DNA from: Candidatus Methanoperedens sp.
GTDB lineage: Archaea > Halobacteriota > Methanosarcinia > Methanosarcinales > Methanoperedenaceae
Length of the DNA stretch: 32,000 bases
Direction: 5' to 3'
NCBI GenBank assembly: GCA_027460535.1
Contig: JAPZAR010000010.1
Location: 60,001-92,000 of the forward strand
The notes under the pieces were generated by a model. That model worked only from the letters and a program-made list of their open reading frames with translations. It did not search any database and was not told where the DNA came from. This document shows positions 1 to 32,000 of this stretch, one piece after another. Position numbers and translations under genes: made by a program. The stretch's first letter is position 1, and each line of letters begins with the position of its first letter.

Positions 1-147
1 ATATGTCACGGTTCATGGGCAAAAGACAAGGTTTATGCAGGCAACTCTGCCTCTTCTCCATCGAACAATTCTCAAAAGAACCTCGAAAAATTCACCATAT
101 TCGATCTTATAAAAAACTTATTTAATGCTATATTTGGAATGATATAA
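1..147 (+). CDS. C-terminal fragment of an upstream ORF (possible c-type cytochrome tail)
   Basis: Frame +1 is open from the window edge to TAA at 145-147. Translation begins ICHGSWAKDK, so the edge may cut through a CxxCH heme motif. Hydrophobic tail FTIFDLIKNLFNAIFGMI. Only 48 codons are visible. Confidence 0.35.
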   Translation: MCHGSWAKDKVYAGNSASSPSNNSQKNLEKFTIFDLIKNLFNAIFGMI

Positions 148-165
148 ATGCACCAGGAAAAAAAC

Positions 166-173
166 TTTAAATA
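166..173 (+). promoter_or_regulatory. candidate archaeal TATA box upstream of the cytochrome operon
   Basis: TTTAAATA at 166-173 matches the archaeal TATA consensus TTTAWATA. It is preceded by purine-rich AGGAAAAAAA (BRE-like). An AGGAG-like element lies about 10 nt before ATG 223. Confidence 0.35.
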
Positions 174-222
174 CAAAATTTTACTGCTGATACTTTCAGT
201 ATATGGATAGGAGCGAATGTAA

Positions 223-684
223 ATGGATAAGAAAAAAATCTTAAAATACACAGTGGTAGTGCTGTTGATACTTTCGGTATCAGGGTATTACCTATACCAG
301 CATGCTTTAGATATCGGCCTGGAAAAACCAGCACTTGTACTGACGGTCTCTACGAATCTGACAGATAAGGGTACCCCAATAATCAACAATGTCACATTCG
401 AGGAATCCAGTGTGATGTTCTTCTATAAGAGAGCGGATACGCCTGCGAATTTCCCGGAAATAGACGCTAACGCCCGAATCAATAAGCTTGCCGCAATTCC
501 TGCGAGCTTTTGGGCTTCAATTCATCGCCCAAGCGAAGGCGTGTATACCCTGAGGATGTTCTTCAGGGACGGTATGGAACCTAAAAAAGGCGATGTCCTG
601 ATCATACCGATCCGCCTTGTAAGCCATACGGGAGCCATCCAGTACAAAACAACAGCTTTCTATTGCTGGAGTTGTGAGGAATGA
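223..684 (+). CDS. small N-terminally anchored protein of unknown family, C-terminal CxxC
   Basis: 153-aa ORF with a Lys-rich N-terminus followed by a hydrophobic helix (YTVVVLLILSVSGYYLY). It ends FYCWSCEE. The stop lies 2 nt before the next ATG, consistent with operon packing. Confidence 0.6.
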   Translation: MDKKKILKYTVVVLLILSVSGYYLYQHALDIGLEKPALVLTVSTNLTDKGTPIINNVTFEESSVMFFYKRADTPANFPEIDANARINKLAAIPASFWASIHRPSEGVYTLRMFFRDGMEPKKGDVLIIPIRLVSHTGAIQYKTTAFYCWSCEE

Positions 685-685
685 G

Positions 686-1645
686 ATGAAACTGATGTGG
701 GTATTGCTTGCGCTGGGCGGGATTTCATTATGGGTTATTCCCAATACCCTTTCCCTCTTCAGCGGAGGGCATGCCTACTATAACATTGATGCCAATGGTT
801 CACAGGTCCCATGCCAGAAATGCCATGGGGATATCCAGATAGAGATCCATACGGGCTCCATACATTCCAATTTTACATGTGCCGACTGCCACCGCGTCCA
901 GAATGGCGTACAGTACGCAAGCGGCGACGATGCATACGAGCGGCTCATATATATCAACGTGACCGGGCCGACGAACATAGGGAACAGGGTTCTTGCAACA
1001 ACGCTGGGGAATTTCCAGAGAGGTAATTTCCCAAAATCAATAATCGGTGAAACTATGATCGACCAGTGGGCAGTCTCCGGAAATGACGAGGTGCAGTTCC
1101 GGGATGCAAATAATCAATATGCTGGCGCCATGACACCCGGCGAAACAGGCATATTATACAACTACGCATATGCAGAAGAGATAAGCACGTATTTTAATGG
1201 AACACCAAAAGACACAGACCTTTTCACCCAACAAAATATGCTTGACCCAAGATTGATTACTGTGAACCCGAACCGTTTGGGTTCGGACGATCTCATAGGC
1301 GCGGGGTCCAGAGTGGTTACACCCGGGACATTGGCCCATGCAGCATCGACTATCCTGTGCGAAGAGTGTCACTCAGATTATCTGGCCAAAATGCCTGACA
1401 ATATACATGAAGCTTTCATCAAGTATGGTATGGAACACGATACAAACGAAAACTGCATCGCATGCCACACTTCAACAGCCGTATCAATTAACTGGACCCG
1501 TCCGAGCACACTGGGCATTGAAACAGGCTCTGATGGCTACAATATCACAATCAAGAAGACCTACTCGGCTTTCAATGAAAAACTTGAAACTTTTGGAAAT
1601 AAGGAAGGTAATGTTTTCGCAGTATCGAATGTGACAATAATATAA
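686..1645 (+). CDS. tetraheme c-type cytochrome, exported
   Basis: Four CxxCH motifs: CQKCH (812-826), CADCH, CEECH, CIACH. There is an N-terminal hydrophobic segment and about 7 N-x-S/T sequons. Two N-terminal and two C-terminal hemes are separated by a ~155-aa heme-free insert. The ORF track starts at GTG 674. ATG 686 (MKLMWVLL) is preferred because it lies 2 nt after the upstream stop with GAGGA just upstream. Confidence 0.85.
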   Translation: MKLMWVLLALGGISLWVIPNTLSLFSGGHAYYNIDANGSQVPCQKCHGDIQIEIHTGSIHSNFTCADCHRVQNGVQYASGDDAYERLIYINVTGPTNIGNRVLATTLGNFQRGNFPKSIIGETMIDQWAVSGNDEVQFRDANNQYAGAMTPGETGILYNYAYAEEISTYFNGTPKDTDLFTQQNMLDPRLITVNPNRLGSDDLIGAGSRVVTPGTLAHAASTILCEECHSDYLAKMPDNIHEAFIKYGMEHDTNENCIACHTSTAVSINWTRPSTLGIETGSDGYNITIKKTYSAFNEKLETFGNKEGNVFAVSNVTII

Positions 1646-1706
1646 ATATTCAAGTGCTAATTATTTAAAAAATGTATAATAATAGAAATAAATTGTGTTC
1701 GATTGT

Positions 1707-3173
1707 ATGAAAAGAATTATCGTATTAATATTCACGCTAATGCTATTGTCGCAGACCGCATCAGCTCTGGGCGAGTTCAGGTTTGATTTTGCAACTTCGG
1801 TCGCTGGGGTTAGTAACTACACAAAGCACTGGTCAAATACCTATCCTCCCGATCCAAAAGCGGACATTATAATTTATTCAGCGGCCTATAATATGTCCTA
1901 CAAACGCATATCAGCTGTCACGTTCCTCTATACCGTCTATGATCCGTATGACAATGTCGTGAGCGTGCAAACGATAGACTCTTTCAAGCGCGGTTATGAC
2001 CCGAATGTGGTTTATTATAATCTGCATCCCGGATCCGACTGGATAGAGGGGATATATAAACTCAACATCGTTGTGTACGACAGGATCGACCGTGAGGCAT
2101 ACGATGAGAAGATCACCAAAGATCCTTTTGGTATTGGCATGAATCCTGATGCGTATAAAACATTCTATGAGACGGGTGCTAATGCGCAAGATATGGGCAT
2201 TCTTCTGGGTCGAGGGAATCCGGTAGCTCAGGCGGTACTTAATTTCAAAATAGACAAATCGGTCACTATCTATCCACCGGACAGGTTCCTCCTTCATGAT
2301 GTGAGGTTCGTCGATGACAACAATGAGCGTATACTCGGTGAGAAACTCAACATAGAGGTAAAGCTCGATAATAATTACAAAGATGAGGGTACTGTCAAAC
2401 TGGCAATGCTGGTGGATAATAATCTTGTTTCCACGCAGGAAGTCACGGCTAAAGGACAAACAACCACAACGGTCAACTTCGATGCCAAAGCAGGTAAGGT
2501 CGGCACCTTCAAATTACACTTCGGGGCAGATACTCCTGATGTAAAATATCAGAACGCGGAGTTAACCTTCACAATCAAGAACGAGACAGATACAACCAGG
2601 TTGGATACCCCCAGGATCACCATTACAGGAATGAACGTTAACAAAGAGTTCGTACCTATTGGTGAAAACGTAATTGTATCTGTAGGCGCGATAAATAACG
2701 GTCAAGCCGGAAGCAAAACGATTACCGTTTATTCGAATAAAGTACCCGTTGGATCGGCGCAATTGCAGCTCCAGAGTCTTGAAGAAAAAACAGTAGAGAT
2801 CCCCATAGATTTGAAAAACATGGGGATAAATAAGATCACCGTATCGGATGCGCCTCAACTTTTCAGGAACGTATTCGTGCAGGAGGCAGACGCATCGGCG
2901 ATTAAGGGGAATCAAGTCCTAAACCGGGTTACTGAAAGCCCCTTGAAAGTTTCGATGGTAGTTGTGTTCCTTGTTTTTGCAGGGACCCTTTACTATATGA
3001 GGAATAAGTTAAAGGAAGAAGAATCCCCGCCGAAAATCCCCGTCGAAGCGGTTAAGGAAAATCATCCAAGCAAAGTGGTTTTAGATGACACGATAATGAA
3101 AAGAGCGTCCTATTTGAGAGAGAAGCTGTCTGACAGGATGAGGGCAGTAATGAAAAATAAACCGCGCCCCTGA
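1707..3173 (+). CDS. exported type-I membrane protein with CARDB/Ig-like beta-sandwich repeats
   Basis: Signal peptide MKRIIVLIFTLMLLSQTASALGEF. Two segments resemble CARDB domains (GEKLNIEVKLDNNYKDEGTVKLAMLVDNN...; GENVIVSVGAINNGQAGSKTITVYSNKVPVG...). A C-terminal TM helix (VSMVVVFLVFAGTLYYM) is followed by a charged ~60-aa tail. The ORF track starts at GTG 1695, but ATG 1707 fits the signal peptide better. Confidence 0.7.
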   Translation: MKRIIVLIFTLMLLSQTASALGEFRFDFATSVAGVSNYTKHWSNTYPPDPKADIIIYSAAYNMSYKRISAVTFLYTVYDPYDNVVSVQTIDSFKRGYDPNVVYYNLHPGSDWIEGIYKLNIVVYDRIDREAYDEKITKDPFGIGMNPDAYKTFYETGANAQDMGILLGRGNPVAQAVLNFKIDKSVTIYPPDRFLLHDVRFVDDNNERILGEKLNIEVKLDNNYKDEGTVKLAMLVDNNLVSTQEVTAKGQTTTTVNFDAKAGKVGTFKLHFGADTPDVKYQNAELTFTIKNETDTTRLDTPRITITGMNVNKEFVPIGENVIVSVGAINNGQAGSKTITVYSNKVPVGSAQLQLQSLEEKTVEIPIDLKNMGINKITVSDAPQLFRNVFVQEADASAIKGNQVLNRVTESPLKVSMVVVFLVFAGTLYYMRNKLKEEESPPKIPVEAVKENHPSKVVLDDTIMKRASYLREKLSDRMRAVMKNKPRP

Positions 3174-3179
3174 CCCGAT

Positions 3180-3866
3180 ATGAAAGAAATAGACTATACA
3201 ATACCCCTGATCGTTTCATTGATTAGCTTAGTATTGCTTTCGGTCTTTTACCTCTACAAAACAGAAAACGGTACATTGATGCGCATATTTTCATCCTGGG
3301 TCATGAAGACAAGATACAGTCCTGCCAAGTACCAGAAAGATACACGCGGGCAGGATTCTATTCTGCTGGTTGTATTGACCATATTGATCTTTGCATTTGC
3401 TCTGAAAATTATCTCTTTTGCTGTGGTCATATCGGATTCCATGCGACCAGAGTTCCAAAGAGGCGATATCGTCCTTACTCAAACCATATTCAAAGATCCC
3501 CAGAAAGGAGATATTGTCACCTTCAAGGCAAGCGGCGTCCAGAATCCCATCACCCACAGGGTTGTTAATGTTCAGCAGGATATCGTGACAACGAAAGGTG
3601 ATAATAATCCTCTTGTCGATGATTATGGGACTACCAGGCAAGACGTTCTTGCAAAAGCCGTCGTAGTGGGCAGTCATCCTCTCGTGATAAAGGGTGTAGG
3701 TTCTTTATTCATTCTGGACTTTTCCAAAGAAGGTAAACTCAATAAATTCGGCGACCAGTTCACCTTCCTCCAGCAGGTGTTTGTAACTATAAGAACATGG
3801 GGATACGTCATTACAATAATAGCCTTCAGTGCGTTGATAATGTCTATGATGGGGAGTAAGAGATGA
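3180..3866 (+). CDS. signal peptidase I, Sec11/SipW type (S26B, Ser-His)
   Basis: All S26B boxes are present: VVISDSMRPEFQRGDIVL (catalytic Ser box), ITHRVV (His box), TKGDNNPLVDD (GDNN box). TM helices flank the catalytic domain. The stop overlaps the next start (ATGA at 3863-3866). Confidence 0.85.
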   Translation: MKEIDYTIPLIVSLISLVLLSVFYLYKTENGTLMRIFSSWVMKTRYSPAKYQKDTRGQDSILLVVLTILIFAFALKIISFAVVISDSMRPEFQRGDIVLTQTIFKDPQKGDIVTFKASGVQNPITHRVVNVQQDIVTTKGDNNPLVDDYGTTRQDVLAKAVVVGSHPLVIKGVGSLFILDFSKEGKLNKFGDQFTFLQQVFVTIRTWGYVITIIAFSALIMSMMGSKR

Positions 3867-4747
3867 ACCGGAAATTATACTTGCTGGTGATACTGGCAAT
3901 TATTATAACCACATTGAGCCAGACATTTTCCTTTATTAGCGGAGACCATCAGTTCTACGAGACAGTACAGGATAAATGCGTGAAATGCCACGGCGATATC
4001 AAAGTCCAGTTATCCACATCAGCCAACCATTCGCAATTCTCCTGCACGAGCTGCCATACCCAGTCGGCAACTAACCATACAAATACGGTACCTAAGTGCG
4101 AATATTGCCATACGATCACGCAATTGAATGATACGCTTGAAGCACACCCTGATTTCTTGTCTCTGGGTTCACAAGGCTGCATAGCCTGCCACACAACCTA
4201 CAACGTTCTTGTGAACTATTCCCGGCCGGAGTATATTGACTATGACATTACAAGCGATAATGGAAATTGGATTGTCTCTAATTTTACGACAATTGGAACG
4301 CTGAACCTTTCTTATAACACATTGAGACAGGGCGGGACCCATAACGAGAAAAGTGTATCATGCAAAGACTGCCATAAAGACATCTTCGATTCGATTTCCG
4401 TGAAAGGTCATGCGGTAGTCCTTGATAAGAATGGGATGCAAGTGCCCAGTCATAGTACGAGCAACTCCCCGAACCTGGAAGAATGGTGCCTGACCTGCCA
4501 TAGCCCGAATGATACCAGGTTCCCAACACAGCAGCATGCTGCGCGCAAAACCACGTGTGACGAATGCCATGAAGCTTATAATTTAGCGCCCCATCCCGGC
4601 AATTTCTATGCAAATATCAAGACAGTTCCGCATTTATATCGGAGCCTCGTTTGCATATCATGTAAATCTGTGGGATGGCAGGTACCCAACGCAACTTTAC
4701 ATTTCAAGGTGCGTGAAGAGCCTTATTTCGACGTGGTGGTGACATAG
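3863..4747 (+). CDS. heptaheme c-type cytochrome, exported (plus one CxxCK)
   Basis: Seven CxxCH motifs: CVKCH, CTSCH, CEYCH, CIACH, CKDCH, CLTCH, CDECH. One additional CISCK lies at 4652-4666. There is an N-terminal hydrophobic segment and at least 8 N-x-S/T sequons. The N-terminal diheme module is homologous to that of the tetraheme protein. Confidence 0.85.
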   Translation: MNRKLYLLVILAIIITTLSQTFSFISGDHQFYETVQDKCVKCHGDIKVQLSTSANHSQFSCTSCHTQSATNHTNTVPKCEYCHTITQLNDTLEAHPDFLSLGSQGCIACHTTYNVLVNYSRPEYIDYDITSDNGNWIVSNFTTIGTLNLSYNTLRQGGTHNEKSVSCKDCHKDIFDSISVKGHAVVLDKNGMQVPSHSTSNSPNLEEWCLTCHSPNDTRFPTQQHAARKTTCDECHEAYNLAPHPGNFYANIKTVPHLYRSLVCISCKSVGWQVPNATLHFKVREEPYFDVVVT

Positions 4748-4748
4748 A

Positions 4749-5630
4749 ATGAAAGATAAAATTGCGGTTTTTAGCGCCATTCTGTTGGGCCTGGTCGTAG
4801 GATTATTCGCCACCATATCGCTCATAATCGATGCGTTCATTGTTGATAACTTATTAGGAACGATCATAGATCTCATAGTAATAGGTTTTTCTTACATGAC
4901 AGCCTGGATTGGTATCCGGTATGTCCTGATGGAGAAAATTGCGCGGGATAAAATGGACCGGGAATGGGATTATAAAATACAGCCACTGGCCAATCTGATG
5001 ACTGACACGATCGGACGTTTTAATGCGATGGAACTTGAAATCATGAAGACCAATCGCAAAGTGGAAACAGCTCTTGATTATGTGACAAAAATGCAGGATA
5101 TGGATGCCTCATCTGTTTATATTCTTCCGGGTGCATCCTTTAAATTCATAACCAAAGTCCTTGTGCTGATAATCTTTACGTTCTCGGCATTGATTTATGT
5201 GGCCCAATATCCTCTGGGATTTGTTCATTACTTCATTCTGGTCATCTACTTATTATGGTGGGCACTATTCACTTCAGAATATCATCTCTTTGATAACAAA
5301 ACAGCGTGGATATGGGCTCTGGCACCCATAATGATTATTCCGGTCGGGGGAATTATCCTTGATGCCACACTTGGAATAAACAACATGGTTGGCATACTCT
5401 TCTTCTTCATGTTCATCTACGCTTATTCCTATTACACGTGGACGACGTCAGTGACCATTGGATTCAAACTCTTCGACATCCAAAAGATCAAGGATTATTT
5501 GATCAAGAAGATCGAATCTGAGATACAGCAGGAGAAGGTGGAGCGGAAGATAAACAGGAAATGGATCGATGTAGGGATTCTTGCATCTATTGTGATCGCG
5601 GGAGCGGTTGCAGTATGGATCTTTCTGTAA
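4749..5630 (+). CDS. polytopic membrane protein (about 7 TM), unknown family
   Basis: 293-aa ORF starting 2 nt after the cytochrome stop. Hydrophobic helices are visible by eye (2 N-terminal, 4 central, 1 C-terminal). Two charged, probably helical soluble segments separate them. Confidence 0.65.
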   Translation: MKDKIAVFSAILLGLVVGLFATISLIIDAFIVDNLLGTIIDLIVIGFSYMTAWIGIRYVLMEKIARDKMDREWDYKIQPLANLMTDTIGRFNAMELEIMKTNRKVETALDYVTKMQDMDASSVYILPGASFKFITKVLVLIIFTFSALIYVAQYPLGFVHYFILVIYLLWWALFTSEYHLFDNKTAWIWALAPIMIIPVGGIILDATLGINNMVGILFFFMFIYAYSYYTWTTSVTIGFKLFDIQKIKDYLIKKIESEIQQEKVERKINRKWIDVGILASIVIAGAVAVWIFL

Positions 5631-6011
5631 TGGCTGGCATAGACAAATATCACGAAACTATTTCATAAACGGGTTGCTACGCCAGACCCCCGGATGCGTC
5701 GCTTTCAGCAGGCATATTGCTCTTTTCATTGTTACATATCCGGGTTCAACAGTAGCTCAAGGAGAATATCACTAGGCAGATTTGGATGCATTTTGTCACA
5801 TAGATGAATTTAATATGGCGATGATGGATGGTGGTTCAAGACCTTTTTAATAAGCTTGTCATCAGCACTTGTTCTTAAATCACTGGAAGCCATACGGGAA
5901 TCAGGAAATCAGGAGTGCATATTTAAGTCAAGTGATAGCCCTTAAAGATTAAGAATCCTGGCAGAGGATTCGTTAGCCGAAATTGCTATTATAACCAGAC
6001 TCAAATCAAAT

Positions 6012-6047
6012 CCCGGTTCTTTCACCGTTCCCGGTTCTTTCACTGTT
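6012..6047. repeat. 18-bp tandem duplication in a long intergenic region
   Basis: CCCGGTTCTTTCACCGTT (6012-6029) is followed directly by CCCGGTTCTTTCACTGTT (6030-6047), with 1 mismatch. Confidence 0.8.
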
Positions 6048-6332
6048 TCCATTTCAATTTCTGCGCCTATGCTTGCTGATGGTTCTGGTGATATATATTT
6101 GCGACTGTACACGAAATCCACATATGACAGATAGTTTCATTGCTGAGTGAATAGAAGAACAAAAGGTAGATTAATATTCAGGTTAATATAATGGCTGGCT
6201 GCTCTGAGGTATATGGTGACAGGGCATGCGATAAGATTGAGGATGGAAAAATGTTAAATGCAAATCTATCGGTGCATGAGGAGCGATAGTATGAATCGAC
6301 CAAACGCTCTTCCGATCAGACAGGAACCAAAA

Positions 6333-9300
6333 ATGAAAAGCTTTCAACTGATCTGGAAAGTGTTTCTGTTCATCGGCGCTTTGCTTGTAATAATGCTTCC
6401 TTCAGGTATTGCTGGAAGCATCGCTGCAGCCCAAAATCAGGATGTGGTGTATGACGATAAGATTGCTGAGCAATGGGCTAATGGCACATGGGACTGCGCC
6501 AGCGGCGGTTCGCCTGAATATAATCTCTCGCAATCTGAGGTTGTCCACAGCGGCAACTACGCCATCGAGGTCAACCATTCCAGCCCTTACTGTCAAGGTG
6601 GATGGGGCGCCCTTGATTTAGATAGAAGAAATGAACAATGGACTGCTCTCTACTGGATGTATCCCAATCAGTATAAGAACCTCTCCTTCTACTTCAATCC
6701 CGGACACAGCCTCGATAATCTGGGTGCACTGAGCATCACTGCAGACAACGGCTATACTGTGAGGTTAATAGACTACATCAATGGAACAGCAAGTCCAGAT
6801 ACCTGGTATCACATCAATATCCCCCTTGAAGATTTCAATCGGGGAAACAAGTTTTTCAGGATTGTTTTCTGGTTTACCTCATCTGGCAATCTCCACTACT
6901 ATCTCGATGATATCTCCCTGGAATGGATAGATGACCCGAATCCGCCTCTGATTTCCAATGTATCGGTCACAAATATTACCTGGAAAAGCGCTGAGGTCAG
7001 ATGGCAGACTGATGAATATACCAATTCTACCCTTTACTCTGTCGCAGGGGATAACAATTTTTCTTATGAAGAGACGGACTATACCAGAGAGCATAAGATC
7101 ATACTAACAAATCTTACCCCAAGTACCACCTATCGTGTCCACATCATTTCCAGGGATCACCAGGCCAATGCTTCTGTCTCTGCGAACATTGCAGAGAATT
7201 ATAGTGAATTTACCACCGCCCCTCCGGATGTAATACCTCCAGTGATAAGCAATGTGTGGGTTTCAGATATTAAATCAGATCGTGCATCAATTTACTGGAC
7301 GACCGACGAACCTGCAGATTCAAGAGTTTATTATGGTGAAAATAATTATAGCGCCAATAAGACAGATGACAGCCTTACCACCAGCCATCGCGTTGTTATA
7401 ACTGGACTCAAACTGCTGAATTCGTATCAATATAAGGTAGCTTCCCAGGATGAATCAAGGAACCTCGCTGCTTATGAAGAAACTCCACCGATGAATTTCA
7501 CAACCACCGCTTATCCAGCAGCCACGCTGCAGGTAAATGCTGCCAATAAGACCCGTCCATTCAGCAGGAATATCCTGGGGGCTGGTCTTGGCAACTGGGC
7601 TTTTTGGTGGGGAAGACCATATCCAAATGATTCGCTAAAATTGCGGGAGCTGACCAAACTTATCAAACCGGGAGTTTTGAGATATGCAGGAGGTCTTGCG
7701 TCCAACAGTGTCACCTGGGACAGGAATAACACGCAACATTACGCGGCGGGATTTTACGATAAGAATGGCGTATTAACCTGGGGCCAACGCCAATACTATA
7801 ATCCTGGGGATCCTTTAACGGTCGGATATGACCGCTGCAATGGTACAACGCCCATCAGGGTAGAAAATGCCTACGATAAGGGTTACCAGAAAGATGAGAT
7901 CGATGCCTTGGCAGCCTTTGCAAAATACGTGGGGGCAGATGTAATGATTGAAGTAGATATTAGCACCTGTGACCCTGAACTCTGGGCTGATATGCTTAAC
8001 TACACAAATGTTGAGAATAATTATAATTTCAAATACTGGGAACTTGGGAATGAACTGGATCTTGAGAAAGCAGCTGGAAAACCCGTGCCTTTTGGTTCGG
8101 AATATGTTTCCAGGTTTAAGAAATACTCCAAGGCATTAAAGGCCGTGGATAATAGCATTCTCATCACTGGTCCGACCACGGCATCGTATTATAATGAATC
8201 TTACTTCCGGGCATACATAGATTTCATCGATCCCCTTACATTGGATCCGGAAATCCAGCAGAACAAATCCCTGGATGTTCTAAGTTATCACTATTACCCG
8301 CTATGGAACCATGACGGAGGTGTGAAAAGTTATGAGGATATGTTTGCCTTTGACTCTCGTAAGGAAATGGATTCCGACGCAAGGGACAAGAGGGAACTTT
8401 TGGATAATCGCAATCTTACAAATACCAGGATCGCTATCTCGGAGTTCAATTCCATGGCAGCCGATCTGGCAACCTCTTATACATTTAACCATGCCAATGC
8501 TCTCTATATGGCTGATACACTGGCAAGGCAGGCAAATAGCGGCGCAGATATGATCATGCACTGGGAACTTTATGATCAGCCCTACGACTCTACAGGAAAA
8601 TTAGATACAAGTTACGGGCTGCTCAATTACAATGGATCCTCTATCAGCATAGGTTACCCGCCGTCAAGAGAAATAACTATAGAAGACAAGTTCTTCCCCA
8701 TGCCTGTTTATTACACGTATTTCATGTATGCCCAGTTTTTTGGAGACATGCTGGTGCGATCCTCCAGTTCCATGGAGGATAACCTCTCGATCTGGGCAAG
8801 TACTGATTCCGCCCAGCCAAATACCTTAAAACTGATGGTCGTCAATCTGGCTGACGAATCTGTTAATGCCACCTTAAACTTAAGTGGTTTTCACCAGACA
8901 GGCGGCAGATACTTCGAGATGACTAACGATGACTTTGTGACTGCTCCAGATAAAGCAAAGGTTTTTGGTGGAACGAAAATCAACGGTCTGGAAATTAACA
9001 GCAGTTCTGCACAGAGCATTATCGACTCGGCACAAAGGATCATTGATTCTGGTAGACCTGTGAGCGACATGGGAAATTCTTTCAACCATGTTTTCCCGGC
9101 CTATTCTGCCACTGTCATCGTGCTTAACACTACTGCTTCACAAATCCAGGGTGTCACAAATCTCAGCAATGTAAGCTATGCCAGCAATTATATCAACTGG
9201 ACATGGACTGACCCTGCAGACCCGGATTTCGATAAAGTAATGGTATATCTTAATGGAAATTTCCAGAGGAATGTAACCAAAGGTACGCAGTATTACAATG

Positions 9301-9689
9301 CCACTGTGGCACCAGGAACATACACCATCGGCACAAGAACAGTGGATACTAATGGAAATATTAATGCTACCATGGTGACGCATACTGCAACCACGGTACT
9401 CCCATCGATAAGGTTCATTAACGGCACTGTGATGGACAGTGTCAATAAAACGGGAATCGCTGGTGTGAGTGTATCAACCAATACCAGCCTCTCAACAACG
9501 ACTAATTCGACAGGGTTCTATTCGTTTGCAGTTGCTGAAGGCACATACAGCCTTACGGCAACTTTTGATATATCATATTATACGAATAGCACAATTGTCT
9601 CAACGATTGGAAGCGCTGTTGTGGTGAAGGATATTGAACTGGTAAAGAAGCCCACCGGAACTATCACTGGTAGTGTTACAAGTACTTAG
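6333..9689 (+). CDS. large secreted multidomain protein: N-terminal CBM-like region, 2 FN3-like, clan GH-A-like TIM-barrel glycosidase domain, FN3-like, CarboxypepD_reg-like
   Basis: Sec signal MKSFQLIWKVFLFIGALLVIMLPSGIAGSIAAAQ begins at ATG 6333; the ORF track start at 6258 adds 25 unlikely residues. FN3-like repeats: ISNVSVTNITWKSAEVRWQTDE and ISNVWVSDIKSDRASIYWTTDE. Glycosidase signatures: LRYAGG, KYWELGNELD (acid/base NE) and IAISEFNS (candidate nucleophile). The C-terminal segment GTVMDSVNKTGIAGVSVSTN...GFYSFAVAEGTYSL is CarboxypepD_reg-like. N-x-S/T sequons are very dense. Confidence 0.75.
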   Translation: MKSFQLIWKVFLFIGALLVIMLPSGIAGSIAAAQNQDVVYDDKIAEQWANGTWDCASGGSPEYNLSQSEVVHSGNYAIEVNHSSPYCQGGWGALDLDRRNEQWTALYWMYPNQYKNLSFYFNPGHSLDNLGALSITADNGYTVRLIDYINGTASPDTWYHINIPLEDFNRGNKFFRIVFWFTSSGNLHYYLDDISLEWIDDPNPPLISNVSVTNITWKSAEVRWQTDEYTNSTLYSVAGDNNFSYEETDYTREHKIILTNLTPSTTYRVHIISRDHQANASVSANIAENYSEFTTAPPDVIPPVISNVWVSDIKSDRASIYWTTDEPADSRVYYGENNYSANKTDDSLTTSHRVVITGLKLLNSYQYKVASQDESRNLAAYEETPPMNFTTTAYPAATLQVNAANKTRPFSRNILGAGLGNWAFWWGRPYPNDSLKLRELTKLIKPGVLRYAGGLASNSVTWDRNNTQHYAAGFYDKNGVLTWGQRQYYNPGDPLTVGYDRCNGTTPIRVENAYDKGYQKDEIDALAAFAKYVGADVMIEVDISTCDPELWADMLNYTNVENNYNFKYWELGNELDLEKAAGKPVPFGSEYVSRFKKYSKALKAVDNSILITGPTTASYYNESYFRAYIDFIDPLTLDPEIQQNKSLDVLSYHYYPLWNHDGGVKSYEDMFAFDSRKEMDSDARDKRELLDNRNLTNTRIAISEFNSMAADLATSYTFNHANALYMADTLARQANSGADMIMHWELYDQPYDSTGKLDTSYGLLNYNGSSISIGYPPSREITIEDKFFPMPVYYTYFMYAQFFGDMLVRSSSSMEDNLSIWASTDSAQPNTLKLMVVNLADESVNATLNLSGFHQTGGRYFEMTNDDFVTAPDKAKVFGGTKINGLEINSSSAQSIIDSAQRIIDSGRPVSDMGNSFNHVFPAYSATVIVLNTTASQIQGVTNLSNVSYASNYINWTWTDPADPDFDKVMVYLNGNFQRNVTKGTQYYNATVAPGTYTIGTRTVDTNGNINATMVTHTATTVLPSIRFINGTVMDSVNKTGIAGVSVSTNTSLSTTTNSTGFYSFAVAEGTYSLTATFDISYYTNSTIVSTIGSAVVVKDIELVKKPTGTITGSVTST

Positions 9690-9978
9690 TTAAATATTTT
9701 TTACGTCCCAGATCTATGATGGTGCGCAGTATTGCATTATAAAGGCGCAACTACTCCAAGATTTTGATATTAAACTTTAATATATATTTCTCAAAACTTC
9801 TTGGGAATAGTCACTATAATGCCAGTGCACTTCCAGTGACTCTTCCGCAAAAATCATCGACATACCGGGGCTGAACTCCTACACTCACATGATCTTCTAT
9901 TGCCTTATCGGATAGTGATTTGTGAAGTTTAAGAAAACGTGCGAAATCTGACTTTGAAAAATCCTGGGTATGGTACGG

Positions 9979-9999
9979 AGCGCTTTTTTGAAAAGCGCT
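9979..9999 (-). terminator. perfect 9-bp-stem hairpin directly 3' of tRNA-Ile
   Basis: AGCGCTTTT-TTG-AAAAGCGCT lies one nucleotide beyond the tRNA-Ile 3' end. It may be a processing or termination element, but function is not established. Confidence 0.3.
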
Positions 10000-10000
10000 A

Positions 10001-10075
10001 TGGGCCCGCTGCGATTTGAACGCAGGACCTCTCGGTTATCAGCCGAGCGCTCCAACCTGGCTAAGCTACGGGCCC
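10001..10075 (-). tRNA. tRNA-Ile (anticodon GAU)
   Basis: The reverse complement folds by hand into a 75-nt cloverleaf. Acceptor GGGCCCG/CGGGCCC, anticodon stem CTCGG/CCGAG with loop CTGATAA, T arm CTGCG-TTCAAAT-CGCAG. No CCA is encoded. Confidence 0.85.
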
Positions 10076-10210
10076 GAACCAACGCCAATATAACGGCATC
10101 TAATTTAAATCTTGTCTTTAAGCATATGGAAAATTGAAAAAGTCGTTCTAAAAAGGTTGAAATAATCGATACCTTTATCTAAGTTTATGCACTATGCAAC
10201 TCACCTTACT

Positions 10211-10282
10211 GGGCCGGTAGATCAGGGGTAGATCGCTCCCTTGGCATGGGAGAGGCCTCGGGTTCAATTCCCGACCGGTCCA
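10211..10282 (+). tRNA. tRNA-Ala (anticodon GGC)
   Basis: 72-nt cloverleaf. Acceptor GGGCCGG/CCGGTCC carries the G3:U70 alanine identity pair. D stem GATC/GATC, anticodon stem CTCCC/GGGAG with loop TTGGCAT, T arm TCGGG-TTCAATT-CCCGA. Confidence 0.85.
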
Positions 10283-10284
10283 TG

Positions 10285-10292
10285 TTTTTTTT
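10285..10292 (+). terminator. oligo-T archaeal terminator after tRNA-Ala
   Basis: A run of 8 T begins 3 nt after the tRNA 3' end. Confidence 0.5.
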
Positions 10293-10379
10293 CATCATTG
10301 TTTTTCCCGACCTTTAGCCTTATATTAGTAGACAACAATATCGACAGGAACATAATAAGCGGTACTGAAGTGATTTATT

Positions 10380-11150
10380 TTGTGGCGGAATATTCTCGCG
10401 GACGAAGGAAGGAATATCGCGAAACAGGCAGAAAAAGCCCATGAAGCAGGAGATTACAGTCATGCGAGGGAACTCTATCTAAAAGCAGCCACAAAATTCA
10501 GGAATGCGGTTGAGATTACAGAGGATTTCAATGAAATCGGGATATTAAGAACCCTTGAGAATAGTATGAAAATCTCTGCGCAGAAACTCGATGCGGAAAT
10601 AAGGTTCGCCTCAACCGATAAACTCCAGATTATAGCTGCAAAAGCAGAGGAACCCAAAACAAGTGTGAACGATATTAAAGAGTTCCTAGAAGGCACCGGG
10701 ATAAGCGAGCAGGTCTTTGAAGCAGTATTGAACGTAGCGCGTGAGATCGGAATTGAAGGGAGAGAAGGCCATGCCATAGGCACAGCGTTTATTGTGGGCG
10801 ATTCAGAGAACGTCATGGCTAAATCCCGACAGCTTGTATTGAATCCATTTGAGGGGCACAGAAGGGAAAAAAGATTGATCACCGACCCTGAAAATAGGGG
10901 CAACCTAAAAGAATTCGCACAGCTGGACGGCGTTTTCGTAATTTCAGGGGACGGAGCGGTTGAAGCCGGGGGGCGGTATATTACCATCGATACCGCGATG
11001 GTAAAAATCGCAAGAGGTCTTGGGACCCGGCATTCATCAGTTGCAGCCATTACAGCGGTGACACGGGCTATAGGCGTTGTGGTCTCGCAGAGCGGCGGGG
11101 TTATCAGGGTATTCAAGGATGGAAAGATGGCTGCAACAGTTAAACCTTAG
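10380..11150 (+). CDS. dacZ: diadenylate cyclase, DisA_N/DAC domain protein (archaeal DacZ-like)
   Basis: The C-terminal half carries DAC motifs: GHAIGTAFIVGDSENV, LDGVFVISGDGAVEAGGRYI, LGTRHSSVAAITAVTRAIGVVVSQSGGVIRVFKDGK. The only in-frame start near the 5' end is TTG 10380, so the start is uncertain. Confidence 0.75.
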   Translation: MWRNILADEGRNIAKQAEKAHEAGDYSHARELYLKAATKFRNAVEITEDFNEIGILRTLENSMKISAQKLDAEIRFASTDKLQIIAAKAEEPKTSVNDIKEFLEGTGISEQVFEAVLNVAREIGIEGREGHAIGTAFIVGDSENVMAKSRQLVLNPFEGHRREKRLITDPENRGNLKEFAQLDGVFVISGDGAVEAGGRYITIDTAMVKIARGLGTRHSSVAAITAVTRAIGVVVSQSGGVIRVFKDGKMAATVKP

Positions 11151-11198
11151 AAACATTCATGTTATATATTGACCTTTGAGTGGAAAGGATGCTCAAAG

Positions 11199-12494
11199 AT
11201 GGTAGATATCCGACCTTTTAAAGCAACAATACTTAATCCGGAGTTGGAAATCGATAAGCTTGTCTGCCCGGTCTATGACACAATAGACGCTGCCCAGTAC
11301 CAGAGATTTGCCCGTGAGAAAAATAATATCATCCATGTGACATCGAGAAGAAAGGACATGGAAAGGGATGAATTCATAGAACATGCAAAAAAGAACCTGG
11401 ACCGTTTTGTAGATTCTGGGATTCTCGTAGAAAGAGAAAAACCCGCTTTTTATATATATGGGATCATGTACACACTCCAGCCTGAAAGCCTTGACCAGCT
11501 CCCTGAAAACGAGAGGAGAAGCCAGTATTTTGCTTTTGGATTGGTATGCCTTGCAAGGGTCGAAGAGCTCGGCAAAGGGAACATAGCAGGGCATGAGAAT
11601 ATCTTTGCCGTGAATACAAATGAGAGATACAGGCTAATGAAAGCAGCCATGATGAACTTCTCACCGGTCGCAGCTGAGTACAGCATGCCTGACCACGGGT
11701 TGAACAATCTATTTGAAGAATATTTGGGGTTCAGGCGCCCGAAGTTAATAATGAATCCTTTAAGAATGCCGCTTGTAGACGTTACTCTCAACGGCAGCCG
11801 GCATTTGCTATGGGAGATCACGGATGATGCTTTCATAGAAAAAATAATAAAGATGGTGTCCGGGCTAAAGCTCCTCATACTCGATGGGCATCACAGGTAC
11901 ACCGCTTCCTATACGATGCGGGAAAAGGATGGCATTGATTATACCCTGATGATGCTGATGGAGGGAGGAGACAGGGCTTTACTTTTACTGCCATGGCATA
12001 GAGCTGTCCGGAATTTCAGTGCCCAGAGCCTTGAACGCAAAATAAGGGAGAAATTTGAGATAATGCTGGAGAGCGATAGAAACGATGAAGTGTTCTATTT
12101 AAAACTGAGGGAGCGCAAAAACGAATATGATATCAGGCTTGGCATGTATGACGGAAAAAAGTTCAGCATAATCGGGGCTGATGAAAAAGCGGTGAAGAAA
12201 CTTTCCGATATGCGCGGTGAGGTCATCGGACTTGACCTGATAGTCCTTCATGACTGGTTGATCAACCCTGTAATAAGGGGAAAGCCTGAGGAAGATGTTT
12301 CATTTAATGCAAGTCCGGGTGAAGCCATAGCCAGGGTGGATAAGAAAGAATTTGACGTGGCTTTCCTCTTGAACCCATTCTCAAAAAAGGATGTTGAGAG
12401 AAAAGCATTTGTTGAGCGCAAGAATTTTCCCCAGAAATCCACGCTTTTCCTGCCAAAAGTTGCCGAAGGGATCGTGATGAGGAAGATAAAATAA
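11199..12494 (+). CDS. DUF1015 family protein
   Basis: LILDGHHRY motif, with overall length and layout typical of DUF1015/COG4198. ATG 11199 (MVDIRPFKA) is preferred over TTG 11169 in the ORF track. Confidence 0.7.
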   Translation: MVDIRPFKATILNPELEIDKLVCPVYDTIDAAQYQRFAREKNNIIHVTSRRKDMERDEFIEHAKKNLDRFVDSGILVEREKPAFYIYGIMYTLQPESLDQLPENERRSQYFAFGLVCLARVEELGKGNIAGHENIFAVNTNERYRLMKAAMMNFSPVAAEYSMPDHGLNNLFEEYLGFRRPKLIMNPLRMPLVDVTLNGSRHLLWEITDDAFIEKIIKMVSGLKLLILDGHHRYTASYTMREKDGIDYTLMMLMEGGDRALLLLPWHRAVRNFSAQSLERKIREKFEIMLESDRNDEVFYLKLRERKNEYDIRLGMYDGKKFSIIGADEKAVKKLSDMRGEVIGLDLIVLHDWLINPVIRGKPEEDVSFNASPGEAIARVDKKEFDVAFLLNPFSKKDVERKAFVERKNFPQKSTLFLPKVAEGIVMRKIK

Positions 12495-12505
12495 AAAATA
12501 ACTGA

Positions 12506-12829
12506 TTATTTCTTTTCCTTTATTATCATCTTCACGATCGCGAATATCACAAGAGCGATTATTGTGAAATCGATAAGCGCCCCGACAAAATCGCCAATCA
12601 TGAACTTTATATCGCCGATGTTAAGTGTCGCTGATCTCCAATCACCGCCCGGGATCACAGCCCCGATAATGGGCATGATCAGGTCGGTAACAAGCGCTGT
12701 TACAAGTTTTGTGACGGCTGCGCCCACTACAAACGCAATAGCAAGCCCGATGATTCCGTACTTATTTAAAAAATCCATGAATTCCTGAATAAAAGACTTT
12801 TTTACTTCAGAATTTTTTACTTCAGCCAT
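12506..12829 (-). CDS. mscL: large-conductance mechanosensitive channel
   Basis: 107 aa with FLNKYGIIGLAIAFVVGAAVTKLVTALVTDLIMPIIG and a second TM helix FTIIALVIFAIVK. This is the typical MscL architecture. Confidence 0.9.
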   Translation of the reverse strand: MAEVKNSEVKKSFIQEFMDFLNKYGIIGLAIAFVVGAAVTKLVTALVTDLIMPIIGAVIPGGDWRSATLNIGDIKFMIGDFVGALIDFTIIALVIFAIVKMIIKEKK

Positions 12830-12881
12830 AAGTTTTCACTCCTCCCTATGCAATTTTGATTCTATGTTATATGAATTTATC

Positions 12882-13553
12882 TTACGGTGAACTCAGTAAT
12901 TGTTCTGCCTTCATTATTATGAAATTTTTCTTGTTTGCATAGACAACCTTGAACCCAAATTCTTCTGCGATCCAATCAAATGTACGCATACAAAAGAAGC
13001 ATATATGTGTGGGATCGCTTTTATACCACCATTCCCCAAAATTCCCGGCGTTGTCATGAAATAATGTCATTACCGCAAGAAATCCGCCAGCAGCCAGAAG
13101 TGATTTAATTTTTTTTATCTCCGCTTTTCCGTTCCTGAAATGCTCGAACACTTCTGTCGATATCACGAGGTCGTACTTTTTTTCCGGGTATTCCGGAAAG
13201 AAATACGGGTCGTAGAAATCGCAATCAAAACCATCCCTTTTCATCAATTCTGCCAGGACTGGCTCTGGACCGCAACCGTAATCCAGAACTGATCGGATAC
13301 CTGGACAATACTGTTTTATAAGGTCTATCTTCTGCAAAAACATCCCGACATATCCTTCATTCGAAAGTGTGTTCTCATGAAGCCTGTAACGCGCCCTCTC
13401 ATCCTCGGGGGAAAGATGGAAACAATCCGGTACAAAAATCAGCCCGCATACCGGGCATTGCAGATAATTGCGCTTCTGGTGCTTCTCAGCAGGGTTTGAA
13501 AATTCGAGAGGAAGAACAGAGTTGCCTTCACAGAGAATACATTTTTGAGGCAT
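12882..13553 (-). CDS. class I SAM-dependent methyltransferase with N-terminal Cys4 zinc ribbon
   Basis: Motif I is VLDYGCGPEP. The N-terminal CILC...CPVC pairs form the putative zinc ribbon. The substrate is unknown. Confidence 0.7.
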   Translation of the reverse strand: MPQKCILCEGNSVLPLEFSNPAEKHQKRNYLQCPVCGLIFVPDCFHLSPEDERARYRLHENTLSNEGYVGMFLQKIDLIKQYCPGIRSVLDYGCGPEPVLAELMKRDGFDCDFYDPYFFPEYPEKKYDLVISTEVFEHFRNGKAEIKKIKSLLAAGGFLAVMTLFHDNAGNFGEWWYKSDPTHICFFCMRTFDWIAEEFGFKVVYANKKNFIIMKAEQLLSSP

Positions 13554-13560
13554 ACAGGGA

Positions 13561-14322
13561 TCAGCCTATATACCGGAGATCCTCGTCTGATGAAACCGGA
13601 GTCTTGCCTTCTTCCATCTCCCGCAGTTTAGCCACTATCTTTTCCATCTCTGAAGCACGCGCTTCAAGAGCAGCCATATCCACCTCTATGTCGAGAATTT
13701 TGCAGAGGACTTTCAATACTGCCTGGGCACTTTTCGGGTCGACAAGGTAGCCTGAGGTCACACCCATCAAGCAGGCGGCGTCTATGCCCCGAAGCGCACC
13801 TAAACCCAGAAGCAATCCCGAAGCCCCAACGATACCCCCGCCTGGTTCGTTCGCCCTGAATTCAATGCCGTATTCTTTGAGTTCCTTCACGAGTTCGATG
13901 TTATTAGCGGCCCCGAGGACCGATTCGGTCTCAACAAGCTGACCAACGCCGTAGCCTCCGAGCGCGTATATCCTCTTTACCTTGAATTCTTCCACAATAT
14001 CCAGGAAAGCACCGCATAGCTCATAATGCCCTTCGTTCGATGTGCTCTGATGATCTCCAACCAATATCAATAAATCATTTTTACCTTTTGATTTATAGGC
14101 ATATACCTCATTCCTGACAAGCCTGATAGTCCCATCTTCTTCGACTATTACCTGAGGGGGGAAATGCGGCGAGTATATCTCCATAATCTTTTTTGCTCCG
14201 AGTTCCGCCACCATATGCTCGGCAACCAGTTTTCCGACATGCCCGACCCCGGGCAACCCTTCTACAAGAACTGGATTCTTAAGTCGAGGTTTTTTGAACC
14301 TAAAAATAATTGTTTCTTTCAT
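13561..14322 (-). CDS. PAC2 family (proteasome assembly chaperone-like, COG1938) protein
   Basis: N-terminal LVEGLPGVGHVGKLVAEHM signature. Its start is overlapped by the Nop10 stop (ATGA). Confidence 0.75.
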   Translation of the reverse strand: MKETIIFRFKKPRLKNPVLVEGLPGVGHVGKLVAEHMVAELGAKKIMEIYSPHFPPQVIVEEDGTIRLVRNEVYAYKSKGKNDLLILVGDHQSTSNEGHYELCGAFLDIVEEFKVKRIYALGGYGVGQLVETESVLGAANNIELVKELKEYGIEFRANEPGGGIVGASGLLLGLGALRGIDAACLMGVTSGYLVDPKSAQAVLKVLCKILDIEVDMAALEARASEMEKIVAKLREMEEGKTPVSSDEDLRYIG

Positions 14323-14474
14323 TCTTGCCTCTTGGCTAACCGCCTGTATTTTCCGTATCTGTCTTCAAGAGAAAATCTCGCAGGCTGGGAATATTTTGTC
14401 TGCAGGCCGCATATGGGGCATACTTCTTTGAGTGTATATCTTCCACACGCGCATTTTCTTATTTTCGATACCAT
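14319..14474 (-). CDS. nop10: H/ACA RNP protein Nop10
   Basis: Not in the ORF track (51 aa). Hand translation: MVSKIRKCACGRYTLKEVCPICGLQTKYSQPARFSLEDRYGKYRRLAKRQE. It has the Zn-ribbon CxxG...CPxCG and the PxRFSxEDxYGKYRR motif. Its position between aIF2alpha and PAC2 is conserved. Confidence 0.85.
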   Translation of the reverse strand: MVSKIRKCACGRYTLKEVCPICGLQTKYSQPARFSLEDRYGKYRRLAKRQE

Positions 14475-14492
14475 AAATTTGCGGCATTAGTA

Positions 14493-15284
14493 TCAGGTGT
14501 TTTCCGGAGTATACCTGTGGAACTCTCCCGTCCCATCTGACTTTTCGATAATATCAATAGCGGATTGCGCGGATTTTTTCAGGATGCCTTCAGCCTTTTT
14601 GTAGTCGGGGGCTACCACATGTATCCTGTACCTGGGCGCTCCCGTATAGCTGATCTCGACACTTATGTCTTCCCCATTGACGTTCCCGGCCGCTTTCAGT
14701 GCCTTCTTTATATGTTCTATCCCATCAGGCAGAGAACATGTGAGGTCTATATACCCGGCGATTTCCACCTGCGGCTTTTTCAGGTTCTCCTCGGCAACCT
14801 TTCTGATCATTTCGGCGATTTCTTTACCGATGCCGATTTCTGTCAGGGGCGAGATGCCATTTCTAGATTTTTCAAAAGCTGAAAAAACGTTGCCAAACTT
14901 TTCATAGATCAGTTTTATCAATCCATCCAGGTCTTCCTGGTTTGTCTTTGTGATCTTTGCAACGTATTGTATCCATTTCTCCGCTTTTTGTTCGTTCTTC
15001 CAGAGGCGGATCTTTTCCCGGCGCTGGTGTTCATTTACGTCCTTGAGCGAAAGGTCGATGTGATGTTTGCTCTCATCCACATAAAGGACTTTGCAGACTA
15101 TCTTCTGGCCCTCCCTCACGTGGTCCCTTATGTACTTGACCCAGCCTGAAGCGACTTCCGAGATATGTATCAGGCCTTCCTTATGCCCGTATTCATCAAG
15201 TTCTACGAAAGCTCCAAAATCCGTGACCTTTTTGACAGTACAGACTACAAGGTCACTTTCCTCAGGCCATCCGCTCCTCTCCAT
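14493..15284 (-). CDS. eif2a: translation initiation factor aIF-2 alpha subunit
   Basis: N-terminal S1 domain VVCTVKKVTDFGAFVELDEYGHKEGLIHISEVASGWV. Length and synteny with S27e/L44e agree. Confidence 0.9.
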   Translation of the reverse strand: MERSGWPEESDLVVCTVKKVTDFGAFVELDEYGHKEGLIHISEVASGWVKYIRDHVREGQKIVCKVLYVDESKHHIDLSLKDVNEHQRREKIRLWKNEQKAEKWIQYVAKITKTNQEDLDGLIKLIYEKFGNVFSAFEKSRNGISPLTEIGIGKEIAEMIRKVAEENLKKPQVEIAGYIDLTCSLPDGIEHIKKALKAAGNVNGEDISVEISYTGAPRYRIHVVAPDYKKAEGILKKSAQSAIDIIEKSDGTGEFHRYTPENT

Positions 15285-15285
15285 T

Positions 15286-15459
15286 TTACTCCAGTACTTC
15301 TATTATCTGGGTTTTAACAAAGGCCTTGCCGCCAGTTGGTTCGGCTATGGTCCTTCCGCACACAAGACAGCTTACCGTTGTGCTTGCGCATCCGAAAATG
15401 ACCTGTTCATTCTCGCAATCATTGCATTTGACTTTTAAAAACCTGCTTCTCGGTTCCAT
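15286..15459 (-). CDS. rps27e: 30S ribosomal protein S27e
   Basis: Not in the ORF track (57 aa). Hand translation: [57 protein letters not shown]. It has the C4 zinc ribbon typical of eS27. Confidence 0.9.
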
Positions 15460-15461
15460 AT

Positions 15462-15755
15462 TCAGCTCTCCACTAATTCAAATTTCCCTGCTCTGAAGCA
15501 TTTGCTTTTGAGATGTGCCTTTTTACATGTAGAACATCTGTATCTCAGGTTCACACGTTTTGTTGGCTTATCCCCTCCGGGCACTTTTGAGAACTTACCC
15601 GAATTGCCAATGCCTGTATGTCTGTATTTTTGCCTCGTTATTCTGGTTAACGTGGAAGCCTGTCCTTTTTTCACCCTTTCCACCACATGCGGCGTATGGG
15701 TCCTGCAAACAGGACAGTATGTATTGAATTTCTTTGGTATTTTCACGATGATCAC
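15462..15755 (-). CDS. rpl44e: 50S ribosomal protein L44e (eL42)
   Basis: [21 protein letters not shown]...[11 protein letters not shown] zinc-ribbon pattern, with characteristic length. Confidence 0.9.
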
Positions 15756-16423
15756 CTTTTAACCGGGATTTGGACGGCTGCTTTGCGATTGATCAATGCT
15801 TTAGCGTTCACTGCCGATAGAACAGCAATATCTTCTTTTGCTAAAGTATAATTGCGTCCGTCTACTCCGACAAATGTCGGAATGTCTTTCAGCAACCGCA
15901 CCACAATGTACTCCTTGCTTATATCCTTTTTGCCTTCAGTATCGCCTTTTACTTCAATGACGCTTCTTATTTCATTAGTTGTCTCTGCGTTCTTTTTTTC
16001 CACCGGTGCGTCTTCCTTTGAAGTTATATCCTTTGTTTTTCCCAGGATCTTTTCAGAAAGTTCCCCGCGCCATCCGGTCATCACTTCAAGCAGCCTGTTA
16101 TAGAATATACGCTCCTCCAGCGTCATCGATTCAAGGTCCTGCTTTTCCTTCTGCTTCGAAGATGCGCGAAGCGACGCTTCTGTGATTATTTTTTTTGTTC
16201 TCCTTTCGATAATATGATCTATGACTTTCCGCGCGGTCTTCAGTTCATCCTCGATGATCTCATATTTTGTGCCGTATTTATCCGCAATTTTATGTTTTTC
16301 TTCCTCAAGTTCCTGGATCTGCTTTCCAACTTTAGAATAAAAATCCTTTTCAAGGGGAACGAGTTTTGATTTTCGCTCTTCCCTGAGGATATCGTTGAGG
16401 TTTATTCTTGCTTGGTCAGGCAT
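15752..16423 (-). CDS. hypothetical protein, possibly GINS (Gins51/15-like) subunit
   Basis: It lies immediately downstream of priS, a position typical of archaeal gins51. The N-terminus [26 protein letters not shown] resembles GINS A-domain starts. ATG 16423 (MPDQARI) is preferred over the track start at 16462. The call rests mainly on synteny. Confidence 0.45.
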
Positions 16424-17816
16424 ATTCTGCTGCTCCGCGGCACATGAGGTATATCGCCGCATATTCAGGCAGGGTGTTGATACCTTCTGTCACTGTAAAG
16501 CTTTTTCCTTTCATCTCCACGCAGGAGTTCTGCGGCTTAAGCGGGGATAAAATCTCTATTTTGGTTTCCTTTTCGCTGAAAACCACAGCGTCGTTCAAAG
16601 GCTCGAATTTCTCAAATCCATCAAGCGTGAGCGGAACAACACGCATTCCCGACCCGCCGTGCAGCGAGGTGGGCATTCGGATGAGACGTTTGACGTCGGC
16701 GGTGACGGGTTCGTCTGTATGAGCGCTTCCTAAATTAATACTGTTTTCTTCGATAGCTTTTTGGACGATCGCATCAAAAATATACGAATCACCGATAATA
16801 CCTTTATTTTCTATATTCTCCATAGCTTCAGGATTCTGCGCAATCTCTCTCAGGTCTTTTAGTTTGGAGATGGCTTCGGACCTGAAATCCCATAGATCGT
16901 TCATTATCAGAATATCTCGAACTATATTGGTGGAAATACCGACCTCACCTGCCATTTTTTGCAGGCCGATTTTTCGGTTCTCATTTTTCATGTTGACAAT
17001 ACGTGTCTTGATATCTTCTGGAACCTTATATGCTGAAACCAGACTGGATTTATAGTGTTTAATTAAACCTATGATCTCATTTTCCGCCTCGGTCTCATCT
17101 TTGATTGAAATAGCCTCCAGGAATTGAATTATGTATCGGCTGATACGTTTTCCCCAACCGAACCCACCAGGAACCTCATCAAAAGAATTTATTTTCCTGG
17201 GGGATTCCAGTTCTTTTTTCCTGAATTTTCCAGAGTCGTAGACTTTATGTTCTGCTGATTTGAATAAAAAGCCAACGGTCAATCCCGTGCCGCTGACATA
17301 ATCCACTATCTCCCTCCGTTCCGCACTCTCAAGCGACAGCACCTTCGGGTCGCGCACATGTATGTGGTACCCGCGCCCTCCTGAGAACACAATGCTCGTA
17401 TTATCCTGTGAAAATCCAAAATCCTCAAGAAGAAAATCAAGGAGCTTTTTCGTTTCAGTTTTCACATTGGAAAGCATCTCTGCATACGACCTTGCTTTCA
17501 TCGGCAGATGGTCTGCATCAAGGTCAAATATAAGATCTGCCCCCTGCCACTGCTTTTCCTTCATGGTCGCAGCGCCCGGGAACTGGTAATATGCCGCCGA
17601 ATGATATACATGCGCCGGAACCATGGCCCTGAGATACTCAAGCGTCTCGTCCTCACCTGAAAAAGCCTTGTGACGCCGCATCACCACCTCAGGCAGCTCA
17701 TCAAAGAAGATAAAACCCCATTCCCGCCGCGTAAAATCGGTAGGCAGAACAAGGCTTGCATTTCTGTAATAATCCCCGAACCTTTTCCGAAGATGCTGTT
17801 TTGTCCTGAAGTTCAT
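16416..17816 (-). CDS. priS: DNA primase small (catalytic) subunit PriS
   Basis: Catalytic motifs GADLIFDLDADH and SGGRGYHIHV. ATG 17816 (MNFRTKQHLRKRF) is preferred over the track start at 17924, which would overlap the divergent ogg gene. Confidence 0.85.
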   Translation of the reverse strand: MNFRTKQHLRKRFGDYYRNASLVLPTDFTRREWGFIFFDELPEVVMRRHKAFSGEDETLEYLRAMVPAHVYHSAAYYQFPGAATMKEKQWQGADLIFDLDADHLPMKARSYAEMLSNVKTETKKLLDFLLEDFGFSQDNTSIVFSGGRGYHIHVRDPKVLSLESAERREIVDYVSGTGLTVGFLFKSAEHKVYDSGKFRKKELESPRKINSFDEVPGGFGWGKRISRYIIQFLEAISIKDETEAENEIIGLIKHYKSSLVSAYKVPEDIKTRIVNMKNENRKIGLQKMAGEVGISTNIVRDILIMNDLWDFRSEAISKLKDLREIAQNPEAMENIENKGIIGDSYIFDAIVQKAIEENSINLGSAHTDEPVTADVKRLIRMPTSLHGGSGMRVVPLTLDGFEKFEPLNDAVVFSEKETKIEILSPLKPQNSCVEMKGKSFTVTEGINTLPEYAAIYLMCRGAAEYA

Positions 17817-17879
17817 GAGATTTTGCTTATTGTTTTCTACCCATAAAACCGTAATGTATTTCAGGCCTGTGAAATATCC

Positions 17880-18710
17880 TTGAGTGTGTACCGTGTTAAT
17901 GCGAACGATTTTAACCTTGACCATACGCTCTCATGCGGCCAGGTTTTCAGGTGGGAAAAAAAGGAAGATTGCTGGGTGGGTGTTGTCAATGGCGCGGTTG
18001 TCAGGGTAAAACAGAAAGGCGGAGAACTTATAATCAATTCCTCACTGGGCGCGGAATTTATCAGGCATTACTTCAGGCTTGACGATGACATGGAGCGCAT
18101 ATATTCTGAAATCAACAAAGATAAGGAAATGGATTCATTGATCCAGAAATACAGGGGGCTGCACCTCATTCGCCAGGATCCGTGGGAATGCCTTGTATCG
18201 TATATATGTTCGAGCAATAATACGATCAAAAACATCACGAATTCCATGAGGCGCATGTGCGAATGCTTTGGCATGGAGATTGAGAAAGGTTATTATTCGT
18301 TCCCGACCCCCCAGGCGCTTGCAGAAACAGAACAGTGTGACATGGAACAGTGCAGGATGGGTTTTCGCGCTCCCCGGGTACTTGAGGTTGCATCCATGAT
18401 AACAAAAGGTGAATTTGACCTGTGTGGGATAAAAGACCTCTCCTACGACAAAGGGCGCACGGAACTTGTGAAAATAAAGGGCGTGGGGAACAAGATAGCG
18501 GATTGCGTGCTGCTCTTTGCCTTCGGGAAACTTGAATCCTTTCCTGTGGATACGCATATCGAACAGATCATGGACAGGTTCTACGGCGAAAATTTCAGGA
18601 ACGCAAAGAAAAGCAAGAAGAGGGAGGCGATAGCTGAGTTCGCGCACAGATATTTTGGGAGATACTGCGGGTATGCTCAGGAATATTTGTATATGGAGGA
18701 TATCGGGTAA
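17880..18710 (+). CDS. ogg: 8-oxoguanine DNA glycosylase / AP lyase (Ogg1-type, HhH-GPD)
   Basis: N-terminal LSCGQVFRW. The HhH-GPD region IKGVGNKIADCVLLFAFG...FPVDTHI carries the catalytic Lys and Asp positions as in OGG1. The start is a non-ATG codon (TTG 17880 or GTG 17886). Confidence 0.8.
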   Translation: MSVYRVNANDFNLDHTLSCGQVFRWEKKEDCWVGVVNGAVVRVKQKGGELIINSSLGAEFIRHYFRLDDDMERIYSEINKDKEMDSLIQKYRGLHLIRQDPWECLVSYICSSNNTIKNITNSMRRMCECFGMEIEKGYYSFPTPQALAETEQCDMEQCRMGFRAPRVLEVASMITKGEFDLCGIKDLSYDKGRTELVKIKGVGNKIADCVLLFAFGKLESFPVDTHIEQIMDRFYGENFRNAKKSKKREAIAEFAHRYFGRYCGYAQEYLYMEDIG

Positions 18711-18756
18711 TTATGAAATCGAAGCTTTATATCACAAAAAGTCGAAGTGATATTTG

Positions 18757-18966
18757 ATGGAAAAAGTTGATATTAAAACTTTGAAAGATTTGAAGAAGTT
18801 GAAGATCGGGGAGACCTATGAGGTTCATGAGTGGGGAATTGAACCGGAGATAATCGAAGAAAGAGATGCAAAACTGCTAATCAAGAACAAGCAGATTGAG
18901 ATTCCGGTGAGCAGAGCAGTATACCGGAAACTGAAAGGTAAAAGGATTGTTTTCAAAGTACGGTGA
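18757..18966 (+). CDS. small hypothetical protein (69 aa)
   Basis: ATG 18757 (MEKVDIKTLKDL). Lys/Glu-rich, with no recognised motif. Confidence 0.4.
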   Translation: MEKVDIKTLKDLKKLKIGETYEVHEWGIEPEIIEERDAKLLIKNKQIEIPVSRAVYRKLKGKRIVFKVR

Positions 18967-19043
18967 TATAGCTTTTTGCTCTTCAGAGGTTTTTTAATTA
19001 AGAACCATAAACCTTTTATCCGACCCTTTCTTTTTAGAACACC

Positions 19044-20168
19044 ATGGTGAGTTTCGAAGAGATTGAAGAGGTCTACAAAAGGCTTGAGGGTAAACTCAAA
19101 CCTGAAGAATTCAAGGCAAAGGTGGAAGAAAAAGTCACGATGATGAACGGCCTGTGCGACTCAAAGACCGCGGCGATGCTGGTCGCAAGCGAGATGGGGG
19201 TCAATGAGACCGTCGATATCAAGGATATGACGGCTGACAGGGGCAATGTGGTCTTCATGGCAAAGGTGCTATCTGTGAGCGACATCCGCGAGTTCTCGCG
19301 CGATAATGACACTGTCGGGCGCGTGGTCAACCTGACCCTCGCTGATGGCACGGGCTCCATTAAGGCCGCGCTGTGGGACGAGGCGGCCGACCTTGTCAAG
19401 ATAGGAGATATAAAAGTCGGCCAGAGCCTCAAAGTGAAAGGATATATTAAAGGGGGGCAGAGGGGTCTTGAGGTCAACGTGGGCAGGGGTGGGGTGGTGG
19501 AGCATGTGGATAAAGAGGTCAGCGTGAGCCTGAAACCCCTGAAGATCAATGAGGTCAAAGCCGGAATGAACGGCCTGAACATTGCAGGCAAGATAGTAGA
19601 CCTTGGAAGTGTGAGAACGTTCCAGCGCAAGGACGGGATCGCGGGAAAAGTAAGGAATATCACTATCGGGGATTCGACTGGCAAGATAAGAGTGACGCTC
19701 TGGGACGGAAAAGCTGATCCTCTTGATTTCAAGGTCGGGGATTCTGTGGAGCTGATGAACGCTTACTCCCGTGAGAACACGTTCAGCAACCAGACCGAAC
19801 TGCAATTAGGATCGGGCGGGAGCATGGTGCACAGCAGTATTGTTGTTGATTATTCTGAAACCCTTACGCCCATAGCTGATATCGGGATAAACTCTGCCTA
19901 CAGCGTAGCTGGGCATGTCTCCGGGCTTGATGAGATTCGGGAGTTCGATCGCTCCGATGGCACTAAGAGCAAGGTCGCCAACATCTATGTCTCCGATGAC
20001 ACGGGGCGCATAAAAGTGGCGCTGTGGGGCGAACACGCCGACCTTGTCAAAGAAATGGACATCGGGAGCGAGATACGCATCATCGATGCATATGCGAAGT
20101 CTGGAAGGAACGAAGAGGTTGAACTCAGTGCAGGCTCCCGGACACGCGTTCAGGTAATGCGCAAATGA
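19044..20168 (+). CDS. rpa: replication protein A (ssDNA-binding), three tandem OB folds, no zinc finger
   Basis: Three internally repeated OB modules: VGRVVNLTLADGTGSIKAALWDEAADL, AGKVRNITIGDSTGKIRVTLWDGKADP, KSKVANIYVSDDTGRIKVALWGEHADL. Confidence 0.85.
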   Translation: MVSFEEIEEVYKRLEGKLKPEEFKAKVEEKVTMMNGLCDSKTAAMLVASEMGVNETVDIKDMTADRGNVVFMAKVLSVSDIREFSRDNDTVGRVVNLTLADGTGSIKAALWDEAADLVKIGDIKVGQSLKVKGYIKGGQRGLEVNVGRGGVVEHVDKEVSVSLKPLKINEVKAGMNGLNIAGKIVDLGSVRTFQRKDGIAGKVRNITIGDSTGKIRVTLWDGKADPLDFKVGDSVELMNAYSRENTFSNQTELQLGSGGSMVHSSIVVDYSETLTPIADIGINSAYSVAGHVSGLDEIREFDRSDGTKSKVANIYVSDDTGRIKVALWGEHADLVKEMDIGSEIRIIDAYAKSGRNEEVELSAGSRTRVQVMRK

Positions 20169-20292
20169 ACAATAATTATACAGATAGTATTACTTTCACC
20201 CCGCTCCGGGAAGGTATATAATATCGCGTGATGATTAAAAATATGATAATTGTGCACCAAACAACAAATAAAACGTGCACTGGAGAAAGAAT

Positions 20293-21270
20293 ATGGCAGA
20301 AAGAAAGGGATTAGAAGATCTACCGGGCGTTGGGCCCGCGACAGCAGAGAAACTCAAAGAGGCAGGTTATGGCTCGATCGAAGCTATAGCAGTGTCGTCA
20401 TCCTCAGAACTTGCAAGCATTGCAGAGATCGGGGAATCGACCGCGCAGAAGATCATAAACGCGGCGCGGCTGGCAGCTGATGTTGGGGGGTTTGAGACTG
20501 GCGACCTGGTGCTTGAGCGGCGAAAACTCGTGGGCAAGCTCAGCTTCGGCACGAAAGCTTTTGACGACCTGATGGGCGGGGGCGTAGAGACCCAGGCAAT
20601 AACCGAATTCTACGGCGAGTTCGGCTCAGGAAAGACGCAGGTGGGCCATCAGATGGCTGTTAACGTGCAATTGCCCACCAGTGAAGGTGGGCTTGGAGGT
20701 TCTGTGATAATCATCGATACGGAGAACACCTTCCGGCCTGAGAGAATAACCCAGATGGTAAAGGGGTTATCTGCAAAAAAAGGCGTGGACTACGATCCCG
20801 AAGAGTTCCTGAAAAACATCCATGTTGCAAAGGCATACAATTCAAATCATCAGATATTACTTGTAGATACCGCAATGGAGCTTGCGAACAAATTAAAGGA
20901 TTCGGATAAACCCGTGCGTTTGCTGATCGTTGATTCTCTCACGGCGCATTTCAGGGCAGAGTATGTTGGCCGGGGAACGCTGGCAGACAGGCAGCAGAAG
21001 CTCAACAAGCACATGCACGAGTTGATGAAGTTCGGAAGCCTCTACAACGCTGCCATCCTTGTGACCAACCAGGTGATGTCAAAACCCGATGCGTTCTTCG
21101 GCGACCCCACAAAACCCATAGGGGGGCATATCGTGGGACATACGGCAACATTCAGGCTGTACCTTCGCAAATCCAAGGGAGAAAAGAGGATAGCGAGGCT
21201 TGTGGACTCACCCAACCTGCCTGAGGGAGAGGCTATATTCTCGGTCACCATGGAAGGGCTTAAGGATTAA
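20293..21270 (+). CDS. radA: DNA repair and recombination protein RadA
   Basis: HhH N-terminus [20 protein letters not shown], Walker [10 protein letters not shown], Walker B LLIVDS. ATG 20293 is preferred over GTG 20275. Confidence 0.95.
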
Positions 21271-21291
21271 AAGCTACATTATGGAGGTAAA

Positions 21292-21321
21292 AACCGCAGA
21301 TAAACGCAGATGAACGCAGAT
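21292..21321. repeat. three tandem 10-bp repeats
   Basis: AACCGCAGAT AAACGCAGAT GAACGCAGAT lies 22 nt downstream of the radA stop. Confidence 0.8.
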
Positions 21322-21430
21322 TTATAGCGACGCATCTGGGTTTATCAGGTTATTCCGGTTAGTGTTCATAAATTGCCGAAATCTAAGAAATATGCTATAG
21401 CTATGTTGTTTTTCTTAAGGCTCTGAGGTT

Positions 21431-22105
21431 ATGGAATTCAATGCAATCGTGGTGGACGTGGATGGGACGATTACCTACAGCGACAGGAGCATCGATTGCC
21501 GGGCAGTCGAGGCGCTGCGAAGTCTTCATGTGCCCGTTGTGATCGCCACCGGGAACATCCTGTGTTTTGCACGTGCGGTCGCGAAGCTCGTTGGAACGGG
21601 GGGCATCGTGATAGCTGAGAACGGCGGTGTTGTTGAATGCGGCATCGTAGAATCCGATACCTCACACATGAAGGAGTGTGAGGAAGCGTTTGAGTTACTG
21701 AAGGAACATTTTGACCTTGAGAGGCTTGACCCTGAATATAGGAAAACGGAGATCGGGTTGCGGCGGAATTTTGATGTGAGGGAAGCAAGGTTGCTTCTGA
21801 AGGATTATCCTGAAGTGGAGATCGTGGATACGGGTTTTGCTGCGCATATCAAGAGCAGGATGATAAACAAAGGCACAGGGTTAAAGCGAATCGCTGAACT
21901 GATGGGACTGGATGCGAAGGATTTTGTGGCCATCGGGGATTCGCCCAACGACATCGAAATGCTGAAAGCTTCGGGATTCGGCGTGGCTGTTGGGAATGCG
22001 CATCCTGCGGTGAAGAAGGTTGCGGATATGGTCACGGAGGAGGAGCACGGGGCAGGGGTGGCGGAGGCGGTGGGGTATTTGAGGGAGAGAGGAAGGATAA
22101 GATAA
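21431..22105 (+). CDS. pgp: HAD-IIB phosphatase, archaeal phosphoglycolate phosphatase-like
   Basis: HAD motifs VVDVDGTIT (I), ATGN (II), KGTGL (III Lys) and GDSPNDIEML (IV). Confidence 0.75.
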   Translation: MEFNAIVVDVDGTITYSDRSIDCRAVEALRSLHVPVVIATGNILCFARAVAKLVGTGGIVIAENGGVVECGIVESDTSHMKECEEAFELLKEHFDLERLDPEYRKTEIGLRRNFDVREARLLLKDYPEVEIVDTGFAAHIKSRMINKGTGLKRIAELMGLDAKDFVAIGDSPNDIEMLKASGFGVAVGNAHPAVKKVADMVTEEEHGAGVAEAVGYLRERGRIR

Positions 22106-22106
22106 A

Positions 22107-22304
22107 ATGGGAACAATTGACAAAGAAGAGATATTATTTTATATCACAAAAGAAACAATACAGTACGAAGCGATGAGGAAGATAGGCAGATATCTAACCG
22201 ATGAAGAATTAGATGTAGCCAAAAAAGGACTAGAATGGGGTCTGATGACCGATATTGATACAGTTTACAATACTATTTTGTTTGAAATGATACAAACGCA
22301 ATAA
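22107..22304 (+). CDS. small hypothetical protein (65 aa), first ORF of the R-M island
   Basis: It shares the AT-rich composition of the island and ends 2 nt before the methyltransferase ATG. No HTH or other motif was recognised. Confidence 0.4.
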   Translation: MGTIDKEEILFYITKETIQYEAMRKIGRYLTDEELDVAKKGLEWGLMTDIDTVYNTILFEMIQTQ

Positions 22305-22306
22305 TT

Positions 22307-23188
22307 ATGAAAAAGATTTGCACAAAATTACATTTGGGCGATTGCAAAGAAGTTTTAAAAACGCTTGATAGTAATTCAATTGACCTGGTTTTCACTTCAC
22401 CGCCTTATGCTGACCGCAGAATACATACATATGGTGGTGTTAAGCCAGAGAATTATGTTGAATGGTTTTTGCCTATCAGCGAACAACTTTTAAGAGTTCT
22501 TAAACCTGATGGAACTTTCATTTTAAATATTAAAGAAAAAGCCGAAAATGGCGAGAGACATACTTACGTCTTGGAATTGATTTTAACATTGCGAAAACAG
22601 GGCTGGCTATGGACGGAAGAACTTATCTGGCACAAAAGAAATTGTTATCCCGGTAAATGGCCTAATCGTTTTCGTGATTCCTGGGAAAGACTTTTACAAT
22701 TTAATAAAACTAAAAAATTCAAAATGTATCAAGAAGAAGTTATGGTCCCTATTGGCGATTGGGCAAAAGACAGATTAAAACGTTTAAGTGAAGTAGATAA
22801 AATTAGAGATAATGCAAAAAATGGTAGTGGCTTTGGTAAAAATGTTTCGAATTGGCTAAATAGAGATAAAGCTTATCCAACAAATGTCTTACATTTAGCT
22901 ACTGAATGCAATAATAAAAATCATAGTGCAGTTTTTCCAGAAGCTTTACCAGAATGGTTTATTAAATTATTCACTAAAGAAGATGATACCGTTTTAGACC
23001 CTTTCATGGGTTCAGGAACAACTATTGTTGTAGCACAGAGGATGAGACGGAATTCCATAGGCATAGATATTTTGCCTGAATATTTCGAGATAGTTAAAAA
23101 TAAAATAAGTCCAGTTCAATATTACTTAGTTGAAGAAAAAGGAATTTATGAAACAAATAAATATGAACGATGTTCAGAAATATGTTGA
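22307..23188 (+). CDS. beta-class DNA methyltransferase (N4-cytosine or N6-adenine; SPPY suggests N4C)
   Basis: Motif IV DLVFTSPPYA lies near the N-terminus and motif I VLDPFMGSGTT near the C-terminus. This IV-before-I order is the beta-class permutation. Confidence 0.85.
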   Translation: MKKICTKLHLGDCKEVLKTLDSNSIDLVFTSPPYADRRIHTYGGVKPENYVEWFLPISEQLLRVLKPDGTFILNIKEKAENGERHTYVLELILTLRKQGWLWTEELIWHKRNCYPGKWPNRFRDSWERLLQFNKTKKFKMYQEEVMVPIGDWAKDRLKRLSEVDKIRDNAKNGSGFGKNVSNWLNRDKAYPTNVLHLATECNNKNHSAVFPEALPEWFIKLFTKEDDTVLDPFMGSGTTIVVAQRMRRNSIGIDILPEYFEIVKNKISPVQYYLVEEKGIYETNKYERCSEIC

Positions 23189-23888
23189 AGAGAACATCGG
23201 AACTTTCCATTCAAAAAGGTTACAAAATCTTGAAAAACTCAAATTAAAGCGTGTCTTACAAAGAAAAAATCCGTATCTTTTTAAAGCTAAAAATATTTTA
23301 ACTGCTCAAGATTTAGTACAAAATCTTCTTGATGCTTACTTATCTTCTCAGGAAGAGACAATTTTTGGAGATTTTCTTGAAGGTCTTGCAATTTTTATTT
23401 GCAGTAGGATTTATGATGGGAATAAGTCGGCAGCTGAGGGGATCGATTTAGAGTTCAGTAAAGATGGGATAAAATATCTCGTAACGATAAAATCAGGACC
23501 AAATTGGGGAAATAGTGGTCAAATCAAAGATATGAAGAAATCTTTCATTAAAGCGATAAAAATTCTAAATACCAATAATCCTAAAATTCATGTTGTTGCT
23601 GTGAATGGTTGTTGTTACGGACGATCGAAACAAATAGAAAAAGATGGCTATCGAAAACTATGTGGTCAAAGATTTTGGGAATTTATTTCAGGAAATGAAA
23701 ACCTGTATACAGAAATAATAGAACCTCTTGGACATAAAGCAAAAGAAAAGAATGAAGATTTTTTAAAAGCCTATTCAAAATTAATTAATAAATTTACGTT
23801 TGAATTTGGAAGAGATTTTTGTTTAGATGGAGAAATAAATTGGGACGCTTTGGTAAAATTCAATTCATCAATTCAAAAGCCAAAATAA
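23148..23888 (+). CDS. candidate type II restriction endonuclease partner
   Basis: It overlaps the 3' end of the methyltransferase (start ATG 23148 or 23163) and has the same low GC. The family was not recognised from sequence. The call rests on context. Confidence 0.5.
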   Translation: MKQINMNDVQKYVEENIGTFHSKRLQNLEKLKLKRVLQRKNPYLFKAKNILTAQDLVQNLLDAYLSSQEETIFGDFLEGLAIFICSRIYDGNKSAAEGIDLEFSKDGIKYLVTIKSGPNWGNSGQIKDMKKSFIKAIKILNTNNPKIHVVAVNGCCYGRSKQIEKDGYRKLCGQRFWEFISGNENLYTEIIEPLGHKAKEKNEDFLKAYSKLINKFTFEFGRDFCLDGEINWDALVKFNSSIQKPK

Positions 23889-23957
23889 AAGAGCAATAGA
23901 TACCAAAAACCTCCTCGAAAATCTATCTCCTCATTCCATATTTACCAACTCACACTG

Positions 23958-25427
23958 ATGACCACCGAACCACTCTCCCTTGCAAAATATCTCGCTTCAT
24001 CCCGCGCCGAGTTCGCGCTCTCCGAGATGAACCTGTACCTCAGCAGGAAATACGAAGAAAAAAAACTCTATGAGATCTTAAAGCCACACTTTTATGACCT
24101 CGATCTCTTTTGTGATGCAAGTTTTAAATGCTCGAAAATCGTTAAGCGCCCGCTCCCTGCTGACGAGCAGGTTATCAGAGAATTGGAGCGCTCCTTCAAA
24201 TCACCTCGCCTTCCGGCGCGCATCGAGAAACTCATAGAATCCCATATCGAGCGCTCCTGCGGGAAAAACTGGCACAAGGGAGAAACGGCGCGGCTTATCC
24301 GCGAGAACATCGTGAAGCAGAAAGAAGAATACTGGAAAGGTGCATCGCAATATCCGAAGATCAGGATAATATCCTACCTGCTTTATCATTTCCCGGTTTA
24401 CTTCTGTCAGTTCCAGTATCTGCTGCTTGACCTGTTGAAGAACGGGCTGCTTACCACAAAAATGAGCATCCTGGATGCAGGCTCAGGCCCGGGCACGATC
24501 ACCCTGAGTACTATCGATTTTTTTGAGAAATTGCTTGACATTTACTCAAAGAAAAATATTGATGTGAAAATGAACATCAGGTTCGATTCCATCGAGAAAA
24601 CTGAAGAAAACATCGATTGCTATAACGAACTTACTTCGGATTATCTCTCAAATATCGGGAACGCCAATATCTCCATGAACGAACCGATCCATGCGCCTCT
24701 TGAAACCGCAAAGCTCCAGGAAGATTTCGACCTGATTGTATTCTCAAATGTCCTTGCCGAGATGAAAATGTCCCCTGTAGAGCGCGCGAATGTTGTGGGA
24801 AGAATTGCACAGGGAAGCAGCACAACGATCATCATCGAACCTGCCGACCTTGTTAATTCAAAGGCCCTGCGCATTACCCAGCATGCCCTCGTTAAGAAAG
24901 GCTTCACAATCGTCAGCCCCTGCACGCTCATCTGGGGCATGGGCTGCAGCGGCGAGAACTGCTGGAGCTTCCAGGAAACCGGGAATATCCAGGTGCCCGG
25001 GTTCATGAAAAAAATAGCGGACACAGAGGAGCAGTACAGGTACATAAACACCGACATGAAGTTCTCATCCGTGATCCTCCGAAAAGACGGGATGGAAAAG
25101 CGCACCTACAAAGCAAAAGGGAAATTCGTGCGCCTCTCGAACCTGAAAAAACATATCGAAAAAAGGATCAATGTGGTTGCCTCAGTGATGTCGGGAAACC
25201 TCGGGGATGAGAAAAACCTTATGTTCAAGGTATGCGATGCCACCACTTCCATTCCAAGCTATGCCGTGCTTCCCTCCTACCACATCAATGAAAACAATAA
25301 AAAGCTCCTGGAGGCAGGATACGGCGACATCGTGGAGATATTCGGCACCCTTGTCAGGGAGAACAAGGAATTTTCTTCCTACAATCTCCTTATCACGCGA
25401 AACACCACAGTCATGCCTGTGGAATGA
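23958..25427 (+). CDS. Rsm22-like class I SAM-dependent methyltransferase with C-terminal OB-like domain
   Basis: ILDAGSGPGTITL (motif I), DLIVFSNVLAEM, and TIIIEPADLVNSKALRITQHALVKKGFTIVSPCT...CSGENCWSF. This layout resembles the Rsm22/COG5459 family. Confidence 0.6.
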   Translation: MTTEPLSLAKYLASSRAEFALSEMNLYLSRKYEEKKLYEILKPHFYDLDLFCDASFKCSKIVKRPLPADEQVIRELERSFKSPRLPARIEKLIESHIERSCGKNWHKGETARLIRENIVKQKEEYWKGASQYPKIRIISYLLYHFPVYFCQFQYLLLDLLKNGLLTTKMSILDAGSGPGTITLSTIDFFEKLLDIYSKKNIDVKMNIRFDSIEKTEENIDCYNELTSDYLSNIGNANISMNEPIHAPLETAKLQEDFDLIVFSNVLAEMKMSPVERANVVGRIAQGSSTTIIIEPADLVNSKALRITQHALVKKGFTIVSPCTLIWGMGCSGENCWSFQETGNIQVPGFMKKIADTEEQYRYINTDMKFSSVILRKDGMEKRTYKAKGKFVRLSNLKKHIEKRINVVASVMSGNLGDEKNLMFKVCDATTSIPSYAVLPSYHINENNKKLLEAGYGDIVEIFGTLVRENKEFSSYNLLITRNTTVMPVE

Positions 25428-25513
25428 TCATTTTTTAGAATGTGGTTATTTTATATAATCAAAGAAAAGAGTATTATGGAGTGATTATTATTGCCGAAGA
25501 CCGTTACAGGTAC

Positions 25514-25705
25514 ATGTCCATCAGGCAGTTGCAGGATATTGTGGACGAACTGAAAGAGGAAGCAAAACATAACCCCGAGTGTGACGCTGAGCATCAAATA
25601 GCCTACAAAGCTCTGCAGGACAAGATCCGGGAAAGGGACAGGCATAGACCAAAATGCATCCCCACCCGATTCGAACACGAACTTGACCTGATGGAAGAGT
25701 TCTGA
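25514..25705 (+). CDS. small hypothetical protein (63 aa)
   Basis: ATG 25514 (MSIRQLQDIVDELKEE). A consensus TATA (TTTATATA, about 25450-25457) lies upstream. The track start GTG 25442 would include the TATA box. Confidence 0.35.
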   Translation: MSIRQLQDIVDELKEEAKHNPECDAEHQIAYKALQDKIRERDRHRPKCIPTRFEHELDLMEEF

Positions 25706-25720
25706 ATACATATTGAATTG

Positions 25721-26080
25721 ATGATGCCGGAAAAAATCGACCCTGAGATCGTAAGGCTTTTCCCCTCTGAAAAAAGCGGTGCAGTCGAGCGAGGATTGTG
25801 GAGGATCCCGCTCTATTTTGACAAAAGCTTCGGGAGGAACCGCGGATGCATCCGCTTGCGCCGATACATAGTCCACATGGCAGAGACGGGCGAGATAAAA
25901 GAAGCGATGATGGATAAGACCAATGAGATTTACGAGGAATTCCTGAAACTATTTAAAAAATACCCTGCCGATAAGGAAACAAACGAGCGACGCAAGGAAC
26001 AGCTGGATAAATATATGATGGAATTCGTGGATGAGGTAACAGAACTGATAGCCGAGGGAGATTCAACCCGTGTTCATTGA
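25721..26080 (+). CDS. hypothetical protein (119 aa)
   Basis: ATG 25721. The translation is charged and looks helical. No motif was recognised. Confidence 0.4.
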   Translation: MMPEKIDPEIVRLFPSEKSGAVERGLWRIPLYFDKSFGRNRGCIRLRRYIVHMAETGEIKEAMMDKTNEIYEEFLKLFKKYPADKETNERRKEQLDKYMMEFVDEVTELIAEGDSTRVH

Positions 26081-26470
26081 TTATCTCCCTTCGAAGAACA
26101 GAACCTCATCGGCATCTACCACCGTGGCTTCACCCAGCTCACAGCATTCGGAGCGGCGCACCCTTGCAGTTCCTTTCATCTCCAGCTGGAGGCGCGCCAT
26201 CTGCACCTCGGCCTCCTCATAGAACTCCTCGGTTTTCTGGATCATCCTGTGCATTGAAACCTGTTTTTCGCGTATCTTTGCGATCACGCCGGCCGTTCCC
26301 GGCCTCACGTCCTCCTGGCTTGTCGATGTCAGGAAGATCACATCCCCTGCCTCCGTCTCGATCGCGGAAAGAAAATTATGGGGACTCCTGATCTCGATAG
26401 TTTTTACCTTATTATGTTCAAGCTCCCTTAAGACATAGGGGGATATTCCGCTCAGAACGATATATTTCAT
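26081..26470 (-). CDS. hypothetical protein (129 aa) downstream of PAC2 paralog
   Basis: ATG 26470 (MKYIVLSGISPYVL) lies 4 nt after the PAC2 stop. The track start at 26557 would overlap PAC2. Confidence 0.5.
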   Translation of the reverse strand: MKYIVLSGISPYVLRELEHNKVKTIEIRSPHNFLSAIETEAGDVIFLTSTSQEDVRPGTAGVIAKIREKQVSMHRMIQKTEEFYEEAEVQMARLQLEMKGTARVRRSECCELGEATVVDADEVLFFEGR

Positions 26471-26474
26471 GGCA

Positions 26475-27221
26475 TCACCCGTACATAGGGAACTCTTTCT
26501 TGGGGAGCGAAGGCGTTTCAGAGGTCTTGACCTGTTCAGCGAGTTTGGAAAGTTCAAGCTCTATTTGTTCTGCCTGGCTCAACAACTTTTCAGTATCGAT
26601 AGATAAATCGAAAATTTTGTTAATAACTTTCAGGACCTCCACCGCCGCCCTTGGATCCGGGTTTGGTCCCGGGGTCTCTCCCAGCAGGCTCACGGCAGGA
26701 AGGTTTCGCAGGAAACATTCCGTCATTATGCTGCCAGAAATGCCTGAAATGGTGCCCACCTGGAATATTTCGGTCTTGTCCTTGATCTTTTCAAGCATCT
26801 CGGCGCTTGTTGCCCCGCCGAAAACCCGTCTCTCACCTGTCGTGGTGGCTATCCCGGCAATCGAAAGAATGCTTCTTGCCTTAATTGATTGCATCCAGTC
26901 GATAAGCGCTTTACTGATGTCATATGAAGCTGTGGGGTGTATGGGAATATCGGAGATCAGGACAACGATATTATTTTTTGCTGACTCGTATATCCGCACA
27001 GGCAGTGTGATGATCCCATTAAAAAGCACTGCAAGAGGCGGGAAGTACCTGGAATCGACAGAGCCAACGTATTTCATCTCAAGCTCTTCGATAATGTGCT
27101 GGCAGGTTATGTTCCCCACGAGACCGATTCCCGGAAAACCTGCAATGACCAATGGATTCTTTGATTTCAGAGGCTCATTTATGATTTTAACGAATTGCTG
27201 TTCTGCCGGGTCCAATGCCAT
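26475..27221 (-). CDS. PAC2 family protein (second paralog)
   Basis: VIAGFPGIGLVGNITCQHIIEEL signature, with the same family layout as 13561-14322. Confidence 0.75.
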   Translation of the reverse strand: MALDPAEQQFVKIINEPLKSKNPLVIAGFPGIGLVGNITCQHIIEELEMKYVGSVDSRYFPPLAVLFNGIITLPVRIYESAKNNIVVLISDIPIHPTASYDISKALIDWMQSIKARSILSIAGIATTTGERRVFGGATSAEMLEKIKDKTEIFQVGTISGISGSIMTECFLRNLPAVSLLGETPGPNPDPRAAVEVLKVINKIFDLSIDTEKLLSQAEQIELELSKLAEQVKTSETPSLPKKEFPMYG

Positions 27222-27298
27222 TATTCCACCTGGTTACTAATTAGGGTTGGGATTAATAAAAGCATCGATGTGAACTTGACTTTTATAATTATTCTCCT

Positions 27299-28093
27299 TT
27301 ATTCCACGATTATTCCCGCATATCCTACGACAGCGGATGCATCCCCTGTTGTATCGCCGCTGGTACTGTATTTTAGCAACGTGGCTTTCTTCGCCCCCAG
27401 GTTCTTTGTAGCAGCAAGCATTGCTGCGATCGGACCATATCCGCAAACAGTGGCATTGCGTTCGAACAGTCTTCCGTAAAAACCCGGTATGTCCAGGTTC
27501 AGAATGGATTCGATAAAATATCTGTCGTTTTCCCGGGCTATTTTATCGGGTCTATAGTGCGTGAAGTCGCTTGACGCAATTATCACGACTTTCCCGGCGA
27601 CGTTGCGTATCGCTTCAGCAAGTTCCATGCCTACATCAAGCGCAGTCTCCTCATCCTGCATTCCCATGCAGATGGGGACTATCTTGAAATCGGAGAACCG
27701 GTATTGAAGGAAAGGTAGCTGTACTTCGATCGAATGCTCATGCCTGTGAGCAGTCTCATCGATGTCTATTATCTTTTTAGGAAGGGCCTTGATGAAATCT
27801 GCATCGGATTTTACTTCACCCAGGGGAGTGCTCCAGGTTTCACCCGAAACCGCTACAGGTGAGCCGTATCCTGTATGGTTTGGCCCCAGAAGGACAAAAG
27901 TATCGGCTTTCGGAAGCGCAGAATACACGTAGGCAGCCGTATTTCCCGAGTATATGTAACCCGCATGGGGTACAACTGCCCCGAGAACCGCTCTTTCAAG
28001 AGATGGTAATCCGGCAAAGCATCTGCTGAGGTTCCCATTCAAGTCGTTTTTACTGCCCGGATAGAACTGCCCGGAAACAGCCGGATTTCTCAT
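27299..28093 (-). CDS. MEMO1 family protein (AmmeMemoRadiSam system protein B-like)
   Basis: MRNPAVSGQFYPG...GAVVPHAGYIYSG...SSDFTHY are typical Memo motifs. Confidence 0.85.
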   Translation of the reverse strand: MRNPAVSGQFYPGSKNDLNGNLSRCFAGLPSLERAVLGAVVPHAGYIYSGNTAAYVYSALPKADTFVLLGPNHTGYGSPVAVSGETWSTPLGEVKSDADFIKALPKKIIDIDETAHRHEHSIEVQLPFLQYRFSDFKIVPICMGMQDEETALDVGMELAEAIRNVAGKVVIIASSDFTHYRPDKIARENDRYFIESILNLDIPGFYGRLFERNATVCGYGPIAAMLAATKNLGAKKATLLKYSTSGDTTGDASAVVGYAGIIVE

Positions 28094-28099
28094 ACTTTT

Positions 28100-28735
28100 T
28101 TATAATTCAGCCTCGAAATCTGCCACCGTGTAATTCATCGTATCTCCTCTCTCTTCCAGCGTCTTTTTTGCAAGCAGCCAGTAGATCAGGGCCAGGGCTT
28201 TCCTTCCTTTATTGTTGGTCGGTATGACAAGTTCCACGTTGGATGTGGAGTTATTGGTGTCGCAAAGGGCTATGACCGGTATACCCACATTGACCGCTTC
28301 ATTGACAGCCTGCATATCCCCGCTCGGGTCTGTGACTATGAGAATATCTGGCTCTATGTATATATGTAGTTTCGGGTTTGTCAAACTTCCAGGAATAAAC
28401 CTTCCTGTGATGACTTTTGTGCCAACCGCCTTCGCGAACATTTCCGACGGATAGTGGCCATATTGCCTGGCCGACACGATCAGTATTCTTTGCGGGTCGT
28501 ATTTTGCAAGCATTTTTGCAGCAAGCCTTATTCTCTGGTCTGTTGCCTGTATATCAAGCACATATAAACCATCCGTCCTCACGCGATACACAAAACGCAT
28601 CATTTCTTTTGTCTTCTGCTGCGTGCCGATATGAATTCCTGCGGTGAGATACTCATCCTGGGGAATTATTGACTCATAACCCGTATCCTGTTTAACATCC
28701 TGTTTAAAATCGATAACGTCTTCCATTCTTTCCAC
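28100..28735 (-). CDS. rps2: 30S ribosomal protein S2 (uS2)
   Basis: [33 protein letters not shown]...ALCDTN. Confidence 0.9.
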
Positions 28736-28737
28736 CT

Positions 28738-28944
28738 TTAATCTGATGATTTCTGTTTCTTCTCTTCTTTCATTGTTCTTTTAACCGTAATCGGGATCAC
28801 TCCCTTCTCCAGTTCCAGCATAGCAATATCTATAGGCTCTTTCCTGTCCACATCTATCAATACAGGAGCGCCCATGGAGATCTGAAGCGCCCGAGCGCCT
28901 ATAATCCTGGCAAGCTCATAGCGTGTATACTTAACCTTAATCAC
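28738..28944 (-). CDS. rpoK: DNA-directed RNA polymerase subunit K (Rpo6)
   Basis: [25 protein letters not shown]. Confidence 0.85.
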
Positions 28945-29066
28945 CTAATCACCTCAAAACAAATCTGCTAAAGTTCAGTAAATGCAAGTTTATACTCATC
29001 CAATTTTTTTCTCAGAGTCCCTCTGAGAGTGGTTCATTGTTCTCTTCCATGCCATGTCCTGAGAAA

Positions 29067-29141
29067 TGGGGTTGCTGAGATTTGAACTCAGGTCACGGCG
29101 TCCCGAACGCCATAGGATGGACCAGGCTACCCTACAACCCC
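29067..29141 (-). tRNA. tRNA-Pro (anticodon CGG)
   Basis: The reverse complement is GGGGTTGTAGGGTAGCCTGGTCCATCCTATGGCGTTCGGGACGCCGTGACCTGAGTTCAAATCTCAGCAACCCCA. Acceptor GGGGTTG/CAACCCC, anticodon stem TGGCG/CGCCG with loop TTCGGGA, T arm CTGAG-TTCAAAT-CTCAG. The 13:22 pair is non-canonical. Confidence 0.8.
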
Positions 29142-29144
29142 TCC

Positions 29145-29330
29145 TCACTGGTACGGTGCAAGCAGGTCCACCAGCTCAACGTGAGTCAGCAGCATCCGCC
29201 TGCAGCAGTAGCGTTCGATTCCAAGGTCATCGAGTACTTTGCCTGGTTCTTCGGTCTGGATTCGCTTCTTGTACTCATCCCATACGCTTGATATGACTTT
29301 CCCGCATGTAAAGCATCGTACCGGTATCAT
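29145..29330 (-). CDS. rpoN: DNA-directed RNA polymerase subunit N (Rpo10)
   Basis: [13 protein letters not shown]...[16 protein letters not shown]. Confidence 0.9.
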
Positions 29331-29333
29331 GTC

Positions 29334-29732
29334 TCACCTGTATGATTTCTGTCTTCTCTTTCTGGCACCTCGACCGCCGAATTTCTTGGGCAGTTTATAG
29401 CGTGTATCGTTCACGAGCAAACTTCTATCATACTGAGCCAATGCATCTCTGAGCGCCGTATCATTGGTCCAGTCTACAAGACCTCTTGCGATGGCCGTGC
29501 GCACAGCGCCAGCCTGCCCGAAGATTCCGCCTCCGTGTACATTGACATCGATATCCACAGTCGGCATAACGCTCCCTGCAAATTCAAGAGGCTCTGACAT
29601 CTTCAGCCTGACAAGTTCAGGCTCCACGATCTCAAGCGGCTTATTATTGATTCTTATCCGCCCTTTGCCTTCCCGCAGGGTTGCACGGGCTATTGCGGTT
29701 TTCCTTTTTCCTGATGAGTTGACGATTTTCAT
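29334..29732 (-). CDS. rps9: 30S ribosomal protein S9 (uS9)
   Basis: [19 protein letters not shown] and C-terminal [14 protein letters not shown]. Confidence 0.9.
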
Positions 29733-29741
29733 GTATAGCTC

Positions 29742-30161
29742 CTAAAATTTTGACCCTAATCTTCTGCTCAGGTCGCCAAGTACAGTGTAATTACTTGTGC
29801 TGAGGCGTGTTATGCTTGCATTTTCTATAGTGGTCGCCTGTTCTTTGGCGAGTTCTGGAGGTACTCCGATATAAACCCTCAGCCGGTTATATGCATCCCT
29901 TCCGGTCATTTTCGTGTGGGGGATCATCCCGCGTATTGTTCTTGCCACTATCTGTTCAGGTCTTCGCGGGAAACGCGGCCCGAATTCACGTGATCCGCGT
30001 GCGGCGTATTTTTTGTACCGCTCGAATGTAGTGTCCTTAATGCCTGAAATTATCGCTTTCTCCGCATTGATGATATTGATCTCTTCGCCGTTTAGCAATC
30101 GCTTGGCAACATTACTTGCCATTCTTCCCAGAATAAGATTTTTTGCGTCAATTACTACCAT
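29742..30161 (-). CDS. rpl13: 50S ribosomal protein L13 (uL13)
   Basis: VIDAKNLILGRMASNVAKRLLNGEEINIINAEKAIISG. Confidence 0.9.
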   Translation of the reverse strand: MVVIDAKNLILGRMASNVAKRLLNGEEINIINAEKAIISGIKDTTFERYKKYAARGSREFGPRFPRRPEQIVARTIRGMIPHTKMTGRDAYNRLRVYIGVPPELAKEQATTIENASITRLSTSNYTVLGDLSRRLGSKF

Positions 30162-30165
30162 ATTT

Positions 30166-30528
30166 TCACCCCATTATCTTTACTCTGGAACCTTCCGGGT
30201 TCTTTGCCATAAGCTCTTCGATGGTAAGACAGGACCCGCCTGCAGCCGTTATCTTGTTCCTTGCGCCCCCGCTGAAACCCAACGCTGCAACTGTTATCTG
30301 GTGATCCAGTTCTCCCGCTCCCAGGACTTTTCCGGGGACAAGTATGAGATCCTTTTCTTTCGTATACCTGTTGATCCTGCTGAGGTTGACTGCTCTCTGA
30401 TTGCGTGTCGGGCCTTCAAGCCGCACAGCAATGTCGCGCCAGAGAGGTACTTCATTATCCCTGGACTGCTTTTTCAGGCCTGATATCAGGCCTAATAGTT
30501 GTATGTTCGTCTTGTAATTATTTTTCAT
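30166..30528 (-). CDS. rpl18e: 50S ribosomal protein L18e (eL18)
   Basis: Its position upstream of L13/S9 is conserved, and LWRDIAVRLEGPTRNQRAVNLSRINRYTKE is typical of L18e. Confidence 0.85.
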   Translation of the reverse strand: MKNNYKTNIQLLGLISGLKKQSRDNEVPLWRDIAVRLEGPTRNQRAVNLSRINRYTKEKDLILVPGKVLGAGELDHQITVAALGFSGGARNKITAAGGSCLTIEELMAKNPEGSRVKIMG

Positions 30529-30810
30529 TCTTTTCCTCCGTAAGACCTTTCCGGGTCCGACTCACGCAAACCGATATTTCGGTATTGGGGATATGCTAAC
30601 ATACCCTTGTTCAATTGAACCTTTTTTAGAGGTTTTGATGCGTTCGGATCGTTTCGATCCATACGCCACAGGCGGATGCCTGCTACGGTTTGTTTAGAAT
30701 CATAAAAAGATGATTCAACCGCCTCCAGATAACTTTCATATTACATAAATGTAACGTACATAGAACAGGGTAAGGTAACTTCTTTATACATCAAGCTCAC
30801 TTTAAAAATT

Positions 30811-31755
30811 ATGCCTTTAAAACATGCCGGAAGCATGATCCGTGCGCTTGAGACTGACCCGGGCACAAAAGCATCCATGTTCAAATCCTTCGCGCGAAGG
30901 CTGGAACTCTTCGGAAATGATATTTATTTCTTCAACGAACCTTTCACCCCGGTCTCGCTGACCGGCACCCATTGCTCTCTTACATGCAGGCATTGCAACT
31001 CGTATTACCTGCGCCACATGCTGGATGGCTCAAATGGAAAATTGCAATTTCAGGGATCTCTGCTGGCAGGTAAGGGCGCAAAAGGGATCCTTTTAAGCGG
31101 AGGGAGTGAAGCGGATGGAAGTGTCCCAGCATACCTGTTCGCTGATACCGTCCGGAAACTCAAAAAGAGCACAAAACTCAAGATCAGCGCGCATACCGGC
31201 ATCGTGAACCGTGAGCAAGCAGGGGCGCTTTCCGGATTCCTCGACATGGCTCTCGTGGACGTTCTGGGCGACGACGAGACCATTCACGATATCCTTGGCC
31301 TCGATGCCAATGTTATGGATTACGAGAGAACCCTAAAAGAGCTTTCTTCTGCCGGTATCCCCCTTGCCCCTCACATCATTGTGGGCCTGCATAACGGCCA
31401 GCTGAAAGGGGAGTTCAAAGCCCTTGAAATGGCGAAAGAATTCGATCCTGAGGTGGTAGTGATCGTGATATTTATTCCCACAAAAGGAACAGACATGGAG
31501 GGAACTGCGCCTCCGGCACTTGAGGACGTGGTCAAAGTGATCGCGAAGGCGCGGGAGATGTTCGATATCCCGCTTTCATTGAGCTGCGTGCGCCCCGGAG
31601 GCAGGTACCGCTCCGCACTTGACAAGTACGCCATCCTGAGCGGGATTGACAGGATAGCAGTGCCTTCGAGGAGCGCCTTCACAATAAGCAAGGAACTTGG
31701 ATTGAATATCGTTGAAATCCCGAAAATGTGCTGTTCCTATAGCGTTTTACGATGA
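30811..31755 (+). CDS. radical SAM protein (subfamily unresolved)
   Basis: CX3CX2C cluster motif CSLTCRHC follows VSLTGTH. The ~314-aa size fits a small TIM-barrel radical SAM enzyme. Confidence 0.75.
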   Translation: MPLKHAGSMIRALETDPGTKASMFKSFARRLELFGNDIYFFNEPFTPVSLTGTHCSLTCRHCNSYYLRHMLDGSNGKLQFQGSLLAGKGAKGILLSGGSEADGSVPAYLFADTVRKLKKSTKLKISAHTGIVNREQAGALSGFLDMALVDVLGDDETIHDILGLDANVMDYERTLKELSSAGIPLAPHIIVGLHNGQLKGEFKALEMAKEFDPEVVVIVIFIPTKGTDMEGTAPPALEDVVKVIAKAREMFDIPLSLSCVRPGGRYRSALDKYAILSGIDRIAVPSRSAFTISKELGLNIVEIPKMCCSYSVLR

Positions 31756-32000
31756 AAAAGATAGCGAGCCGCGAGGATATAGATATTTTTGCACCCCATA
31801 ATTCAAGGTTTTCCTTCCTGAAAAGCCCGTACGCAGCCCATAAGACATTCAGTGCCGTGGATATTTATTACGGTGATTTCGGCAGCGAAGCCCTTTCCCC
31901 AGTTGATGGCAAAATTATTGACATCCGCAGTTTCGATACGCCCACGCCTTTTAAGAACCGGGATTCCAAAGAATATGTCATGGCCCTGGAACAGGGAGGA
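31752..32000 (+). CDS. 5' part of an ORF translationally coupled to the radical SAM gene (partial)
   Basis: The ATG at 31752 overlaps the upstream TGA (ATGA). The frame is open to the window end: MKKIASREDIDIFAPHNSRFSFLKSPYAAHKTFSAVDIYYGDFGSEALSPVDGKIIDIRSF... It is absent from the ORF track because no stop lies in the window. Confidence 0.5.
   Translation, partial: MKKIASREDIDIFAPHNSRFSFLKSPYAAHKTFSAVDIYYGDFGSEALSPVDGKIIDIRSFDTPTPFKNRDSKEYVMALEQGG

Follow-up and report, generated by a model that had tools for sequence, protein, structure and literature searches.

Gene content of the locus

The window analysed here is a stretch of 32,000 nucleotides from Candidatus Methanoperedens sp., a member of the Methanosarcinales, as a preliminary description of the DNA had surmised. 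Positions 1-5630 hold six co-directional genes and the tail of a seventh. The genome has two paralogous loci of this kind, and this part covers the downstream two-thirds of one of them. The six open reading frames given in that description were all found on the + strand where it had placed them. A slash in a sequence motif marks the predicted cleavage site.

1..147, + strand: MHC200, 3' end; last heme motif, Ser/Asn-rich linker, C-terminal amphipathic helix
223..684, + strand: p153; 153 aa, one N-terminal TM segment, no known domain
686..1645 (alternative start GTG 674), + strand: MHC4; AvECN-type tetraheme cytochrome, 4 CxxCH
740..784, + strand: MHC4 ECN-type c-region and mature N-terminus, P19-N-T-L-S23 / L24-F-S-G-G-H29-A-Y-Y-N33
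1646..1706, + strand: spacer of 61 nt, AT-rich
1707..3173 (alternative start GTG 1695), + strand: p492; AxA signal peptide, C-terminal TM segment
3180..3866, + strand: Sec11-type signal peptidase I; 228 aa, TIGR02228 sigpep_I_arch
3863..4747, + strand: MHC7; 7 CxxCH and a conserved CxxCK
4749..5630, + strand: TM293; 293 aa, polytopic

The tight packing described earlier (spacers of 0-7 nt or ATGA overlaps) holds at four junctions: p153 to MHC4 (1 nt), p492 to the peptidase (6 nt), the peptidase with MHC7 (an ATGA overlap at 3863-3866) and MHC7 to TM293 (1 nt). It does not hold between MHC4 and p492, where the 61-nt spacer (49 nt with the GTG start) is the sole sizeable gap within the gene row and a possible internal archaeal promoter. 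The MHC200 fragment lies 75 nt from p153. It had been suspected of belonging to a further cytochrome, and is indeed the C-terminus of a 200-aa protein with six CxxCH motifs (full gene at 6366-6968 of locus L001). Its signal peptide is of the ordinary AxA kind, and its C-terminal amphipathic helix, LEKFTIF.[LF]IK.LFNAIFG, is conserved.

The count of seven hemes in MHC7 is correct for CxxCH motifs, but leaves out a conserved eighth motif, C264-x-x-C267-K268 (nt 4652-4666), at which paralogues carry CxxCH. The density of N-x-S/T sequons to which the preliminary description drew attention is confirmed: the two cytochromes contain 2.2 and 2.7 per 100 aa, versus 0.54 per 100 aa in the remaining proteins of the window, which are mostly cytoplasmic and housekeeping. 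This enrichment fits extracellular glycoproteins.

Homology to an archaeal nanowire subunit

Archaeoglobus veneficus forms an extracellular cytochrome nanowire, AvECN, reportedly described by Baquero et al. in Cell in 2023. Its structure is PDB 8E5G (PMC11176372). Sheared appendages were the material from which this extracellular filament was solved (PMC12203936, PMC12954529). For three of its four hemes the distal His comes from a different subunit (PMC12203936; bioRxiv 10.1101/2023.06.12.544705). MHC4 matches this subunit (8e5g_A) with E 4.2e-16, and two relatives encoded upstream match it better: the paralogue MHC433 with E 1.5e-22, and MHC237, whose gene lies directly upstream of a second peptidase gene, with E 2.5e-29 across nearly its full length. 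Sequence comparison thus identifies MHC4, MHC433 and the paralogous MHC237/243 as homologues of the solved A. veneficus subunit, which bears out the earlier guess of a relation to archaeal tetraheme filaments. The preliminary description had also proposed a comparison with OmcS, OmcE and OmcZ; neither MHC4 nor MHC7 gave a significant match to these or to PcECN in the PDB comparison, and no sequence relation to OmcS, OmcE or OmcZ is found.

MHC4 and AvECN share four CxxCH motifs in the same order (at residues 43, 65, 225 and 257 of MHC4), an N-terminal helix, the motif S-L-F-x-G-Q-H-x-W-Y-N and conserved non-motif histidines. They differ in an insertion of ~125 aa in MHC4 (about nt 938-1315), between hemes 2 and 3, which is absent from AvECN and from the 194-aa orthologues; MHC433 differs in having five heme motifs. 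Histidines 29, 47, 55, 60, 69, 218, 229, 241 and 261 of MHC4 are invariant in an alignment of 17 orthologues (A2), and H55 is only nearly invariant (at least 90%) when two distant paralogues are added (A3). The AlphaFold model of MHC4 has a pLDDT of 44, too low to be of use. The filament was solved in A. veneficus, whereas none has been seen in Methanoperedenaceae, according to a 2026 review (PMC13046784). The most highly transcribed genes of ANME include small cytochromes of a group that also occurs in Syntrophoarchaeum and Archaeoglobales (PMC9012536).

MHC7 begins with an ECN-type N-terminus as well (nt 3917-3961, S-Q-T-F-S / F-I-S-G-D-H29-Q-F-Y-E). Beyond this N-terminal module it has no significant homologue in the PDB, and in other species the MHC7 module forms the N-terminus of surface proteins of 1976 to >3300 aa.

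A common N-terminal motif

The motif P-x-T-x-[SA] / L-F-x-G-Q-H-x-[FWY]-Y is common to MHC4, MHC433, MHC7/8 and AvECN. Among 74 unique N-termini, with offsets counted from the motif His, we find P at -10 in 56/74, T at -8 in 51/74, S or A at -6 in 68/74, G at -2 in 68/74, Q at -1 in 63/74 and Y at +3 in 61/74. The cleavage site is predicted by the -3/-1 rule only, and a helix-breaking Pro stands at -5 from the predicted cut. Between the helix and the first heme the distance is short and fixed, with a median of 14 residues from the motif His.

In these ECN-type proteins the signal segment is conserved at least as strongly as the mature part (76 vs 48% in MHC433, 74 vs 72% in MHC4, 53 vs 53% in MHC7), whereas ordinary signal peptides of the same operon are less conserved than the protein that follows (31 vs 51% in MHC200, 38 vs 58% in p492). 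Such conservation of the helix would suit a retained membrane anchor equally well.

The signal peptidase

The peptidase scores 81.7 bits against TIGR02228 (cut-off 51.85), and human SEC11A/C is its best PDB match both by sequence (E 1e-11) and by fold (7p2q_A, E 6e-5). Residues S87, H126, D141 and D147 are invariant; the protein is an S26 enzyme of the Sec11 type that looks active. Its layout consists of TM1, a basic loop, TM2, the catalytic domain, a conserved extension and a C-terminal TM segment. About 80 of the best 150 representatives match it over its full length, including the C-terminal extension, while generic peptidases match the core only. By these features it belongs to a distinct archaeal subfamily, marked by an extra N-terminal membrane hairpin and the conserved C-terminal extension. 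The preliminary description had singled out its "Sec11/SipW-type" character, which is not special: to our knowledge all archaeal signal peptidases are of the Sec11 type, and the SipW equivalog model gives 39 bits against a cut-off of 190.

The preliminary description had proposed a count of S26 genes. A second one does exist, ~9 kb upstream of the window; it is a paralogue in another cytochrome cluster. A search of ~0.85 Mb of sequence yielded no generic S26 gene.

Conservation of the gene neighbourhood

The preliminary description placed the peptidase among its likely substrates and overlapping one of them, as the ATGA shared with MHC7 confirms, and suggested a search for co-occurrence. Gene order is conserved in 18 Methanoperedenaceae genomes, and the association extends well beyond the family: in 46/57 evaluable metagenome loci a CxxCH gene directly adjoins the peptidase gene on the same strand. 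This adjacency persists across 30-50% sequence divergence and is retained in both paralogous clusters of one genome. The flanking genes overwhelmingly bear the ECN-type N-terminus, the large ones included, and the subfamily is almost always encoded directly beside cytochromes of this kind. In five loci of the subfamily the ~0.3-2.7 kb of flank on either side contains no cytochrome gene, and two of these five are close relatives of Ca. Syntrophoarchaeum (98% and 70% identity); the peptidase is therefore not obligatorily clustered with its substrates.

The Trp-rich polytopic TM293 and the small anchored p153 travel with the peptidase and cytochromes. In some metagenome loci and in L021-L025, the divergent loci of Methanoperedenaceae, TM293 comes immediately after the peptidase; in other loci it is found one or two genes downstream. 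It was described as a 7-TM protein; it is polytopic, and a hydropathy scan gives 5 strong and ~2 weaker TM segments. P79, W170, W171, E177, L180, W187, I194, P198 and Y224 are invariant, W231 nearly so, and TM293 has no conserved His and no match to a Pfam family, those for heme handling included. p153, which matches nothing in Pfam or the PDB, is a core member of the module: it is present in every Methanoperedenaceae locus covering that position, the divergent clade included, with relatives ~22% identical in distant loci and the paralogous cluster. p492 is absent from the divergent clade. With its AxA signal peptide, a TM segment at 417-435 and a charged cytoplasmic tail, it is predicted to be a secreted type-I membrane protein with Ig/Fn3/CARDB-like beta-sandwich domains, in agreement with the earlier assignment; its profile matches 7ms2 in the Fn3-like domain (E 6e-6), and there are weaker matches to 3idu, 2kl6 and 2l0d, with E values of 0.017-0.26 that lie above the usual cut-off.

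Interpretation

The genome contains two paralogous loci of AvECN-type multiheme cytochromes with their own candidate processing and assembly factors. We tentatively prefer to read the present locus as a module for the biogenesis of extracellular cytochromes of the AvECN type, whose N-terminal arm a private peptidase would free. For the MHC4/MHC7 system we infer cleavage, specificity, export and filament formation or polymerisation from sequence. Sec would export the precursors, hemes would be attached outside the membrane, and the conserved N-terminal helix would keep the exported precursors tethered. The private peptidase would then cut behind a small residue in position -1, position -3 being Thr, and so yield a new N-terminus L-F-x-G-Q-H. 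Its invariant His would be available as a heme ligand, perhaps to a heme of an adjacent subunit. Cleavage would in this way release the subunit and at the same time allow it to polymerise or dock. TM293, p153 and p492 may form a membrane platform or anchor, and MHC200 and MHC7 may act as membrane-proximal electron feeders, or as a base or tip unit.

The peptidase might instead serve most or all multiheme cytochromes as a general maturation factor, with TM293 as a heme-handling helper and no tie to filaments. We consider this rather unlikely, though a real contender. It was proposed by Chadwick et al. 2022 for the pair found beside CcmF2 and the S-layer cytochrome MHC-B in ANME-2a/2b/3 (PMC9012536); the invariant Trp residues of TM293 are loosely reminiscent of heme-handling proteins, and some of the neighbouring cytochromes, with 9-12 hemes, do not resemble AvECN along their whole length. 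Yet the neighbours, even the large ones, overwhelmingly share the ECN-type N-terminus; cytochromes and secreted proteins of the same operon that lack it (MHC200, MHC222 and p492) carry ordinary AxA signal peptides; no Ccm gene occurs within 10 kb of the locus, and TM293 lacks both a conserved His and a Pfam match to any heme-handling family.

It is distinctly improbable that the helices are retained, with MHC4 and MHC7 as anchored carriers of the NapC/NrfH/CymA kind and the peptidase serving the operon's other secreted proteins. The two cytochromes would then pass electrons outward from the quinone or methanophenazine pool of the membrane. Conservation of the hydrophobic segment equals that of the mature protein, the first heme keeps its fixed short distance, and there is weak NrfH-like similarity over the helix and first hemes (2j7a_C, E 0.2; TIGR03153, 20-34 bits); but those bits fall far below the cut-off of 134, the predicted site fits the -3/-1 rule with Pro at -5, AvECN has the same N-terminus in an extracellular filament, and an outward location is indicated by the enriched sequons and by giant surface proteins that contain the MHC7 module. 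Less probable still is an ordinary cell signal peptidase, or one of several, whose gene order reflects co-expression with abundant secreted proteins. The five loci that lack a cytochrome gene in the short flank, with their housekeeping-looking neighbours, the lack of a generic S26 gene in the ~0.85 Mb searched and the general Sec11 character of archaeal peptidases would suit it. Against it stand two paralogues in one genome, each inside a cytochrome operon, the persistence of adjacency despite divergence, the subfamily's own extra domains, and its absence from methanogens and from the ANME-1 subclade that has no cytochromes (PMC9012536), for these organisms too need to process signal peptides.

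Comparison with known systems

AvECN homologues in Methanoperedens are already known, as is the pairing of peptidase and membrane protein in ANME cytochrome clusters. The preliminary description knew of no link between cytochromes and a private peptidase, but Chadwick et al. 2022 (PMC9012536) describe a signal peptidase and an "8x TMH" protein conserved in ANME multiheme-cytochrome clusters, with a proposed role in maturation; TM293 is probably the latter. In both cases the genes of a signal peptidase and an unannotated polytopic membrane protein with conserved tryptophans stand together, next to those of cytochromes; the pair is confined to ANME, Syntrophoarchaeum and EET-capable archaea, and signal-peptide removal is proposed. 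Their pair, however, lies upstream of CcmF2 and MHC-B, whereas cytochrome genes are the neighbours here and in the 46/57 loci, and most of these genes encode the AvECN-type N-terminus with one conserved predicted cleavage-site motif.

The architecture is closely analogous to tapA-sipW-tasA of Bacillus subtilis, as had been noted, in that a Sec11-type peptidase is encoded between subunits of an extracellular fibre. The peptidase is not a SipW orthologue, the substrates are heme proteins and not of the TasA fold, there are extra membrane partners, and dedication is proven for SipW but inferred for Methanoperedens. SipA/LepA of Streptococcus pyogenes (PDB 4N31), among the fold matches of the peptidase, is likewise an S26-fold protein of a filament locus, essential for pilus polymerisation, but it lacks catalytic residues and acts as a chaperone, while the Methanoperedens enzyme keeps Ser/His/Asp. 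In Geobacter the nanowire subunit OmcZ is encoded with a private protease, OzpA, that licenses assembly; OzpA is subtilisin-like and trims the mature protein, unlike a signal peptidase. Bacterial OmcE clusters carry beta-propeller lipoproteins, and the paralogous cluster here encodes a BamB/PQQ-like anchored beta-propeller; no beta-barrel is involved, because archaea have no outer membrane. Since relatives of a filament subunit are encoded here beside a special peptidase and membrane protein, the locus is a good candidate for the machinery that builds archaeal conductive cytochrome filaments.

The gene row

The preliminary description had proposed a cytochrome operon at positions 1-5630 with its own signal peptidase, and all six of its open reading frames were found where it placed them, on the + strand. 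The 3' end of a further cytochrome gene precedes them.

Features of the cytochrome cluster in the window
1-147, + strand: 3' end of the gene for MHC200, a multiheme cytochrome (full protein 200 aa, six CxxCH)
223-684, + strand: p153, a small anchored protein with a single N-terminal transmembrane segment (TM)
686-1645, + strand: MHC4, a multiheme cytochrome with CxxCH at residues 43, 65, 225 and 257
1707-3173, + strand: p492, a type-I membrane protein with CARDB/Fn3-like domains; signal peptide, TM at 417-435, charged tail
3180-3866, + strand: signal peptidase, 228 aa, S26 family
3863-4747, + strand: MHC7, a multiheme cytochrome with seven CxxCH
4749-5630, + strand: TM293, a polytopic membrane protein

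Read directly, the junctions are 1 nt between p153 and MHC4, 6 nt between p492 and the peptidase, an ATGA overlap between the peptidase and MHC7, and 1 nt between MHC7 and TM293. The sole real gap is the AT-rich spacer of 61 nt between MHC4 and p492 (1646-1706), which contains ATTTAAAAAATGTATAATAA and may include an internal promoter for p492, the peptidase, MHC7 and TM293. The cytochromes MHC4 and MHC7 have 2.2 and 2.7 N-x-S/T sequons per 100 aa; the other proteins of the window, mostly cytoplasmic housekeeping proteins, have 0.54.

The remainder of the window is ordinary chromosome, with tRNAs and genes for RadA, primase, GINS, eIF2-alpha and ribosomal proteins, and on account of these core housekeeping genes a location on a Borg or other extrachromosomal element was rejected. 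At 22307-23888 lies a low-GC island, with a GC content of 0.32-0.36 where about 0.45 is usual. Its genes for an N6/N4 DNA methylase and an EcoO109I-type restriction endonuclease probably make up a horizontally acquired restriction-modification system.

The cytochromes, among them homologues of a nanowire subunit

MHC4 has one significant match in the PDB, 8e5g_A (E 4.2e-16), which is AvECN, the subunit of the extracellular cytochrome nanowire of Archaeoglobus veneficus (PMC11176372; PMC12954529). Two nearer relatives of AvECN are encoded on the contig upstream of the window, in an extension that joins the window with zero mismatches across the overlap: MHC433, with five hemes (E 1.5e-22 to 8e5g_A), and MHC237, a four-heme protein of 237 aa whose match covers almost the entire chain (E 2.5e-29). 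The four c-type heme motifs of MHC4 and AvECN correspond in position, as do conserved distal histidines; in the printed alignment blocks, histidines of AvECN stand against H29, H218 and H241 of MHC4. For its four hemes, MHC4 has nine histidines that are invariant across 17 orthologues, the N-terminal one included. One of the nine, H55, becomes nearly invariant (>=90%) once two distant paralogues are added.

The orthologues of MHC4 come in two lengths, 194 aa and about 319 aa. The window encodes the longer form, in which a heme-free insertion of roughly 125 aa, missing from both the 194-aa form and AvECN, lies between hemes 2 and 3 (residues about 85-210, window about 938-1315). An AlphaFold2 model of MHC4, built without hemes from a 24-sequence alignment, reached a pLDDT of 44, and a Foldseek search with this poor model returned noise only.

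For MHC7, the PDB profile search gave no significant solved relative. Its residues 264-268 (window 4652-4666) form a C-x-x-C-K that is conserved in the free-standing orthologues, including distant relatives of 363 aa, and that aligns with C-x-x-C-H in giant fusions and in a divergent clade. MHC7 may therefore carry an eighth heme with Lys or an open ligand, by analogy with the active-site hemes of the NrfA type. With eight CxxCH, the MHC7 module forms the N-terminus of giant surface proteins in M. nitroreducens and other species, measuring 1976 aa, 2590 aa and, for a partial one, more than 3300 aa (annotated as 3539 aa). These fusions consist of repeated Ig/CarboxypepD_reg-like domains, and in some of the genomes a free-standing MHC7 lies next to the giant fusion.

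Giant MHC7 fusions in the retrieved loci of relatives
L006: 10753-20687
L019: 11644-17574
L026: 8020-15792

One repeat type of these fusions also occurs in a secreted protein of 1143 aa encoded at window 6258-9689, which has 40 N-x-S/T sequons (3.5 per 100 aa) and weak, sub-cut-off Pfam matches to GH39/GH44, fn3 and CarboxypepD_reg; its synteny with the cytochrome cluster is not conserved.

At the C-terminus of MHC200, a linker rich in Ser and Asn leads into an amphipathic helix, LEKFTIF.FIK.LFNA.FG, whose sequence is strongly conserved. MHC222, a paralogue of MHC200, has an analogous tail, and tails of this type may be membrane-surface or docking anchors. Several other affiliations of the cytochromes were rejected. 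There was no significant match to OmcS, OmcE, OmcZ or PcECN (OmcE 7tfs_A matched MHC7 at E 4.5 only), membership of the NapC/NirT/NrfH family fell short at 20 and 33.9 bits for TIGR03153 (cut-off 134), and no C-terminus of the kind used in PGF-CTERM/archaeosortase sorting is present.

The signal peptidase

The peptidase scores above the cut-offs for archaeal signal peptidase I (TIGR02228, 81.7 bits, cut-off 51.85) and for PF10502 (33.4 bits, cut-off 22.9), and it is 100% identical to an annotated protein of a Ca. Methanoperedens MAG. Its closest solved relatives by sequence are human SEC11A and SEC11C (E 1e-11); in fold, the best Foldseek match is human SEC11C (7p2q_A, E 6e-5, probability 1.0), from a model of moderate confidence (pLDDT 64). 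The catalytic boxes place Ser in S-x-S-M-x-P, His rather than Lys in T-H-R-V, and Asp in G-D-N. Because S87, H126, D141 and D147 are invariant in 16 orthologues, with equivalents invariant in 30 distant members of the subfamily, the enzyme looks catalytically competent and of the Ser/His/Asp type. To our knowledge this is the type that all archaea use.

The preliminary description had called the peptidase Sec11/SipW-type. The second half of that label does not hold at the level of family, since the SipW equivalog NF046067 scores 39.1 bits against a cut-off of 190 and the Ser/His/Asp type is not special in archaea; the likeness to SipW is one of architecture. An extra N-terminal TM and a basic loop precede the usual anchor, and the catalytic core is followed by a conserved P-[IV]-V-[IL]-K..G.YF[IL].D and a C-terminal TM. 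A profile of the Methanoperedens orthologues was run against 1.84 billion representative proteins. Of the 150 best-scoring representatives, about 80 matched at full length, C-terminal extension included; generic S26 proteins matched the core alone (profile positions about 60-165). All named members of the subfamily that were found are archaeal, belonging to Ca. Methanoperedens, Methanoperedenaceae, Methanosarcinales MAGs and Ca. Syntrophoarchaeum butanivorans. Kinship of the C-terminal extension (residues 149-220, window 3624-3839) with AmoC was considered and is probably membrane-helix noise: the scores (PF04896, E 9e-4; TIGR03078, E 1e-4; PDB AmoC, E 0.2) all lie far under the cut-offs.

Linkage of peptidase and cytochromes

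A scan of one genome per species with narrow patterns gave 18 Methanoperedenaceae-type loci, two of them labelled merely as Methanobacteriota or Euryarchaeota MAGs. The archaeal matches were all of this type, and the others were unrelated bacterial S26 genes. Wherever the contig reaches, the order is kept as MHC433-(p75)-MHC200-p153-MHC4-p492-peptidase-MHC7-(giant fusion)-TM293; a divergent clade has the shorter core MHC5-MHC6-p150-MHC8-peptidase-TM293.

A second scan, of metagenomes, used as queries distant subfamily members with 30-50% mutual identity, and retrieved 59 loci, 57 of them with usable flanks. A CxxCH gene directly adjoins the peptidase on the same strand, often overlapping it, in 46 of the 57. 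The strict regular expression for the N-terminal motif described below matched in 35 loci, and variants were seen by eye in many more, including larger genes of 6-11 hemes downstream. A homologue of TM293 lies downstream in 9 of the 19 loci that have at least 2.5 kb of downstream sequence. Clustering of the peptidase with its presumed substrates is not universal, since five loci (L036, L037, L041, L044 and L046) have no cytochrome gene in flanks of about 0.3-2.7 kb per side, where the neighbours are housekeeping-like; L036 and L037 are 98% and 70% identical to Ca. Syntrophoarchaeum, and the other three 43-50%.

The window's own contig carries a second, paralogous AvECN-type cluster in the roughly 10 kb directly upstream (1-7221 of the upstream extension, window about -9778 to -2558, minus strand). 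It is transcribed divergently from the window's cluster and runs off the end of the available sequence. In order, it encodes a BamB/PQQ-like anchored beta-propeller reminiscent of the beta-propeller lipoproteins in the OmcE clusters of bacteria, a CARDB/DUF11 protein, MHC222, p142 (a homologue of p153), the cytochromes MHC243 and MHC237, a peptidase and a large MHC7-like cytochrome. Two metagenome loci, L077 and L078, contain the full version, ending with a TM293 homologue. The second peptidase (329-1054 of the extension, 241 aa, 8.7-9.4 kb upstream of the window) is 33% identical to the first and brings the number of S26 genes in the genome to at least two. A count of such genes had been proposed in order to find a separate housekeeping copy. 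The second gene did turn up, but it too lies in an AvECN-type operon; in the 0.85 Mb of retrieved sequence, no further S26 gene was found in archaeal loci, and a generic copy may exist elsewhere in the genome.

The peptidase is thus encoded within the operon of its presumed substrates, and this linkage is conserved: it is strong and ancient, and has outlived duplication.

A shared N-terminus and its predicted cleavage site

MHC433, MHC4, MHC7/8 and AvECN have in common a short basic tip, a hydrophobic helix and the motif P-[SN]-T-x-[SA]-L-F-x-G-[QG]-H-x-[FWY]-Y-[ND]. With the His of this motif as anchor, 74 unique N-termini taken from all retrieved loci were aligned. At positions outside the selection rule, 56 of them have P (-10), 51 have T (-8), 68 have S or A (-6), 68 have G (-2), 63 have Q (-1) and 61 have Y (+3); at -5 and -4, which belonged to the rule, L occurs in 58 and F in 69. 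The first heme Cys follows the His at a median of 14 residues.

Given the -3/-1 rule, the cut is predicted after S/A, which would leave L-F-x-G-Q-H as the new N-terminus. ECN-type proteins, then, have P-x-T-x-[SA]/L-F-x-G-Q-H-x-[FWY]-Y (slash at the cut), whereas MHC200 and p492 of the same operon have ordinary AxA sites. Identities in the two parts of the precursors are as follows.

Identity of signal segments and mature parts
MHC433: signal segment 76%, mature 48%
MHC4: signal segment 74%, mature 72%
MHC7: signal segment 53%, mature 53%
MHC200 (AxA signal): signal segment 31%, mature 51%
p492 (AxA signal): signal segment 38%, mature 58%

ECN-type signal segments are conserved at least as well as the mature parts, whereas the AxA signal peptides of MHC200 and p492 are markedly less so. 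The ECN-type helix is under some constraint beyond generic Sec targeting, and we infer that the private peptidase reads the P-x-T-x-[SA] motif. Type IV pilin-like (class III) signal peptides do not fit, since the conserved small residues come after the hydrophobic segment, not before it.

Some 4-heme proteins beside the peptidase (L084-L090 and L094) have variant N-termini, either ...L-P-[SA]-T-F-S-Y-S-G-S-M-H-T-F or ...L-P-S-M-V-S-M-F-L-E-G-F without the His, and 12-heme and 24-heme cytochromes occur in some of these loci. Such variants are suited to testing the co-evolution of enzyme and motif.

Membrane partners and the published ANME pair

Neither TM293 nor p153 found a match in Pfam, NCBIfam or PDB profile searches. 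In TM293, W170, W171 and W187 are invariant and W231 nearly so. Homologues of TM293 lie next to the peptidase or close by, both in metagenome loci and in the divergent clade of Methanoperedenaceae. ANME cytochrome clusters are known to have, as conserved members, a signal peptidase and an unannotated '8x TMH' protein with conserved tryptophans (Chadwick et al. 2022, PMC9012536). The same study finds the pair in Syntrophoarchaeum, Geoglobus and Ferroglobus, reports it missing from a cytochrome-free ANME-1 subclade, and suggests a role in signal-peptide removal and heme handling; it also describes a widespread family of small cytochromes, common to ANME and Archaeoglobales and among the most transcribed ANME genes.

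Our locus resembles that pair in joining a peptidase to an unannotated polytopic partner with several tryptophans, in a subfamily whose named members are all archaeal. It differs in that TM293 has about seven helices by hydropathy, a crude method, rather than eight, and in that the 10 kb around it in this genome contain neither CcmF nor an S-layer cytochrome, whereas the published pair precedes CcmF2 and MHC-B. In M. nitroreducens, however, the peptidase is followed by a giant cytochrome.

An 'ECN' of strain BLZ2 has been named (PMC12246660), and a 2026 review notes that Methanoperedenaceae have AvECN homologues and that filaments have not been seen (PMC13046784). Among the papers covered by our literature search, none links the peptidase to AvECN-type subunits, to a cleavage motif or to assembly.

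Discussion

In this locus, homologues of a nanowire subunit are found together with a peptidase of an intact subfamily that looks private, a cleavage region that is both conserved and distinctive, and membrane proteins that accompany them. It joins two known kinds of system, the fibre operon with its own signal peptidase, as in tapA-sipW-tasA, and the peptidase/8x TMH pair of ANME archaea. The operon that the preliminary description observed is real; its proposal of an assembly system for filamentous cytochromes is supported in part only.

A mechanism can be put forward in which the private peptidase would cut ECN-type precursors at P-x-T-x-S/L-F, and the cut would release the subunit and free its His-bearing arm for inter-subunit heme ligation, with TM293, p153 and p492 as a platform. 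That the arm's His bridges subunits is plausible by analogy, since AvECN takes three of its four distal ligands from another subunit (PMC12203936; bioRxiv 10.1101/2023.06.12.544705). A bolder reading, held tentatively and as something short of probable, is that the peptidase subfamily, the Trp-rich TM293 and p153 are the missing machinery of archaeal nanowire building. The peptidase would specifically recognise the helix and P-x-T-x-S/L-F-x-G-Q-H, and the cut would license polymerisation, because the freed arm would give its His to the heme of the next subunit. The module would be ancient, duplicated, and common to ANME, alkane-oxidising and iron-reducing archaea.

Chief among the alternatives is the published reading, in which peptidase and partner serve general maturation. 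We regard it as possible but rather doubtful: non-ECN proteins of the same operons carry ordinary AxA signal peptides, which points to some specificity without proving it. A further alternative, that the helix stays uncut and is retained as a membrane anchor, would fit the conservation of the helix, but it conflicts with the fact that AvECN, which has the same N-terminus, is an extracellular filament, and we think it improbable.

The use of such wires by methane-oxidising Methanoperedens is named among the key open questions of the field (PMC13046784). On the nanowire-building reading, were it true, the module would be a genomic marker of nanowire-based electron transfer. The locus offers a testable parts list: a recognisable motif for cleavage, a private peptidase whose catalytic residues are intact, and two conserved membrane partners. 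It turns the question of archaeal nanowire biogenesis into specific tests. The peptidase could also be of use in producing archaeal nanowires heterologously. In many uncultured archaea the same module adjoins AvECN-type genes, and it could therefore mark those methane and alkane oxidisers whose extracellular electron transfer relies on wires.

Follow-up and report, generated by a model that had tools for sequence, protein, structure and literature searches.

Why should two multiheme cytochromes of a methane-oxidising archaeon end their signal peptides on nearly the same short block of residues, in the immediate neighbourhood of a gene for a dedicated signal peptidase? The question arises from positions 223-5630 of the window (the whole stretch of 32,000 nucleotides of Candidatus Methanoperedens DNA analysed here), which we can best explain, with a probability of about 0.6, as a six-gene operon, all on the forward strand, for extracellular multiheme cytochromes of the type of AvECN, the cytochrome filament of Archaeoglobus veneficus. 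The motif would then, rather probably, be a hallmark of the whole family of archaeal nanowire cytochromes, joining the end of the signal peptide to the first histidine that binds heme, and its presence beside a dedicated signal peptidase makes an assembly route for such cytochromes testable. The first gene of the set (223-684, from the list of open reading frames) codes for a protein of 153 residues with one N-terminal membrane helix and without a match in Pfam or NCBIfam; it is conserved in Methanoperedens, where orthologues (58-88% identity) lie directly upstream of the tetraheme gene at 13 loci.

The second gene (686-1645, 319 residues from its ATG; an alternative GTG start lies at 674) encodes a c-type cytochrome with four CxxCH motifs, 100% identical to a protein of Ca. 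Methanoperedens sp. (P0001). A phmmer match to the sequence of PDB 8E5G (E 2.6e-16) identifies it as a homologue of AvECN, within the AvECN/MmcX family. In Foldseek searches with its structure model, 8e5g was the sole match with E at or below 0.001 (4.6e-4), at a TM score of just 0.17-0.23, a weak fold match owing to a model made without hemes. The protein further contains an insertion of approximately 130 beta-rich residues (about 80-210), between hemes 2 and 3, that is absent from AvECN, a difference that weighs against our explanation. By analogy with its relative it is probably a filament subunit. The fifth gene (3863-4747) encodes a cytochrome of 294 residues with seven CxxCH motifs, in which an AvECN-like four-heme core (residues 1 to about 135) is followed by three further hemes. 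BLASTP aligns this core with the tetraheme protein (3e-12 and 2e-7), so that over the first 135 residues or so of the heptaheme protein the two cytochromes are paralogues. It follows that the N-terminal block that they have in common reflects common descent, not two independent occurrences.

A preliminary description of this DNA had singled out three peptides, all of which are indeed encoded there: NTLSLFSGGHAYY in the tetraheme protein (743-781), QTFSFISGDHQFY in the heptaheme protein (3920-3958) and LSQTASALGEF in the product of the third gene (1746-1778). Its view that the three proteins share one motif stands for the two cytochromes and falls for the third. In every member of the AvECN family examined, and in all 120 + 113 = 233 homologues retrieved, we find the block P-[SNQ]-T-x-[SA]/L-F-x-G-Q-H-x-[WFY]-Y, the slash marking the predicted cut. 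Counted from the histidine in 265 distinct N-termini, P is present at H-10 in 79%, T at H-8 in 82%, a small residue at H-6 in 98%, G at H-2 in 90%, Q at H-1 in 74% and Y at H+3 in 83%; the frequencies of L and F at H-5 and H-4 are not independent evidence, since hydrophobic residues there were demanded in picking the blocks. The alignment with AvECN reads VLPSTTSLFLGQHMWYN for the tetraheme protein against VIPNTLSLFSGGHAYYN for 8E5G. The orthologues of the heptaheme protein keep T-x-S-[FIL]-[IV]-x-[GS]-[DE]-H in 13 of 13 cases, as they do T21, S23 and H29. It counts against our explanation that the histidine is gone from some heptaheme paralogues whose genes come immediately behind that of the peptidase (L073, L075, L077, L079 and L083). 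As to the pattern formerly proposed to summarize the three peptides, it was fitted after the fact: it matches just 25 of 308 cytochrome reading frames, being too narrow for a family in which the usual residue before the histidine is Q, not G or E, and its one match among 1890 non-cytochrome frames is the third protein of the operon itself. That protein (488 residues, 1707-3173; 492 from a GTG at 1695) had to be rejected as a bearer of the motif, as its "QT" is not conserved: the threonine is missing from nearly all of its 13 + 76 (89) orthologues, where the signal peptide ends on [AV]-S-A followed by x-G-[ED]-F-x-F-D. Its own signal peptide (1707-1766, A-S-A/L-G-E-F) is of the generic kind.

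What, then, is the role of the histidine? In the tetraheme protein it is H29 (codon 770-772), invariant in an alignment of 60 sequences and aligned with the histidine of L-F-L-G-Q-H-M-W-Y-N in AvECN. The family has exactly eight invariant histidines, the four of the CxxCH motifs together with H29, H60, H218 and H241, and the hemes of archaeal cytochrome filaments are, according to the literature, typically bis-histidine. As eight residues are precisely what four such hemes would consume, H29 must, on this count, be a distal heme ligand, which bears out, as far as heme binding goes, the role earlier proposed for it. In the heptaheme protein, where the equivalent H29 is encoded at 3947-3949, nine invariant histidines outside CxxCH face seven hemes. 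The filament context that had also been suggested agrees with what is known of the family: its solved member is filamentous, and three of the four distal histidines of AvECN are supplied by another subunit. The AlphaFold2 model of the tetraheme protein is uninformative in the region of interest (pLDDT below 50 for residues 18-33).

The location of the cut is predicted by the (-3,-1) rule, which defines a type I signal peptide M1-S23 in both cytochromes (686-754 and 3863-3931), with cleavage at T-x-S/L-F, more exactly T-L-S/L-F in the first and T-F-S/F-I in the second. In the tetraheme protein, an h-region of about 16 residues, LMWVLLALGGISLWVI, is followed by the c-region P-N-T-L-S, with T at -3, S at -1 and P at -5 (82%, 98% for any small residue, and 79% among the 265 N-termini). 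Cleavage behind S23 (bases 754/755) would leave LFSGGHAYYNIDA (755-793) as the N-terminal block of the mature protein, with H29 at +6, in line with the preliminary estimate of five to six residues from the new N-terminus. In the family, the first CxxCH lies about 13 residues beyond L-F-x-G-Q-H-x-[WFY]-Y. Another cut, after L-F-[SA], was considered and fails in AvECN (L-F-L) and in further members of the family. Were the signal to remain uncleaved, the cytochromes would be tethered as short electron conduits with their histidine near the membrane surface; the unusual conservation of the h-region could then reflect contacts between helices within the membrane, and no filament has so far been reported in Methanoperedenaceae for proteins of this family, which weighs against our own explanation too. 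We find this quite improbable: the length of the h-region, the proline at -5 and the small residues at -3 and -1 are the signature of a cleaved signal, the operon encodes a peptidase, and the solved structure of AvECN, whose N-terminus is the same, is that of an extracellular filament in which 220 of 262 residues are modelled, a number compatible with the loss of a signal peptide of 26 residues.

The fourth gene (3180-3866, 228 residues) encodes that peptidase, which by its profile score (81.7 bits on TIGR02228, cut-off 51.85) is of the Sec11/SipW type, the archaeal and ER form of signal peptidase I, with a Ser/His/Asp set. It aligns with human SEC11A/C over SxSMxP, THRV and GDNN, and S87 (3438-3440), H126 (3555-3557) and D141 (3600-3602) are invariant in eight divergent homologues; additional membrane helices are found at both its N- and C-terminus. 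This family membership, a formal likeness between T-x-[SA]/x-F-[SA] and the T-W-A/A-F-N-D of TasA, and a TapA-like Ig-domain protein in the same operon might be taken to mean that the cytochromes belong to the true SipW-cognate signal class and polymerise as TasA does, by exchange of a freed N-terminal donor strand. We consider this very improbable. Scored against TIGR04088, on which TasA as a positive control reached 42.5 bits (cut-off 19), the three N-termini of the operon and one paralogue gave no match at E up to 10, which refutes the class membership that had been put forward, and the peptidase reaches only 39 bits on the SipW equivalog model, whose cut-off is 190. Donor-strand exchange, proposed at the same time, finds no support in heme-packed homologues of AvECN, which have no jelly-roll domain to accept a strand.

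There is more to be said for an ordinary origin of the motif. A T-x-[SA] end preceded by P at -5 is a perfectly ordinary, canonical signal peptidase I site, and this counts against our explanation. The cytochromes could thus carry plain Sec signals handled by a general peptidase, the block answering a structural need for the distal histidine and its flanks, with cleavage no specific trigger of assembly, while the enzyme of the operon would serve the Ig-like partner or cytochrome maturation at large, much as Chadwick et al. (2022; PMC9012536), where they treat such gene clusters, read it as a general peptidase of cytochrome signal sequences. For many genes of the AvECN family no peptidase lies within 10 kb (those at L009-L011, L013 and L016 and at most loci of the Archaeoglobaceae), so that an enzyme acting in trans or a housekeeping one must serve them; other cytochromes of the same clusters end on generic A-x-A and are devoid of the L-F..H block; and the triad of peptidase, multi-pass and Ig-like proteins also exists away from any cytochrome (L129 and similar loci), hence the module is not cytochrome-specific. 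We nevertheless hold this account to be unlikely on the whole. Among 32 relatives with less than 50% identity, the c-region of the signal peptide carries 3.55 bits per column, as much as the region of the first heme motif and more than the rest of the protein (2.70); that a signal peptide, h- and c-regions included, should be better conserved than the mature protein is unusual, and unexpected of a generic one. The peptidase and heptaheme genes share 4 nt, the stop of the former overlapping with the start of the latter. Finally, in a peptidase-centred search of 64 metagenome loci with at least 1 kb of flank, a multiheme cytochrome was found within 3 kb in 51 and directly adjacent in 46, with the L-F..H block in 45. 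The same linkage is seen in ANME-1, in metagenome-assembled genomes labelled Halobacteriota and Halobacteria, and in Archaeoglobus JdFR-37, Ferroglobus placidus and Geoglobus acetivorans, which upholds the view that a peptidase of this type is linked in the genome to such cytochromes. A signal class cognate to the operon's own enzyme is plausible.

Two further proteins accompany the peptidase. The 488-residue product of the third gene is predicted to form about four tandem Ig-like beta-sandwich domains followed, at the C-terminus, by a membrane helix with a basic tail (AlphaFold2 pLDDT 79, all-beta, helix at 412-437), with Foldseek matches to macroglobulin-type and other Ig-like domains; it has no match in Pfam or NCBIfam, and PF07705 (CARDB) is found in some of its orthologues. 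In Ferroglobus, Geoglobus and L129 its homologues are encoded beside the peptidase, which it accompanies as a conserved partner. The sixth gene (4749-5630) codes for a multi-pass membrane protein of 293 residues, again with no match in Pfam or NCBIfam, carrying a conserved Trp-rich motif, LWWALFTSEYHLFDNKTAWIW. Genes for its homologues adjoin that of the peptidase at many metagenome loci and in ANME-1, as well as in Ferroglobus (67 bits) and L129 (64 bits), making it a constant partner. Both are probably anchors or assembly factors, as TapA is beside SipW and TasA. The course of events that we favour, by analogy, would begin with export of both cytochromes by Sec and addition of the hemes outside the membrane. 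Cleavage behind the small residue, for which the peptidase of the same operon is the likeliest enzyme, would free them from the membrane and expose a short N-terminal strand with its histidine at +6. As three of four distal histidines in AvECN act between subunits, it is probable that this strand extends into the neighbouring subunit, in which case polymerisation would occur only after cleavage, a trigger that we regard as plausible.

The cytochrome family and its link to the peptidase are already published, and it is worth placing the operon among its relatives. AvECN (F2KMU8, PDB 8E5G; also the MmcX family) has the four CxxCH and the same four additional invariant histidines as the tetraheme protein, and its N-terminus, P-S-T-x-S-L-F-x-G-Q-H-x-W-Y-N, is the same block. 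Methanoperedenaceae homologues have been noted before; however, AvECN forms a filament, whereas the Methanoperedens protein is a candidate by homology, and the operon contains a heptaheme paralogue besides. Chadwick et al. (2022; PMC9012536) describe a signal peptidase and an '8x TMH' gene, which our 293-residue protein may represent, beside multiheme cytochromes of ANME, Ferroglobus and Geoglobus, and propose that the peptidase cleaves cytochrome signal sequences. Theirs is likewise a dedicated peptidase with an unannotated multi-pass protein adjoining cytochrome genes in the same lineages, but their account of these clusters comes without the cleavage-site block, the specific link to the AvECN type or the Ig-like third partner. 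The tapA-sipW-tasA operon of Bacillus subtilis brings together in the same manner a fibre subunit, a beta-sandwich accessory and a dedicated Sec11-type peptidase, and there, as with the archaeal bundling pili AbpA/AbpB, N-terminal processing precedes polymerisation. It differs in its TIGR04088 signal class and jelly-roll subunit, the Methanoperedens subunit being a heme protein outside that class, and in joining subunits by strand complementation where we would expect ligation of iron by histidine; the ABP operon, for its part, has no dedicated peptidase. In OmcS and OmcE of Geobacter, one histidine per subunit ligates a heme of the neighbour, against three in AvECN, and neither they nor OmcZ are related to the operon cytochromes in sequence or fold. 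OmcZ reportedly must be cleaved by a subtilisin-like protease to assemble, whereas the enzyme of the present operon belongs to the signal peptidases, whose site of action is the N-terminus.

Six co-directional genes of the forward strand (window 223-5630), with intergenic gaps of 1-49 nt and two overlapping pairs (684/674-686 and 3866/3863), make up an operon that encodes, in this order, a 153-aa protein with one membrane helix (223-684), a tetraheme cytochrome (686-1645), a 488-aa surface protein (1707-3173; 492 aa from an upstream GTG, the count used hereafter), a signal peptidase (3180-3866), a heptaheme cytochrome (3863-4747) and a 293-aa multi-pass membrane protein (4749-5630). The heme counts of four and seven given in the preliminary description are correct, and the three N-terminal peptides on which it was built translate exactly as written there. 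The tetraheme protein, 100% identical to a protein from a Candidatus Methanoperedens MAG, belongs to the AvECN/MmcX family, named after the extracellular cytochrome nanowire of Archaeoglobus veneficus (PDB 8E5G): phmmer aligns the two with an E-value of 2.6e-16, the three aligned stretches covering hemes 1, 3 and 4 as well as the N-terminal block. When its heme-less AF2 model (mean pLDDT 74) was submitted to Foldseek, 8e5g was the sole match at E<=0.001 (4.6e-4), with a weak similarity of structure (TM 0.17-0.23, rmsd 19.9), the model being uninformative over the motif itself, where residues 18-33 have a pLDDT <50. Between hemes 2 and 3 the tetraheme protein carries a beta-rich insertion of ~130 residues (window 923-1315, residues ~80-210, pLDDT ~90), missing in AvECN, in the Ferroglobus and Geoglobus homologues and in 194-aa Methanoperedens variants; this insertion might decorate the surface of a filament.

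The alignment with 8E5G runs through the N-terminal motif (VLPSTTSLFLGQHMWYNISGTGNNLPCEKCH against VIPNTLSLFSGGHAYYNIDANGSQVPCQKCH), and the same block is present in 120/120 tetraheme homologues and in all 113 further homologues of a Ferroglobus relative; AvECN itself was absent among the homologous proteins retrieved, and the Ferroglobus and Geoglobus neighbourhoods were inspected instead. Counting from the His in 265 distinct N-termini, we find P at -10 (79%), T at -8 (82%), a small residue at -6 (98%), G at -2 (90%), Q at -1 (74%), W, F or Y at +2 and Y at +3 (83%); the L at -5 and the F at -4 served to select the blocks, and their frequencies bring no independent support. Residues ~1-135 of the heptaheme protein are paralogous to the four-heme core of the tetraheme (BLASTP 3e-12 and 2e-7), so that the two cytochromes have the motif in common by descent. 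In its corrected form, as read from these alignments, the motif runs P-[SNQ]-T-x-[SA]/L-F-x-G-Q-H-x-[WFY]-Y, the slash marking the predicted cut, and we hold it as nearly certain that it is the N-terminus of the AvECN family.

The preliminary description had seen in this block a signal shared by three proteins of the operon, an observation which is two-thirds right: it stands, as a family-wide block, for the two cytochromes, and it falls for the 492-aa protein. In the orthologues of the latter (13 from genome loci, 76 from a protein search) the signal peptide closes on [AV]-S-A and the sequence continues as x-G-[ED]-F-x-F-D, and nearly all of them lack the T of the window's Q-T-A-S-A, which dismisses a sorting motif common to the three proteins. 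The pattern first proposed matches one of 1890 non-cytochrome ORFs, the 492-aa protein, and 25 of 308 cytochrome ORFs, missing most cytochromes of the family because these have Q where it allowed G or E; with the T absent from nearly all orthologues and a single non-cytochrome protein matched, the third member is a chance fit made after the fact.

Other Methanoperedens genomes have, directly after the peptidase, a second 7-heme paralogue that lacks the motif His (e.g. QAVLFINKDIKIE), and there the His-bearing heptaheme domain stands at the N-terminal end of giant ORFs, 858 to >2285 aa long (loci L073 1820-2561, L075 8684-9568 and 9623-13820, together with L077, L079, L083, L005-L008, L014, L015 and L017). 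In the window, unlike in those genomes, the His-bearing heptaheme is a stand-alone protein of 294 aa.

The likeness of these N-termini to SipW-cognate signals, pointed out in the preliminary description, lies in T at -3, a small residue at -1 and F at +2, and it is real as a pattern, not as membership. The model TIGR04088 had no match at E<=10 in the whole proteins, nor in the isolated N-termini of the three and of a paralogue, and the N-terminus of TasA, a positive control in the same run, reached 42.5 bits (E 4.8e-11) for a cut-off of 19 bits; the SipW-cognate class is excluded by this test. The enzyme encoded in the same operon as the cytochromes (3180-3866) is of the Sec11 (SipW) type. It scores 81.7 bits against TIGR02228, the model of archaeal/ER-type signal peptidase I (cut-off 51.85), and 39 bits against the SipW equivalog model (cut-off 190). 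Its active site is of the Ser/His/Asp and not of the Ser/Lys kind, S87, H126 and D141 aligning with the catalytic motifs of human SEC11A/C and being invariant in eight divergent homologues (~30% identity). As judged from its sequence, it is a signal peptidase I of the archaeal/ER type, peptidase family S26B. That this enzyme does the cutting of the cytochromes we consider an evenly balanced proposition.

The N-terminus of the tetraheme has an n-h-c layout, MK being followed by a hydrophobic stretch of 16 residues and then by P-N-T-L-S; such a long h-region ahead of the cut dismisses a class III (pilin-type) signal. By the (-3,-1) rule only, both cytochromes have T at -3 and S at -1 (at -5 the tetraheme has P and the heptaheme S), and the 492-aa protein has A at both positions. 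T-x-[SA]/L-F is the only site that obeys the rule in every member of the family, and it is probably there that the cytochromes are cut; cleavage after L-F-[SA], the other site considered, is discarded, as the residue at -1 would then be L in AvECN itself and, elsewhere in the family, E, Q, P, Y or N. The predicted mature proteins would begin with LFSGGH (tetraheme) and FISGDH (heptaheme), and the His announced 5-6 residues from the new N-terminus would thus be at +6 in both. In Foldseek, 8e5g comprises 220 residues for 262 in the deposited sequence, a difference compatible with 16 disordered residues and a removed signal peptide of 26 residues, and no proof of such a removal.

Signal peptides normally drift fast. 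Here, in 32 relatives <50% identical to the window tetraheme (relatedness uncorrected), the c-region of the signal peptide holds 3.55 bits per column, exactly as the region of the first heme motif does, for 2.94 in the n- and h-regions and 2.70 in the rest of the protein. Conservation this high, set against the usual drift, suggests that something reads the sequence of the signal peptide, possible readers being a cognate peptidase and a partner in the membrane bound to the helix.

As for the motif His, its conservation is borne out by two alignments, of 14 and of 60 members of the family whose CxxCH motifs number from 3 to 6. Invariant there are exactly eight His, the four of the CxxCH motifs and, outside them, H29 (the motif His), H60, H218 and H241, that is to say four distal His for four hemes. 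The literature describes the hemes of these filaments as typically bis-His and, there being no invariant His to spare, H29 must serve as the distal ligand of a heme. Of the four AvECN hemes, three receive their distal His from another subunit; a residue-level list of its ligands was not found in the supplement of PMC11936953. We lean slightly towards ligation between subunits by the motif His. The heptaheme has nine invariant His outside CxxCH, H29 included, for seven hemes.

The peptidase has two conserved neighbours. A Pfam search with the 492-aa protein of the window gave no match at E<=1, PF07705 included; about ten of its orthologues come with a precomputed match to PF07705, which one source names CARDB. 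Its AF2 model (pLDDT 79) displays some four beta-sandwich domains in tandem, with a membrane helix after them, and Foldseek relates it to macroglobulin-type and other Ig-like domains, so that the modelled tandem Ig-like sandwiches are consistent with CARDB at the level of the fold only. TapA, the accessory protein of TasA fibres, also has a macroglobulin-like beta-sandwich, and it is from this likeness, and from the constant position of the 492-aa protein beside the peptidase, that we would take it as an anchor or nucleator, a fair guess at most. In the 293-aa protein (4749-5630) a Trp-rich stretch, LWWALFTSEYHLFDNKTAWIW, at residues ~168-190, kept in homologues from ANME-1 and from locus L129, recalls the Trp-rich motifs of heme-handling proteins; this protein matches no Pfam or NCBIfam family, and the idea of a Ccm-type heme handler was set aside on that ground.

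The linkage of these genes was followed from both sides. Starting from the cytochrome (72 genome loci), the full order of six genes is kept in Methanoperedens, and the peptidase with the homologue of the 293-aa protein adjoins AvECN-type genes in ANME-1, in Archaeoglobus JdFR-37 and in MAGs labelled Halobacteriota and Halobacteria; many AvECN-type paralogues have no peptidase within 10 kb. Starting from the peptidase (80 metagenome loci, 64 of which have a flank of at least 1 kb), a multiheme cytochrome lies within 3 kb in 51 of these 64, directly adjacent in 46, and the L-F..H block is found in 45. A cassette of four genes (Ig-like protein, 601 or 611 aa long; small ORF; peptidase; multi-pass protein) directly adjoins two AvECN-type genes in Ferroglobus placidus and Geoglobus acetivorans.

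In these two cultured iron reducers (L153 3670-10759 and L154 4745-10771, respectively) the order runs from a small cytochrome through the Ig-like protein, which has a faint CARDB match, the small ORF and the peptidase to the multi-pass protein, on the opposite strand, and the two AvECN-type genes, after which come multiheme proteins of very large size that match macroglobulin MG2. A triad made of an Ig-like anchored protein (626 aa), a Sec11-type peptidase and a 293-aa homologue also occurs with no cytochrome nearby (L129 5614-9386; also L133, L136, L138 and L141), next to a MinD/ParA-like ATPase and several type IV pilin-like genes. The module is therefore older or broader than the cytochromes, and not restricted to them.

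Related loci (L001 1854-2717, L075 2766-5009, L076 2926-5609) have, 2-3 kb upstream of the 153-aa gene, a 5-heme AvECN-type paralogue of ~430 aa and a small cytochrome with six hemes whose signal peptide ends in a generic A-x-A. A homologue retrieved from the tetraheme's own contig (P0078) is an AvECN-type paralogue of this upstream 5-heme kind and, together with the layout of the related loci, it indicates that the cytochrome cluster reaches past the left edge of the window. An AT-rich stretch, TTTAAATA, ~50 nt upstream of 223, is a candidate TATA box by eye only; a sigma-70 promoter scan gave no signal above shuffles, a model which does not apply to an archaeon. Just 3' of the operon (6258-9689) lies the gene of a secreted 1143-aa protein, not a cytochrome, with weak fn3, purple-acid-phosphatase-N, GH39/GH44-like and CarboxypepD_reg-like matches and many N-x-S/T sequons. 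The remaining genes of the window are archaeal housekeeping genes (eIF2-alpha, GINS, primase, RPA, RadA, ribosomal proteins). Flanked by a HAD hydrolase gene and by housekeeping genes, an N6/N4 DNA methylase with an EcoO109I-type restriction endonuclease (22307-23888; 33.8% G+C for ~45% window-wide) looks like an acquired restriction-modification island.

We may now propose how such a system would work. The cytochromes would be exported by Sec and receive their hemes, then be cut at T-x-S/L-F, probably by the peptidase of the operon, releasing a soluble subunit with a short free N-terminal strand; by analogy with AvECN, the His at +6 on this strand would complete a heme, probably that of a neighbouring subunit, and a conductive filament would extend. 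The Ig-like and multi-pass proteins would assist or anchor, and the heptaheme, with its polymerisation-type N-terminus and three extra hemes, is a possible base or adaptor. In its full form, this reading holds that AvECN-type subunits carry a cognate class of signal peptide of their own, with conserved h- and c-regions ending in P-x-T-x-S/L-F-x-G-Q-H, which is read by a conserved module (Sec11-type peptidase, Trp-rich multi-pass protein and Ig-like anchored protein) that would be the long-sought machine for nanowire assembly; the cut would free a strand of six residues, its His would ligate a heme in the adjoining subunit, and the peptidase would in this way gate polymerisation, the heptaheme being base or adaptor. 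Taken as a whole it has, in our estimate, roughly three chances in ten of being correct, and the assembly idea is reasonable and testable.

A 2026 review has it as an open question whether Methanoperedens makes cytochrome nanowires, and filaments have not been visualised in Methanoperedenaceae according to the literature. In compact form, the present operon unites a filament-type subunit and its paralogue with a dedicated peptidase and with two membrane partners, both conserved, and the recurrence of the module in ANME-1 and in iron reducers available in culture (Ferroglobus, Geoglobus) provides a concrete and transferable test set. Should the peptidase gate assembly, it would offer a means of turning conductive filaments on or off as well as a genomic marker for nanowire-forming archaea; should it not, the family signature L-F-x-G-Q-H-x-W-Y, placed before the first CxxCH, is useful for the annotation of AvECN-type proteins.

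Part of this picture is already known. Homologues of the AvECN/MmcX family have been noted in Methanoperedens, and the link to a peptidase appears in Chadwick et al. 2022 (PMC9012536), who describe, next to the cytochrome genes of ANME, Ferroglobus and Geoglobus, genes for a signal peptidase and for a multi-pass protein lacking annotation, and suggest that the peptidase cleaves the signal sequences of the cytochromes. The literature found, as far as its accessible sections go, does not state that a conserved end of the signal peptide is a signature of the family, that the ligand His is placed six residues from the predicted cut, or that three proteins form a module. Among known systems, tapA-sipW-tasA is alike in the layout of its operon, and the likeness to OmcS, OmcE and AvECN is in the proposed bond between subunits. 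That a protease can gate the assembly of a nanowire is known from OmcZ.
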